DNA from: Gemmatimonadaceae bacterium
Lineage (GTDB): Bacteria; Gemmatimonadota; Gemmatimonadetes; Gemmatimonadales; Gemmatimonadaceae
Assembly (NCBI GenBank): GCA_051859245.1
Contig: JBHYGA010000001.1
Span: 960,001-1,024,000, forward strand
Direction: 5' to 3'
Length of the DNA stretch: 64,000 bases
Position 1 is the first letter of the stretch; the number at the start of each line of letters is the position of its first letter. The translations under genes were made by a program, and so were the position numbers. Below, piece by piece: positions 1 to 64,000 of this stretch. A model generated the notes under the pieces. It worked only from the letters and a program-made list of their open reading frames with translations. It did no database searches and was not told the origin of the DNA.

Positions 1-632
1 GTGCCAAGTACTCCAGCATCTTCAACTATCCCACGTTGTCGTGGGCGGACATGGGTGTGATCGGCTGGTTCGTGGATGGCGCGGCCATCGTGAATCAGAC
101 CATCCTTGCCAAAGCGTCCTACGGACCGTATGCGCGCGCCATGGTGCGCATTTGCAAGGAAGAAAACTTCCACAAGCGCCAGGGCTACGAAATCTGTGCC
201 ACGCTTGCCAACGGCACGCCCGCGCAACGCGAAATGCTGCAGGACGCGGTGAACCGTTTCTGGTGGCCCTCGCTCATGATGTTCGGTCCGAGCGATACCG
301 ATTCACCAAACTCGGCTGAGCTGCTCAAGTGGCGAGTGAAGCGCAAAACGAATGATGAGTTGCGCCAGCGTTTTGTGAACCTCACCGTGCCGCAGGCCGC
401 CGCGATCGGTGTGACGTTGCCGGATCCGGAGCTCCGATTCAACGCCGAAACGAACAACTGGGAGTTTGGTGAGATTGACTGGAGCGAGTTTTTCCAGGTG
501 ATTGGCGGCAACGGGCCGTGCAACCGGGAGCGCATTGCGGCACGCCAGAAGGCGCACGATGACGGCGCGTGGGTGCGTGCCGCGGCAACGGCGCACGCTG
601 CGAAACAGCGTCGCGATGTGCAGGCGGCGTAA
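1..632 (+). CDS. paaA: Phenylacetyl-CoA epoxidase subunit A (5' truncated by window edge)
   Basis: Frame reads [16 protein letters not shown]...[19 protein letters not shown]...[12 protein letters not shown], typical of PaaA; first gene of the paaABCD run. Confidence 0.95.
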
Positions 633-952
633 TGTCTACCAATGCGAAAGAAGCCAACGGCGTCGACACCGCTGGCCAGTGGGGCCTGTGGGAAGTGTTC
701 ACGCAAGCCGGAAAAGGTGCACCGCATGAACACGCGGGCAGTGTGCACGCAACGGATGCCGAACACGCCATGCAGAACGCACGCGATGTGTACGCGCGTC
801 GCGGCGAAGCCGTGAGTCTGTGGGTCGTGCCGGCCGACGCCATCATTGCGTCGGCACCGAGTGACGCGGGCCCGTTTTTTGACCCGGGCAACGATAAAGC
901 GTATCGCCATCCACAGTTTTACAAGGTGCCGCGCGGCGTGCGCGTCTTCTGA
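632..952 (+). CDS. paaB: Phenylacetyl-CoA epoxidase subunit B
   Basis: ATG overlaps the paaA TAA; LWEVF...HAGSVHA.DAEHAMQNARDVYARR...SLWVV...DKAYRHPQFY. Confidence 0.95.
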   Translation: MSTNAKEANGVDTAGQWGLWEVFTQAGKGAPHEHAGSVHATDAEHAMQNARDVYARRGEAVSLWVVPADAIIASAPSDAGPFFDPGNDKAYRHPQFYKVPRGVRVF

Positions 953-1791
953 TGTCGGCGCATGAAGAAGAGGGTGGCATAGCCGCCGGAAGTGCATCGG
1001 CCGTCACGATCAACGTGGCCGGAACGCGCGGGCCATCGTTCGGGCCACCCGTCGTTGAATATCTGCTGCGACTCGGTGATGATCGGCTGGTACTCGGACA
1101 TCGTTTGTCCGAATGGACCGGTCACGGCCCGATTCTCGAAGAAGACATTGCGCTGTCGAACATGGCGCTCGATCTCGTGGGCCAGGCCAACATGTTTCTC
1201 GGGCTGGCTGGTGAACTTGAAGGCAAAGGCCGTGACGCCGACGCACTCGCATTCTTTCGTGAGGGCGTGCAGTATCGCAACGCACTGATCGTTGAGTTGC
1301 CGCGTGGCGACTTTGGCTTCACCATGATGCGCCAGTTTTTGTTCGACGTGTACAGTGTGTTGTTGCTGGATGCACTGTCGTCGTGCGCACACGAGCAGCT
1401 CGCCGCCATTGCCGCCAAGTCACTCAAGGAGTGCAAGTACCATCTGCGCCACAGCAGCGAGTGGGTCGTACGACTCGGCGATGGCACAGAGGAGAGTCAC
1501 ACGCGCGTGCAGCAGTCGCTGAACGAGTTGTGGCGTTACACCGGCGAACTGTTCGTGCACGACGAAATTGATACAGCCGCTGCGGCCCTCGGTATCAATG
1601 TTGATGCGGGTGCGTTGCAGTCACGCTGGGACAGCATGGTGCAGGATGTGTTGCAGCGCGCCACGTTGTCCGCACCAAGCGGTGTGGTGATGAGCCTGGG
1701 TGGTCGGCGTGGTCGCCATACCGAGCACCTTGGTCACATGCTCTCTGTCATGCAGAGTGTGGCCCGGGCGCACCCCGGCGCAACCTGGTAG
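952..1791 (+). CDS. paaC: Phenylacetyl-CoA epoxidase subunit C
   Basis: LRLGDDRLVLGHRLSEWTGHGPILEEDIA, KSLKECKYH, GRHTEHLGHML, C-terminal PGATW. Confidence 0.95.
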   Translation: MSAHEEEGGIAAGSASAVTINVAGTRGPSFGPPVVEYLLRLGDDRLVLGHRLSEWTGHGPILEEDIALSNMALDLVGQANMFLGLAGELEGKGRDADALAFFREGVQYRNALIVELPRGDFGFTMMRQFLFDVYSVLLLDALSSCAHEQLAAIAAKSLKECKYHLRHSSEWVVRLGDGTEESHTRVQQSLNELWRYTGELFVHDEIDTAAAALGINVDAGALQSRWDSMVQDVLQRATLSAPSGVVMSLGGRRGRHTEHLGHMLSVMQSVARAHPGATW

Positions 1792-1796
1792 CGCAC

Positions 1797-2288
1797 ATGT
1801 CGCTGACGTCCGAGGCCGTCTACGAAGTGCTGCGCACGGTGATGGATCCCGAGGTGCCGGTGATCAGCGTTGTGGAGCTCGGCATCATTCGCGACGTGCA
1901 AGTGCACGGCAACACAGTGCAAGTCACGGTGACGCCCACATACTCCGGCTGTCCGGCAATGCACGAAATCGAAGCCGATATTCGGAGCGCACTGCTGAAA
2001 GCCGGAGCGGGCGACATTAACGTGATCACCACGTTCGCACCGGCCTGGACCACCGACTGGATCGGGCCGGAGGCGCGCGAAAAGTTGCGCGCTTATGGCA
2101 TTGCACCACCGGGGCGCGCCGAGCAGGGAGGGTTGATCACCCTCACCCGTCGGCGCGATCCGGTGCAGTGTCCGTTTTGTGCTTCGCGCGATACGCGATT
2201 GCAGAGCGAGTTCGGATCAACGGCCTGCAAGGCGATTCACGTGTGCAACAGCTGCCGGCAGCCGTTTGACGAGTTCAAAGCCATCTGA
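1797..2288 (+). CDS. paaD: Phenylacetyl-CoA epoxidase subunit D (SufT-like maturation protein)
   Basis: DPEVPVISVVELG, TPTYSGCPA, AWTTDW, CPFC, FGSTACKA, CxxC..PFDEFK. Confidence 0.93.
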   Translation: MSLTSEAVYEVLRTVMDPEVPVISVVELGIIRDVQVHGNTVQVTVTPTYSGCPAMHEIEADIRSALLKAGAGDINVITTFAPAWTTDWIGPEAREKLRAYGIAPPGRAEQGGLITLTRRRDPVQCPFCASRDTRLQSEFGSTACKAIHVCNSCRQPFDEFKAI

Positions 2289-2292
2289 ACCG

Positions 2293-3726
2293 TCAGACTT
2301 GCTGTGTTTTCCATGAGCCGCGTCGGAATAACACGGCGCTCACCAAAGCCAACACAGCATACGCGATCGGCACGGCAATAAAGACGCCGCGCTCCTTCAT
2401 TCCGAGTGTTTCTGCCAGCAACCACGCAAGCGGAATCTGGACCACCCAGAAACAGAAGAAGTTGATCCAGGTTGGTGTGCGGGTGTTGCCGGCACCGTTA
2501 AAAGATTGCTCGAACACCATACCCAGCGCGTACACCGGGAAGCCGAGACCAATCACGCGCAAGCCAAACTGCGCCACACGCGCCACGTCTTCGGAATCCG
2601 TAAACAAACGCACGAGCCATGGTGCGAAGATCAGAAACAACGCACCAATACTGCCGAGCACAATCACATTGAGTTTCACCGCCGTCCACACACTGCGTTC
2701 CGCGCGGTCGGGAAGCTTGGCGCCCAACGATTGCCCAACCATCGTTGCTGCCGCAGCGCCAATTCCAAACGCCGGCATGAGTGCGAACAGGATGATGCGA
2801 ATGGAAATCGTGTAGCCCGCCAACGCCGTACTGCCAAAACTTGAAACGATGCGCACGAGTGCGATCCAGCTCATTGAGCTGAGCGCTACCTGCACCGTAC
2901 CCCAGCCCGAAAGCTGGGCAATGCTCCACATCGTTTTGGGTTCGATCGCGAGATGTTGGCGGCGCACAGCGAGATGTCCTGTACCGCGCGTGAGCAACAG
3001 GAGTGCATACGCGAGACCAACACCGCGCCCGATCGTCGTCGCAATCGCGGCACCGGTGAGACCTAGTTCAGGAAATGGTCCGAGACCAAAGATGAGTGCT
3101 GGATCGAGCACACAGTTGATGCCGTTGCCCAGGATCAGCACGCGCATCGCCACCGCGGCATCGCCTGCGCCTCGGAAGACGGCGTTCACGAGAAACAGCA
3201 GAAATGCCGTGGCGCTACCGCCAAGCGTCACGCGCGCGTACATCGTGCCCTGGCTGAGTACGGCGTTGTCTGCGCCCATCAGCGTGAGCAGTTCAGGTGC
3301 CCAGATGGCGCCAACAATGCACAGCACCGTGGACAATCCCAGACCGAGTAGCAACACCTGAACAGCCGCGCGGGCCGCACTGTCGCCGTCTTTTTCGCCG
3401 ATACGACGTGCAACGGTTGCAGATGCACCGATACTCAGGCCGAACGCGATCGTGTAGATCACGATCATCAATGATTCGGTAAGGCCCACCGTCGCCACCG
3501 CAGCAGCGCCAAGTCGACCCACAAAAAACACATCGACCACGGCGAAGATGCTTTCCATCGACATCTCGATCACCATGGGCAGCGCGAGCAACAGAATCGC
3601 GCGGCCAATCGTGCCGCTGGTGTAGTCGTGGGAAGTGCCGCGTAATGCGTCGCGAACGTCGCGCCAGAAGCCCGCGTCTTCGCGGTTCGATGGATCAGGC
3701 ACGGTGGACTCGAGAGAAGTATGCAA
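2293..3726 (-). CDS. MATE-family efflux transporter
   Basis: 477 aa with about 12 hydrophobic segments; LALPMVIEM, FVGRLG, RGAGDA, LDPALIFG motifs; TTG start preceded by GAGG. Confidence 0.9.
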   Translation of the reverse strand: MHTSLESTVPDPSNREDAGFWRDVRDALRGTSHDYTSGTIGRAILLLALPMVIEMSMESIFAVVDVFFVGRLGAAAVATVGLTESLMIVIYTIAFGLSIGASATVARRIGEKDGDSAARAAVQVLLLGLGLSTVLCIVGAIWAPELLTLMGADNAVLSQGTMYARVTLGGSATAFLLFLVNAVFRGAGDAAVAMRVLILGNGINCVLDPALIFGLGPFPELGLTGAAIATTIGRGVGLAYALLLLTRGTGHLAVRRQHLAIEPKTMWSIAQLSGWGTVQVALSSMSWIALVRIVSSFGSTALAGYTISIRIILFALMPAFGIGAAAATMVGQSLGAKLPDRAERSVWTAVKLNVIVLGSIGALFLIFAPWLVRLFTDSEDVARVAQFGLRVIGLGFPVYALGMVFEQSFNGAGNTRTPTWINFFCFWVVQIPLAWLLAETLGMKERGVFIAVPIAYAVLALVSAVLFRRGSWKTQQV

Positions 3727-3749
3727 GGGAGAACCTCAAAGGATCACAA

Positions 3750-3790
3750 ATGAAAATGCCCCGCCTGTTCGTAGTCGAAGCAGGGGGGGC
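3750..3790 (-). terminator. Intrinsic terminator in the MATE leader (attenuator)
   Basis: Minus-strand stem G(C)7UGCUUCG-ACUA-CGAACAGGCGGGGC followed by AUUUUCAUUU, about 30 nt before the MATE start. Confidence 0.7.
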
Positions 3791-3826
3791 GATTTGATCC
3801 TCGAGACGCAGCCGTGTGTGGCTCGC

Positions 3827-3946
3827 CTACCAGAGGTGCCCTGCTTCGAGATGCCATGCACTGCACATCGCCGTGGCTACCGAGCGGTAGCGCACAGCCC
3901 GGTGCGACCGGGCGGCGAGGGTAGTGCTGCGAAGCAGGAAGTCCAT
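3827..3946 (-). CDS. Putative leader peptide, 39 aa (MDFLLRSTTLAARSHRAVRYRSVATAMCSAWHLEAGHLW)
   Basis: ATG-initiated ORF inside the MATE leader, overlapping the anti-antiterminator; no clear Shine-Dalgarno. Confidence 0.4.
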   Translation of the reverse strand: MDFLLRSTTLAARSHRAVRYRSVATAMCSAWHLEAGHLW

Positions 3947-3986
3947 AGAACAAATACCGGAAGTAGCGAAGAACGGTTGAGGCAGA

Positions 3987-4015
3987 ATAGTACGGCGAGC
4001 CATCGCGCAAGGCAA
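3987..4015 (-). promoter_or_regulatory. Putative sigma70 promoter of the MATE leader
   Basis: TTGCCT-17 nt-TACTAT on the minus strand. Confidence 0.55.
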
Positions 4016-4030
4016 TCGCCTATTTGTGGG

Positions 4031-4606
4031 TCACCTGACCCGGTACGAGGCGCGGTCAACGGCTTCCTGTCGACGCAGTGCCTCGCGCCAGTCAACCGTG
4101 GGGGCGACGCCCTGATCATCAAGCGACAAACTCGCCAAGGCGCGCTCAACAACGGGAGCACCGAGCTCAGCTGGTAGTGCGTAGCCGAACGCCAATTCGG
4201 CGCGTCGACAGAGTCGTTCCTCACGTGCAGAATCACGACCAGTCCGCGCTACACCCATCGCGTGTACGCGCGCGTGCACCCCTTCGTGCAAAATTGAACT
4301 CGCGACCGGCGCCGCGCTGATGTCTCGCCGCGCCAGAAATGTGAGTTCGGTAATGATCACCTGCTCATCGGGAATAAACGCACCGCGACATGCGAATCGC
4401 TCTACGCGAATGGCGCGCACATCGCGGGAGAGATGGCGCAAACGCCAAGGTTGATGCGTCTCGATGAGATCAAGGGCCTCGTGCAGTCGAGCGAGCGCAT
4501 CAGTTGTGCGGATATCGGCGCGCGTATTGAGCACCTCCACATTGATTCCGTGCGAGCTGACAAAGTGTTGCCATTCGGCCTTCTCGCTTCCGAAGTCGTC
4601 AGACAT
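4031..4606 (-). CDS. Hypothetical protein with HExxH zincin-like motif
   Basis: 191 aa; ILHEGVHARVH followed by a downstream EE; start overlaps the E1 stop. Confidence 0.6.
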   Translation of the reverse strand: MSDDFGSEKAEWQHFVSSHGINVEVLNTRADIRTTDALARLHEALDLIETHQPWRLRHLSRDVRAIRVERFACRGAFIPDEQVIITELTFLARRDISAAPVASSILHEGVHARVHAMGVARTGRDSAREERLCRRAELAFGYALPAELGAPVVERALASLSLDDQGVAPTVDWREALRRQEAVDRASYRVR

Positions 4607-6746
4607 GCAGTAACTCGCGAATCGCCCCGCCGATTTCGCTTACGCCCGGGAGCACCGCCGCCAGCAATACTTCGTGGTAGGGCATGGGAATGTCCTTGGG
4701 TGCGAGTCGCTGCACCGGTGCATCAAGAAACCAGAAGCCCTCCTGCGCAATCGTGGCGGCGATTTCTGCACCAAAGCCAGCCGTCAGATTGTCCTCGTGG
4801 ACAATCAGGCAACGGCCGGTCTTCTTGACGCTGGCGAGCACAGCGGCACGATCCCACGGCGCGATCGTGCGCAGGTCAATGACTTCAACGCGCTCGCCAA
4901 ACTGTTCCGCCGCCTCACGGCACCGGTGCACCATCGCACCCCATGACACGAGGGTCAAGTCCGTGCCCTCGCGCACGATGCGCGCACGACCGAGCGGCAG
5001 CACATAGTCATCACCCGGATAGCGGGCGCTGCCTTCGCCCGTCATGAGCAGCGATCGATGCTCAAAAAAGATCGTCGGGTTCGGACTGCGCATCGCGGCG
5101 CGCAGCAATCCCACGGCGTCGGCCGCGTTGGACGGCATCACGACCTGCCAGCCGTACGCGTGCGCGAATCGCACCTCGTCACTCAGACTGTGCCACGGAT
5201 CGCCCACGTCCTTTCCAAAGCCTCCCGGCATGCGCACGACCATGGGCGCGGCAAAGCGATTCGCGGTGCGCCAGCGCATGGTGCCGGTGTTGTTCAACTG
5301 CTCGGTGGCCGGATCGGCGTACTTGCGAAACTGAATCTCTGCGACTGGCATGAGGCCGGCGATCGCCATGCCAGACGCGCGCCCCACAATGCCTTCTTCC
5401 GACAAGCTCGTGTCGAACACGCGCGCCGTGCCGAACTGTTTTTGCAGCCCCTCGGTGACAAGGTGTACGCCACCTTTTTTGCCCACATCTTCGCCGAACA
5501 CCACAACCTTCGGGTTCACCGCCAGTTCGTGGCGCAGCGTGCGTCTGATGGCTTCCGGAAAGCGGAGCAGTTCGCCGTCTTCCACCGCTTCATCGGAACC
5601 ACCAAGTGCCGCACGTTCAGCACGCGACAGTCCGCCAAGCGCTTCCGGCGCGTTGTCACTCTCGTCGGCGTACACGTACTGTGCAATGCGTGATGCATCC
5701 GGAATCGCGCGTGCTCGCGCTGCGTCCAGTGCGATATGCACATCGTGATGCACTTCGGCCTCAAGCGCGGACCATTCCGTTTCCGAAAGCAGCGCCGGTA
5801 CCAGATAGGCACGCAAGTTTGGCAACGGATCTCGCGCCTGATCGGCCGAAATTTCGGCGTCCGACCGGTAGCCTTTTTGATTGTCCGGCCCGGAGTGACT
5901 CGAGAGACGCGGTACCGTGAGGCGAACCAGCGCGGGCCCGGCGCCGCCACGCACATGCTCCACACATTCCGTGAGCAGGTGCCCGGATTCGTGCGGATCA
6001 GAACCATTGCCGTCGCGCACCAAGAGATTGCCGAACGACGCAAGATTACGCGCGATGTTCGCGCCCGGCGTCTGCATGTCACCGGAGACTGAGATGCCGA
6101 GATTGTTGTCTTCGATGTAGAAGAGCATTGGCAACTTGAGCGTCGTCGCCATGGTGAGCGCGGCCCAGAAACCACTCGTGGCCACCGACGCATCGCCGCC
6201 AAGCGCAACGCCGATCGCGCCGTCCCAGCCGTCTTCTTTCAGCGTGTCACGGTAGTACTGCACCGACTGCGCCCAGCCGGCCACCGGCGTGTACTGGGAG
6301 CCCACGTCGCCCGACATCGGGAGCACCACGGGGCCGTTCCGATTCGGCAGATTGCACACCACACCGATATCGCGTCCATCAGAAAACCCGCCCGCGCGCC
6401 CGAGCGGACTGCCGAGTGCGTCGTCGAGCGGCAAGCCAAGCGCCAGCAGGAACGGACGCGAGCGGTAGTAGGCGCCGGCCGCGTCGTGTCGCGCGTTGAT
6501 GAGCGAACCGAGAATTGTCTGGGCCACATCGTGTCCTCGCGATGAGAACTGGTACAGCACCACGTGTTCCTTGGGCACCTTCGCGCGGTCGCGGTTGGTC
6601 GCCTCCTCAATGTCGTCGAGCAGGCGTGAGGCCAGCGCGTTTCGGGCGACCTCGCGCCACGGGATGCCCGGCACGAGCCCGGATGCGGTGTGGCCGTCGG
6701 AACGTGCCTTGGCCGGCGTGCGACTGGAGCGAGCAGTGTGTGCCAT
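4599..6746 (-). CDS. Fused alpha/beta 2-oxoacid dehydrogenase E1 (TPP-dependent)
   Basis: GDASVA...EDNN TPP motif, RLSSHS, VFGEDVG, RVFDTSLSE, AEIQF, IFFEH, VIDLRT. Confidence 0.9.
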   Translation of the reverse strand: MAHTARSSRTPAKARSDGHTASGLVPGIPWREVARNALASRLLDDIEEATNRDRAKVPKEHVVLYQFSSRGHDVAQTILGSLINARHDAAGAYYRSRPFLLALGLPLDDALGSPLGRAGGFSDGRDIGVVCNLPNRNGPVVLPMSGDVGSQYTPVAGWAQSVQYYRDTLKEDGWDGAIGVALGGDASVATSGFWAALTMATTLKLPMLFYIEDNNLGISVSGDMQTPGANIARNLASFGNLLVRDGNGSDPHESGHLLTECVEHVRGGAGPALVRLTVPRLSSHSGPDNQKGYRSDAEISADQARDPLPNLRAYLVPALLSETEWSALEAEVHHDVHIALDAARARAIPDASRIAQYVYADESDNAPEALGGLSRAERAALGGSDEAVEDGELLRFPEAIRRTLRHELAVNPKVVVFGEDVGKKGGVHLVTEGLQKQFGTARVFDTSLSEEGIVGRASGMAIAGLMPVAEIQFRKYADPATEQLNNTGTMRWRTANRFAAPMVVRMPGGFGKDVGDPWHSLSDEVRFAHAYGWQVVMPSNAADAVGLLRAAMRSPNPTIFFEHRSLLMTGEGSARYPGDDYVLPLGRARIVREGTDLTLVSWGAMVHRCREAAEQFGERVEVIDLRTIAPWDRAAVLASVKKTGRCLIVHEDNLTAGFGAEIAATIAQEGFWFLDAPVQRLAPKDIPMPYHEVLLAAVLPGVSEIGGAIRELLHV

Positions 6747-6833
6747 GAGCAGTAGAGCGGGGAACGGCGGCCCGTCGTGCGAATGCGCAACGAACGGGAG
6801 GCGTGAGGCGGTAGCACCTCGTATCTTGATAAG

Positions 6834-7625
6834 ATGACCTACCAGTTCATCATCGCGGGAGTGGCGGACGGTGTTCTGTCCATCACGCTCAACCGTCCGG
6901 ATGTGCTTAACAGCTTTACCCGGGCCATGGCGCGTGAGGTGCAACACGCGCTGCAGCACGCCACAAACGAGCCGGACATCAGGGCGGTCTTACTCACGGG
7001 AGCCGGCCGCGGCTTCTGTGCCGGCCAGGATCTCTCGGAAGTGCTCCCCGAGGGCGACGGCCCCATGCCCGATATCAGCGAGATCGTGCGGGAGAGCTAC
7101 AACCCCATCATTCTCGCGATTCGCACGCTCGAGAAGCCGGTGATTTGCGCGGTGAATGGGGTCGCCGCGGGCGCCGGCGCGAATCTGGCCTTTGCCTGCG
7201 ACCTCACGATTGCCGCAGAAGAGGCGGTCTTTGTGGAGAGCTTCGCCAAGCTCGGGCTCATTCCGGATACCAGTGGCACGTTCTTTGTCCCGCGCCTCGT
7301 GGGCATGCAGCGCGCCACCGGCATGTTCTTTCTGGGCGAAAAGATGACCGCCGCGAAAGCCAAAGAGTGGGGGCTCATCTGGGACGTCGTTCCGCACGCG
7401 CTATTGCACGACACGGCGCTGGAAATGGCGCGGATGCTGGCCACGCAGGCCACGCGCGGCTTCGGACTCACCAAGCGCGCCCTGAACGCGTCGTTCACCA
7501 ACACGCTGTCTGATCAGCTCGCCGTGGAAGCGGAATGCATGCAGCAGGCCGGTCGCACCGACGACTACGCCGAAGGTGTGCGCGCATTTCTTGCCAAACG
7601 CAAACCGGTGTATCGCGGCACATGA
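6834..7625 (+). CDS. paaG: 2-(1,2-epoxy-1,2-dihydrophenyl)acetyl-CoA isomerase (crotonase family)
   Basis: ITLNRPDVLNSF, GAGRGFCAGQDL, YNP, AVNGVAAGAGANLA, GLIPD. Confidence 0.9.
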   Translation: MTYQFIIAGVADGVLSITLNRPDVLNSFTRAMAREVQHALQHATNEPDIRAVLLTGAGRGFCAGQDLSEVLPEGDGPMPDISEIVRESYNPIILAIRTLEKPVICAVNGVAAGAGANLAFACDLTIAAEEAVFVESFAKLGLIPDTSGTFFVPRLVGMQRATGMFFLGEKMTAAKAKEWGLIWDVVPHALLHDTALEMARMLATQATRGFGLTKRALNASFTNTLSDQLAVEAECMQQAGRTDDYAEGVRAFLAKRKPVYRGT

Positions 7626-8818
7626 CCGTGGCATTCACTGCTCAAGACGTGATCGGTGTGGTTGGTGCCGGCGCGATGGGCGCGGGCATTGCGCAAGTCG
7701 CTGCGCAAGCCGGACATCGCGTGGTGTTGGCTGATGCACAGTCGGCGTCCATCGCTCGCGCACGTGCGGGACACGTCAAGGCGATGGCGCGCGACGTGGA
7801 GAAGGGCAAACGAACGCGCGATGACGCCGACGCGGTGCTCTCGCGCATGCACTATGTGGAGGGAACGGATCTCTCCGCGTTCGCTGAGTGTTCGCTGGTG
7901 ATCGAAGCGGTGATTGAAGATCTCGCGATCAAACGCGCACTCTTCGCGCAGCTTGAACAGGTGGTTGCACCCACTGCGGTGCTGGCGAGCAACACCTCGT
8001 CGTTGTCGATCGCGGCGATTGCCGGCGCCTGCACACACAGTGGCCGGGTGATCGGCATTCACTTTTTTAATCCGGCGCCGATCATGCCGCTGGTTGAGAT
8101 CGTGCCAACGCTCACAACCGAGCACCCGCTGGCCGACCACGTGCAGCACCTCGTTGACGCGTGGGGAAAAACAACGGTGCGCGCGGCCGATACACCCGGC
8201 TTCATCGTGAATCGTATTGCGCGGCCGTTCTACGGCGAATCGCTGCGTTTGCACGAAGAGGGCGTGGCGGATTGTGCAACGATTGACTGGGCGATGCGCG
8301 AGATTGGCGGATTCCGCATGGGACCGTTCGAGCTCATGGACTTTATTGGCAACGACGTGAACTACGCGGTCACCTGCTCCGTGTTCGAAGCCATGTCGTA
8401 CGATCCACGCTACAAGCCGGCAATCCAGCAGCGGCGTCTCGTTGAAGCCGGGTGGCTTGGTCGGAAAACGGGACGAGGCTACTACGACTACCGCGATGGA
8501 TCCGAAATGCCGGCGCCACACACCGATCGCGCGCTTGGCGAACGCATTGTTGCTCGTGTGCTCGCCATGCTGGTGAATGAGGCGGTCGACGCAGTGCATC
8601 TGCGTGTCGCGTCGGCGCAGGACATCGAACTGGCCATGACGCGTGGTGTGAACTATCCGCGCGGTCTGCTTGCGTGGGGCGACCAGATTGGCGCCGCGCA
8701 GGTGCTCTCCCAGCTCGACGCGCTGCACACCGAGTACGGTGAAGACCGCTATCGCCCCAGTGTTCGTTTGCGACGTGCGGTTGCAAGCGGAACGTCTCTC
8801 CTGGAACCCATCGCATGA
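7622..8818 (+). CDS. paaH: 3-hydroxyadipyl-CoA dehydrogenase
   Basis: GAGAMGAGIA Rossmann motif, SNTSSL, HFFNPAP, PGFIVNR, MGPFEL; paa context. Confidence 0.9.
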   Translation: MTVAFTAQDVIGVVGAGAMGAGIAQVAAQAGHRVVLADAQSASIARARAGHVKAMARDVEKGKRTRDDADAVLSRMHYVEGTDLSAFAECSLVIEAVIEDLAIKRALFAQLEQVVAPTAVLASNTSSLSIAAIAGACTHSGRVIGIHFFNPAPIMPLVEIVPTLTTEHPLADHVQHLVDAWGKTTVRAADTPGFIVNRIARPFYGESLRLHEEGVADCATIDWAMREIGGFRMGPFELMDFIGNDVNYAVTCSVFEAMSYDPRYKPAIQQRRLVEAGWLGRKTGRGYYDYRDGSEMPAPHTDRALGERIVARVLAMLVNEAVDAVHLRVASAQDIELAMTRGVNYPRGLLAWGDQIGAAQVLSQLDALHTEYGEDRYRPSVRLRRAVASGTSLLEPIA

Positions 8819-10038
8819 GTTCTCGTACACACGACGCGTTTATTGTTGACGGTGTTCGCACGCCGATTGGCAATATTGGTGGTGCGTTAAGCGCGGTGCG
8901 CGCTGATGATCTGGCGGCACACGTGATTCGCGTACTGGTTGCACGTTTCCCGTCGCTTGATCCGGCGCGCATTGCCGATGTCATACTCGGTTGCGCAAAC
9001 CAGGCGGGCGAAGACAATCGCAACGTGGCGCGCATGGCCGCATTGCTCGCTGGGCTGCCGGTGTCCGTGCCGGGTGAAACGGTCAATCGCCTGTGTGCGT
9101 CGGGATTGAGCGCGGTTGCGGGCGCCGCGCGTGCGATTCGATCCGGCGAGGGTGACGTGTATGTGGCAGGCGGCGTAGAGAGCATGACACGCGCGCCGTT
9201 TGTGATGTCGAAAGGCAGTACCGCCTTCGGGCGCGATGTGCAGCTCTTCGATACGAGCCTCGGCTGGCGCTTTGTCAATCCGCGCATGAAGGTACTCTAC
9301 GGCACCGATGCCATGGGTGAGACGGCGGAACACGTGGCCTCGCAGTTTGGCATCTCGCGCGACGATCAGGACGCGTTCGCGGTTCGTTCGCAGCAGAAAG
9401 CGGCCGCTGCGCGTTCGGCCGGTCGGTTTGCGCACGAAATTGCGCCCGTGGAAGTGCCGGCCAAGCGCGGCGCTGCGGTCAACGTTGCGGAGGACGAGTT
9501 CTTGCGTCCTGAAACCACGCTGGAAACACTGGCGAAACTTCGCCCGGCGTTTCGCACGGATGGTCAGGGCAGCGTGACCGCGGGCAACTCGTCTGGGCTG
9601 AATGACGGAGCGGCGGCGCTGTTGATCGCGTCTGGCGAGGCGCTGAAGGACATCGGATTGCAGCCGCGCGCGCGCATTGTTGCGGCGGCGGCCGCTGGCG
9701 TGGAACCGCGCATCATGGGCATTGGTCCGGTGCCGGCCACGCAGCTCGTATTGAAGCGCGCGGGGCTCACACTCGATGACATGGATGTGATTGAGCTCAA
9801 CGAGGCGTTTGCCGCCCAGTCACTCGCCTGCCTGCGCGAACTCGGTATGGCTGATGACGATCCGCGTGTGAATCCCAATGGCGGCGCAATCGCGCTCGGC
9901 CACCCGCTGGGTATGAGTGGCGCCAGGCTCGCGCTCACGGCCACGCGCGAGTTGCATGAACGCAGCGCACGCTTTGCGCTGTGCACGATGTGTATTGGCG
10001 TGGGGCAGGGCTACGCCGTGATTCTTGAGCGCGTGTAA
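8815..10038 (+). CDS. paaJ: 3-oxoadipyl-CoA / 3-oxo-5,6-dehydrosuberyl-CoA thiolase (PaaJ/PcaF)
   Basis: GCANQAGEDNRNVAR, NRLCASG, NEAFA, GHPLGMSG, CIGVGQG. Confidence 0.9.
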   Translation: MSSRTHDAFIVDGVRTPIGNIGGALSAVRADDLAAHVIRVLVARFPSLDPARIADVILGCANQAGEDNRNVARMAALLAGLPVSVPGETVNRLCASGLSAVAGAARAIRSGEGDVYVAGGVESMTRAPFVMSKGSTAFGRDVQLFDTSLGWRFVNPRMKVLYGTDAMGETAEHVASQFGISRDDQDAFAVRSQQKAAAARSAGRFAHEIAPVEVPAKRGAAVNVAEDEFLRPETTLETLAKLRPAFRTDGQGSVTAGNSSGLNDGAAALLIASGEALKDIGLQPRARIVAAAAAGVEPRIMGIGPVPATQLVLKRAGLTLDDMDVIELNEAFAAQSLACLRELGMADDDPRVNPNGGAIALGHPLGMSGARLALTATRELHERSARFALCTMCIGVGQGYAVILERV

Positions 10039-10043
10039 CCACC

Positions 10044-10637
10044 ATGATCTACGCGTTTGATGATTTCATTCCGGTGATTCACGAATCGGCATTCATACAT
10101 CCGCAGGCGGCCGTCACAGGCAACGTGATTATCGGCCGCGATGTGTACGTGGGACCAGGTGCCGCGATTCGTGGCGACTGGGGCGGTATTGTGATTGAAG
10201 ATGGGTGCAATGTGCAGGAGAACTGCACGATTCACATGTTTCCCGGTGTGACCGTGGTGCTTGAAGCTGGCGCGCACATCGGGCATGGCGCCGTGGTGCA
10301 TGGCGCGCGCATTGGTGCGAACACGCTGATTGGCATGAACGCGGTGATCATGGACAATGCCGCGATCGGACAGGGATGCATTGTGGGGGCGCTCACCTTC
10401 GTACCCGCCGATACGGACATCCCCGATCGCAAAGTGGTGGTGGGAAATCCGGCGCGCGTTGTGAAAGACGTGACTGACGAAATGCTCGCGTGGAAAACAG
10501 ACGGCACTGCGCTGTATCGGCAGTTGCCGGCCGCGATGCGCGAGAGCTGGCGCGTGGTGGAACCACTGCGCGACGTGCCCGCCAACAGGCCGACGCAGTC
10601 GAAAGTACTCAAGACCTGGAATCAAACGCGCGGTTGA
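10044..10637 (+). CDS. paaY: PaaY hexapeptide-repeat (gamma-CA-like) thioesterase
   Basis: Hexapeptide repeats, IRGDWG, NVQENCTIH, HIGHGAVVHG. Confidence 0.88.
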   Translation: MIYAFDDFIPVIHESAFIHPQAAVTGNVIIGRDVYVGPGAAIRGDWGGIVIEDGCNVQENCTIHMFPGVTVVLEAGAHIGHGAVVHGARIGANTLIGMNAVIMDNAAIGQGCIVGALTFVPADTDIPDRKVVVGNPARVVKDVTDEMLAWKTDGTALYRQLPAAMRESWRVVEPLRDVPANRPTQSKVLKTWNQTRG

Positions 10638-10689
10638 GCCACGGCTCCCCGTATTCACCCGTGCAGCACGCACGAATCAACGGACTGTG

Positions 10690-12732
10690 ATGACCATGAA
10701 ACTCGGAAACTTCGCGCTCGGCCAATGGGTCGAAGGCACTGGCAAATCGGCCGATCTCATTCACGCGGTAACGGGTGAGAAAATCGGCGAAGCGTCAAGC
10801 GGCGGTCTCGATTTTGGCGCCATGGCGGACTACGCTCGTACCGTGGGCGGTCCATCCATGCGGCGGCTCACTTTCCATGAACGCGCCGCAATGCTCAAAG
10901 CCATGGCGCAGTATCTCATGGAGCGCAAAGAGCAGTTTTACGCGGTGTCTGCTGCAACGGGCGCCACACGCTCGGATAGTTGGGTTGATATCGAGGGTGG
11001 TATCGGCACGTTGTTCGCGTACTCGAGCCGCGGTCGTCGCGAGTTTCCCAACGAAACGTTTCACGTGGAAGGACCCGTTGAAGCGCTAAGCAAAGGTGGG
11101 TCATTTGTTGGGCGCCACATCTGCGTACCGCTCGAAGGCGTGGCTATGCACATCAACGCGTTCAACTTCCCGGTGTGGGGCATGCTGGAAAAGCTGGCGC
11201 CGGCGTTGCTCGCGGGAGTGCCGTGCATCGTGAAGCCTGCGACGGCCACGAGCTATCTCACCGAAATCGTGTTTCGCTCAATGGTGGAGGCCAATATTTT
11301 CCCCGCTGGCGCCATTCAGCTGATTTGCGGAAGTGCAGGCGATCTGCTGAGCCACGTGACCGAGCAGGATGTGGTGGCGTTCACCGGTTCAGCGGCCACT
11401 GGGCAAATGCTCAAAGCCGGCGACGCGATGATGCGTCACTCCGTGCGTTTCAACATGGAAGCGGACTCGCTGAACTGCACGATCCTTGGTCCGGATGCGG
11501 TGCCGGGCACCGAAGAGTTTGATCTGTTCATCAAGGAAGTCGTGCGCGAAATGACCACGAAGGCCGGTCAGAAGTGCACGGCGATCCGGCGCACGATTGT
11601 GCCGGAAGGCATGCAGGAAGATGTCGTGAAGGCACTGTCCGCACGTCTGGCAAAAACGGTCATTGGTGATCCGGCGGTGGACGGCGTTCGCATGGGGCCA
11701 CTGGCCACACATGGTCAGGTGCGCGACGTGGGCGCGGCGGCAGATCGCATTCGTTCGTCCTCCGAATTGGTGTTTGGCGGTGGCGATTTCGAAGTCGTGG
11801 GTGCCGATCGTGAGAAGGGTTCGTTCTTTGGCCCGCGATTACTGGTCTGCAGCAATCCGTTCGAGAGCGACGAGCCGCACGACATCGAGGCGTTTGGTCC
11901 GGTCAACACCGTCATGGCGTACAAGTCGCTCGAAGAAGCGGTGGCGCTCGCTCGTCGCGGTCGTGGTTCGTTGTGTGGTTCGCTGATCACACACGATCCC
12001 AACATCGCGCGTGATGTAATCCTTGGCGTGGCCCCATATCACGGCCGCCTGCTGGTGCTCGATCGCACCAGTGCCAAGGAAAGCACCGGACACGGCTCGC
12101 CGCTCCCGAACCTTGTGCACGGTGGCCCAGGGCGCGCGGGCGGTGGCGAAGAAATGGGTGGCGCGCGTGGAGTGCTGCATTACATGCAGCGTGCCGCGGT
12201 GCAGGGAAGCCCAAGCATGCTCACCGCGATCACGCGTGAATGGAGCAAGGGGGCCGATGCACACACGCACACCGTGCACCCGTTCCGCAAAACGTTCGAT
12301 GAACTGGAGATCGGCGACACACTCTCCACGGGTACGCGCACCATCACGCTCGACGATATTGTGAAGTTTGCCGAGCTCAGTGGTGACAAGTTTTACGCGC
12401 ACATGAATGATGAGGAGGCGCGTAGCAACGGCGTGTTTACCGGACGCGTTGCGCACGGCTACTTCATTGTCTCCGCAGCGGCTGGACTCTTCGTTGATCC
12501 GGAGCTCGGCCCGGTGTTGGCGAACTACGGTATGGAGAACCTGCGGTTCACCAAGCCCGTGTATCCGGGCGATACGATCCAGGTGCGTCTCACCGTGAAA
12601 CAGAAAACTGCCAAGATGCCGCGCGAGGGGGAGATCCCGCAGGGTGTGGTGGAGTGGGACGTCGAGGTCATCAATCAGGACGCCGAGCCGGTGGCCGTCT
12701 ATTCGATTCTGACGCTGGTGAGACGATCGTAG
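10690..12732 (+). CDS. paaZ: Bifunctional oxepin-CoA hydrolase / aldehyde dehydrogenase
   Basis: ALDH domain ([29 protein letters not shown]) fused to a MaoC domain (GDKFYAH, VAHG). Confidence 0.95.
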
Positions 12733-12778
12733 ATCGTGTGCGGGCCGCACGCCATGCGCGGCGTGAGCGCTGTTTCTA

Positions 12779-12828
12779 TGCATAGATAGAATCTATGCAA
12801 TAACACGATACATTCACTTTGTGTATCG
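12779..12828. promoter_or_regulatory. Two inverted repeats upstream of sbtA; putative LysR operator
   Basis: TGCATAGAT-AGA-ATCTATGCA (perfect 9 bp arms, contains ATAG-N7-CTAT) at 12779-12799 and CGATACA-N9-TGTATCG at 12806-12828, in an AT-rich patch. Confidence 0.65.
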
Positions 12829-12899
12829 AACGGGTCTTCGTCAGTTTGCGGGTCACTCGGTGCGTCGGCGCCGCGTCCCGACCCGCTTCTGACTACCGC

Positions 12900-13883
12900 A
12901 TGCTCGAAACACTGCAAGCCAATCTGCTCTCACCCATTCCGCTCGCGTTCGCCCTCGGCGTCGCGGCGCGGTTGATGAAAAGCGAGTTCTCGCTTCCGCG
13001 GGATTTGTACGCGTCGCTCTCGATCTACCTTCTGTTCGCCCTGGGCCTGAAGGGCGGAGCCGAGTTGGCGCACGCGAGTTTTGATCGTATCGCCTGGCCA
13101 GCTGCAGTGACGCTGCTGCTCGGTTGTATCACCCCCATCACGTCGTTTCTAGTGCTGCGACGGATTGGTGGATTCAGCAGCGCCGATTCGGCCGGAATTG
13201 CGGCGCATTACGGCTCGGTGAGCGCGGTAACGTTCATTGCGGCGCAGCAGTTTCTCGTGCGCATCAACGAGCCGATGGAGGCATTCATGCCAACGCTGCT
13301 CACACTGCTCGAGAGTCCGGGCATTCATGTGGCGTTGGCTATTGGTGCGCTGCAACGAAACCGGTCGCAGCAGACAGACATCGACCATTCGAGTGGGGCC
13401 GTTCGCCAGGTGCTGCACGAAGTGCTCACTGGCCGCACGATGGTGCTGCTCGTGGGTGGTCTGATCGTGGGCTACTTCATGGGCGACAGTGGATGGAAAG
13501 CCGTGAGTCCGTTTTTTGACGGCGGCTTCAAGGGCGCGCTGATGTTGTTCCTGCTCGAGATGGGAATCGTTGCGGGCTCTCGTCTTGGTGATCTGAAAAA
13601 GGTGGGTTCCTTTCTGCTTGGCTTTGGCGTGCTGATGCCGTTGCTCCACGGATCCGCCGGCGTCCTGCTCGGACATTGGGCCGGCCTATCGGTTGGTGGT
13701 TGCACCGTGCTCGGCACCATGGCCGCCAGTGCCAGTTACATCGCCGCGCCACCTGCGGTTCGGCTCACGCTGCCCGAAGCCAATCCCACGTATTCATTGA
13801 CGGCGGCGCTGGCCATCACTTTCCCCTTCAACTTGCTCGCGGGCATTCCCGTGTACTACCGCATCGCACAATCACTGGCCTGA
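12900..13883 (+). CDS. sbtA: Sodium-dependent bicarbonate transport family permease (SbtA-like)
   Basis: SIYLLFALGLKGG, AAHYGSVSAVTF, LESP, LLEMG, ASASYIAAP, TFPFNL..GIP. Confidence 0.88.
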   Translation: MLETLQANLLSPIPLAFALGVAARLMKSEFSLPRDLYASLSIYLLFALGLKGGAELAHASFDRIAWPAAVTLLLGCITPITSFLVLRRIGGFSSADSAGIAAHYGSVSAVTFIAAQQFLVRINEPMEAFMPTLLTLLESPGIHVALAIGALQRNRSQQTDIDHSSGAVRQVLHEVLTGRTMVLLVGGLIVGYFMGDSGWKAVSPFFDGGFKGALMLFLLEMGIVAGSRLGDLKKVGSFLLGFGVLMPLLHGSAGVLLGHWAGLSVGGCTVLGTMAASASYIAAPPAVRLTLPEANPTYSLTAALAITFPFNLLAGIPVYYRIAQSLA

Positions 13884-13893
13884 CGGAGCGCAC

Positions 13894-14214
13894 ATGCATA
13901 CGCATCCATTCAAGTTGGTTACGATCATTGCCGAGCCCGTGCTTGAACCACGCCTGACATCCGAGTTTCGTCAGCTGGGTGCAACAGGATGGACCATTGT
14001 TGAGGGGCGTGGCGAGGGCTCACGCGGCATTCACGCGGCGGAAATTCCTGGCATCAATATTCGTGTGGAAACGATTGTCACGGCCGCTGTCGCTGACAGA
14101 ATCGTCGCGCATCTCGCCCTGAATTACTTCGACGACTACGAAGTCATCGCTTTCGTGACGGACGTGGCCGTGGTTCGCGGCGACAAGTACACGTCGCGCG
14201 CTTCGGAGGTGTGA
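13894..14214 (+). CDS. sbtB: PII-like signal protein (SbtB-like)
   Basis: KLVTIIAE, LGATGWT, GEGSRG, NIRVETIV; directly follows sbtA. Confidence 0.85.
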   Translation: MHTHPFKLVTIIAEPVLEPRLTSEFRQLGATGWTIVEGRGEGSRGIHAAEIPGINIRVETIVTAAVADRIVAHLALNYFDDYEVIAFVTDVAVVRGDKYTSRASEV

Positions 14215-14215
14215 C

Positions 14216-14914
14216 ATGTGCAATTTCTCTGAAAGGACGATTTCGCGGCGTGAGTCACTCGCCTGTTTGGCGGGAGTCGCAGGAGTGGCCTCGGGGCTGC
14301 TGCGGCCGATGCAACTCTCCGCAGCAACGCCCGCCCGCGATACGCCGCAACAAGTGCTGGAATCCCTCTATCAGGGCAACGCACGATTCGTGGGCGGGCA
14401 AAGCGCGTCTCCGCATCGGAGCATGGGGCGTTTGCGGCAGGTCGCCGCAGAGCAGCGGCCGGTGGCTGCCTTTCTCGGGTGCGCGGACTCACGGGTGCCG
14501 GTGGAGATTGTGTTCGATCAGGGTTTTGGCGATGTGTTCGTCACACGAATTGCGGGGAATGTCGCCGATCCTGCCATTATCGGAAGTCTGGAGTTTGGCG
14601 TTGAGGTGTTGGGCGCAAAGGTGTTGTACGTGCTCGGACACTCTCGCTGCGGGGCGGTGTCTGCAACACTTACCGCTGGCGACGTGCCTGGGCAGATTTC
14701 CACGCTCTATCAGCACATTCGGCGCGCCGCAAAGGAATCCGGTGGCGATCTCACGCGTGCCATCCAGCGCAATGTTGAGATACAAGCGGAGATCCTCAGC
14801 GAAGCCTCGCCGGTCATTGCACGTCGCATTGCAGCGAAGCAGCTGATCATTGCGGGCGGCATATACGATCTTGAGTCCGGTCGCGTGCAACCCGTCGCAC
14901 TTCCTTCTGATTGA
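14216..14914 (+). CDS. Beta-class carbonic anhydrase with twin-arginine-like signal
   Basis: GCADSRV and GHSRCGA zinc ligands; N-terminal SRRESL followed by a hydrophobic stretch. Confidence 0.9.
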   Translation: MCNFSERTISRRESLACLAGVAGVASGLLRPMQLSAATPARDTPQQVLESLYQGNARFVGGQSASPHRSMGRLRQVAAEQRPVAAFLGCADSRVPVEIVFDQGFGDVFVTRIAGNVADPAIIGSLEFGVEVLGAKVLYVLGHSRCGAVSATLTAGDVPGQISTLYQHIRRAAKESGGDLTRAIQRNVEIQAEILSEASPVIARRIAAKQLIIAGGIYDLESGRVQPVALPSD

Positions 14915-14933
14915 TTTCCCCAGACTGCCTTAC

Positions 14934-15848
14934 ATGAGTACGCTTTCACTCAATACGCTCAACTATCAGCATTTGTATTACTTCTGGGTCATCGCGCGCG
15001 AAGGCAGTATTGCGCGTGCCAAGACGATCCTGAACTTGACGCAGCCCACGATCAGCACGCAGCTCAAGGTGCTTGAGCAGGCCATCGGATCCAATCTGTT
15101 CGAACGGCGCAGCCGATCGTTGATTCTGACGGAGACCGGGAATCTGGTCTATCGGTATGCCGACGAAATTTTTCGCACGGGCCGCGAACTCACGCAGGCG
15201 CTGGTGCGCGGCGATGCGGCGATGCCCACACGCCTGGTGGTGGGTATTTCGGATTCATTGCCCAAGCTCACCACGTGGCGTTTGTTGCAACCCGCCATGG
15301 CCATCACACCGCGATTCCGCCTGACCTGTCGCATCGACAAAACGGAACGCCTGGTGGCCGACCTTGCGGCGCACGCACTGGATGTGGTGCTCACCGATGC
15401 GCCGGTTTCACCGTCGTTTCCGGTGCGCACGTTCAATCACCTGCTGGGTGAGTGCGGTGTCACCGTGTTCGGAGAGGAGTCACTGGCGCGGCGCTTTCGT
15501 CGTGGCTTTCCGCGCTCGCTGAATGACGCGCCATTCATTTTGCAAACGGAAAACTGTGCGCTCCGCCAGAGCTTCGACGCGTGGTGTATCGCGCACGAAG
15601 TTCGACCGGCGATCGTGTGTGAAGTGGAAGATGTGGCGCTCTTGCAGGTATTTGGACAAGAAGGCATGGGACTGTTCGCCGCGCCAACGGTTGTCGAGAA
15701 CCAGATCCGCAAGCAGTACGGCGTGCGCATTGTGGGCCGACTCGACGAAGTGCGTGAGCGCTTCTATACGGTCAGTGTCGAACGCAAGCTCCTGCATCCC
15801 GGGGTGGTGGCGCTCACGGAGGCCGCGCGCACGCGACTGTTCCGATAG
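14934..15848 (+). CDS. nhaR: NhaR-like LysR transcriptional regulator
   Basis: LNYQHLYYFW..AREGSIARA...LTQPTISTQ, VYRYADEIF, HLLGECGV, FGQEGMG. Confidence 0.85.
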   Translation: MSTLSLNTLNYQHLYYFWVIAREGSIARAKTILNLTQPTISTQLKVLEQAIGSNLFERRSRSLILTETGNLVYRYADEIFRTGRELTQALVRGDAAMPTRLVVGISDSLPKLTTWRLLQPAMAITPRFRLTCRIDKTERLVADLAAHALDVVLTDAPVSPSFPVRTFNHLLGECGVTVFGEESLARRFRRGFPRSLNDAPFILQTENCALRQSFDAWCIAHEVRPAIVCEVEDVALLQVFGQEGMGLFAAPTVVENQIRKQYGVRIVGRLDEVRERFYTVSVERKLLHPGVVALTEAARTRLFR

Positions 15849-15983
15849 GGGGCGTTGGGGACCGGGAGACCGTCGCCGATGAAGTACTGGCTCTTTTGTA
15901 ACGGAGGGGTATCTTCGTCCGCTTCACCGGCACATTGATCCCACGGTGCCGCCGCTCGTCCCCCTCCCCGAAGGATCCGCCCC

Positions 15984-18900
15984 ATGAGAGATGTCGGTCT
16001 TCCGCGCACTGTCGCGCGCTGGTGCGCGTTGGCAGTGCTTCTCGTTACAGGTGGGAGTACAGCGCTTCGTGCCCAGACCAATGTCGGCACGATTACCGGC
16101 ACCGCGAGGGATTCCGCGTCTGGCCAGCCGGTGGCCGCGGTACAGGTCAACGTGGTGGGTACCACCAATGGTGGGCTCACCAACGCGGAGGGACAGTTCA
16201 CCATTCGCGGCGTGCCAGCCGGCCAGGTGACGCTTCGTGCGTTGCGCGTGGGATACTCGGAAACTCGGCAAACGGTCACCGTGGTTGCTGGCCAGACGGC
16301 AACGGCGAACCTCACGTTGCGCACCGTGCCCGTCAGTCTGAGTGCTGTCGTCAGCACGGCGACCGGCGATCGTCGCCGTGTGGAAGTTGGCAATGCAATC
16401 GCGCAGATCGATGCCGCCGAAGTCACGCAGACTCGCGCCGTTGCCAATGTGGCGGACCTGCTCACCTCGCGCGCGGCTGGTGTGATGGTGGTGCCTGGCA
16501 CGCAGACGGGCGCCGGTACTCGCGTTCGCGTGCGCGGCACAAGCTCTATCTCGCTGTCAAACAATCCCATCTACATCATTGACGGTATTCGCGTCACTGG
16601 TGCAACGGGCTCGTCCACGGTGAGTGTTGGCGGCACGACGCCAAGTCGCGTGAACGATATCAACCCTGAAGAAATCGAATCGATTGAAGTGGTGCGCGGT
16701 CCGTCTGCGTCGACGTTGTACGGAACCGATGCCGCCAACGGTGTGATCGTGATTACCACGAAGCGGGGTATCGCGGGCAAGCCGCAGTGGACGTACTACA
16801 CAGAGCAGACGGCACTGACGGATCGCAACTCGTATCCGGCCGCCTATCGCGCGTGGCGGACGGGAACCACCGGAACCACGAACTCCACGCCGGCGAACAC
16901 CGTCCAGTGTTTCCTCTCACAGCAGGCGTCTCGCGCCTGTGTTGCAGACAGCGTGACGAGCTTCAATCTGCACGAAGACTCCGAAACGACCCCATTTGGC
17001 ACTGGCTATCGCCAGCAGCACGGCATCCAGGTGAAAGGCGGCAGTGATGCGGTGCGGTATTTCATGCACGCCGAGTTCGAAGACGAAGACGGCGTCACGC
17101 AGGTTCCAGTCTTCGAGCGCAACTATTTGTCGGCGCGCAATCTCTCCTTGCTCCCGGAGCAGGAGAGTCCAAACCGACTGATTCGGAAGACATTCCGGGC
17201 GAACATGAACATCTCGCTCACGCAGAAGGCCGACATGACCGTGAGCACCGGTTTCACATCGCAGGACTTGCGACTGCCGCAAAGCGACGATTCCGGCACC
17301 TTTGGAATCGCGGCCAACACGTATGGTGGTCCGGGCCAGAAATACAACTTGTCGCCAACTGGCGATACGCTCTACGGTTGGAGACAGTTCACGCCGCGCG
17401 ACATTTTTCAGGCGCAAACGAATCAGGCGATTGAGCGCTTTACGTCTTCCATCGGTACAAACTACCGCGCGACTGACTGGCTTGCCATTCGAGGAACCGG
17501 CGGTCTCGACTTTACGCAGCGTACGGATACGCAGCTGTGCCGCTTCCAGAACTGCCCTGACATCGGCATCAACCGTCAGGGCTTCAAGACCGATAACCGC
17601 ACCAACTTCTACGTCTACACATTTGACGCGAACGCGACGGCCACCAAAGCCTTGTCGTCCGCGATTGAATCAAAGACATCCGTTGGTCTGCAGGTGATTC
17701 GCGACATCCTCGAGCGCAACGGCGCTACGGGCCAGACGCTGCCTCCGGGTGCGGTGACAGTATCGGCTGGTGCCACCAAGTTTGCCGACGAAGCCACCAC
17801 GGAAAGCCGCACGGTTGGTGGGTACATCGAACAGACACTGGCGTTCAATGATCGCCTCTTCGTGACGGGTGCAGTGCGCTCTGATCGCAACAGCGCGTTT
17901 GGTACAAACTTCAAGACGGTCTTCTACCCGAAGCTCGCGGTGTCGTGGGTTGCATCCGACGAAGCGTTCATGCGGGTGCCGAGCTGGATGGATCAGTTGC
18001 GCTTCCGCACCGCGTACGGTGCCTCTGGCGTGCAGCCGGGAAACCTTGACGGTGTGCCGTATTACTCTGTGACAACCGCGCTGGGAGAAAGTGGTGAGCT
18101 GCCTGCGGTTGTGTTCACCACGCTCGGCAACAGCAACCTGCGCCCGGAGCGCTCCACAGAACTTGAGCTCGGCGTTGACGCCACGCTCTTCGGCGGACGC
18201 ATCAACAGCGAACTCACGTACTACAACAAACTGTCCAAAGACGCGCTCATTTCGCGCGTACTGCCTCCCTCGCTCGGCACCGGAGCGACCGCTCGTCTTG
18301 AGAATCTCGGGTCGGTCCGAAACGCCGGATTTGAACTGCTGCTCAATGCACAGATCCTGCAACGTCAGGCGTTTGGATGGGATATCTCCGTGAACGGCTC
18401 GCACAACGACAACGAGCTGGAGAGTCTTGGCGGACAGCCCACCATTGGGGCCACGCAGCAGCAACGCGAAGGGTATCCACTCTCGGGCTGGTGGTCACGC
18501 GCGCTGACCGGCTTTGAGGACAAGAACGGCAACGGGATTATCGAGTACAACGCCAACGCGGCGCTCTCAGAAATCACGGTGACCGATACCTCGGTGTTCC
18601 TTGGTTACGCCATTCCGCGCACGGAACTCGCCTTCACGAACGGCATCGATCTGCTGAACCGACGCATTCGTGTGACGGCAATGATCGACTACAAGGGCGG
18701 GCACAAGGTCTACAACAATACGGAGCGCATTCGCTGCGCCAGCCGCTTCAATTGTCAGGCGCTTGTTGATCCCAACGCATCGCTTGAAGAGCAGGCGCGC
18801 GTGGTGATGGTGCGCGAACATCCGAGTCGGTCGGTTGCGGGCTACTTCGAGGACGGTGATTTTCTTCGTCTTCGCGAGCTGGCGATCACCTACCAGCTGC

Positions 18901-19097
18901 CCGAGGCGTGGGCGTCGCGGTTGTTCCGCGGACGCAGCATGACCGCCACGGCATCAGCGCGCAATCTCGGTATCCTCTGGACGAAGTACACGGGCGTGGA
19001 CCCCGAAGCATTCGGTACGACCGGTGATGCACCGTCGTCGTTTCAGGCGTTCGCTCCCCCCACGTATTTCGCGCTCCGCTTCAACTTCGGCTTCTGA
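15984..19097 (+). CDS. SusC/RagA-family TonB-dependent outer membrane receptor
   Basis: Carboxypeptidase-regulatory-like N-domain, PIYIIDG, DINPEEIESIEVVRGPSASTLYG..AANGVIVITTKRG, C-terminal Phe. Confidence 0.93.
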   Translation: MRDVGLPRTVARWCALAVLLVTGGSTALRAQTNVGTITGTARDSASGQPVAAVQVNVVGTTNGGLTNAEGQFTIRGVPAGQVTLRALRVGYSETRQTVTVVAGQTATANLTLRTVPVSLSAVVSTATGDRRRVEVGNAIAQIDAAEVTQTRAVANVADLLTSRAAGVMVVPGTQTGAGTRVRVRGTSSISLSNNPIYIIDGIRVTGATGSSTVSVGGTTPSRVNDINPEEIESIEVVRGPSASTLYGTDAANGVIVITTKRGIAGKPQWTYYTEQTALTDRNSYPAAYRAWRTGTTGTTNSTPANTVQCFLSQQASRACVADSVTSFNLHEDSETTPFGTGYRQQHGIQVKGGSDAVRYFMHAEFEDEDGVTQVPVFERNYLSARNLSLLPEQESPNRLIRKTFRANMNISLTQKADMTVSTGFTSQDLRLPQSDDSGTFGIAANTYGGPGQKYNLSPTGDTLYGWRQFTPRDIFQAQTNQAIERFTSSIGTNYRATDWLAIRGTGGLDFTQRTDTQLCRFQNCPDIGINRQGFKTDNRTNFYVYTFDANATATKALSSAIESKTSVGLQVIRDILERNGATGQTLPPGAVTVSAGATKFADEATTESRTVGGYIEQTLAFNDRLFVTGAVRSDRNSAFGTNFKTVFYPKLAVSWVASDEAFMRVPSWMDQLRFRTAYGASGVQPGNLDGVPYYSVTTALGESGELPAVVFTTLGNSNLRPERSTELELGVDATLFGGRINSELTYYNKLSKDALISRVLPPSLGTGATARLENLGSVRNAGFELLLNAQILQRQAFGWDISVNGSHNDNELESLGGQPTIGATQQQREGYPLSGWWSRALTGFEDKNGNGIIEYNANAALSEITVTDTSVFLGYAIPRTELAFTNGIDLLNRRIRVTAMIDYKGGHKVYNNTERIRCASRFNCQALVDPNASLEEQARVVMVREHPSRSVAGYFEDGDFLRLRELAITYQLPEAWASRLFRGRSMTATASARNLGILWTKYTGVDPEAFGTTGDAPSSFQAFAPPTYFALRFNFGF

Positions 19098-19111
19098 GGA
19101 GATCGATCCGC

Positions 19112-20503
19112 ATGCCAAAATTTTCTACATCCCGCGACGTGATCGCACCACGCAGCGCTCGCGCGTTTCGCCGAGGATTGGTGGCTGCGCTCGCCAGCGC
19201 ATTCGTTGGAGCCAGCTGTAGTCCGTCTGAATTCCTTGTCATCGAGGATCCAGACGTCATCAATCCCAGCAACGTCAGCAGTCCGGCAGGCGCCGAAGCG
19301 GTGCGCGTTGGTGCGCTCGCCCGATTTAATGTTGCCACCAGCGGCGGCGAAAGCCTGTTCATCCTCGGCGGTTTGTTCGCCGACGAGTGGAACAACGGCG
19401 ATTCGTTCATCGCCCGTCAGGAAATCGATCAACGCACGATCACGCCACAGAACAATTTCCTGACCGATGCCAATCGCGCATTGCATCGCGCACGGTTGTC
19501 TGGTGAGCAAGCGGTCGCGCTGCTCACCGAGTTCGCGCCCAACGCGCCCCGCTGGCAGATCGCGGAGATGTACTTCGTGCAGGCGTACCTCGAGAATCTC
19601 GCCTCGGAGCACTACTGCAATGGTCTGATTTTCAGCACGGTTATCGATGGCAACGAGTTCTACGGGTCGCCGCTCACCAACGAGGCGGCCTTCACGCGTG
19701 CTCTCGCGCATGCCGACTCAGGGCTCGCGCTGATCACCGGAACAACGGCAAACGACGTGCGTGTACGCAGCGCGTTGCAGACCACTCGAGGTCGTATCTT
19801 GCTGAATCTCAACCGTCCGGCTGATGCGCTCGCGGCTGTGACAAACGTGGCCACCAGTTTCCAATACTTGCAGTTGCACGCCATCACCACCAGCAGTAAC
19901 CAGTTCTGGAACCTGAACAATCTTGCAGGTCGCTATAGCGTGAGTACCGGTGAAGGAACCAATGGGTTGAACTACGCCACGGCGAATGATCCGCGCGTGC
20001 CGGTGTGTACCGGAGGTGATGTCGCCTGTCGTGCTATTGGCGTCACACGCGCTGTACGTGATGATCTGACGAGTCCCTATTTTGTGCAGCGCATCTGGCC
20101 GGCCCGTGAGACCTCAGTTGCCATTACATCGGGTCTTGAAGCGCGCCTCATTGAAGCCGAAGGTCGCCTTCGCGGTGGCAATGCCGCCGGCGCCCTTACC
20201 GCGCTGAACGCGGTTCGTGCCACGTTCACTGGATTGGCGACGCTCACCGATGCGGGCACGGATGCAGCGCGTGTGGATCAGCTCTTTCGCGAGCGTGCGT
20301 TTACGATGTTTGGCCGAGGAACGCGCACCGGTGACATGCGTCGATTGATTCGCCAGTACGGCCGTAACGCCAGCACCGTGTTCCCAACCGGTACGTGGCA
20401 TAAGGGAGGTCAGTATGGATCGGATGTGAACATTATCCTTCCTCTCGCGGAAGAAAACAACCCGGTGCAAGGGGCGGGCGTCTGTCTCGACCGCAATCCC
20501 TGA
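19112..20503 (+). CDS. SusD/RagB-like surface lipoprotein
   Basis: Lipobox VGASC; EARLIEAE, ERAFTMFG.GTR.GDMRR, LPLAEE.NP; follows the SusC gene. Confidence 0.85.
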   Translation: MPKFSTSRDVIAPRSARAFRRGLVAALASAFVGASCSPSEFLVIEDPDVINPSNVSSPAGAEAVRVGALARFNVATSGGESLFILGGLFADEWNNGDSFIARQEIDQRTITPQNNFLTDANRALHRARLSGEQAVALLTEFAPNAPRWQIAEMYFVQAYLENLASEHYCNGLIFSTVIDGNEFYGSPLTNEAAFTRALAHADSGLALITGTTANDVRVRSALQTTRGRILLNLNRPADALAAVTNVATSFQYLQLHAITTSSNQFWNLNNLAGRYSVSTGEGTNGLNYATANDPRVPVCTGGDVACRAIGVTRAVRDDLTSPYFVQRIWPARETSVAITSGLEARLIEAEGRLRGGNAAGALTALNAVRATFTGLATLTDAGTDAARVDQLFRERAFTMFGRGTRTGDMRRLIRQYGRNASTVFPTGTWHKGGQYGSDVNIILPLAEENNPVQGAGVCLDRNP

Positions 20504-20527
20504 TTCATGCGCTAGTTGCTGATGTAT

Positions 20528-20571
20528 CACTGCCGCCAGCGATCAAAGAGTCGTTGGCGGCAGTGTTTTTT
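20528..20571 (+). terminator. Rho-independent terminator after susD
   Basis: CACTGCCGCCAGCGA...TCGTTGGCGGCAGTG followed by a T-run. Confidence 0.85.
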
Positions 20572-20635
20572 GCACGGCGAGGGTGCTTCGCCCAGCCTGC
20601 ACCCGCAACACAACATTCAGTCAGAGAATGGTTCG

Positions 20636-22765
20636 ATGCGATCCCTGGGATTGAACTTGCTTATGCTCACGCTCGTGTCCGCGCCCGTCAACGCGCAGGC
20701 GCCGTACGCAGACCGCGTGGAGATTCGACGTACCGCGCTCGGCGTCCCGCACATTGAGGCCGACGATATGGGCGCCTTCGGCTACGCCATGGCGTGGGTC
20801 CAGCTTGAGGACTACGGCGCGCGCGTGTCACACGGGTTGATTCGTGCACGCGGGCATCTTGGTCGGGTGTTCGGGCGCGACTCCATGGAGCGCGACTTCA
20901 GTGCCCGACTCATGCACGCGCGCGCGGCGGATACGTGGCTGCAGTTACAGCCAGAAACTCGCGAAGTGTACGAAGGATTCGCGCAGGGCGTGAATGACTA
21001 TGTGCGCCAGCATCCTGACGACGTGCCGGCGTGGACGCCAACCAACTTCACGGGCGTTGATGTCGCTGCGCTTTGGATGGAAGCTCCGCTTCTTGAACTT
21101 TCACCAAGCTTCGCGGCCCGCGCGCAGCGCCTGCGTGAGCGAGCCGAGCGTGATTCGCTCCAGCGAGAGGGCGAAGGCTCCAACGCGTGGGCGTTCGCGC
21201 CATCACGTACCCGGTCGGGGCGCGCGATTCTGCTTCGCAATCCACACCTGGATTGGAGTGCGGGCTACTACGAAGCCCATGTGACGGTGCGCGGTGTCAT
21301 GGATTTCTACGGAGACTTTCGTGTTGGCAACCCGGCGCTCCTGGTAGGAGGATTTAATCAGTTCCTCGGCTTCGCCACCACGAACAACAACACCGACAAC
21401 GAAGCGATATATGCGCTCGCTGTGGATAGCGCACGCACTGACCACTACCTGCTTGATGGTCAGAGTCATCCGTTGCAACGCATTGATATTGTAGCCGAGT
21501 ATCGGAACGGAAACGGCCTGTCGTCCGTGATTCGCACAATCTGGCGCACGCATATGGGTCCGGTTGTCGAGCGTGCCGATGGCAAGGTCTACATCGCGCG
21601 ATGGCCGGCGGAGGGCGAGTTTCGAAAAGGTGAGCAGTTCCTGCGCATGATGCGCGCGCGCAATCTTGAGGAATGGAAGGACGCCATGCGGCTGCGGGCA
21701 CACACCACGTCAAACCTGACGTACGCCGATACGAAGGGAAACATTTTCTACGTGTGGAATGCAACCGTTCCGAGCCTGCCGCACGCGTCAGGTGCCGACT
21801 CCATGGCCATCCCGGCGCGCACCAGCAACGATATGTGGCGCGATCTGGTGCCCTTTGACTCGCTGCCGCAGCTCCTCAACCCGCCGGGCGGCTACATCCA
21901 GCAGTCGAACGATCCGTTTCACTATACGAATCTCAACGCGATCATCGACTCATTGCGCTTCCCGTCAAACTTCTCGAGGCCGGCGATGGGATTCCGGACA
22001 CAGCTCGGCGTGCGTCTGGCAACGCAGCAGCGCAAGATGACGCTGGAAGATGTGGTGCGTCTCAAGCATTCGTATCGCATGCTGGCGGGCGAACGATTCG
22101 CCGACGATTTGCTCGCAGCGGTGCGTGCGACGCCGATGTCGCCCGCTGTCAGCGCCGCCGCCGACATGCTTGCGAAATGGGATCACACCACCGCGCACGA
22201 TTCTCGCGGTGGCGTTCTGTTCGAGGTGTGGTACAACAGACATCTCGCCGGTGGCGAAGCAATGCGCGGTGTGCCGGCATCGGAGCGCATGCGTCGCGTT
22301 TTTTCTGATCGTTGGGATCCCGCGCGTCCAACGATGACACCGGACGGGCTCGCTGATCCCGTGCGAGCAGCTGCGGACTTCGTATGGGCCGTGGACGAAG
22401 TCACGCGACGCTACGGTCGCGCGGACGTGGCGTGGGGCGACGTACATCGCGTGCGCCGCGGGAATGTGGATGAACCGGTTGGTGGTTGCACCGGAGCGCT
22501 CGGCTGCTTTCGTGTGGTGCAATACTCCGATGCGGCCGATGGCAAGCGGGTCGCGCGGGGCGGTGATGGCTGGGTGCTCGCCGTGGAGTTTGCACCGGTT
22601 CCACGTGCATATTCGGTGCTCGCGTATGGACAGAGTTCACGCCCGGAGTCGCCGTATCATGCATCGCAGGCGGCGATGTTTGCGCGCGGCGATATGAAGC
22701 CCGTCGCGTATACCAGGGCCGACGTTGAGACGGCGACGGTACGTCGGTATCGGCCCCGTCGCTGA
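20636..22765 (+). CDS. Penicillin acylase family (S45) Ntn-hydrolase, secreted
   Basis: Signal peptide, GVPHI, GSNAWA (N-terminal nucleophile Ser), RNPHL, YEAH, NLTYAD..GNI. Confidence 0.9.
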   Translation: MRSLGLNLLMLTLVSAPVNAQAPYADRVEIRRTALGVPHIEADDMGAFGYAMAWVQLEDYGARVSHGLIRARGHLGRVFGRDSMERDFSARLMHARAADTWLQLQPETREVYEGFAQGVNDYVRQHPDDVPAWTPTNFTGVDVAALWMEAPLLELSPSFAARAQRLRERAERDSLQREGEGSNAWAFAPSRTRSGRAILLRNPHLDWSAGYYEAHVTVRGVMDFYGDFRVGNPALLVGGFNQFLGFATTNNNTDNEAIYALAVDSARTDHYLLDGQSHPLQRIDIVAEYRNGNGLSSVIRTIWRTHMGPVVERADGKVYIARWPAEGEFRKGEQFLRMMRARNLEEWKDAMRLRAHTTSNLTYADTKGNIFYVWNATVPSLPHASGADSMAIPARTSNDMWRDLVPFDSLPQLLNPPGGYIQQSNDPFHYTNLNAIIDSLRFPSNFSRPAMGFRTQLGVRLATQQRKMTLEDVVRLKHSYRMLAGERFADDLLAAVRATPMSPAVSAAADMLAKWDHTTAHDSRGGVLFEVWYNRHLAGGEAMRGVPASERMRRVFSDRWDPARPTMTPDGLADPVRAAADFVWAVDEVTRRYGRADVAWGDVHRVRRGNVDEPVGGCTGALGCFRVVQYSDAADGKRVARGGDGWVLAVEFAPVPRAYSVLAYGQSSRPESPYHASQAAMFARGDMKPVAYTRADVETATVRRYRPRR

Positions 22766-22835
22766 GGCGCGGGGCGTGTGAGGAGTGCTTGCGGTTCTGC
22801 AAGCCGCCGTGACGGCGTGGTGAACGCGGTTGCAG

Positions 22836-24068
22836 TTAACCCACAGCTGCGATCCGCTCCCACTCCACACGAATACTCCGGGCCCCCGCGGCTGGCCCCT
22901 CGGGATGCCCGAACACACCGCGACCGGGAACAAACCCAAAGTCTACCGTGCCGAGTGATCGGTACACGCCCTCGAGCGTGGCTGCGGAATCACTGCCGCC
23001 GGGTACGGGCAGTGATGGCCGAATGTCGCCCATGTCGTCTAGGCACGCGCGCACATTCGCCAAGACCTCGGCAGCGGGTGTCATCATGCGTTTGCCAAAG
23101 CCAGGCATGATGATCGCGTCGCACCCGGCGAGCCGTTGCAGTCGCGTGAAGACCACAGAACTCACACCGTAGTGCGGCAGTCTCCCGAGGCCCGCGATCA
23201 TGGGAAAGTGCGAAACGATCGGCACGCGAGCATGTGCGCGGAGCAGGCGAATGCCGCTGAGCCCAACAGGCAGCGCATTCACCATGACTGCGCCCGCCCC
23301 ATTCGCTACGACTGTGTCATGCAGTGGTATGAGTCGGTCCACTTCGTCGGTGATGTTGGCCAGGTACATCGAGCGTGCACCGGTCACCGAGGCCGCACGC
23401 CGACACGCGTCGCCCAGCGCCGCACTGCGCTCAGCGATCGGCGACCACGGCGCATCGGCCAGCATTTCGTCGTCCTTCGCAATGTCGAGACCGCCGCACC
23501 ATCCCTCGTACGCTAACACCGCAAACTCTCGTGCTGGCACACCGATGTTTGGCTTGATCACACCAAAAAAGATCGGGCGATCGAATGCCTGCAGTTGTTC
23601 ACGGAATCCGTGTACACCAAACTGCGGACCTGAAAACGCGCGAAGAAACGCACCGGGAAACTGAATGTCGTGCAGTCGCACGATTGGTATGCCGGGCGAG
23701 AAAAACATTCCCTCGCCGGCAATCGCCGACAACAGATTCGGTAGACGCGGCCCAAAGTTGCCGTGTGGGTGTGCAATGCGTACGCGGCAACGATGTACCT
23801 CGCCCGCTGGCGCCGACGGTACATCGTAGCTGAAACCGTGTGGCGAATGCTCGGCCTCAAGCTCCAGCACACGCGCCGCAAACTCCGGTCGAAAATCTTC
23901 GGTTACACCAACGCGCTTCCATTGCGCGGTGCTTTGTTCGCTGCAGAAATGCGCCGCGGCCAGACGTGGGTCACCTACGCACTCAAAGCTGTAATCGAGC
24001 TCGAGGTAGCGTTCCATATCAAGATCACCACGATTCGCGTAAAACCCGTTGGCGTCGTCGTGTGTCAT
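22836..24068 (-). CDS. Form IV RuBisCO-like protein (RLP), not a carboxylating RuBisCO
   Basis: CSEQSTAQW, GPQFG, VIKPNIG, AKDDEML, YLANIT, PVPGGS, GRGVFGHP; no rbcS or prk nearby. Confidence 0.9.
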   Translation of the reverse strand: MTHDDANGFYANRGDLDMERYLELDYSFECVGDPRLAAAHFCSEQSTAQWKRVGVTEDFRPEFAARVLELEAEHSPHGFSYDVPSAPAGEVHRCRVRIAHPHGNFGPRLPNLLSAIAGEGMFFSPGIPIVRLHDIQFPGAFLRAFSGPQFGVHGFREQLQAFDRPIFFGVIKPNIGVPAREFAVLAYEGWCGGLDIAKDDEMLADAPWSPIAERSAALGDACRRAASVTGARSMYLANITDEVDRLIPLHDTVVANGAGAVMVNALPVGLSGIRLLRAHARVPIVSHFPMIAGLGRLPHYGVSSVVFTRLQRLAGCDAIIMPGFGKRMMTPAAEVLANVRACLDDMGDIRPSLPVPGGSDSAATLEGVYRSLGTVDFGFVPGRGVFGHPEGPAAGARSIRVEWERIAAVG

Positions 24069-24125
24069 GGCGTGGCTCGCTTCGCCGCAGCGGGAGCGCG
24101 AACGGCAACTTCGCTCGGCATTCCG

Positions 24126-24554
24126 TCAGTCGGCACTGAGCAGTTGCAACTCAACCTGCCGCGCCGCGCGTGGTCCGTCGAGTTCAACAAAGAACAGTGA
24201 TTGCCAAGTGCCGAGCATTAACTCGCCATCCACCACCGGAATCGTTTCCGACGCATTCACGAGCAGGCTGAGCAAATGTGCGTGCGCATTGTCGCGATTG
24301 TCTACCGTGTGCTCGTTGTGCGAGTACGCAGCGTTCGCTGGTGCCAAGCGCTCAAGGAACGCCACCATGTCGCGCTGAAGCGCCGGGTCGCGCTCGTTGA
24401 GTGTGAGGCGCGCCGTGGTGTGTAACGAGATGGCCGACAGCAGCCCATTGCGTACACCGGTCTGCGAAAGCCATTCGCGTAGTCGGGACGTCACGTCGAC
24501 GAACTGAATCGGCGCCGAGGTGGCGAACTCGATGCGATGTCGCAGCAGTTTCAC
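24126..24554 (-). CDS. yjbQ: YjbQ/UPF0047 family protein
   Basis: HTTA.L..NE, YSHN, NAHAHL, LGTWQS.FFVELDGPR. Confidence 0.88.
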   Translation of the reverse strand: MKLLRHRIEFATSAPIQFVDVTSRLREWLSQTGVRNGLLSAISLHTTARLTLNERDPALQRDMVAFLERLAPANAAYSHNEHTVDNRDNAHAHLLSLLVNASETIPVVDGELMLGTWQSLFFVELDGPRAARQVELQLLSAD

Positions 24555-24587
24555 AGAGTGAACAGGCGGGAAGGGAACAGTGAGTCA

Positions 24588-24669
24588 TGCGCTCGCCCGG
24601 ACTCGAACCGGGACAGGTTGCCCTACAAGCTCCTAAGGCTTGCGCGTCTACCAATTTCGCCACGAGCGC
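24588..24669 (-). tRNA. tRNA-Leu (anticodon TAG), long variable arm, CCA not encoded
   Basis: GCGCTCG acceptor stem, D-arm TGGCGAAATTGGTAGACGC, anticodon arm CAAGC-CTTAGGA-GCTTG, T-arm CCCGG-TTCGAGT-CCGGG. Confidence 0.95.
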
Positions 24670-24699
24670 TCACGACCAGCGAATAAGATAATGCAATTG

Positions 24700-24736
24700 A
24701 AAACGCGGGCCAGATCGTTTGATCAAGCCCGCGTTC
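24700..24736 (-). terminator. Terminator after degP
   Basis: AACGCGGGC...GCCCGCGTT hairpin followed by TT on the minus strand. Confidence 0.7.
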
Positions 24737-24761
24737 ACAACGGCACACGTGCGACTGTTGC

Positions 24762-26321
24762 TTACTTCGGCACTTGCAACGTGACCGACGATGTCTGCGT
24801 GCCGTTCGCGAAACGACTCAGAACGCGCAGTCCCACGTAATCACCAGGCTGCAGGCCGTCCACCACCGCGCGCAAGTCAGCTACCGACTTGACCGGCCGA
24901 CGCTCGCCCGGATACGTCACTTCGAGAATGATGTCGCGACCCGCCACCAGCTTGCCGTACGCCGCACCGTCGGACGCCACGTCCGTCACACGCAGACCGC
25001 CCTTCTCGGGCAGATTCATCGTGGCGCTCGCCTCGGGTGTGAGCGATTCAACCGTGATGCCAAGCTTGCTTGCCGGCAGACGTGTCGGCGATGGTGGCTC
25101 GGCGTTTGGCGTGGTCGGGGTCACGCCGCGATTGGCGATGAGCGAAGGAACCGACTCGGCGCCCTGCAACGTCACCTTGAACGTACGCTTCTTGCCAAAG
25201 CGATAACCAACCACTTCGATCGTTTGGCCAACGTCGTTGCTGCGCACCGTACGCTGCAACGCGCTCACACGATCCACATCCTTGCCCGCCACGCTCACAA
25301 TCACGTCGCCCGATTCAATTCCCGCCTTCATGGCCGGACCATTGTCCGTGACCGTCTGCACCTTCACACCGGCAATGCGCGAGAGACCCGCGAGACCCGC
25401 ATCTTCCGGATCCACCTCGGTCACCGTGATGCCGATAACTGGCAGGCGCACCTTGCCGTCGCGAATCAGATCTTCCATCACGGCTTTCGCGAGCGTGATG
25501 GGAATCGCGAAGCCGTAGCCCGAGTAGAAGCCGGTCTGACTGGCGATCGCGCTGTTCACGCCGATCACTTCGCCGCGGAGATTGATGAGCGGACCACCCG
25601 AGTTTCCGGGATTGATCGCCGCGTCCGTCTGAATGAAGTCGTTGATCGCCAGGCCACCGCTGTTGGGAAGGCTCACTTCGCTGCCACGATTCTTTGACGA
25701 CACGATACCGGCCGTGACAGTGAAGTCGAGACCAAGCGGATTGCCCACCGCCACGACCCAGTCACCGATGCGCAGCTTTTCATCATCGCCGAGCGGAATG
25801 CTGGGGAATCGCGCTCCATCAATCTTGATCACCGCGATGTCGGTCGTGGAATCGGTGCCAATAATGCGCGCCCGGAATCGACGGCGATCCGACAACGTCA
25901 CATCCAGAACCGTGGCTCCGGCCACGACGTGGTTGTTGGTGATGATGTAACCGTCTGGATTCACAATGAAGCCGGAGCCGTCACCCGTTTGCTCGCGTGG
26001 CTGCTGGCGTTCGAACTGCTCGAGAAACTCTTCCATGCCGGGTGGCACGTTGCGGTTCGATGTACGCGGACGCGCCGCCCGTGTTGCACGAATCGACACA
26101 ACGGCGGGCGTGACACGCTCGGCGACGTCAGCAATCGAGCCGGTGCCTTCTGGTACGACGCCGTTCACTGGCGTGAGCGCGACGGCATTCGCAGACGTGC
26201 CGGTCTGCGCCCAACCAAAGCGCGTAAGATCCATGCCGGAAGCGAACACAACGCCACCAACAAACGCCGCCGTGACTGCTACGGAGAGACGAACTCGACG
26301 TGAAGTGCTGGATGCTGCCAT
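24762..26321 (-). CDS. degP: DegP/HtrA serine protease with two PDZ domains
   Basis: GSGFIV, TNNHVV, DIAVIK, IQTDAAINPGNSGGPL. Confidence 0.92.
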   Translation of the reverse strand: MAASSTSRRVRLSVAVTAAFVGGVVFASGMDLTRFGWAQTGTSANAVALTPVNGVVPEGTGSIADVAERVTPAVVSIRATRAARPRTSNRNVPPGMEEFLEQFERQQPREQTGDGSGFIVNPDGYIITNNHVVAGATVLDVTLSDRRRFRARIIGTDSTTDIAVIKIDGARFPSIPLGDDEKLRIGDWVVAVGNPLGLDFTVTAGIVSSKNRGSEVSLPNSGGLAINDFIQTDAAINPGNSGGPLINLRGEVIGVNSAIASQTGFYSGYGFAIPITLAKAVMEDLIRDGKVRLPVIGITVTEVDPEDAGLAGLSRIAGVKVQTVTDNGPAMKAGIESGDVIVSVAGKDVDRVSALQRTVRSNDVGQTIEVVGYRFGKKRTFKVTLQGAESVPSLIANRGVTPTTPNAEPPSPTRLPASKLGITVESLTPEASATMNLPEKGGLRVTDVASDGAAYGKLVAGRDIILEVTYPGERRPVKSVADLRAVVDGLQPGDYVGLRVLSRFANGTQTSSVTLQVPK

Positions 26322-26380
26322 GGGATTCGTCCTTGTTGCTACGGAAAAGGTTTGCGACCTGCTTGTATGTTAAGACACCA

Positions 26381-26414
26381 AAACGCCCGCCGCTGTTTCC
26401 AGCGGCGGGCGTTT
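26381..26414 (-). terminator. Terminator after dnaK
   Basis: Perfect 15 bp stem AAACGCCCGCCGCTG with a GAAA loop on the minus strand. Confidence 0.85.
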
Positions 26415-26431
26415 CGTGTACCGCTGGACGA

Positions 26432-28366
<1,935 letters not shown>

Positions 28367-28430
28367 TGCTGCCTCTGGTAGAAATGGGTCAGGGCGCGCC
28401 CGCATGGCGGCGCCAACTCATCCTACGAAG

Positions 28431-28447
28431 TAGCAAGAGGCGAGCCG
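28431..28447 (-). promoter_or_regulatory. Putative sigma54 (-24/-12) promoter of dnaK
   Basis: CGGCTCGCCTCTTGCTA, i.e. GG-N10-GC with TTGC, about 65 nt upstream of the start. Confidence 0.55.
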
Positions 28448-28487
28448 CGGCGGGTGTGCCTCTCAGGCTGGCAATGGTGCCAAAATG

Positions 28488-29210
28488 TCAGGTCGTGCCT
28501 GCCTCTGGCTCCTCGGCTTCGGTCTGCTCGGCGTCTTCCGCCTTGCGATTGTCCGAGGCCCGGTGCTTGATCGACCGGCCTTCCACCAGATACACCACGT
28601 CTTCGGAGACATTGGTGGCCAGATCGGCAATGCGTTCGAGGTTGCCGGACACGAGCAGCAGGTCCATACCCGCGCCGATGCGGCGGGGGTCTTCCATCAT
28701 GTGCGTGAGCAGAATGCGGAAGTTGTTGGCGTGCAACTCGTCAACGCGATCGTCGCGCTTGATGACCGTGCGGGCCATGGCCGCATCGCCGCGGATAAAC
28801 GAATCGAGCGCCACCGACAGCATGTTCGTGGAGATGCGCGCCATCTCTTCGATTTCGGGGAGCACAGGAAAGTGCGCGCCCTGCACCATGTAGATCACCG
28901 TTTCGGCGATGTTCACCGCGTGGTCGCCAACGCGCTCCAGATCGTTCGCGATCTTCATCGCGATGGTGATCAGTCGCAGGTCGCGCGCCATCGGCTGCTG
29001 CAGTGCCAGCAGGTTCACGGCAAGGTCGTCGATCTCCATTTCGGCCGCGTCAATGCCGCCGTCCTGATCAATGACTTCGTACGCGAGATCCTTGCTGCGC
29101 GTGGTGAGCGCGGTCACGGCCGTCTTGACCGCCGTTTCCGCCAGTCCAGCCATCCGAATGAGCGAACCGTTCAGCTTGTCCAGATCATCCTGAAAATGAC
29201 GGTGACTCAC
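28488..29210 (-). CDS. phoU: Phosphate signalling protein PhoU
   Basis: [31 protein letters not shown]. Confidence 0.95.
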
Positions 29211-29983
29211 CCGAATCTCCCTGTGATATAGGACTCCGTCCGCTCTTCACGCGGATTGGTGAAAAGCTCGTTCGTGGGACCATACTCAACCACTTCGCCC
29301 ATGTACAGGAACGCTGTGTGGTCGGACACGCGTGCGGCTTGCTGCATGCTGTGCGTGACGATGACCACCGTGTAGTCCTGCTTCAGATCGTAGATCAGAT
29401 CTTCGATCTTCTGCGTGGCAATCGGATCGAGCGCTGAGGCCGGTTCGTCCATGAGGAGGACTTCCGGTTCCACCGCCAGCGCGCGCGCGATGCACAGTCG
29501 CTGCTGCTGACCACCGGAGAGCGCCAGCGCGTTGGAGTTGAGCCGGTCCTTGACCTCTTCCCACAACGCGGCCTGCCGAAGCGAGCGCTCGACGAGCTCA
29601 CTGAAATCGCCCTTGTAGCCGTTGATCTTTGGCCCAAACACCACGTTGTCGTAGATCGACTTCGGAAACGGGTTCGGCTTCTGAAACACCATGCCGATGC
29701 GGCGACGCACGTCGACGGCATCAACCCCGGTGCCATACAGGTTGCGTCCCTGAAAGAGCGCTTCGCCTTCGATCTTCACACCGGGAATCAGATCGTTCAT
29801 GCGGTTGAAACAACGCAGCAACGTGCTCTTGCCGCAGCCGCTTGGGCCGATGAACGACACCACCTGGCGATCAGGAATCTTCAGGGACACGTATTTCAAC
29901 GCGCGCGTTTCGCCGTAGAGAACCGACAATTCTCGCGCTTCCAGTTCGACCGGCCCCGCAGGGTTCCGAATCGCTTCACTCAT
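29207..29983 (-). CDS. pstB: Phosphate ABC transporter ATPase
   Basis: [32 protein letters not shown]. Confidence 0.96.
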
Positions 29984-29987
29984 GCAG

Positions 29988-31028
29988 TCAACTCCGCCGC
30001 GTGTACTTGTTGCGCAGCCAGATGGCAATTGCGCTCATGCTCAGCAACAACGCCAACAAGACAATGCTGGCCGCTGCTGCCACTTCGTGAAACGCCGTCT
30101 GCGGTCGTGATACCCAGTTGAAAATCTGGAAGGGCAGCACGGTGTACTGATCCGACGGGTTCGTGGGAATGAACGCCACAAATCCAAGCGCGCCCACAAG
30201 AATCACCGGTGCCGCTTCACCAATCGCGCGTGAAAGCGCGAGAATCGTTCCCGTCATAATGCCAGGAAGCGCGACCGGAAGAATCTGATGTCTGATTGTT
30301 TCCCAGCGTGTTGCGCCGAGCGCGTACGCACCGAGTCTGATCGTGCGCGGTACCGCTTTGATGGCTTCCTGCGACGCGATAATGATCACCGGAAGAATCA
30401 GCAGCGCCAATGTGAGCGCGGCGGCCATCAGGCTGCGTCCCAGAGACATCACGCGCACGAACAGGGCAAGCCCAAGAATGCCGTACACGATCGACGGTAC
30501 GCCGGCCAGATTCGCAATGTTCATTTCAATCAAGCGACGCCACCGATTGTTGGGCGCGTATTCTTCAAGCCAGATGGCGGTACCAACGCCGAGCGGAAAC
30601 GCGAACAGCGTGGTCAGAAAGAGTACCCACGCGGAGCCCGCCAGCGCCGGACCGATGCCGGCCCGATCAGCAAATCGCGACGGGAAGCCGGTGATCATCG
30701 ACCAGCTCAGGCGACTCGCGCCATCACGAAAGATATCGATGAGCAGCGCCGCCAGAACGACCACGCCGATCAGCGTGGCCACAAGACACAACGCCGCGAA
30801 TGCGCTCGCAATGAAGCGGCGCTGCGAAACGCGCGGAGCAAACCGCGACGGATCACGTTGGGCTGCGGGATGTGGCGCTGTCGCGGTGTCATCCGAGCGT
30901 GCACTGCCATTCGACGTCTGCCGCAATCCCGAGAACGTCGGACGCACAAACTGCGTGGCCGGTCGGCCGTTGGCACGCGTTGTCGTCGTGGGAGGAACGG
31001 CGACGGCGTCCTTTACGGGCTCGGTCAT
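29988..31028 (-). CDS. pstA: Phosphate ABC transporter permease
   Basis: [20 protein letters not shown]; position in the pst operon. Confidence 0.93.
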
Positions 31029-31975
31029 TCGTATACCTCACGGTAGCGTCGCAGCACAACGCCGCTCACCATGTTCACCAGCAGCGTGACAAAAAAGAGT
31101 GTGAGACCGACAGCGAAAATCGTGCGATACTCCACAGTGCCGTGCGGCAACTCACCCATACTGGTCTGCGCAATGTAGGCCGTCATGGTTTGCACGCTGC
31201 GCAGCGGGTTCAATGTCATCTGCGGCGTGGCGCCAGCCGCGATGGTGACGATCATTGTTTCGCCGATCGCACGTGAGATGGCCAGAAGAAACGATGCGAT
31301 AATGCCGGACAGTGCGGCTGGCACCACGGTGCGCGTCGCCACTTCAAACCGCGTCGCACCCAGCGCGTACGCGCCCTCTCGAAGCGAACGAGGCACCGCG
31401 CTCATGGCGTCTTCCGAGAGCGACGACACGAGTGGCACAATCATGATGCCCATCACGATGCACGCGCTTGCAGCGTTAAAGATGTCGGCGTTCGGCCACA
31501 CCGTGCGCAGCAATGGCGTGACATAAAGCAACGCGAAGTATCCGTACACCACTGTGGGAATACCGGCCAACACTTCGAGCACGGGTTTGAGCACCCGTCG
31601 CACACCATCCTGCGCGTACTCGCTGAGATAAATGGCACTCGCCAGTCCGATCGGAAGCGCCACCAGCGCGGCACCGCTCGCCACGAGCAGTGAGCCCATG
31701 AGAAGCGGCAGTACACCAAAACTCTTGCTCTCAAAGAGCGGTGTCCAGCGTGTGCCCGTCAGAAACTCCCACACCGACACTTCAGCAAAAAAGCCGATCG
31801 ACTCGAACACCAGCACCGCGACAATTCCAACCGTGGTGAGAATCGAGACGGCGCTGGCACCAATCAGCAGCACGCCAATCCGACGTTCGTTCGAATGCCG
31901 ACGTTCCAGACCGATCTCGCCCCACGACCGCGCGTCATGCGCTGGCGTAGGCAACGGAGCGCGAGGCGCGGTCAC
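31025..31975 (-). CDS. pstC: Phosphate ABC transporter permease
   Basis: [20 protein letters not shown]; position in the pst operon. Confidence 0.93.
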
Positions 31976-32943
31976 GGCGCCGCCGAGACGGCGACCGCAG
32001 TCGTATCGAACTGCGCGAGCGTCTTGAGATGCGTGTTGTACACCTCGGCGCCCAGCGGGATGTATCCGGTCTCCGGCACGTACTCAAGCGAGTGTTCCAG
32101 ATAGAATCGCACGAAGTCGCGCACCACTGAACGGTTCATGGACTTACGGCTGACATAAATGAGCAGGGGACGCGCCAGCGGCGAATAGGTGCCCGCCTGA
32201 ATTGTTTCCGGCGTGGGCTGTACGCAGCCAGTACCAGGATCCACGGCGACACTCTTCAGGCGCGTTTTGTTTTCGGCGTAGTACGCGTAGCCAAAGAAGC
32301 CGAGTGCATTGCGATCACCTTCCACGCCTTGCACCAATACGTTGTCGTCTTCACTCGCCGAAAAATCGTCGCGAATGGCGCCAACGCGGCCCATGATGGC
32401 CTCGGTGAAATAATCAAACGTTCCGGAGTTCGTGCCCGCGCCGTACAGCTTGATCGGTTCGTTCGGCCACTCGGCGCGCACCTGCGACCAGCTGCTCACC
32501 GTGCTACCGGGCTTCCAGATCTGCTCCAGCTCGGCCACCGTCAGACACTCAACAAAGGTGTTGCCGGGATTGACCGCCACGGTCAGTCCATCAATCGCAA
32601 TGTTGAACTCGACGTACTCGACGCCGTTTTTTTCGCACAGTTCCCGTTCGCTCTTCTTGATGGGGCGCGATGCATTGCTGATGTCGCGCTCGCCCGCGCA
32701 AAACGCCTTAAAGCCACCGCCGGTACCCGATGTCGCAATGGTGACGTTCACCTTCTCCGTGCTCGCGATCCCGAATTCTTCGGCCATCGCCTCGGTAATG
32801 GGGTACACGGTGCTGGAACCGTCTACCGACACCGTGTAGCTGGCCGAGCCCGGGCCGCAGGCAACAAGCGTCGCTGCGGAGAGGACACACGCGACCGCGA
32901 GTCGAGTCGCGGCCATCGATTGTCGAGCGGAGCGGAAATTCAT
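31972..32943 (-). CDS. pstS: Phosphate-binding lipoprotein (GSST type)
   Basis: Lipobox [37 protein letters not shown]. Confidence 0.93.
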
Positions 32944-33048
32944 GAGAGATCAAAAGATTCCTGTTGAGCGCACGGGCTCCACGCCCGTTGGCTCACACAA
33001 GCCAATCCACAAATATCGCCGCCCCGTACCCCGTCGGCCGATTGCTCA

Positions 33049-33065
33049 TGTAACGAACCGGTAAT
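33049..33065. promoter_or_regulatory. Pho-box-like direct repeat between divergent pstS and ppk1
   Basis: TGTAAC-GAACC-GGTAAT with 11 nt period; 14/17 identical to the site at 44696. Confidence 0.6.
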
Positions 33066-33301
33066 CTCTCCTCGGCAGGGTACATCCCACCAGCCTGAAT
33101 GCGCGCAATTACCACAACTTTCCGACTCGGAGAACATCGGGTCCGTTTGCTGCCGAACGGTTTGTGCGTCCTTTCGATGCGCAGGCTCGACGCCGCGGGC
33201 TTCGACGGTGGTGACGGCCGCGCTATATCTAGCATGCGCCGGCGAGTCACACGACACGCAATCGCGAGGCGACGACCCACTTGGAGAGCACGGACACCAG
33301 C

Positions 33302-35476
33302 ATGATGCCCTATCTCAATCGCGAGCTCAGCTGGCTGGATTTCAACGGTCGGGTGCTGGCCGAGGCTGCTGATTCCCGCGTGCCGCTTCTGGAACGGCTG
33401 AAGTTTCTCGCGATCTTCAGTATGAATCTCGACGAGTTCTATATGGTGCGCGTGGCGGGCCTGCGACGCCGAGTGGCCGCCGGTGCCGGTGTGGAGCCTC
33501 CGGATGCCATGCCGCCGGTCGAGCAGCTCCTGGCCATTAACCAACGCGTGGCGGACCTGCTGGACCAGCGCCGTACACTCTTGCGCGATGAGTTGCTGCC
33601 GGCGCTCTCCCAGCATGGCATCCGCGTCGTCGGGATGAATGATCTGACCGCGTCGGAATGGTCACTCGTGGACCGGTTCTTCGAATCGCAGGTCTTCCCG
33701 GTACTGACGCCCTTGGCCGTCGATCCGGGGCACCCGTTTCCGTACATCTCCAATTTGTCGCTCTCGCTGGCCGTGCAGGTGCGCGATCCGGTCACCGGCG
33801 CCGAGCATTTTGCGCGCGTGAAAGTGCCGCGGTCCTTGTCGCGCTGGGTGCCGATCGGTCGCAAGCACCATTTTGTGCCGCTCGAAGAGGTGATTGGCGC
33901 CAATCTCGGCACACTGTTTCCCGGGATGGAAGTGGTCGGATGGCACACCTTCCGCATCACGCGCTACTCCGATCTTGACCTCGGTCAAATGGAGCAGCCT
34001 GAGGATTTGCTGGCCAGCATTGAGCAGCAGGTGTTTCAGCGTCGGTTCGGCGAAGTGGTGCGACTTGAAGTACAACGCGGCATGCCAGACGATATCCGCG
34101 AGCTGCTGCTGGAAGAGTTGGGCGCAGGTGAGCAGCAGGAGATCGCGCCGCTCACCGTGGAAGACGTGGATATGACGGATGAGTTGCTCGAGCTTGGCGA
34201 CTTCATGACGTTCGCTTCGCTTGATGTGCCGGAACTGCGCGACCCGCCATTCTCACCGCGCGTGCCAGACAAGTTGCGCGATGGACGCTCCATCTTTGAT
34301 GTCATTCGGGAACGCGATGTGCTCGTGCATCATCCGTTCGAGTCGTTCAGTGCCTCGGTCGAGCACTTCCTTGAGTCGGCGGCCGCCGATCCTCAGGTGC
34401 TGGCCATCAAGCTCACGCTCTATCGAACGAGCGGTGACACGGCCATTGTCCGCGCGCTCACGGAAGCGGCACAGCGCGGCAAGCAGGTGGCCGTGTTGAT
34501 CGAACTGCAAGCGCGATTTGATGAGCAGAACAACATCGCCTGGGCGCGCACGCTCGAAAGTTACGGCATTCACGTGGCGTACGGATTACCGGGGTTGAAG
34601 ACGCACGCCAAGACCGTTCTGGTTGTACGACGGGACGCCGACGGCATCCGTCGCTACGTGCACATCGGCACCGGCAACTACAACTCCAAGACGGCGCGCT
34701 TGTACACGGATATCGGGCTGCTCACTTGCAGTCCGTCAATTGGCGCCGATCTGAGTGACCTCTTCAACTCGCTCACCGGCGTCAGTCGTCAGAAGTTCTA
34801 TCGCAAGCTGCTTGTGGCGCCGGCAAACTTGCGCGAACGGACCGTGGAGTTGATCGCGCGTGAAGCGGAGCACGCACGCGCTGGCCGCGGTGGCCGCATC
34901 ATCGCAAAGATGAATGCGCTGGTTGATGCCGGAATTATTGCGTCGCTCTACAGCGCGTCGCAGGCTGGTGTGCAAATCGATCTGATCATTCGCGGCATTT
35001 GCTGCTTGCGTCCGGGCATCAAGGGACTGAGCGAGAATATTCGCGTGCGATCCATCATTGGTCGGTTTCTTGAACACTCGCGCGTGCTGCACGTGGCCAA
35101 CGACGGCCAGCCGGAGTACTACATCGGTTCGGCCGACTGGATGCCGCGTAACCTTGATCGTCGCGTTGAAGTGATGGTGCCAATCGAAGAGCCGTTGTTG
35201 CACCGACAGATTCGCGGCGTGCTCGATGTGTGTCTGCGCGACAATCGCCAGGCCTGGGAGCTGCAGGCCGATGGGACCTATGCGCGTCTGTTCCCCGGTG
35301 GAGAAGCGGAGCGGTCAACGCAGCTACATCTCATGCGCGATCCGTGGGGACTCGATGGTGACGGCAGCGACTCCGAAGTTCACATTCCGGACAGTGAACC
35401 GTCGGCTACCGTGCCGGACGGCGGGCGACTCGGTCGCAAGAGCGGAAAACGGAGCAAGTCCTCGAAGCGGGGGTGA
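33302..35476 (+). CDS. ppk1: Polyphosphate kinase 1 (alternative TTG start at 33281)
   Basis: YLNRELSWLDFN.RVL, HPFP, HHPFESF, TLYRT, ARFDE, KTHAK, GTGNYN, GRFLEHSR, SADWM.RN. Confidence 0.97.
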   Translation: MMPYLNRELSWLDFNGRVLAEAADSRVPLLERLKFLAIFSMNLDEFYMVRVAGLRRRVAAGAGVEPPDAMPPVEQLLAINQRVADLLDQRRTLLRDELLPALSQHGIRVVGMNDLTASEWSLVDRFFESQVFPVLTPLAVDPGHPFPYISNLSLSLAVQVRDPVTGAEHFARVKVPRSLSRWVPIGRKHHFVPLEEVIGANLGTLFPGMEVVGWHTFRITRYSDLDLGQMEQPEDLLASIEQQVFQRRFGEVVRLEVQRGMPDDIRELLLEELGAGEQQEIAPLTVEDVDMTDELLELGDFMTFASLDVPELRDPPFSPRVPDKLRDGRSIFDVIRERDVLVHHPFESFSASVEHFLESAAADPQVLAIKLTLYRTSGDTAIVRALTEAAQRGKQVAVLIELQARFDEQNNIAWARTLESYGIHVAYGLPGLKTHAKTVLVVRRDADGIRRYVHIGTGNYNSKTARLYTDIGLLTCSPSIGADLSDLFNSLTGVSRQKFYRKLLVAPANLRERTVELIAREAEHARAGRGGRIIAKMNALVDAGIIASLYSASQAGVQIDLIIRGICCLRPGIKGLSENIRVRSIIGRFLEHSRVLHVANDGQPEYYIGSADWMPRNLDRRVEVMVPIEEPLLHRQIRGVLDVCLRDNRQAWELQADGTYARLFPGGEAERSTQLHLMRDPWGLDGDGSDSEVHIPDSEPSATVPDGGRLGRKSGKRSKSSKRG

Positions 35477-37060
35477 CTACTCCCCTTCGTCGGCCGACGT
35501 GACCACCACGGTACCATCCGGCGCGACGACTTCGATGGGGTGACCGGCGACCAGCTCCAGCAACTGTCGCTTGCGACTCGCGCCCCACAGCTCGAGTCGC
35601 ACGGTCAGTGCACCCTCGGTTGGGACCGCCTTCACACGAATCGCGCGCTCCGTCCATCGCACTTCGAGATGGTCAACCGCACCCACGTGGCCGCGATCAA
35701 ACCCATCGGCAAAGCGGAGAATCGCCGACAGCTTGACGATGCGATTGCGAAGCACACGATCAAGCTGCGCAAACGCCCGATGCTTTCGCTTGGGCGTGGC
35801 TCCGCGATGGTAACGCGCCACATGCGCAATCGCGATCTGCTCCGCCGGTGTCATGCCCAGCAGTTCGGCGTGTGAAATCAGATGGTACGAATGCTTGTGG
35901 TGATTCTCGTAGTTGATGTGGTAACCCACATCGTGCAGCAGGGCCGCGTCGGCGAGAATCTGCCGATCCACGGCGTTAAGTCGCAGGCGCGGCGCCAGTT
36001 TGTCGAACAACTGAAGGGCGAGCTTGCGCACCTGTTTGGAATGCGGCACTTCGTAGTGACAGCGCTCCGCAAACTCGCGCACCGAGCGTTCACGTGCGTC
36101 GCCCGGATCGGCGATCACCGGCTGCACACGCGCGGATTCAAGCAGCAGTCCTTCCCGAATTCCGTACCCCGACACGAGCAGATCGCGCGGATCGAATCGC
36201 GCCAACACTTCGGCCGCCACGCTGAGACCAGCCACGATGATGTCGGCACGCGCCGGATTCAGTCCCGGCACGGTGGCGCGCTCTTCCGGCGACAACCGCT
36301 GCAGCCAGTCGAGCACATGCTCCAGTTCAACACGCGTAATGCGTGTGCCGTGCGTCGAGCGCGCCGTCACACCGGCCCGCTGCAACACAATGCCGGCAAG
36401 ATTGGTAAACGTGCCGCCGGATCCGATGACCTGTGCACCGCGCCAGTCCTTGACCGGCATGGCTTTGCGTAAGCCATCGCGCACGTGGTCACGCAATGCA
36501 CGCACCGCACGCGGACGTACGTCCGGTGTGAGAAAACGCTCCGTCAGTCGAACCGCGCCAAACGGTAACGATGCCACGCGCTCGATCAAACCATCTTTGG
36601 CAAGCACGAGTTCGAGCGAGCCGCCGCCGATGTCCATGACAAGCGAGCGACCTGAGCCAAGCTCAAAATGTCCGAGCGCACTCCGAAAGCAGAGCAGCGC
36701 CTCTTCTTCACCAGAGAGCACCCGCACCGCAATGCCAGTGTCTTCAAGCACCCGATTGGTAAACTCGGCCGCATTCGACGCGTCGCGAACGGCACTGGTG
36801 GCCACGATTTCAATGCGTTCGGCACTGAGCTGACGCGCCAGCGTGACCATGCGCTGCACCGACGACACACCAATGTCGATGGCCGCGCTGCTCAACGCTC
36901 CCGTTGCCTCAAGCCCTTCGCCCAGTCGTGGCATGGCCTTCATTTCGTCGACCACCCGAATCTGACCGGTGGGCGAGACGTCGGCCACGATTTGTCGGAT
37001 GGAGTTCGACCCGATGTCGATAGCGGCAATGCGTTGGTGCGGCGCGACGGGTTCAGTCAT
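35477..37060 (-). CDS. ppx: Exopolyphosphatase Ppx/GppA with HD domain
   Basis: IDIGSNS, ATSAVRDA, DIGGGSLE, GIREG, LLHDVG. Confidence 0.93.
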   Translation of the reverse strand: MTEPVAPHQRIAAIDIGSNSIRQIVADVSPTGQIRVVDEMKAMPRLGEGLEATGALSSAAIDIGVSSVQRMVTLARQLSAERIEIVATSAVRDASNAAEFTNRVLEDTGIAVRVLSGEEEALLCFRSALGHFELGSGRSLVMDIGGGSLELVLAKDGLIERVASLPFGAVRLTERFLTPDVRPRAVRALRDHVRDGLRKAMPVKDWRGAQVIGSGGTFTNLAGIVLQRAGVTARSTHGTRITRVELEHVLDWLQRLSPEERATVPGLNPARADIIVAGLSVAAEVLARFDPRDLLVSGYGIREGLLLESARVQPVIADPGDARERSVREFAERCHYEVPHSKQVRKLALQLFDKLAPRLRLNAVDRQILADAALLHDVGYHINYENHHKHSYHLISHAELLGMTPAEQIAIAHVARYHRGATPKRKHRAFAQLDRVLRNRIVKLSAILRFADGFDRGHVGAVDHLEVRWTERAIRVKAVPTEGALTVRLELWGASRKRQLLELVAGHPIEVVAPDGTVVVTSADEGE

Positions 37061-38949
37061 GCATGCAAAGCTAGCGCACCGGGGGAGGGGGGAGGAGCAC
37101 CCGCGTCACCACCAGGCGTATCACTCTTCGCCACATCCGACTCGCCCACCAGTGCCTGCCACGGCAGCCCCCAGGTGCGCGTGCTGGCACGTGCCACCCG
37201 CGCAAGCGGACCCGCTTCTTGATCAGCGCGCGCCCGCAGTAGCGGATGCTGCACGTTCGTCTGTGACAAAAGTCCGTTCACCACCCAGCCGTACGGTGTG
37301 ATTCCGGCGCGCGCGAGATCTTCCACCAACCGTTCCGCCTCGGCCACCGGAGTAAACTCTGCAAGCGTGACCACCAGAACACGCGTAAACGCCGGGTCGC
37401 GAAGTCGCGGCAGCAACGCGGCGACCTCGGGAGGCACCGCGCCCGTGCTTTTGGCCACCTCGCGATGATACGCCTGGGCCGCATCGAGCAACAGAATCGT
37501 GTGCCCGGTAGGCGCCGTATCAAGTACGACAAACGCATTCTGCGCGTCGGCGAGTATGCGTGCGAAGGCGCGAAACACGGCGATCTCTTCGGTACACGGC
37601 GAACGCAGATCTTCCGCGAGCAGCTCACGTTCGTGTGCGTCGAGTGGACCAGCGGCGCGCATGACTTCATCCGTATACGCGGCGATCTCTGCGGCCGCAT
37701 CGATGCGCGATACGCGCAGTGCGGGAGACGAGTTTGCAAACGCAAAATCCACACCCGCAGGATCGGTGGTCGACAAGTGTACCGGCAAACCGCGTTCCGC
37801 GAGCGCGAGTGCAATGCGACGCGCGACGGTTGTTTTCCCCACACCACCTTTGCCCATGGTGAGAATCGCACCGTGCGATTCGCACGCGAGTGACGCGATC
37901 AAATCGTCAAACGAGGCGAGTGAGGCGTGTGCTGGGTCCGGTGCCTCGAGCGCTGGTCCGACTGTTGCGTGATCCTGCCCACTCGTCGCCGCATCAATCG
38001 CCGCGTCAATCGATTCACCCGACGCGAGTGCTCGCAGCGCGTCGAGTCCCGTCAGATCGCCAGTCAGCATTGGAACGGTGAGGCGCGGCAACGTGGCGAT
38101 GTCCGCAGGCATCTGTTCGAGTGCGCTACGCTGCCGAGCGTACCACGCGCGTGTGACCGCGTCGACTTCGGTTGCATCCACGCTCTTTCCGTTCGCATCG
38201 CTTCGCTCCGGCAACACCGCATTCAGCACGAGTCGCTGGTGCGCCAACCCGATGGCGCGCAGTTCAACGCTGGCACGCGCCGCCTCGAGCAGTGGCGCGT
38301 GGTCGGCGCGCGATACAATCACCACGGTGGTTAGCGCGCCATCAGACAGTGCCCGCACCGCCTCCGCATATCGTGCGCGTTGTTGTTCAAGTCCGGCGAG
38401 TGGTCCAAGACAGCTTGCGCCATTCTCCGCCGATCCAAGAAATCCAGTCCACGCTGCGGGCAGCGCGAGCAATCGCAGTGTGTGTCCGGTGGGCGCGGTG
38501 TCGAACACCACGCGATCAAACTGCGCGAGCAGGGCGGGATCGGTGAGCAATGCAGTGAACTCATCAAACGCCGCGATCTCCACCGTGCATGCGCCGGAGA
38601 GCTGTTCTTCCATTTGCTGCAGCGCCGATGCCGGCAACACGCCGCGATAGGGTGTCACGATGCGTTCGCGGTACGCGGCGGCGGCGGCCACTGGATCGAT
38701 GTCCAGCAAGCTCAGCGCGGGAAGCCCTGCGAGCGGGGTCGGGACCGACTTGTCGACGCGGCCGAACAGATCGCCGAGGTTCGACGCGGGGTCCGTGCTG
38801 ACCAGCAGCGTGCGTTCACCGCGTTCTGCGAGCGCTACGGCTATCGCACAGGCGGTGGTGGTTTTGCCAACGCCCCCCTTGCCGGTGAAAAACGAAAAGC
38901 GCGTGGTGAGTTCGAGTCGAGTGGCGAAATCGCCGAGGGCGGAGTTCAC
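37057..38949 (-). CDS. arsA: Arsenite-stimulated ATPase ArsA (two nucleotide-binding domains)
   Basis: Two GKGGVGKT and two DTAPTGHT motifs; metalloid cysteines in SGACT, SCLGP and SPCTEE. Confidence 0.95.
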   Translation of the reverse strand: MNSALGDFATRLELTTRFSFFTGKGGVGKTTTACAIAVALAERGERTLLVSTDPASNLGDLFGRVDKSVPTPLAGLPALSLLDIDPVAAAAAYRERIVTPYRGVLPASALQQMEEQLSGACTVEIAAFDEFTALLTDPALLAQFDRVVFDTAPTGHTLRLLALPAAWTGFLGSAENGASCLGPLAGLEQQRARYAEAVRALSDGALTTVVIVSRADHAPLLEAARASVELRAIGLAHQRLVLNAVLPERSDANGKSVDATEVDAVTRAWYARQRSALEQMPADIATLPRLTVPMLTGDLTGLDALRALASGESIDAAIDAATSGQDHATVGPALEAPDPAHASLASFDDLIASLACESHGAILTMGKGGVGKTTVARRIALALAERGLPVHLSTTDPAGVDFAFANSSPALRVSRIDAAAEIAAYTDEVMRAAGPLDAHERELLAEDLRSPCTEEIAVFRAFARILADAQNAFVVLDTAPTGHTILLLDAAQAYHREVAKSTGAVPPEVAALLPRLRDPAFTRVLVVTLAEFTPVAEAERLVEDLARAGITPYGWVVNGLLSQTNVQHPLLRARADQEAGPLARVARASTRTWGLPWQALVGESDVAKSDTPGGDAGAPPPSPGALALHA

Positions 38950-39362
38950 GCAATGACCTTGTGTTGTGCAGTGCCGAGTGCGTGAAGCAGCTCAGCGCGC
39001 GTGGCGTGCCGTCCGGTCACCAGGAGCGCGCCATTCACCCACGTGGCGGGCAAGGCCTCAACGCCGCCCTCCTGCAACAGCGTGCGGGCCGGAGCGAAGG
39101 CCACGAACGCGCCGGCATCGGTGCCCAGATTGTGGCGGACCACATCAACGCCCTGCGCGGCGAGCCATCGCAGATCTCGCGCTGCGTCAAGCAGCGACGT
39201 GTCGACGGCGGGTCCGCAGACGCCTGTTTCGCAACACATCGCCGGGTCGAACACGCGGACCGTTCCCTTGAGCATGCGCTCGGTGCCGACCGCGTCATCG
39301 GTGGCCGCGTTGGATGCGTTCGGGGCAGGATCGGACAGTTGCGGCAGTGATCGTGCGGCCAT
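38946..39362 (-). CDS. arsD: Arsenite metallochaperone ArsD
   Basis: FDPAMCCETGVCGP; GGAG ribosome-binding site before ATG 39362; stop overlaps the arsA start. Confidence 0.92.
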   Translation of the reverse strand: MAARSLPQLSDPAPNASNAATDDAVGTERMLKGTVRVFDPAMCCETGVCGPAVDTSLLDAARDLRWLAAQGVDVVRHNLGTDAGAFVAFAPARTLLQEGGVEALPATWVNGALLVTGRHATRAELLHALGTAQHKVIA

Positions 39363-39424
39363 GTTACGCTCCAGGAGTTGCATTGAACTTGCTTAGCGAT
39401 ATTATATCTGTATATGGAGAATAT

Positions 39425-39823
39425 ATGCGCTTAACCGAATATGCAACGCCCATTGACGCACAGACCGTCGCTGCCGACGCCGCCCAGTGTGCGGATCGAG
39501 CGGCTGGCCTCGCCGACCCCACGCGCGTGCGCATTCTCAACTTGCTCGCCACTGGCGAGCTTTGCGTGTGCGACTTGGTGTCGGTGCTCGAACTGCCGCA
39601 GCCGCTGGTCTCCCGCCATCTGGCGTATTTGCGGCGGAGCGGTTGGGTTGAGGCCACCCGCGGCCCACGATTGGCGCACTACCGGCTCTTGCCGGCTGCC
39701 GACGCGTCGCACGAGGCGCTGCTGGCCTGGATTCGCGACGCGCTTCCGTCCATGACGGGACTACAGGCGGAGCGCGAAGCCGGCGCGATTGCCTGCGAGG
39801 CGCGGCGGTCGAGTCCGTGCTGA
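39425..39823 (+). CDS. arsR: ArsR/SmtB repressor (cassette 1)
   Basis: LADPTRVRIL, ELCVCDL, QPLVSRHLAYLR; divergent from arsD across an AT-rich gap. Confidence 0.9.
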   Translation: MRLTEYATPIDAQTVAADAAQCADRAAGLADPTRVRILNLLATGELCVCDLVSVLELPQPLVSRHLAYLRRSGWVEATRGPRLAHYRLLPAADASHEALLAWIRDALPSMTGLQAEREAGAIACEARRSSPC

Positions 39824-39875
39824 GCGTTGCAAAGCTCCGTTCGTTTGCATCGCGCACACATTCAGCCCCAGGCGC

Positions 39876-40631
39876 ATGATCAGCGTTGTTCTGTTGTCCG
39901 ATGTGCACGCCAATATTGAAGCGCTCGACGCTGTGCTCGCTCACGCACGTGAACACGCACCGCACGCTGCGCGGTATCATCTGGGGGACCTGGTTGGCTA
40001 CTCAGCCAATCCCAACGAGGTCATCGCACGCGTTGACGCCGAACACATTGCGGGCGTTGCCGGCAACTACGATAGCACCGTCGCGCACGGCTACAAGCAT
40101 TGCGGCTGTCGTTCAGAAAATGCGCGGCAGGAAGCACTGGCGCATGAGAGTTATGCGTGGACGCTTGCGAATACGAGCCAGGAGAACAAAGCCCGACTCG
40201 CAGCCCTTCCGTTTCGCCTTGACGTGCGTCCACTCGGTGGACACACACCGGGTCCGCGTTTTGTGCTGCTGCATGCGCACAGCACAAGCAACCTGATTTA
40301 TGTGACCGAAGATCGCACCGATGATTTCCTGCGTAAACTCGGCGAGTCGGTGGATGCGAAGTCGGGCGATCTTGTCGCCTTCGGCCACACGCACAAGCCG
40401 TGGCATCGTGTGGTTGACGGCGTGCACTTTGTAAACACGGGGAGTGTTGGTCGGCCAAAGGATCACGATCCGCGCGCTGGTTATGTGCGCGTGGATGTGG
40501 CGGCCGATGGATCAATCGCCGTGCATGTCGTGCGCGTTGCGTACGATGTGGAGCAGGCTGCGGAGAAAGTGGTTGCGGCGGGGCTGCCAACGGAGTTCGC
40601 AGATTTTCTGCGGACGGGCGGGCGGGGGTAG
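39876..40631 (+). CDS. Calcineurin-like metallophosphoesterase associated with the ars cassette
   Basis: SDVHAN, LGDLVGY, GNYD, GHTH, NTGSVG; extra HCGC motif. Confidence 0.85.
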   Translation: MISVVLLSDVHANIEALDAVLAHAREHAPHAARYHLGDLVGYSANPNEVIARVDAEHIAGVAGNYDSTVAHGYKHCGCRSENARQEALAHESYAWTLANTSQENKARLAALPFRLDVRPLGGHTPGPRFVLLHAHSTSNLIYVTEDRTDDFLRKLGESVDAKSGDLVAFGHTHKPWHRVVDGVHFVNTGSVGRPKDHDPRAGYVRVDVAADGSIAVHVVRVAYDVEQAAEKVVAAGLPTEFADFLRTGGRG

Positions 40632-40635
40632 GAGT

Positions 40636-40885
40636 TGGTTGCGGTTCCCGATTCGGTCATTCGGCCCAGTAGCAGGAGCCCAGGGCCATCCGGCCATTCG
40701 GCCTCGCAGTTTCGTAGAGCGGCACAAAGCGATGATCTGCTTTCTCGCATCGCAATCTCTGGCGGGACCCCGAAAAGCGCAGCGCCGCTTATGAGTGCGG
40801 CCTTTCGAAACGATCGAGGCCGAAACGCCAAACGGCCTTGGGCTCCTGCTACTGGGCCGAATAACCGAATCGGGAACTGCAACTA
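40636..40885. repeat. Long palindromic element, copy 1 (REPIN/MITE-like, about 250 bp)
   Basis: Inverted arms of about 70 bp at 40636-40706 and 40815-40885; homologous to 47690-47922. Confidence 0.85.
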
Positions 40886-42004
40886 CTGTTTCGGCGCCCC
40901 CAACTCCCTCGCCAACGTCGCCAACATCCGGTCGGCCAGCGGTGCCGGAATCGGTTCGTAACCAAGCTCACGCGCGATCTGATCACCACTGTGCAGCGCC
41001 CACTCGGCGAACCGTTGCACAGACTGCGTTTTTGTCGGGCCAATATGATCAGGCGCGACCAGCATCCAGGTGAACGACGAAATCGGATAGGCACGATCGC
41101 CAGGTGCATTCACAATTGAGAGCCGCAGGTCGAGCGGTTCATTGGCGATCGCGAGTGCACTGGTTGCGGCGGCGGCCATTTCGAATGCTGCCGGCGCAAC
41201 GAAGTTGCCCGCGGCGTTTCGCACCAGCGCGACTGGCAAACGGTTTTGTCGTGCGTACGACGATTCCACATATCCGATCGCGCCAAGCGTTTGCTTGACC
41301 TGTCCGGCTACTCCTTCATTGCCCTGACCGCCTGTGCCAACGGGCCACTGGACATCCTTGCCGCGACCAGGACCGGCGGCCCAATCCGCGCTCACGGCGA
41401 AGAGATAGTCAGAGAAAATGTACGACGTTCCACTGCCATCGGATCGGCGCACCACCTGCACGTCGCGATCGGGCAGCACTGCATCTGGATTGAGCGCGGC
41501 AAGTCGCGGATCATTCCATCGTGTTAACCGACCGAGAAAAACTTCGGCCAGAATCTCTGAAGACACACGGAGCGGTCGTTCGAGTTCTGGAAGGTTGTAC
41601 GTGATCGCAACCGCGCCGAGCACGGTTGGAATGTGCACCACCCGCGCGGTGGGGACGCGTGCAATTTCCTCGTTGCTCAATGGCGCATCGCTGGCCGCAA
41701 AGTCAACGGTGCCCGCGATGAGCCGATCAATGCCACCGCTCGATCCGATAGACTCATAGTTCACGCGCACGCCGGTTTGTGTGGCATACGTGTTGAACCA
41801 GCGTGCGTACAGCGGATACGGAAACGTGGCGCCCGCGCCGAGCAGGTCGACGTCACGAGGGGAGACGGGACTCGAATCAGTGCTTACAGCACCGTCACGC
41901 GTCGCGCCGTCACGCGACGCGCTATCACACCCCGTTGCCGCACCCAGCAACGCGACCACGGCAAGGCGGAGCCATGCCGCCGCACGCCCGTGGCGACGAT
42001 TCAT
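40883..42004 (-). CDS. pstS: Second phosphate-binding protein (E. coli-like GAGAT type), lipoprotein
   Basis: Lipobox ATGC, GAGATFPYP, GSSGG, RSDGSGTS, GNEGVA, YPISSFTW. Confidence 0.92.
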   Translation of the reverse strand: MNRRHGRAAAWLRLAVVALLGAATGCDSASRDGATRDGAVSTDSSPVSPRDVDLLGAGATFPYPLYARWFNTYATQTGVRVNYESIGSSGGIDRLIAGTVDFAASDAPLSNEEIARVPTARVVHIPTVLGAVAITYNLPELERPLRVSSEILAEVFLGRLTRWNDPRLAALNPDAVLPDRDVQVVRRSDGSGTSYIFSDYLFAVSADWAAGPGRGKDVQWPVGTGGQGNEGVAGQVKQTLGAIGYVESSYARQNRLPVALVRNAAGNFVAPAAFEMAAAATSALAIANEPLDLRLSIVNAPGDRAYPISSFTWMLVAPDHIGPTKTQSVQRFAEWALHSGDQIARELGYEPIPAPLADRMLATLARELGAPKQ

Positions 42005-42009
42005 GAATG

Positions 42010-42768
42010 TCACAGCTCGTTTGAAAAACTCATGAGCTTGAACGTACCGTTGCGCTCGACAATGTGCGACGTGAGCCACAAGGTATCGGTCACTGACTTG
42101 CCGCGGCGGATGATGCCGCATGGACCATGCACGCGGTTCTGACCGAGCACCCTCGGTTCGCGACTGCAGGCCGTGCCAGCTACCGTCGAGTCCGCACCGC
42201 GTGCGCGCTCGAGCGCGCGCGCTAGTCCGCGTCCGCCGTTGTTCGCGAGCAGCAGCCATGAGACGTGCGGCTGCATGCCGTTGGCCGGTTCATCGCTCTC
42301 GGGAAAGTAGAGATACGCAAACTCCGCCTTGCTGAGCACCAACGGCGAGAGCGCGAGCGAATCGCTGCGTACGAGCGTGCTCCAATAGCGACGCAGTAGC
42401 GCATCCACCGATGTCGCACCATCCGCGAGTGCTGTGACGGCCACACCACCGGCTTCGGCCTGAAAGCGACGCAAAGCCTCTTCCGGCGGATAGATGCTGT
42501 CGATGACGTATCCCGGTGTTTTGAGCAACGAGTCGCGCGAAGCGATCAGCGCTCCGTCCGACTGCCATTCTACCATTGCGGGATCAATACCGGCGGGAAT
42601 CGGTTGACGCACGGCGCCGGAATCAAGCGGGGTCGTGTCGTTGGCCATGGCCGCCGCTCGGCGCGCGTCGTCGCTCGAATTCCCGCAGGCGGCCAGCGTG
42701 ATCAAGGACAACGCTACGAACGCACGCACGGTGTGTCGCGCTCGCGTTTCAAAGTGATGCACGTGCAT
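42010..42768 (-). CDS. Hypothetical lipoprotein
   Basis: Lipobox LAAC; about 252 aa; stop 5 nt before the pstS2 start; no recognised domain. Confidence 0.65.
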   Translation of the reverse strand: MHVHHFETRARHTVRAFVALSLITLAACGNSSDDARRAAAMANDTTPLDSGAVRQPIPAGIDPAMVEWQSDGALIASRDSLLKTPGYVIDSIYPPEEALRRFQAEAGGVAVTALADGATSVDALLRRYWSTLVRSDSLALSPLVLSKAEFAYLYFPESDEPANGMQPHVSWLLLANNGGRGLARALERARGADSTVAGTACSREPRVLGQNRVHGPCGIIRRGKSVTDTLWLTSHIVERNGTFKLMSFSNEL

Positions 42769-42784
42769 GATCGTCGAGGTGCAT

Positions 42785-42830
42785 AAAAGGAAACGGGGGC
42801 CGGATCCGCACGTTGCGAATCCGGCCCCCG
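42785..42830 (-). terminator. Terminator or attenuating hairpin after the large lipoprotein gene
   Basis: CGGGGGCCGGAT...ATCCGGCCCCCG stem followed by TTTCCTTTT on the minus strand. Confidence 0.8.
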
Positions 42831-42845
42831 AAAAGATAGTGCGAT

Positions 42846-44603
42846 TTAGTTGCGGTAGTACGTCGTCCAGCCAGCGTACCAAGGCGTCGTGGAGGCAGGA
42901 TCAACCGCTCCCACATACGTGGTGCCGGCCATGGTGCCACCAAAGTAGTTCGTCACCCGCGTTGGAATACGGCCGGGCAGCGTCGCGCCGGTGCCGCCCG
43001 TGGCGAGAATCGAACCAGCCGCCGGACGCCAGTCGAAAGCGAAGTTGTTGGCAACCGTTGTGGCAGCAGCCGGGACGTTCACGAAGAGTGTGTTCGTTGC
43101 GGCGGTGCTTGAACGCATGCCGTTGTTCGCAAACTTGTCCGCGGTGCCGAAGCGATTCGTCGCGCCAGCCGCATCGTAGTCACGCGGGTTGTCCGCAAGC
43201 ACCAGATTGCGAATGTTGAGCGAGTCTTCCGTGATACGGGTGTTCGTTTCCGGATCGAAGATGGAGAACGCCGCTTCCGGCCAGCGTGCCAGCACGCCGT
43301 TCATCCAGACACCACCCGTACCGCGGCGCAGGTTTGCACCAAGGCCACCGTCGCCGACCGGACGCACTGGCAACACACCAGCTCCCGGTCCAACAATCGT
43401 GAAGTTCGCAAAGACCGGCATGTTGTACGGCGTGGAGTTGAATCCCTGCGCACAGCTGCCCGACGTCGAGCCGCAACCGTCCACTTCAAAACCACTCTGT
43501 TCAGCCGAGAGCGAGCCCGGGTTACCCGGACGCGGACTGACGCGAGGTCCCGTCTGCAAGGCGATCAGGAACTGGTGACGGCCGCGGTGTCCTTCTGCGG
43601 CGTCGAAGTGGTCGTCGCCAGACTCGTACGACACGAGATTGCGGCTGTCCACGGTACCGCCGAACCATTCGAACATGTCATCCAGACCACGAACAGCCTG
43701 CAGGAACTCCATGCGTGTGCCGCGACCTACTGCATACATCGAGAACGCGTTGAGCTCAACGTTCAGGATTGCCGCAGCGCCCGCAAACTCTACGCGGATG
43801 TAGCGATAGTCACCTGAGTTATCTGCATCGTTCGTACCGCCGTTCCAGCTGATCGTGTCCGCCGGAGCCGGTCCTTCAACCAAGGTGCGTCCCGTGCGGT
43901 TCGACGTCGCCTGGCCAACGATGATCAAGCCGCCCCAGTCACCCGGAGCGCGCTGTCCTTCCGCCGCCGCTGACGTCATCACAATCGGAGCGGCAGCCGT
44001 GCCGACCGCGTTGATGCGCGCGCCACGAAGCACGATCAGCGCAGTGACCGCTGGCGCCTGACCTGCCGTGATCGGCGCGCCAATGATGCGCGTTCCCGGA
44101 GCGATCGTCAGCGTGGCGCCATTGGCAACCGAGATGATGCGCGTAAGCTGATAGATATTATCTGCGGTCCAGTTGGTGTTCGTGGTGATGTCCGCCGTCA
44201 CCTGCACAGTGGTGCGACTGGCCGAACGCACCGTGGCTTCAGCGGAGAATGGACCCTGCTCGGTGTTGCGCAGTGCGCGCACGCGAAACCGGTAATCTGT
44301 TTCCGGCGCAAGCCCAGTCACCACAAGTTCAGGAGTCGTTGCAGTGCCCGCCGCAGCGAACGCGCCGGCTGCGCCAGTCGCGCGCTCAACTTCGTATGAC
44401 GTTGCACCAGTGACTGCAGTCCACGTTACGCGAATGCTGGTGGGCGAGGGGGAAGTACCAGCAACGCCGGTCGGTGCAACGAGCGCTGGCGGCGGCGGCG
44501 TAACGCCGCCACCATCATCATCATCATCGCCGCAGGCAGCGACCGCAAGCAGACTGGCGAGGGCGCTGACTTTCAGCAACCGACGAGTCAGTGAGTAAGA
44601 CAT
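42846..44603 (-). CDS. Large surface lipoprotein (FN3 domain plus probable beta-helix), partner of the TonB receptor
   Basis: Lipobox VAAC followed by GDDDDD; FN3 (SIRVTW..Y.VER..GLAPETDYRFRVRA); GATLTIAPGT, GDWGGLII, YIRVEFAG, DDMFEWFGGTV. Confidence 0.75.
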   Translation of the reverse strand: MSYSLTRRLLKVSALASLLAVAACGDDDDDGGGVTPPPPALVAPTGVAGTSPSPTSIRVTWTAVTGATSYEVERATGAAGAFAAAGTATTPELVVTGLAPETDYRFRVRALRNTEQGPFSAEATVRSASRTTVQVTADITTNTNWTADNIYQLTRIISVANGATLTIAPGTRIIGAPITAGQAPAVTALIVLRGARINAVGTAAAPIVMTSAAAEGQRAPGDWGGLIIVGQATSNRTGRTLVEGPAPADTISWNGGTNDADNSGDYRYIRVEFAGAAAILNVELNAFSMYAVGRGTRMEFLQAVRGLDDMFEWFGGTVDSRNLVSYESGDDHFDAAEGHRGRHQFLIALQTGPRVSPRPGNPGSLSAEQSGFEVDGCGSTSGSCAQGFNSTPYNMPVFANFTIVGPGAGVLPVRPVGDGGLGANLRRGTGGVWMNGVLARWPEAAFSIFDPETNTRITEDSLNIRNLVLADNPRDYDAAGATNRFGTADKFANNGMRSSTAATNTLFVNVPAAATTVANNFAFDWRPAAGSILATGGTGATLPGRIPTRVTNYFGGTMAGTTYVGAVDPASTTPWYAGWTTYYRN

Positions 44604-44674
44604 GAGCATCCTGTGCGTAGAAGTGAAAAGGGGATGGGGAGTACATCCCCATCCCCTCAGACTACCGTCACACT

Positions 44675-44712
44675 GTCATGCTCCGGCGACTTCTGTGTCA
44701 CGAACCGGTCAC
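44675..44712. promoter_or_regulatory. Pho-box-like repeats between the TonB receptor and lipoprotein genes
   Basis: GTCA at 44675, 44697 and 44708 (multiples of 11 nt); core TGTCAC-GAACC-GGTCAC. Confidence 0.55.
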
Positions 44713-47528
44713 TGACGCCACTGCACGCCAACAGCGAGGTTACGTCCAAGACGATACGATTCGCGCGTCACGGGCCCCTGCGTCAGCTTGAACGGCGAAT
44801 CGATCAGGTTGCGTGCATCCATGCGCCACGTCCAGCGATCACCAATCGGCAGACGCAGCGACAGGTCAATCAAGTGTCGCGGCTGTTCGTACACGTCGGG
44901 GAAGGGGATGGTGCCCGCGCTGTAAATGCGCTCACCGACCGCTGAGTACAGCAGTGTGGCCGAGAGTCCGTTCGCGCGACCTGTATATGTGGCGCCTGCG
45001 TTGACCACCCATGGGGCCTGACCCATCATCGGGCGATTCGCATTGGTGTTTGACGACGCATCACTACCGACTTCGATATCACTGCGCATCAGCGTGACGT
45101 TAGAGAACAGCGCGAGCGGTTCAAGAAATTCCGCGATGCCACCAAGTCCCTTTCGTGCTTCGAGTTCCACACCAACGTTGTTCGCGGCGGCGGCGTTGAA
45201 GAACGACACAAACGGCTGACCACCCGTGGAGAGGTCGATGCGCTCGATGGGCTTGTCAAAGCGCTTGACGAACGCACCGATGCTGAGCACTTCGCCAGCG
45301 TTCGGGAAGAGTTCGTACTTTACATCGTAGCTCTGAATAAGTGTGCGTACGAGATCCGCGTTGCCACGCGTGATCTGTCCGCCCACCACTTCGAGGTACT
45401 GCACCGGCGAAAGCTCACGGTACTCCGGACGCGCGAGCGTCTGTGACGCCGAGAGACGCAGCTGGCCGATTTCCCCAGTCTTCACGTTCAGCACAACGGC
45501 AGGCAGCACGTCGGTGTTGTCGAGGCCCGAGTTGAAAAAGTTACCGTTTGAAAGCGACGTGTTGACATCAATCACCGCGTTTTCAATGCGCGCGCCGCCA
45601 ATGAGCTTGACGCGCGATCCGAGCGGCACTTCGGTCATCAGGTAGCCGGCGGTCACTCGCTCCGTCGCGTTGTATACGCCGTCTTCGGCCACGTTGATGA
45701 TGTTGAACACGTTGTCTTCACCGTTGGTGAAGCGACCGTCGAACAGCTCTTCCGCCGGACGCGAACGGTCTGCCGTGGGCACAAACGTCGACACAATGCT
45801 GAACTGACGGTTTACCGCGTCACGGTCGGTGCTGCGATAGGTGGCACCGAGCTTGATGACTGGTGCGTCAACACCGCTTCGGAGTGCGAGCTTGTAGTTG
45901 CTGCCAAAGCTCCAGTTGTTCTCACGCAGGTCACCGAACGTGCGGCGCGCGACGTCGGGGTTGCCGTCGCTCCAGGAGAAGGCGTCTTCGTTGCCGAACT
46001 GTGCGTACACGAGATCCGAGCGATCAGGTTCCTTGCGGATCACGCCGGCGGTTGATGCCGTCCAGTCGAGATTCTGACGCGCGCCCAGGGTGTGCTCACC
46101 CTTGAGCTGCGTGCTGCGAATCGCGCGCTCCACGTACCGCAGCGTCTGCCGTTCGATTGTGGCGAGTGAGAACGAGAATGACTCGCCGGCAGTGCGACGG
46201 GCTTCGCTGTCTGCACTGCGCGTGTACGTATTGTTGAGCGAAATGCGCGTGTTCGGTGTGATCAGGCTGCTGAGATTGAACATGCCGCCCCACGACACAC
46301 CGCGGCTGCTGCCCTGTCCCGTCCACGATTCAAGCACCTGCGGCACGCCGTCACGCTGAATCGGATTGGCCTGATAATCGTCTTCACGAATGTCTTGCGT
46401 TGCCGAGTACGTGAGCGAGGCGAGGTAGCCGACGCGCAAACCAAACATCGGATCCTGTCCGCCAACGGACACACCGAACGATCCGTTCGGCAGTCCGGTC
46501 TGCTGCAGTGGTGACCAGGTGTTACGCAGCGAGTTGATCGCGCCGTTGATCTGCGGACGCGTGGTGAGCTGACCAACGGACGACGCCGAGGCGAGTTCAG
46601 AGGGGAGTGGACGAGCGCTAGCGCCAAATCCGAACCACTCACCGCTGGCGCGTGGTGCCGCCTGAATCGAACGGCCGGTCGCGAGCTCATTCCCACCAAG
46701 TGAGGCCGAGAAGGTCACCGCACGACGCGCCGGAAACTCGCGCGTCTGAATGTCCACCGACGCGCCCGAAAAATCGCCGGAGAGGTCGGGCGTGAATGTT
46801 TTGCTCACATTGATCGCCTGCAACAGGCCCGACGGAAACATGTCGAGCGGCACGAAACGCTTTTCCGGTTCCGGGCTCGGCAGTCGTGTGCCGTTGAGAT
46901 TGGTCACGGTGTAGCGCTCTCCCAGGCCGCGCACAAACACGCTGCGACCATCTTGCACCGTGACGCCGCTGACACGCTGAATCGCTTTGGCAGCGTCACC
47001 GTCGGGGCTCTTTGCGATCTGCTCGGCCGTCACGGCATTCACAATGCCCGTGGCCGTGCGCTGTGCATCAAGCGCGGCGTTCACCGTGCCACGTTCCGCC
47101 GCGGCGGACACGGTAACAGCCGTGAGTTCGAGATTGGCGGCCGACATGGACACATTCTGCTCAAGCGCTGAACCCGCCTGCAGCATGATGCCCGTGACAG
47201 TTTTTTGTGCGTATCCGATGCGACGGAACTGCAGAGTGACTGTGCCCGCCGGAACGCGTGCGATAGTGTAACTGCCATCAACACCGGTCATGGCGCCAAT
47301 CGTGGTGCCAACCAACTGCACGCCAACACCAGCAACCGGCTGGCCCGACTCTGCATCAATCACGCGACCAGCAATGCGACCAACTTGCGCCGCGTCTTGC
47401 GCCGCAGCGGTTGACGCGATTGCGGCAGTTACAATAAGTGCAGCACCTACATGTATTGTCACAGCCTGTGCGCTGCCGACAAAAGCGCGCAACAGAACGG
47501 TGGACACAGCACGACGAGAAATCCGCAT
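44709..47528 (-). CDS. TonB-dependent outer membrane receptor
   Basis: Carboxypeptidase-regulatory-like N-domain; plug RVSGVT..VFVRGLGERY..VPLDMFP..SKTFTPD; RPEYREL, GNADL. Confidence 0.9.
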   Translation of the reverse strand: MRISRRAVSTVLLRAFVGSAQAVTIHVGAALIVTAAIASTAAAQDAAQVGRIAGRVIDAESGQPVAGVGVQLVGTTIGAMTGVDGSYTIARVPAGTVTLQFRRIGYAQKTVTGIMLQAGSALEQNVSMSAANLELTAVTVSAAAERGTVNAALDAQRTATGIVNAVTAEQIAKSPDGDAAKAIQRVSGVTVQDGRSVFVRGLGERYTVTNLNGTRLPSPEPEKRFVPLDMFPSGLLQAINVSKTFTPDLSGDFSGASVDIQTREFPARRAVTFSASLGGNELATGRSIQAAPRASGEWFGFGASARPLPSELASASSVGQLTTRPQINGAINSLRNTWSPLQQTGLPNGSFGVSVGGQDPMFGLRVGYLASLTYSATQDIREDDYQANPIQRDGVPQVLESWTGQGSSRGVSWGGMFNLSSLITPNTRISLNNTYTRSADSEARRTAGESFSFSLATIERQTLRYVERAIRSTQLKGEHTLGARQNLDWTASTAGVIRKEPDRSDLVYAQFGNEDAFSWSDGNPDVARRTFGDLRENNWSFGSNYKLALRSGVDAPVIKLGATYRSTDRDAVNRQFSIVSTFVPTADRSRPAEELFDGRFTNGEDNVFNIINVAEDGVYNATERVTAGYLMTEVPLGSRVKLIGGARIENAVIDVNTSLSNGNFFNSGLDNTDVLPAVVLNVKTGEIGQLRLSASQTLARPEYRELSPVQYLEVVGGQITRGNADLVRTLIQSYDVKYELFPNAGEVLSIGAFVKRFDKPIERIDLSTGGQPFVSFFNAAAANNVGVELEARKGLGGIAEFLEPLALFSNVTLMRSDIEVGSDASSNTNANRPMMGQAPWVVNAGATYTGRANGLSATLLYSAVGERIYSAGTIPFPDVYEQPRHLIDLSLRLPIGDRWTWRMDARNLIDSPFKLTQGPVTRESYRLGRNLAVGVQWRQ

Positions 47529-47689
47529 AGGGCAGTCCTGGAAAAGTGGCCCGAGCCTGCCATCAGGTTCCTGTGGCAGATGCGAACAATCTCCGTGACG
47601 CGGGTTTCGGATCGTCCACGGATCTGCAACGATTGTGTCACGGAACACAGGGTCCGGACTCGTTCGACACGTGGTGCCTTGGCCCTACA

Positions 47690-47922
47690 TGCTGTTCCGA
47701 TTCGGTCATTCGGCCCAGCAGCGGGAGCCCACGGCCATTTGGCCTTTCGGCCTCGCAGTTTCGTACGACGGCACGAAGCACTCAAGCTGATATCGGCGTT
47801 GGCGTCGATGGCACACAGGGGTTCGTGCGTTCTATGCAACCTTTCGAAACGGTGAGGCCGAAAGGCCAAATGGCCGTGGGCTCCCGCTACTGGGCCGAAT
47901 GACCGAATCAGGAACTGCAACT
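47690..47922. repeat. Long palindromic element, copy 2 (REPIN/MITE-like, about 230 bp)
   Basis: Nearly perfect inverted arms of about 60 bp; homologous to 40636-40885. Confidence 0.85.
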
Positions 47923-47997
47923 GATCGCAACGAATGCTTGAGAAATTTCGGTGTATATAGTTGCACGTTGGCTCAGACCGTTGCACCTTGGCCAGCG

Positions 47998-48879
47998 ATG
48001 AAAAATCCACCCTCTTCCCGCCGCCATTCGCACGCCGATCCGAGTCGCGCTCGACTCGTTTCGGTTCCCAGCGCTCCGCCAGGCCCCGAGCTCGCCACGG
48101 ATCTGGACGCGGCGCTGACGAACGCCGCGCAGATGCTGCGATCGTCAGAAGTGGTCACGGTCCTGACGGGTGCGGGCGTGTCGGCTGAGAGTGGAATCCC
48201 GACGTTCCGGGATGCGCTCACCGGATGGTGGGCGCAGTTCCGTCCGGAGGAGCTTGCGACCCCCGAGGCCTTTGCGACCGATCCGGCGCGGGTTTGGGGC
48301 TGGTACGCGGCGCGTCGGGCCTCCGTGCGGCGAGCCAAACCGAATCCGGCGCATGAGGCGCTCGCGTACCTCGCCCGTCGGGTCGGTCGCTGCACGCTGC
48401 TTACGCAGAATGTGGACGGACTACACGAGCAGGCCGGCCACGAGGACGTCGTGTCGCTGCATGGCAGCCTCATGCGGGTTCGGTGCAGCGCGGATTGTTC
48501 TCCCGCCTTTGAAGCTCCAGAGTCCATGGACGCCACCGCCGACGCAAATGGACCCATCGCGCCACCGGTTTGCAGCAAGTGCGGCGCGCCACTTCGACCG
48601 GACGTGGTGTGGTTCGGTGAGCCACTGCCGGAGGCCGCGCTCACCAAGGCTCGGTCCGCCACATTCGCGTGCGATGTGTTTCTGTCGGTGGGCACCTCCA
48701 ATATGGTAGAGCCGGCGGCTTCGCTTCCCTGGCTCGCAGCCTCGCACGGTGCGACTGTGCTCGTGATCAATCCCACCATGCAGGGCCAGCGCAACGGTCC
48801 GTCCATTGTGCCGCTCATGGGGAATGCGGCGTCGCTGCTGCCACGATTGATCGCGCGGGCGTGGCCGGCCAAGCGTTAG
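47998..48879 (+). CDS. cobB: NAD-dependent sirtuin deacylase (start uncertain)
   Basis: TGAGVSAESGIPTFR, WYAARR, TQNVDGLH, LHGS, Cys pairs, RPDVVWFGE, VGTS. Confidence 0.9.
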   Translation: MKNPPSSRRHSHADPSRARLVSVPSAPPGPELATDLDAALTNAAQMLRSSEVVTVLTGAGVSAESGIPTFRDALTGWWAQFRPEELATPEAFATDPARVWGWYAARRASVRRAKPNPAHEALAYLARRVGRCTLLTQNVDGLHEQAGHEDVVSLHGSLMRVRCSADCSPAFEAPESMDATADANGPIAPPVCSKCGAPLRPDVVWFGEPLPEAALTKARSATFACDVFLSVGTSNMVEPAASLPWLAASHGATVLVINPTMQGQRNGPSIVPLMGNAASLLPRLIARAWPAKR

Positions 48880-48942
48880 CGGCCAGCGCGTAGCGCCTAC
48901 CGTGCGATAATGCGCGCGCCAAGCGCTGCGCATGTCGCCAGG

Positions 48943-50349
48943 TCAGGCGATGTCAGATTCCGGTGGCGCGTTCGGAAAGAGCGCCGCGATCGTGGTGCCG
49001 GCACCCAGCACACTCTCCGCGCGCACACGCCCGCCGTGTGCCTCGACTAAATGTCGTACAATGGCCAGGCCGAGTCCGGTACCACCGGCATCGCGGGCAC
49101 GTCCTGGATCGGCTCGATAGAAGCGCTCGAAAATTCTCGGCAGATGTGCTTCGGCAATGCCGGATCCCGTGTCACGGACACCGAGCCACACACCCTCTTC
49201 TGAACGCTCTGAGAAGATTGTCACGCGGCCCTGTGCCGTGTGTCGCAGGGCATTCTGTGTGAGGTTCGACAACACCTGTCGAACCGCTGTTGGATCCGCG
49301 TAGACACGACCGGCCTGCTCGGCCAGCTGCGCTTCGATGCATACGCCTTTGCTTGCCGCCTGATCTTGCAGTGGCGCGAGGATCTCGTTGGTCACTGCGC
49401 GCAGCTCAAGATCGCCGGGTTTGGGCAACCAGCCGCCAGACTCAATGCGCGACAGATCGAGCAGATCATCAACAATGCGCTGCATGCGGCGCACGTTGGA
49501 TGCCGTCATGCCCACAAACTGCCGTCGCAAATCGGGCGGCAGCTCTTCGTCGGCCAGCGTTTCCACGAATCCGGTGATTACCGTGAGCGGTGTGCGCAGC
49601 TCATGCGACACGTTCGCCACAAAATCGCGGCGCACGGCCTCAAGTTTACGAAATGGCGTAAGGTCATACAGCGCGAGAATCGCGCCGCCATCGGGCAACG
49701 GCCGTGCCGTGAGTGACAGCGTGCGATCATCCACGCGCACTTCCGATGGTGTGGCCACTTCACCACGCAAGACATCGGCGAGTGCGTCGCGCATGGTGCG
49801 ATCGCGCGGCAGGTAGTCGGCCGGGAAGGGCACCGGTTCCCGCAGTCGCAGAATCTGTCGAGCCGTTTCATTGATACGTACAACACGCTGACGCGCATCA
49901 ACCGCAATCACACCTTCATTCAACGACTCGGTGAGTGCGACGAGCAAGGCTTCTTCCGCCCGCAGCGCGCCCATGCGCGACGTGGATTGTTCGGCGAGTC
50001 TGCGCAGCGCTTCGGCCAGTTCGCCAACCTCTCCGGACCCGCGCAGACTTGGGCGACGCGTCATATCCCCATCGGCAAGCGCACGCGCTACGCTGCGCAA
50101 GTCTTCAACGGGGCGGGCAATGGAACGCGCGACGAACACACTTCCTGCCATGCCAAGTGCGAGCGCGGCCAAGCCGGTGAGCCAGAGGTTGCGCTGCACC
50201 TCTGATTCAATCGCGGAGACGCGTGCGTCCTCAACGCCAGCGGCGCGCAGCCGAATGCTGACGGAGCGCTGTGTGACGGTTCCCACCACGAGAATCGCGA
50301 CGGCAAGTCCGACCGTCGCGGAGAGGACCAAACGCTGCGTCAGTTTCAC
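48943..50349 (-). CDS. phoR: HAMP-PAS histidine kinase, PhoR-like
   Basis: RRDFVANVSHELRTPLT, IFERFYR.D..R.R..GGTGLGLAIV; downstream of phoB. Confidence 0.85.
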   Translation of the reverse strand: MKLTQRLVLSATVGLAVAILVVGTVTQRSVSIRLRAAGVEDARVSAIESEVQRNLWLTGLAALALGMAGSVFVARSIARPVEDLRSVARALADGDMTRRPSLRGSGEVGELAEALRRLAEQSTSRMGALRAEEALLVALTESLNEGVIAVDARQRVVRINETARQILRLREPVPFPADYLPRDRTMRDALADVLRGEVATPSEVRVDDRTLSLTARPLPDGGAILALYDLTPFRKLEAVRRDFVANVSHELRTPLTVITGFVETLADEELPPDLRRQFVGMTASNVRRMQRIVDDLLDLSRIESGGWLPKPGDLELRAVTNEILAPLQDQAASKGVCIEAQLAEQAGRVYADPTAVRQVLSNLTQNALRHTAQGRVTIFSERSEEGVWLGVRDTGSGIAEAHLPRIFERFYRADPGRARDAGGTGLGLAIVRHLVEAHGGRVRAESVLGAGTTIAALFPNAPPESDIA

Positions 50350-50431
50350 ACGCACATAGTGTGTAAAACTGACGCCAGTGGCAACACACAAATCCGCAAC
50401 GGTACGATGACCAGCGGGTTGTCAGCGGCCA

Positions 50432-51154
50432 CTACAGGCCGCGCGATTGTGACGAACGCAGGCGGTAGCCGAAACCGCGCACCGTTTCGATCAGGTCGCC
50501 TGCGGCGCCAAGCTTGGAGCGCAGACGCTGCACGTGCATGTCGACGGTACGCGTTTGAATATCGGGCGCCGCTTCCCACACGGTTTCGAGCAGATGACCA
50601 CGCGCCTGCACCCGTCCGCGGCGTTCGGCCAGCGTGATGAGCAGTTTGTATTCGGTGGGCGTCAGCTCAACGGCCTGATCGTCTACGTGCACCGTGAGCG
50701 CGGAGCGGTCGATTTTCATCGGACCGATCGCGAGCACGTCCGAGCTCGACGTTTTGGGCTGCGCAAGACGACGCAGAATGGCCGCCACGCGGAGCACCAG
50801 CTCCTGCGGCGAGAACGGCTTGGTGAGATAGTCGTCAGCACCCAGCGACAGGCCGCGAATGCGATCCACTTCTTCGCGACGCGCGGTGAGCATCAACACG
50901 GCCACTTCCCGGGTTGATTCCTCCGAGCGCAGAATCTCGAGCACTTCAAACCCAGACATGCCGGGGAGCATCAGGTCGAGCACCACGAGCGCTGGACGTT
51001 CGCGACGGGCAATATCGATGGCATCCTGACCGGACGCCGCCGTGGCTACGCGATATCCTGCTTTGGCGAGGTGATAGGCCACCAGCGCAACAATTTCCGG
51101 CTCGTCGTCGACCACCAACACGCGATCCGTGACCGCTGGCGCGACGGCGTTCAT
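50432..51154 (-). CDS. phoB: OmpR-family response regulator, PhoB-like
   Basis: VVDDE, LDLMLPG, GADDYLTKPFSPQEL, LTPTEY, TRTVDMHVQRLR, IETVRGFGY. Confidence 0.85.
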   Translation of the reverse strand: MNAVAPAVTDRVLVVDDEPEIVALVAYHLAKAGYRVATAASGQDAIDIARRERPALVVLDLMLPGMSGFEVLEILRSEESTREVAVLMLTARREEVDRIRGLSLGADDYLTKPFSPQELVLRVAAILRRLAQPKTSSSDVLAIGPMKIDRSALTVHVDDQAVELTPTEYKLLITLAERRGRVQARGHLLETVWEAAPDIQTRTVDMHVQRLRSKLGAAGDLIETVRGFGYRLRSSQSRGL

Positions 51155-51789
51155 ACGCGCACCGTCGAACGTGCGCTCAAGCGCTGCTGGATTTTGGCCA
51201 CGAGCATTTCAATCGCAATGGTGTTGCTGCCGCCGCGCGGAACGATCACGTCCGCGTAACGTTTGCTCGGTTCGACAAACTGCAGATGCATCGGCTGGAC
51301 CGTAGACAAGTATTGATCAAGGACCGAGTCCAGCGAGCGCCCGCGGCTGGCCATGTCACGCCGGATCCGCCGAATGAGGCGAATGTCCGGATCGGCATCC
51401 ACGAACACCTTCACATCGCAAATCGTCCGTAACCGTTCGTCGGCAAGCAAGAGGATGCCATCGATAACAATGACATCGGTCGGAATCACCCGCCGCACCT
51501 GGACGCTTCGCGAATGCGACGCGAACTCGTAGACCGGGGACTCCACCGGTTCGCCCCGCGCCAGCGCCTCCAGGTGCGAGGCCAGCAGCGGCATATCGAA
51601 CGCGTCGGGGTGATCCCAGTTCACGTGATGGTGCAACTCATGCCGCGACAAGTGCGAGAAATCCCGGTAGTACGAATCCATATCGATGAACGCCACCGAG
51701 GCCTCACCCAGCGCCTCGGCCACCTTGCGTGCAACGGTGGACTTCCCGGACCCCGTGCCGCCGGCGATCCCGATGATCAGCGGCTTCAC
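51151..51789 (-). CDS. udk: Uridine kinase
   Basis: IGIAGGTGSGKST, DSYY, NWDHPDAFD, RLIRRIRRD, FVEPSKRYAD. Confidence 0.93.
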   Translation of the reverse strand: MKPLIIGIAGGTGSGKSTVARKVAEALGEASVAFIDMDSYYRDFSHLSRHELHHHVNWDHPDAFDMPLLASHLEALARGEPVESPVYEFASHSRSVQVRRVIPTDVIVIDGILLLADERLRTICDVKVFVDADPDIRLIRRIRRDMASRGRSLDSVLDQYLSTVQPMHLQFVEPSKRYADVIVPRGGSNTIAIEMLVAKIQQRLSARSTVRV

Positions 51790-52042
51790 GATTGACAGTC
51801 CCGACTCAAACACGACACGATGTAAAGGTTGCGGGGATGGCGTTTCCGACCGGCGACGATTGGGTCACGGTTGCGTATCGACGCTCGTTCGGCATGGTCA
51901 TGGGCAGGCGCCAACCGATGCGGGCACCCGATCCGTTGAAAGCTCGTTACCGAAGGCAGCGGGGGCAACGGTCTACGCCGTTCCCGCACGACGCGCGAGG
52001 CGCTCCTCGGCGCGATACGCTTCGAGAGACTACCATTTCAGC

Positions 52043-55000
52043 ATGCGACTCTTCTCTGATTTTTCAGCCACGCGGCGCCTGGCCGGTGTGTCATGCGTTG
52101 CCGTTCTGGCGCTTTCCTGCGCCCCGGCCACCTCGGCGGAGCGAATCGCGCCCGCGCCCGTTGGTGCTGTCGCGGGAGACGGCGTCCGCACCGAGATTTT
52201 CATTGCCGCCACGACCGATGTGCACGGTCGCCTGCGCGGCTGGGATTACCAGACCGATCGCCCCGATTCGGCGCGCGGTCTGGCCCGGGCTGCGACGGTG
52301 GTGGACTCCCTCCGTCGTGAGCACCCGGATCGCGTGGTGCTGGTCGATGCCGGCGATCTGTTTCAGGGCAACCCGCTCACCTTTGTGGCATCGCGCGTGG
52401 ATCCGCAGCCGCAACACCCGGTGATCGCGGCCATGAATGTGCTGCGCTACGACGCCGCGGTGATCGGCAATCACGAGTTCAACTACGGTGTGAAGACCTG
52501 GGAAACGGCCATGCGTCAGGCGCGTTTTCCGTTTCTCGCGGGCAACGTGCGGTCACGCGATGGGAGTGCGCGATATCCGGGCGTGCACACTGTCGTGCGC
52601 AGCGGCGTTCGCATTGCAATTGTTGGTGCGACAACGCCCGGCAGCATGGTGTGGGACCGAGCGAATCTGGCGGCTGAGGGCATCACGATACGCGACATCG
52701 TGCCGTACGTGCGCGAGACCGTCGCATCGGTGCGCGCGACGCATGACATCGTGGTGGTGGTGATGCACAGCGGGCTCGGTGGTCCGTCGAGCTACGACGA
52801 AGCAACCACCGGCGTGGGACGCGAGAACGTGTCCGGTGTGGTGGCCGCCGAGGTGCCGGGCGTTGATCTCGTCGTGCTTGGTCACTCGCATCGTGAAGTG
52901 ATTGATTCACTCGTGGGCAGTACACTCATTGTGCAGCCGCGCAACTGGGCCGGCAGTGTTGCCATCGCCAACTTTGCGCTTACTCGCGAGAATGGTCGCT
53001 GGCGCGTTGATTCGCGGAAAGGCTCGTCAGTCCGATTGAACAACGTGCCCGAATCACAAGCGGTCATTGCAGCCACGCTCGGCGCGCATGAGCGGACGCT
53101 GGCGTGGGTCAAGGCGCCGCTCGGACAAACCACGGTTGCGTGGCGATCGGACAGCGCGCGTGTGCGTGATGTGCCGATTATTGATTTCATGCTAGAGGTC
53201 ATGCGGAGAACGGCGAACGCAGACATCGCCGCAACCGCCGCGTTTGCGCTGGACGCCGCGTTTGAGCCAGGCGCGATTACCATGGCGCAGCTCGCACGCT
53301 TGTATCCCTATGACAATACGTTGCGCGCCATTCGCATCAGTGGCGCGCAGTTGCGATCGTACCTTGAACATTCGGCGCGCTACTACCGCGCGCTCGGCGC
53401 CGACGGCCGCGTACCCGCAGGTGGTCTCATTGATCCGGACGTACCGGGTTACAATTTCGAGATTGTGTCTGGGGTGGAGTACACGCTCGATATCTCGCGT
53501 CCGATCGGGCAGCGTGTGACCGTGCTGCGTCGCAACGGTCGCGATGTCGCACCAAGTGACTCGTTTACAATGGCGCTCAACAACTATCGCGCCGAAGGCG
53601 GTGGCGGATTCAGCATGCTCGCCGGCGCGCGCACCGTGTACGATGAGGGGCGTGATATTCGAGAGTTGCTGGTGGAAGAAATCCGTCGTGTTGGTACGAT
53701 GAATCCCGCGCAGTATGCGCAGCAGAATTGGTCGTTGGTGGGCCTGCCAGCTGCGGCGAATGCCGCCACCGCTCGCGGAGTTGCGGCAGGCCGTGGTCTT
53801 GCGACAGCGGCACCGCGCGTGGCGCCCGGAACGAAGGTGCTGCGTGTGGTGTCCACGAATGACTTGCACGGCACGCATTCGCCGCGACCTGACGCGCAGG
53901 GCGTGCAGCGCGGTGGTGCGATTCCGTTGGCCGCGGCGATTGCCAAAGCGCGCCGAGAATGTGCGGTGAACTGCGAACTGTTGTTACTCGACGGCGGTGA
54001 CATGTTCACTGGAACGCCGGGCTCTGATTGGCAGTATGGTCGGCCAATGGTGGAATTCATGAACACGGTGGGATACACCGCTGCTGCGCTCGGCAATCAC
54101 GAGTTCGACTACGGTCGCGACACCATGTATTCGCGTTTCCGCGCCATGAAGTTTGCTGTGCTTGGCGCGAATGTTCGCGGGCGCGATGGACAGCGGCCGA
54201 GCTGGGTGCGCGCGGATACGATTGTTGAGCGTGCGGGCGTGAAGGTTGGCATTGTGGGCGCGGCCGGCACGCATACATCGGGCAGCACGAAAGCCATTCA
54301 TGTGAACGATCTCGCGTTTCTTGATCCGGCGCCGATTGTGAGCGAGCACGTGCGCTCGTTGCGTGCGCGCGGCGCGCAGGTGGTCGTGGCCGTTATCCAC
54401 GACGGTGGGCGATGTGAACGCAACGAGCCGGATAACTGCAACGGTGGCGTATTCGAGTTTGTGCAGGCGCTGACCGACAAGCCCGATCTGGTGGTTGCGG
54501 GACATTCACACACCATTTTTGACGCGCGTGTGAACGGCATTCCGGTCGTACAAGCGTCGTCGAGTGGACGCGCCATTTCGGTGACGGATCTGCCGCTTGA
54601 AGGCGCCGATCGTGTGCCGCGCACCGCAGTGCGCGATGTGTTCGGTGACTCGGTGTCGGGTGCAGATCCGGCCGTGGCGCGCGTGATCGAACGCTCGCTG
54701 GCAACGGTTGGCCCACGACTGCGCACGGTTGTCGCGACCAACGCCGTCGAACTGCGCCGCGAGGGGACGGAGTATGGACTTGGCAAGCTGATTGCCGATG
54801 CCACGCGTCTGGTGGGTCGTGGTGATGTGGGCATGTGGAACAACGGCGGTATTCGCGCGACACTTTCTGCCGGGCCCGTCACCATGGGTGCGCTGCACGA
54901 GGTCGTGCCGTTTGCCAACCAATTGGTGAGGGCGCGCGTACGGGGACGGGATCTGGTCACGCTGCTCAACAACTCCACGTACAAGCGCGGTCCCGATCTG

Positions 55001-55288
55001 CATCTCAGCGGCATCGTGCTCACCTGGAACGCTGAACGGAACGACGGTGACCTTGTGGAGAAGGTCACGCTCCCGGATGGACGTGCAATCGACCCGAATG
55101 CGATCTATACTGTGGTGATGAATGACTACCAGTTTGGCGACCCCGCTTCGATCAAGGGTGTGCCGTTTATTTCAGGCGAAGTGCTGACGGTGCGTGATAT
55201 CGACGCGCTGGCGCAGCATTTGCGCTCGCTTCCGCAGCCGGTGCGCGCTCCGTCTGACGCGCGGACGGTCAAGGCGGGTGCGCCGTGA
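52043..55288 (+). CDS. Tandem 2',3'-cyclic phosphodiesterase / 5'-nucleotidase lipoprotein
   Basis: Lipobox ALSC; two modules each with D.HG, D.GD, GNHEF and GHSH plus a 5'-nucleotidase C-domain. Confidence 0.9.
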   Translation: MRLFSDFSATRRLAGVSCVAVLALSCAPATSAERIAPAPVGAVAGDGVRTEIFIAATTDVHGRLRGWDYQTDRPDSARGLARAATVVDSLRREHPDRVVLVDAGDLFQGNPLTFVASRVDPQPQHPVIAAMNVLRYDAAVIGNHEFNYGVKTWETAMRQARFPFLAGNVRSRDGSARYPGVHTVVRSGVRIAIVGATTPGSMVWDRANLAAEGITIRDIVPYVRETVASVRATHDIVVVVMHSGLGGPSSYDEATTGVGRENVSGVVAAEVPGVDLVVLGHSHREVIDSLVGSTLIVQPRNWAGSVAIANFALTRENGRWRVDSRKGSSVRLNNVPESQAVIAATLGAHERTLAWVKAPLGQTTVAWRSDSARVRDVPIIDFMLEVMRRTANADIAATAAFALDAAFEPGAITMAQLARLYPYDNTLRAIRISGAQLRSYLEHSARYYRALGADGRVPAGGLIDPDVPGYNFEIVSGVEYTLDISRPIGQRVTVLRRNGRDVAPSDSFTMALNNYRAEGGGGFSMLAGARTVYDEGRDIRELLVEEIRRVGTMNPAQYAQQNWSLVGLPAAANAATARGVAAGRGLATAAPRVAPGTKVLRVVSTNDLHGTHSPRPDAQGVQRGGAIPLAAAIAKARRECAVNCELLLLDGGDMFTGTPGSDWQYGRPMVEFMNTVGYTAAALGNHEFDYGRDTMYSRFRAMKFAVLGANVRGRDGQRPSWVRADTIVERAGVKVGIVGAAGTHTSGSTKAIHVNDLAFLDPAPIVSEHVRSLRARGAQVVVAVIHDGGRCERNEPDNCNGGVFEFVQALTDKPDLVVAGHSHTIFDARVNGIPVVQASSSGRAISVTDLPLEGADRVPRTAVRDVFGDSVSGADPAVARVIERSLATVGPRLRTVVATNAVELRREGTEYGLGKLIADATRLVGRGDVGMWNNGGIRATLSAGPVTMGALHEVVPFANQLVRARVRGRDLVTLLNNSTYKRGPDLHLSGIVLTWNAERNDGDLVEKVTLPDGRAIDPNAIYTVVMNDYQFGDPASIKGVPFISGEVLTVRDIDALAQHLRSLPQPVRAPSDARTVKAGAP

Positions 55289-55614
55289 ACGAGACGAATA
55301 CGGCAGAGCCCGCTACCTTTCGCGTGTATGTGAATGAACGCGGCGTGTCAGTGCCGCATGGCGCCACGGCGCTCGATGCGGTTCGCGCGTTTGATTCGAC
55401 GTTCGACCGCAACGAGTCGGAGTTGATCGTGGCGGGCACGCGGCGACTGACGGACAGTCGCGGATTACCCGTCGGCAGCGAAACCGCCGTGCACGGCGGA
55501 GCGATCTACCGCATCGTGGCCGTGCGAGAATCACTAGCTGACAGTGAAGGTCCCACCACCTCTCCTGCGACGACGACTTCGTCGCCACCAATACCCGCCT
55601 CGGAGCTTCCGTGA
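55285..55614 (+). CDS. Small hypothetical protein, possibly beta-grasp fold
   Basis: Overlaps both neighbours by 4 nt; RVYVNERGVSVPHGATALDAV. Confidence 0.6.
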   Translation: MNETNTAEPATFRVYVNERGVSVPHGATALDAVRAFDSTFDRNESELIVAGTRRLTDSRGLPVGSETAVHGGAIYRIVAVRESLADSEGPTTSPATTTSSPPIPASELP

Positions 55615-56696
55615 GTCTTTCTGCATCGGCGTACGCGTTGTTACAGCGCCTTCCGAAAGCGGAGTTGCACGTACATCTCGATGGATCCTTGCGCCCATCA
55701 ACACTGCTCGACCTTGCCGCAACACGAGGGGTGGCGCTGCCGGTGCAGGACGTGGAATCGCTCGCGAGTTACATGCTGGTAGACGACGCGCGCAATCTCG
55801 AAGACTACCTGGCCCGATTTGAAATCACGCTGTCAGTCATGCAAGACGCGGAGTCGCTGGAGCGCATCGCGCACGAGTTGGTGATTGATGCAGCGGAGGA
55901 CGGTGTGCGCTACATCGAAGTGCGCTACTGCCCGTGGCTCAATACGCGCGCCGGTCTGGCACTTGAAGACGTGGTGCGCAGCGTGCACCGTGGCCTGGCG
56001 CGCGGTGAAAAGGAAACGGGTACGATTGCGCGCACGATTATCTGCGCCCTGCGAAATCTTGGTCCGTCGCACGCGCTGGACATGGCGCAGTTGGCCGTTT
56101 CACACCGTGCGCACGGCGTGGTTGCGTATGACCTGGCGGGTGCCGAAGCTGGCCATCCGGCCCGCGATTTCGCGGACGCGTTCGCGTTCGCTCGCTCGCA
56201 CGATCTGGCCGTCACTGTGCACGCCGGTGAAGGCGACGGCGCCAGTTCCATTCGTGACGCCGTGCATCTTTGCGGCGCGCATCGCATTGGTCACGGTACG
56301 AGACTCGGCGAAGATGCGTCGCTGCTCGCATACGTTCGTGATCGTCGAATCGCGCTGGAGGTGTGTCCCACGAGCAACGTGCAAACGCGTGTGTCGGAGT
56401 CATTCGCGCAGCATCAGCTCAAGGCGCTGCGGGCGGCTGGTGTTGTGGTCACGATCAATACCGACAACCGGCTCATGAGCGGCGTCACGCTCACCGAAGA
56501 ATACGCGCGCTGCGCGGAGCATCTTGGCTTCAGCATGATGGAGCTTGCTGATCTGTCGCTGGCGGCGTTCGAGGCCAGTTTTCTGCCGTGGCCGGAGCGC
56601 GTGAAGTTGCGTGCGCGCGCTGCGTACGACATTGGCCTGTGGCTGGACGATGTGCACGGAGTGGTCGAGCCGCAAACAGCGGAGGCGATGGTATGA
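55611..56696 (+). CDS. add: Adenosine deaminase
   Basis: LPKAELHVHLDGS, HAGE, RIGHG, EVCPTSN, INTDN. Confidence 0.93.
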   Translation: MSLSASAYALLQRLPKAELHVHLDGSLRPSTLLDLAATRGVALPVQDVESLASYMLVDDARNLEDYLARFEITLSVMQDAESLERIAHELVIDAAEDGVRYIEVRYCPWLNTRAGLALEDVVRSVHRGLARGEKETGTIARTIICALRNLGPSHALDMAQLAVSHRAHGVVAYDLAGAEAGHPARDFADAFAFARSHDLAVTVHAGEGDGASSIRDAVHLCGAHRIGHGTRLGEDASLLAYVRDRRIALEVCPTSNVQTRVSESFAQHQLKALRAAGVVVTINTDNRLMSGVTLTEEYARCAEHLGFSMMELADLSLAAFEASFLPWPERVKLRARAAYDIGLWLDDVHGVVEPQTAEAMV

Positions 56697-57565
56697 CGAT
56701 GCCGTTTCGCACGGCCACCATGCCGGTGCCGAACGAAGGACCGGGTGCATTCGAAGCGATGCGCGCCGCGGAATCCATTCGCCATCGCCTGGGGAGCGCG
56801 TTTCACACGCCGGCGTGTGGCATTGTGCTCGGTTCGGGGCTGGGCGGGCTTGCAGCACAGGTACAGAATGCCACGTTCATTCCGTTCGCAGATATTCCGG
56901 GCTTTCCGAGTGCAACGGTGGCGGGCCACGCGGGGCAGCTGGTTCTGGGAACACTCGAGAATGTGCCCGTAGCCATGTTTGCGGGTCGACTGCACATGTA
57001 CGAAGGACACGCACCGGCTACGGCCGGATTTCCGGTGCGTGTCCTGCACGCGCTGGGTGCGCGTGTGTACATCGCGTCAAATGCTGCGGGTGGCGTGAAC
57101 CGCACGTACGAGCCTGGTGATCTCATGCTGATTGCGGATCACATCAACATGATGTTCAAGAATCCGCTCCACGGACCGTTGCAAAAGGGCGACGAACGGT
57201 TCCCGGATATGGCCGATCCGTACGCCAGGTCATTGCGAGCGATCATGCATAAAGTGGCGCATGATCGTGGCATTGATTTGAAGGAAGGCGTGTACATGGG
57301 GCTCGTTGGGCCCACCTACGAAACGCCGGCCGAAGTCCGAATGATTGAAAAGTTTGGCGCTGATGCCGTGGGCATGAGCACGGTGCCCGAGGTGATTGTG
57401 GCCACGGCGCTGGGCATGCAGTGCGTGGCGGTCTCGCTGATCACCAACAAGGCGGCCGGCATCAGTCTCGTGCCGCTGGCGCACGATGAGGTGCTGCAGG
57501 TAGGCCGTGAAGCGGCGGTGAAGTTCGAGCAGCTCATCCGCGGGTTTGTGGCGACGCTGGGCTAA
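56693..57565 (+). CDS. punA: Purine nucleoside phosphorylase (trimeric type)
   Basis: VLGSGLG, GHAG, GRLHMYEG, NAAGG, GPTYETPAE, VGMSTVPE. Confidence 0.92.
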   Translation: MTMPFRTATMPVPNEGPGAFEAMRAAESIRHRLGSAFHTPACGIVLGSGLGGLAAQVQNATFIPFADIPGFPSATVAGHAGQLVLGTLENVPVAMFAGRLHMYEGHAPATAGFPVRVLHALGARVYIASNAAGGVNRTYEPGDLMLIADHINMMFKNPLHGPLQKGDERFPDMADPYARSLRAIMHKVAHDRGIDLKEGVYMGLVGPTYETPAEVRMIEKFGADAVGMSTVPEVIVATALGMQCVAVSLITNKAAGISLVPLAHDEVLQVGREAAVKFEQLIRGFVATLG

Positions 57566-57576
57566 GGTTCCTGGCC

Positions 57577-57606
57577 TTGACAGATCAACGAAAGTTGATG
57601 TATGCT
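57577..57606 (+). promoter_or_regulatory. Sigma70 promoter with an embedded ArsR operator palindrome
   Basis: TTGACA-18 nt-TATGCT; ATCAAC-GAAA-GTTGAT at 57584-57599 lies in the spacer. Confidence 0.75.
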
Positions 57607-57611
57607 TCCAT

Positions 57612-57986
57612 ATGCACACCGCCGCCACCAAGATTGACCCGGCAACATTGGTTCGTCAGTTCCACGCGCTCTCGGATCCAACGCGACTGGCCATCATGGG
57701 CTCGCTTCGGAGCGGGGAGTGCTGCGTGTGCGACCTGCAAAGCTCGCTAGGCGCCGCTCAGTCCCGGCTGTCGTTTCACCTGCGGGTGCTGAAAGACGCG
57801 GGACTGATCGTTGACCGAAAAGACGGACGCTGGAGCTACTACCAGCTGGTGCCTGGCGCGGTGGAGTCGCTGAGCGACGGGCTGCTTCTGCTGGGGAGTC
57901 CGCGGGCTTCGTCGGGGCGCGAGCTGCCGCAGTTGACGGTGATCGGCGAAGGCGCGGAGGCTGATGCCTCAGGGTGCTGCGGCTGA
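57612..57986 (+). CDS. arsR: ArsR/SmtB repressor (cassette 2)
   Basis: ALSDPTRL, ECCVCDL, QSRLSFHLRVL, C-terminal GCCG. Confidence 0.9.
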   Translation: MHTAATKIDPATLVRQFHALSDPTRLAIMGSLRSGECCVCDLQSSLGAAQSRLSFHLRVLKDAGLIVDRKDGRWSYYQLVPGAVESLSDGLLLLGSPRASSGRELPQLTVIGEGAEADASGCCG

Positions 57987-58079
57987 GCGGGCTTCAGACC
58001 AGCCAGCGCCTCTTTTTCATCTTCACCCTCCACACATTCGGATACGTGTTCTGAAGTTCGCTTTCTTGTGGTCCAACGC

Positions 58080-58095
58080 ATCAACAAATTTTGAT
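58080..58095. promoter_or_regulatory. Second ArsR operator upstream of arsM
   Basis: ATCAAC-AAAT-TTTGAT, a near copy of the palindrome at 57584. Confidence 0.65.
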
Positions 58096-58105
58096 CGGAG
58101 AGATT

Positions 58106-59008
58106 ATGACCATCCAGAAGACACTCCCCCTCGCTGACGCCGGCACGATCACCGAAACCGTTCGGCAGCGTTATAGCGCCGCGGCGAGCCAAGCGGCCGC
58201 CGGTCAGCGTGCGTCCTGTTGCAGTCCAGTAGACCTCACGCTGCCGGTTGCTGTCGCCGAACGCGCGTCATGCTGTGGTTCGAACGAGTCAGCGGCATCC
58301 GGTTGCGGCGACCCGATTACGGACAACCTGTACGACGGTGCAGAAACAGCGGGTGTGCCTGCCGGCGCCGTGCTCGCATCGCTCGGCTGCGGCAATCCCA
58401 CGGCACTGGCCGAGCTCAAGGCGGGTGAGGTTGTGCTCGATCTAGGCTCGGGCGGTGGTATTGATGTGCTGCTCTCCGCCCGGCGCGTTGGCCCCACGGG
58501 CAAAGCCTATGGCCTCGATATGACCGACGAGATGCTCGCGCTTGCACGAAAGAATCAGGCGGAGTCAGGGCTTACGAACGTGGAGTTCCTGAAAGGACAC
58601 ATCGAATCAGTCCCACTTCCGGATGCGTCGGTCGACGTGATTATTTCGAACTGCGTGATCAATCTGTCGTCCGACAAACGCACGGTACTGACAGAAGCAT
58701 TCCGTGTGCTGAAGCCCGGCGGCCGGTTGGCAATCAGTGATGTGCTGTCGCGTGGCGAAATCCCCGACGAGATTCGCAGCAGCATGGAAGCCTGGGTTGG
58801 CTGCATTGCCGGTGCGATGGACGAATGCGAGTTTCTTGATCTGGTGCGCGAAGTTGGATTTGTGGATGCGAGCGTTGAACCCACGCGCGAGTATGCACCA
58901 AATGACGCCAAGATGTTTCTCGAGATGGCCGGTGTGAATACCGACGATCTGTTGACTTGTGTCGAAGGCCGTTTCATTTCCGGTTTTGTACGCGCAATCA
59001 AGCCATGA
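58106..59008 (+). CDS. arsM: Arsenite S-adenosylmethionine methyltransferase
   Basis: SLGCGNP, VLDLGSGGG, ISNCVINL, WVGCIAGA. Confidence 0.93.
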   Translation: MTIQKTLPLADAGTITETVRQRYSAAASQAAAGQRASCCSPVDLTLPVAVAERASCCGSNESAASGCGDPITDNLYDGAETAGVPAGAVLASLGCGNPTALAELKAGEVVLDLGSGGGIDVLLSARRVGPTGKAYGLDMTDEMLALARKNQAESGLTNVEFLKGHIESVPLPDASVDVIISNCVINLSSDKRTVLTEAFRVLKPGGRLAISDVLSRGEIPDEIRSSMEAWVGCIAGAMDECEFLDLVREVGFVDASVEPTREYAPNDAKMFLEMAGVNTDDLLTCVEGRFISGFVRAIKP

Positions 59009-59499
59009 GTGCACACGTTCGCGCAGCGACACCAGATGATCTCCAAGGCATTTGCGCGTTGTTAATCAGCGCGCAGTTGCCCACAGCTGGTGTGGCCGAA
59101 CATCTCGAGTCGTTTCTGGTGGCGGAGCAGGGTGATGCGGCGAGTCGCGATGCTGCGAATCACGATGCTGCGAGTGCCGATGCTGCGAGTCGCGATGTCC
59201 TGCTAGCTACGATCGGCATGGAACGCTACGGTGACGCGGCGCTGCTGCGGTCCATGGCGGTGGCGGAATCAGCGCGCGGCAGTGGCCTTGGTACCCAGCT
59301 CGTGCACGCGCTCGAAGCGAAGGCTGTACATCATGACGTGCGAACGCTGGTGTTGCTGACCACCACGGCCGAGCGCTGGTTCGCAGCACTCGGTTACGAG
59401 TACATCACCCGAGAGGATGTGCCGGACGCGTTGTTGGACTCCGCAGAGTTTCGTGGTGCGCGTCCAGCGAGTGCGATCGTGATGAGGAAGCGGATGTAG
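59005..59499 (+). CDS. arsN2: ArsN2-like GNAT acetyltransferase
   Basis: E.YGDAALLRSMAV...RGSGLG, LLTTTAE..F, VP....SAEF; coupled to arsM. Confidence 0.8.
   Translation: MSAHVRAATPDDLQGICALLISAQLPTAGVAEHLESFLVAEQGDAASRDAANHDAASADAASRDVLLATIGMERYGDAALLRSMAVAESARGSGLGTQLVHALEAKAVHHDVRTLVLLTTTAERWFAALGYEYITREDVPDALLDSAEFRGARPASAIVMRKRM
59134..59197 (+). repeat. In-frame tandem repeat, 4 x 15 bp (GATGC[GT]GCGA[GA]TNNC)
   Basis: Units start at 59134, 59149, 59164 and 59179, encoding DAASR DAANH DAASA DAASR. Confidence 0.9.
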
Positions 59500-59519
59500 A
59501 AGCGAGTACGGCGTGTTAA

Positions 59520-60326
59520 CTATGCCCAGTGATTCAACGGGCCGTGCCCACTGCCGAGTTTGGGCGCGGTCAGGATTGCGCGGTGCACATAATCGAGTGA
59601 ATTCCGCACCGAGTCGCGCAGCGAATTGCCGCGCGCCAAATGCGCGGCGATCGCGGCGCTCAGCGTGCAGCCCGTGCCGTGCAAGCTGGTGGTCTCAATA
59701 CGCGGATGATGGAAATGCTCGAACGTGCCGTCGGCGTAGAGCACATCCACCATTTCCAGCCCCGGTAAATGTCCACCCTTCACGAGCGCCGCTTTTGCGC
59801 CGTGATCCTCCACCAGCATGCGGGCGGCATGCTCCATCGTTTGCACATCACTCACCGGCTGATCGAGCAGCACTTGTGCTTCGTCGATATTGGGTGTGAC
59901 GAGTGTTGCCAATGGTACGAGTCGTTCGCGAATGCTCGCGACCGTCCCCGCATTCACCAACAAGTCACCAGACGTAGCGACCATGACCGGATCGAGCACG
60001 TACGGTGTGAGTTTGTGCTCGCTCAAAGCCTCCGCTACTGCCCGTACAATCTCACGGTTGGCGAGCATGCCGCTCTTCACCGCATTCGGCCGCAGGTCGG
60101 CGGCCACACATTCAATCTGCTGACGGACCAGTTTCGACGTCACGGCATCCCAGCTGCTCACGCCGAGTGTATTCTGCGCGGTGATCGCGGTGATCACCGA
60201 CGCGCCGTACACCTGGTAACGATGGAACACCTTCAGGTCGGCCTGTATGCCTGCGCCACCACCTGAATCAGACCCTGCAATTGTCAGCGCGATTGGAGTG
60301 CCGTTGGTATTGGCAGGCGCGGTCAC
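59520..60326 (-). CDS. thiD: Hydroxymethylpyrimidine / phosphomethylpyrimidine kinase
   Basis: TIAGSDSGGGAGIQADLK, TAQNT, DPVM, KGGH, HGTGCTLSAA. Confidence 0.95.
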   Translation of the reverse strand: MTAPANTNGTPIALTIAGSDSGGGAGIQADLKVFHRYQVYGASVITAITAQNTLGVSSWDAVTSKLVRQQIECVAADLRPNAVKSGMLANREIVRAVAEALSEHKLTPYVLDPVMVATSGDLLVNAGTVASIRERLVPLATLVTPNIDEAQVLLDQPVSDVQTMEHAARMLVEDHGAKAALVKGGHLPGLEMVDVLYADGTFEHFHHPRIETTSLHGTGCTLSAAIAAHLARGNSLRDSVRNSLDYVHRAILTAPKLGSGHGPLNHWA

Positions 60327-61189
60327 GGCTGACGCATCACCGGCGAAGGCGGCATGGACTTGAGTCGTGCCTTGAACGCCTGAAAGGCACGCGTGTCTTT
60401 CGTCAATGACTGCATGATCACCGGATCAATCTGCGAAATCACGTTCTCCGAATCGGCAACGCGATCTTCGGCCAGCGGATGCGAGGAGAAAAATCCGTCC
60501 ACGCCACCCGGCTTGGACTGGCGTTCTGCCAACAGCGTGCGGAACATCGCTGGCACGCCGCGCGGATCGATGCCGGCGCGCACGACGAACTTGATGCCCT
60601 CGCGGTCAGCATCGCGTTCGTCATCGCGGGAGAACTTGGCGAACGCGCCGCCAGCACCAAGCTGGATGGCGGTTGAGCCGAGTCCACTATTGCACACTTG
60701 CGGGGCGAAGATGCACGCCAGGCTCACACCAACGTTCGCCTGTTGCGCCTTGGCCATTTGCTCCATGGAATGCCGCTCCGTGACGTGCCCGATCTCATGG
60801 CCAAGCACGCCCGCCACTTCCGACATCGTTGCCGCGCGCTCGATGAGACCACGGTTGATGTAGATGTACCCGCCCGGTACCGCGAACGCATTCACATCGG
60901 GCTGGTCCACCACATAGAAGTGCCAGTCGAGATTGCGGTTGTCGGCCACGCGCGCGATGGAGTCGCCCAGCACCGTGATGTAGCGCTGAATCTCCGGATC
61001 GGTGATGATCGGCAGCTCCTTGTTGATCTCAGCGGCGTACTGCGCACCCATCTGCACTTCTTCCTGCGTGGACGGCACGCAAGCGGTGCCGACGGCGGCG
61101 ATCAGGCCGAGCGTCATCAGGTGTCGGGCTCGTGGCCTCGACGCGCCGGTCCGAGCCGGGTGAATGTTGGAGTTGTCTTGCGTGCGCAT
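60323..61189 (-). CDS. M48-family metallopeptidase lipoprotein
   Basis: Lipobox GTAC, NAFAVPGG, HEIGH, SRDDERDAD, SHP. Confidence 0.9.
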   Translation of the reverse strand: MRTQDNSNIHPARTGASRPRARHLMTLGLIAAVGTACVPSTQEEVQMGAQYAAEINKELPIITDPEIQRYITVLGDSIARVADNRNLDWHFYVVDQPDVNAFAVPGGYIYINRGLIERAATMSEVAGVLGHEIGHVTERHSMEQMAKAQQANVGVSLACIFAPQVCNSGLGSTAIQLGAGGAFAKFSRDDERDADREGIKFVVRAGIDPRGVPAMFRTLLAERQSKPGGVDGFFSSHPLAEDRVADSENVISQIDPVIMQSLTKDTRAFQAFKARLKSMPPSPVMRQP

Positions 61190-61287
61190 ATCCCTCTACC
61201 TTCGTCGATCGCGACGGAGTGACTGGTGATCCAGATTGGTCGTTGAGTACGGTGTGTACCGCGAAAAACTCTTGTTCCGGAGCCTGC

Positions 61288-62055
61288 GTGAAGCTGTTGT
61301 CTGTTGCTCGTGACCTCAAGCGCCGCAAGGCGCGGGAACGACTTGGCCTGTTTGTGGCCGAAGGCGTACGCACCGTGGAGGCGCTTGTCGCAAGCCCCCT
61401 GCGAGTGCGTGGCACGCTGCACACAAAGGAGGCGACAAACGATCTTCGCACCAACCAGCTGCTAACGCTACTCGCCAGCCGAGACGTGCCCTCGGAAGAA
61501 ATCAGCGAGCAGGATTTTGCGAGTGCTGCCGACACGGAGTCGCCGCAAGGCATTCTCGCACTCGCAGAAATACCCCACAGGCCGCTCCACGGATTCCCGG
61601 CAACGGGAACAGCACTGTTGCTCGACGCGGTGCAGGACCCGGGGAACGTAGGAACCATTGTACGATCTGCGGCCGCACTGGGCGTGTCTGTGACTATTTC
61701 ACTTCCGGGCACGGTTGACGTGTGGAATGCCAAGGTGGTGCGCAGCAGCATGGGCGCCCTGTTCACGCACCACGTCGCTTCTATGGACTGGGCCGAGGCC
61801 GAACAGTGGCTGGCGAGCCACCAGGTTCCGCTGTGGGTGGCCGCCGCCGACGGCGCGGACCTCGCGCGCGTGGCGGTAACGCGTCCCGCTCGTCTTGCAT
61901 TGGTCGTGGCCAACGAAGGCGCCGGCGTTTCCCCGCACGTCGCGACCGCGGCTGCGCAACGCGTAGCCATTCCCATGGCCCACGGGTCTGAATCGCTCAA
62001 TGTGGCGGTGGCAACGGGCATTCTGCTGTACGTGCTTGGCGCCGCGGCTCCCTAA
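61288..62055 (+). CDS. TrmH/SpoU-family RNA methyltransferase
   Basis: QDPGNVGTIVRSA, NEGAGV, IPM...ESLNVAVA. Confidence 0.9.
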   Translation: MKLLSVARDLKRRKARERLGLFVAEGVRTVEALVASPLRVRGTLHTKEATNDLRTNQLLTLLASRDVPSEEISEQDFASAADTESPQGILALAEIPHRPLHGFPATGTALLLDAVQDPGNVGTIVRSAAALGVSVTISLPGTVDVWNAKVVRSSMGALFTHHVASMDWAEAEQWLASHQVPLWVAAADGADLARVAVTRPARLALVVANEGAGVSPHVATAAAQRVAIPMAHGSESLNVAVATGILLYVLGAAAP

Positions 62056-62067
62056 TTTTGGAGTGAG

Positions 62068-62919
62068 ATGCTGTCCTCGTTTCCGTTCGAGATTTTCTGG
62101 CCGTACTATCTCGCCACGTTTATCGTGGGCGCGTGTTTCGGGTCGTTCCTGAATGTGTGTGTGGCGCGCTGGCCCGCCGATCTGAGTGTGATTTCGCCGC
62201 CCTCGCGTTGTCCGAACTGTGAGCGACAGATCAAATGGCATGAGAACGTGCCAATCTTTGGCTGGCTGCGACTCGGTGGGAAATGTGCCGGATGTCACAA
62301 GCGCATCTCGGCGCAGTATCCACTCATCGAACTCTTCGTGGCGCTGTCGTGGGTGGGGATCGCGGTGGCGTTCGGATTCACGTTTGAGGCCATGCGCATT
62401 GCCGTGGTCAGCACCATTCTGCTCGGTATCGCGCTCACGGACGCACAGCACTATCTGATTCCCGATGGCTTCACGATTACGGGGCTCGCCTTCGCGCTGA
62501 TTACCGCCGTGGTGGCGGCTCTGTACATCGAAGGCCCGTCGCATTTTGTGGGACCGTGGGACGCGGTGCTCGGGGCCTGCGTTGGCGCGGGCGCCATTCG
62601 CATTATCGGCTGGCTCGGTGAGGTGGCGCTCAAGAAAGAAGCCATGGGTTTTGGCGACGAAACGCTTATGGCGTTCGTGGGAGCCATGCTTGGCCCGCCG
62701 CGGTCGCTGCTCACCATTGTTGGCGGTGCGGCGCTCGGTGCGTTTTTGTTCATTGGTATTGTGGGTCCGATCGTGTACGTACGAACAAAGCGCACGGGTG
62801 AAGAGTTCGCCTTTCCCGACGTACCGTTCGGTGTATTCCTTGCGCCCGCCGCGCTCCTTGCCTTGCTTTGGGGAGACCCGCTGATCTCGTGGTACCTTGA
62901 GCGCGCACTCGGCTTGTAA
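62068..62919 (+). CDS. pilD: Prepilin peptidase (A24)
   Basis: GSFLNV, S.CPNC, C..C..ISAQYP, MGFGD, VPFGVFL. Confidence 0.92.
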   Translation: MLSSFPFEIFWPYYLATFIVGACFGSFLNVCVARWPADLSVISPPSRCPNCERQIKWHENVPIFGWLRLGGKCAGCHKRISAQYPLIELFVALSWVGIAVAFGFTFEAMRIAVVSTILLGIALTDAQHYLIPDGFTITGLAFALITAVVAALYIEGPSHFVGPWDAVLGACVGAGAIRIIGWLGEVALKKEAMGFGDETLMAFVGAMLGPPRSLLTIVGGAALGAFLFIGIVGPIVYVRTKRTGEEFAFPDVPFGVFLAPAALLALLWGDPLISWYLERALGL

Positions 62920-62957
62920 GTCGTGGTGCGCGTACCGCTTCCGCTAATACGCGTACT

Positions 62958-64000
62958 GTGCACACACGTTTCCTGAAGTCCACGCACGTTGTTGCCGTTG
63001 GTGCCCTGGTGTTGATCTCCGCCTGCGAGAGTGCACCGTCCGTGGGTGACGGCCCTTACGCCAAAACACTTGGCCGTGCCATTCCAAAGGTGGAAGAAGC
63101 CACGGGTCTCAAGTTCAAGACGGAACCCGTGCTGGAAACGCGCAGCAAGGAACAGGTGCGCGAGTTTCTGCTCAATCAACTCACCAGCGAACGCGCGAAA
63201 ACCCTGCTGGAAGGACAGCAGGGTGTGTACAAGCGGCTGGGGTTGATTCCCGATACGATGGACGTGGGGCTGTTGCTGCGCCGGTTGCTCGAAGAGCAGA
63301 TCGTGGGATACTACGATCCCAAAACCAAGGTGCTCTATGTGGTAGACGGTGGTCGCCCCGAGCTGGTCGAGGTCACTATCACGCACGAACTGGTGCACGC
63401 GCTGCAGGATCAGTATGTGAACATTGATTCCATTCAGAGTGCAACGGCGGATGCAGATCGTCAGGTCACCGCGCAAGCCATTCTGGAGGGCCAGGCCGTG
63501 TACGCGCAGTTGCGCGCATCACTTGGCGAAACGGGGCTGCGACTGGGCGGTTGGGACCGCGCCAAGATGGCCATGCGCGATGGGCAGGAAGGCATGCCCA
63601 TTTTCTCAAGTGCCCCCATGGTGATTCGGGAGTCGCTGCTGTTTCCGTACACCGGCGGTGCGGACTTTGTGTATCGATTCGTGAATCGAAAGCCGAACGG
63701 CAACGTATTGGAAGACATGCCCATTTCCACACGACAGCTGCTCGGCGATGCCGCGTTTTTCGGTACGGGTGATACCGTACTCGAAGCGCCAGCGCGTGAA
63801 CTGCCAACACGTGTCACGCTACCAGCGCCATCACGCGGCACGGTGAAGTTCACCAATGTGTTTGGCGAGTTCGAGACGCGGCTTGTGATGTATCAGTTCG
63901 TGCGCAACGAAACGCAGGCCGCGCGTGCGGCGCAGGGTGTTGATGGAGATCGCTACGCGCTTATTGAGCTCCCGCAGGGTGATGCACTGGTGTGGGCGAG
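62958..64000 (+). CDS. Lipoprotein with HExxH zincin motif (3' truncated by window edge)
   Basis: Open frame absent from the ORF track: GTG start, lipobox ISAC, GYYDP, THELVHALQDQ, AILEGQA, FPY..G..FV. Confidence 0.7.
   Translation, partial: MHTRFLKSTHVVAVGALVLISACESAPSVGDGPYAKTLGRAIPKVEEATGLKFKTEPVLETRSKEQVREFLLNQLTSERAKTLLEGQQGVYKRLGLIPDTMDVGLLLRRLLEEQIVGYYDPKTKVLYVVDGGRPELVEVTITHELVHALQDQYVNIDSIQSATADADRQVTAQAILEGQAVYAQLRASLGETGLRLGGWDRAKMAMRDGQEGMPIFSSAPMVIRESLLFPYTGGADFVYRFVNRKPNGNVLEDMPISTRQLLGDAAFFGTGDTVLEAPARELPTRVTLPAPSRGTVKFTNVFGEFETRLVMYQFVRNETQAARAAQGVDGDRYALIELPQGDALVWA

Follow-up and report, generated by a model that had tools for sequence, protein, structure and literature searches.

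We identified, upstream of a MATE efflux gene in the 64,000-nt stretch of Gemmatimonadaceae DNA analyzed here (the window), a leader that is probably a transcription attenuator of the ribosome-dependent (leader-peptide) kind, supplemented by a translational lock, dedicated to this one gene, and conserved across the Gemmatimonadaceae. We put the probability of this reading, which is based on sequence comparison, at roughly 0.7. It is supported by a leader reading frame kept over 17 lengths, by covariation in the B:C and A:B pairings, by the constant place of the leader before the MATE orthologue, by its single copy, and by the lack of an Rfam match. An initial annotation of the window had proposed an attenuator with a translated leader peptide, with A:B as anti-antiterminator, B:C as antiterminator, C:D as terminator, and the MATE gene as the target, and the comparison with relatives supports that proposal.

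The elements of the leader lie on the minus strand (Table 1), and the promoter, 39-codon open reading frame (ORF), segments A, B, and C, and terminator of the initial annotation were all confirmed when the coordinates were checked. Transcription is predicted to start near 3980, and the leader from this predicted start to the MATE gene is ∼255 nt long. The MATE protein scored 274.9 bits against TIGR00797, over the cutoff, and matched no specific equivalog model at its cutoff. The upstream 191-amino-acid ORF had no family match and was absent from other genera, and three antisense or overlapping ORFs (3635-4177 on the plus strand; 3744-4010 and 3877-4236 on the minus strand) had no Pfam match. 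Simple promoter and terminator scanners listed neither the leader promoter nor its terminator; the -35 box agrees with the consensus at only four of six positions, and the terminator stem contains internal mismatches.

Table 1. Features of the MATE leader and its surroundings. Positions are those of the window; functional roles are proposed.
Feature	Position	Strand	Remarks
-35 box TTGCCT	4010-4015	-	4/6 consensus matches
-10 box TACTAT	3987-3992	-	17-nt spacer from -35 box; sigma-70-like promoter
Upstream 191-aa ORF	stop at 4031	-	
Leader ORF (39 codons)	3827-3946	-	ATG 3946-3944; MDFLLR...HLW (MDFLLRSTTLAARSHRAVRYRSVATAMCSAWHLEAGHLW); stop TAG 3829-3827
Segment A, CCTGCTTCG (CCUGCUUCG)	3930-3938	-	codons 3-6 of leader ORF; proposed anti-antiterminator strand
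Branched interior of A:B domain	3849-3929	-	GCACU/AGUGC, UCGCCG/CGGCGA, hairpins 3912-3898 and 3891-3876
Segment B, CGAAGCAGGG	3839-3848	-	leader codons ..E-A-G; partner is A or C
Hairpin P5	3804-3828	-	begins in or right after leader stop codon
Segment X, CUCGAGGAUCA (CCUCGCGGAUC in relatives)	3795-3805	-	complementary to MATE ribosome-binding region
Terminator hairpin	3758-3790	-	-21.4 kcal/mol; internal mismatches in stem
Segment C, CCCTGCTTCG	3776-3785	-	in terminator 5' arm
Segment D	3758-3771	-	terminator 3' arm
U-rich tract AUUUUCAUUUGU (ATTTTCATTTGT)	3746-3757	-	after terminator stem
Segment Y, UGAUCCUUUGAGG	3734-3746	-	contains MATE Shine-Dalgarno GAGG 3737-3734
MATE family efflux transporter gene	2293-3726	-	TTG start 3726; 477 aa; Pfam MatE 1.2e-63

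The leader RNA (3985-3727) had a minimum free energy of -111.5 kcal/mol, compared with -86.7 ± 4.5 kcal/mol for shuffled sequences (z, -5.57; 0 of 200 shuffles as good). The minimum free energy fold reproduced the A:B helix, the GCACU/AGUGC and UCGCCG/CGGCGA helices, both inner hairpins, and the terminator of the initial annotation. The 9-mer CCTGCTTCG, shared by A and C and complementary to B, has three matches in the window on both strands, all of them within the leader (0.66 expected by chance; 2 of 100 shuffles reached three). Rfam searches of the whole window at the gathering score returned a single match, a tRNA at 24588-24669, and none at the leader. At E ≤ 10, two matches fell near the leader, both of them noise on the opposite strand, and none fell on the leader strand. 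Twelve related loci likewise matched no Rfam family; the initial annotation had not recognized the RNA as any known riboswitch class either.

In 30 genomes or MAGs of Gemmatimonadaceae, a related leader stands before the orthologous MATE gene. Our counts use the 29 distinct leaders that were left after one duplicate (L096, identical to L082) and one spurious weak match (L089) had been dropped; L089, a weak own-genome match, has no MATE gene downstream and no terminator. A 30th leader, L119, was checked apart from these and fits the pattern: its ORF has 38 codons and ends in IEAGQIG before the stop, and the MATE orthologue lies downstream. The closest relatives of the MATE protein are encoded in loci of Gemmatimonas, Gemmatimonadaceae, or Gemmatimonadales MAGs, and a DNA search of 14 further genomes from the genus found the leader in 6. 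In 25 of the 29 leaders, a promoter of the form TTGNNN-16..18-TANNNT was present 60 to 98 nt before the leader ORF, compared with 0.6 expected from shuffles.

Two covariance models were used to examine the distribution further, one of the whole leader (R1) and one of its conserved 3' core (R2). R1 matched directly upstream of the MATE gene in 18 of 27 Gemmatimonad loci, and at the other 9 the MATE gene stands directly behind another gene. None of 51 loci from other phyla matched R1 at E < 0.3. R2 found one real copy in the source genome, the next match (E, 0.004) not being a leader, and matched at full length in 12 of the 151 family genomes sampled. Short R2 matches in nine family genomes (model positions 62 to ∼110) covered a terminator hairpin alone and were left out of the count. 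Among 151 genomes sampled across the phylum, true R2 matches were confined to the Gemmatimonadaceae (5 of 31 genomes); another match from the phylum, L122, was rejected, as no MATE orthologue follows it. All 11 newly inspected family matches, and L119 as well, sit before the same MATE orthologue. Metagenomes were scanned with a 16-mer from the terminator 5' arm; among the matches listed, none of 80 loci fitted R2 at E ≤ 1e-5 and none was leader-like on reading, a result that says nothing about abundance.

The conservation of the upstream ORF, which the initial annotation had proposed to check, was examined in all 29 leaders: each has a start and a stop in frame, at 17 distinct ORF lengths. When B is read as E/G-A-G, the frame so defined has a stop no more than 33 nt past the start of B in all 29 leaders, compared with 1 and 2 of 29 in the other two frames. 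This stop lies 1 to 8 codons past B in every leader and exactly 3 codons past it in 25, and every leader has a start codon (ATG, GTG, or TTG) in the same frame, 13 to 45 codons upstream. Across the 1,023 leader-ORF codons there were no stops in the coding frame, versus 30 (in 19 sequences) and 9 (in 8 sequences) in the other frames. The leader stop was TAG in 27 of 29; the long ORFs of the window (n = 30) ended in TGA in 18 cases, TAG in 6, and TAA in 6.

GGTGC or GGAG is found 4 to 9 nt upstream of many leader starts. The best start by anti-Shine-Dalgarno pairing fell in the coding frame in 22 of 29 leaders, which is a noisy criterion, as this start was often not the aligned one. The source genome contains a single copy of the 16S 3' end motif, and the Shine-Dalgarno match of its leader ORF is weak (-3.1 kcal/mol); it is also weak in L012, L102, L111, and L114 (-0.5 to -2.5). 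Beyond the stretches that double as A and B, the leader peptide is poorly conserved. For instance, the closest pair of peptides differs by four replacements and one silent change, and the last three residues vary widely. Arg codons are frequent, and none of the 29 peptides read contains a conserved run of one codon. Drug-dependent arrest leaders of the Erm type carry a +x+ motif; the corresponding macrolide-type R/K-x-R/K pattern was not enriched here (coding frame, 18 of 29; other frames, 13 and 24 of 29). Selection on the leader ORF seems to act on its being translated and on where it ends rather than on the peptide sequence, and from this conservation we infer that the 39-codon ORF is translated.

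The most conserved geometry of the leaders is not the position of A in codons 3 to 6 but that of B, exactly three codons before a stop that adjoins a hairpin, and this suggests that the OFF signal is a ribosome that has come to the end of the ORF. In each of the 29 leaders, a hairpin of the P5 type starts -3 to +2 nt from where the stop codon ends, and within the same-genus set four of the five pairs of the P5 helix show compensatory changes. All 29 leaders also have a terminator hairpin (-18 to -34 kcal/mol), and the T-rich run that follows it is likewise seen in the alignment of relatives.

Pairing between B and C was present in 94% of cells in an alignment of 19 sequences, and 2 of its 10 pairs show compensatory changes, with U-A in place of C-G in L028 and G-C in place of A-U in L030 and L031. 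This covariation is modest, with 4 of the 10 pairs invariant and the sequences related. We compared each leader's own pairings with cross-species pairings by permutation. Own B:C was better in all 5,000 permutations, cross-species A:B was as good as own A:B in 15 of 5,000, and cross-species X:Y was as good in 3 of 5,000; the relatedness of the sequences inflates all of these tests. In transcripts ending before C, B pairs with ORF nucleotides +5 to +18 or with the ribosome-binding region in most leaders. Compensatory changes were found for both B:C and A:B when the A/B/C pairing was followed into orthologous leaders. The placement of A in codons 3 to 6 holds for the source leader and does not hold as a conserved geometry, since A lies in early codons in some relatives and in the ribosome-binding region or 5' untranslated region in others.

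Within the genus, the OFF structure could be evaluated on six sequences, in which 85.7% of cells were paired (36 to 47% with slid partners) and 13 pairs had changed on both sides (1 to 5 when slid); it is important to note that the structure was derived from one of these six, so that the test favors it. The two inner hairpins were 92% and 86% paired within the genus, with compensatory changes. The X:Y duplex has a predicted energy of -14.6 kcal/mol in the source leader and of -12 kcal/mol or lower in about 11 of the 29, and in the full-length fold X pairs with Y around the terminator. Neither P5 nor X:Y was among the features listed by the initial annotation.

These features suggest the following mechanism. 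In the OFF state, a ribosome that has reached the stop codon, three codons past B and adjoining P5, would bury B (-19 to -10 from the stop), so that C would pair with D and transcription would end near 3750. Were no ribosome present, A:B would form first and hold B, with the same outcome. For the ON state, a ribosome would be detained at the start or within the first ∼8 codons, covering A (nucleotides +9 to +17) and leaving B free to take C before D is transcribed, and RNA polymerase would read into the MATE gene. P5 might, speculatively, make RNA polymerase pause or delay the ribosome as it passes over B.

In the source clade, a second layer of control may be added. X and Y are complementary, and their pairing would sequester the MATE Shine-Dalgarno sequence, such that leaky read-through transcripts would stay untranslated. 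The B:C form encloses X in its loop and should thereby free Y and the MATE ribosome-binding site.

Folding calculations bear on how such a switch could operate. In full-length equilibrium folds with A masked, the terminator was still the best structure in 28 of 29 leaders, and this mask test cannot show a switch; because the terminator is the more stable at equilibrium, the choice between ON and OFF would have to be kinetic. When transcripts were cut before D with no ribosome present, B:C was the best fold in 19 of 29 leaders, including the source leader. As B:C is already the best fold before D, an OFF role for A:B depends on its forming first and exchanging slowly, and by these models the ribosome-free state could be ON. 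The mask that stands for a ribosome at the stop includes B by design, and its outcome carries no independent weight.

As for the inducing signal, translation slowed by ribosome-targeting compounds, which the pump may export, is the simplest candidate by analogy with vmlR and bmrB, and we consider the odds of it about even. No stalling site or drug class can be named from the leader peptides, given that R-x-R is not enriched and the C-terminal residues vary.

We considered whether readings other than ribosome-dependent attenuation could account for these observations. The leader might be a riboswitch, in which the branched A:B domain is an aptamer for a small molecule, perhaps one that the pump exports, and the ORF plays no part. 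In favor of this are the strong structure of the domain, the compensatory changes of its hairpins within the genus, and the known control of MATE genes by riboswitches in other bacteria. We nevertheless regard this as very unlikely, as relatives beyond the near clade do not conserve the branched domain. The leaders with ORFs of 13, 18, 19, and 22 codons (L017, L019, L035, and L104) have no room for it; in these the domain is absent or replaced, yet the frame, start, B, stop, post-stop hairpin, and terminator are kept. The loss of the domain while the start, B, stop, and terminator are retained argues against an aptamer, and it also tells against a ligand on the branched domain, which the initial annotation had offered as an alternative to a stalled ribosome. 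The remaining conserved nucleotides are all covered by B:C, X:Y, the start, and the stop, and the Rfam searches described above matched nothing on the leader strand or at the 12 related loci. Least probable of the explanations we weighed is antitermination by a protein or small RNA that stabilizes B:C or A:B in trans, with the ORF a by-product of GC-rich sequence. Open frames are indeed common at 62% GC, and the conserved single-stranded X could be a binding site, but only one frame is open in all 29 leaders, with a fixed stop position and a start. Nor is a candidate regulator gene linked to the leader, the upstream 191-amino-acid ORF having no family match and no counterpart in other genera. 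A trans-acting factor is not needed.

Two further alternatives keep the translating ribosome and change what it senses. An attenuator that senses a single amino acid or its charged tRNA, as those of the trp/his/phe type do, would have the same architecture, and the leader peptides make frequent use of Arg codons. The phylum does use such devices, as a classical Phe-rich leader before a prephenate dehydratase gene in another of its families shows. This alternative is quite unlikely in our view, since the 29 peptides share no single-codon run, R-x-R is no more a property of the coding frame (18 of 29) than of the others (13 and 24 of 29), and the regulated gene encodes an exporter rather than a biosynthetic enzyme. 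The signal could otherwise be ribosome dwell on the hairpin-embedded UAG, reflecting release-factor-1 activity or a nascent-chain effect, instead of stalling at A. The constant three codons between B and the stop in 25 of 29 leaders, the hairpin adjoining the stop in all 29, and the use of TAG in 27 where TGA dominates the long ORFs of the window are all consistent with sensing of termination. On the other hand, the variable last three residues give no evident arrest peptide, TAG may be fixed merely by pairing in the base of P5, and a longer dwell would lead to more termination. Dwell at the stop would thus refine the OFF state and supply no inducing signal, and we judge it an unlikely basis for the switch.

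The MATE leader is a previously undescribed sequence family of a well-known kind of switch, and current understanding of attenuation is unchanged by it. Gemmatimonadota are abundant in soil and freshwater, and gene regulation in the phylum is almost uncharacterized. The literature listings and abstracts searched described neither a MATE pump under a leader-peptide attenuator nor any riboregulation in Gemmatimonas. The leader offers a specific, testable example of antibiotic-style ribosome sensing coupled to a MATE exporter. Its natural series of ORFs of 13 to 45 codons, with fixed spacing from B to the stop, is a ready-made deletion set for the minimal needs of an attenuator, and the leader could serve as a translation-stress sensor in Gemmatimonadaceae. 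A broader reading, which we put forward only tentatively and regard as possible but doubtful, is that the core (a start, an ORF of any length, B three codons before a hairpin-embedded UAG, and a terminator) forms a general sensor of whether the ribosome arrived in time, through which many different ribosome-targeting natural products could induce the MATE exporter. Were this broader reading true, the leader would provide the first demonstrated case of a MATE pump under leader-peptide attenuation, as well as the first characterized riboregulator of Gemmatimonadota, and it would possibly involve release-factor-1-specific timing at a structured stop.

The proposed attenuator can be compared with three known systems. 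In Escherichia coli trpL, four segments pair as 1:2 and 3:4 or as 2:3; segment 1 is part of the leader ORF, and segment 2 is covered once a ribosome sits on the stop. The MATE leader appears to follow the same four-segment logic. It differs from trpL in having no regulatory codon runs and an exporter as the target, and further in that its ORF covers segments 1 and 2 together with the branched insert and that an extra hairpin adjoins the stop.

The bmrB leader of the Bacillus subtilis bmrCD multidrug ABC transporter comprises a small translated ORF, alternative stem-loops, and an intrinsic terminator, with induction by protein-synthesis inhibitors and a requirement for leader translation (PMC4191407; PMC5417439 also covers bmrB). 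As in bmrB, an efflux pump would be controlled in the MATE leader by a leader ORF, there probably translated, with alternative stem-loops and a terminator. In contrast to the MATE leader, in which the terminator lies past the ORF, the terminator in bmrB lies inside the leader ORF. The pump family and the phylum also differ, and there is no homology between the two leaders.

In B. subtilis vmlR, stalling in the upstream ORF (uORF) prevents the anti-antiterminator from forming, and translation attenuation is added to this control (PMC9226507). NusG-dependent pausing and (p)ppGpp input are features on the vmlR side of the comparison. The MATE leader resembles vmlR in its leader uORF, in a predicted antiterminator that would form upon stalling and block the intrinsic terminator, and in a putative second, translational layer. 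The gene controlled in vmlR protects against ribosome-targeting drugs (PMC9226507), and the MATE gene may have a similar role. The two have no sequence or Rfam relationship, and the gene controlled is a MATE exporter here and an ABCF factor in vmlR. Further, the uORF of the MATE leader spans the whole anti-antiterminator domain and ends three codons past the antiterminator strand.

The MATE gene appears to be monocistronic, since its neighbors are the convergent phenylacetate catabolism genes and, upstream, a gene resembling E1 dehydrogenases and transketolases. Between the latter and the leader promoter lies a 191-amino-acid ORF that had no match in Pfam or NCBIfam and ends 15 nt 5' of the -35 box. 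In other genera, the end of a fused E1 dehydrogenase-like gene takes the place of this ORF 5' of the leader or the MATE gene. An antisense ORF covering the leader had no match in a Pfam search and is probably an artifact of high GC content.

Features around the leader in the window and at locus L120
Feature	Sequence	Position	Strand	Details
Phenylacetate catabolism genes	window	952-2288	+	PaaA/PaaC family and PaaD-like; transcribed toward the MATE gene
Antisense ORF	window	3635-4177	+	180 aa; covers the entire leader
Upstream ORF	window	4031-4606	-	191 aa; directly 5' of the leader promoter
Fused E1 dehydrogenase/transketolase-like gene	window	4599-6959	-	786 aa; upstream of the MATE gene
Leader ORF	L120	1595-1675	-	26 codons, MSNRNPFGFLFTTSGAAHEPSGAGKP; Phe three times within five codons
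Prephenate dehydratase gene	L120	613-1513	-	PDT (5e-53) and ACT

We compared both ends of the leader ORF across the window and its 28 relatives. The stop codon (window 3827-3829, minus strand, and the equivalent place in the relatives) was TAG in 27 of the 29 leaders and TGA in 2; 30 long ORFs of the window used TGA 18 times and TAG and TAA 6 times each. In many leaders, the base of the P5 hairpin includes pairs formed by the A and G of this codon, and this pairing may underlie the preference for TAG. Of the first two codons (window 3941-3946, minus strand), the second was Asp in 15 of the 29 leaders (Glu once among these) and Lys in 4, and the initial ATGGA did not vary within the genus. Neither the codon 2 bias nor this invariance was accounted for by any leader pairing tested.

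At window positions 3831-3838 (minus strand), directly 3' of the antiterminator strand B, many leaders carry GCACCUC(G/U)GG. Because the CACCUC within it is the core of the 16S rRNA 3' end, this stretch can pair with the GGUGC ribosome-binding site of the leader ORF or with GAGGU of the MATE gene, and, judged from sequence, could possibly act as an extra lock.

The covariance model of the conserved 3' core (R2) also gave a weak match (E value, 3e-5) at L120, a locus from another family of the same order. This is a different leader, in which the 26-codon ORF is followed by a terminator and then the prephenate dehydratase gene. By its sequence, it looks like a classical pheA-type attenuator, a resemblance suggesting that leader-peptide attenuation is used elsewhere in Gemmatimonadota.
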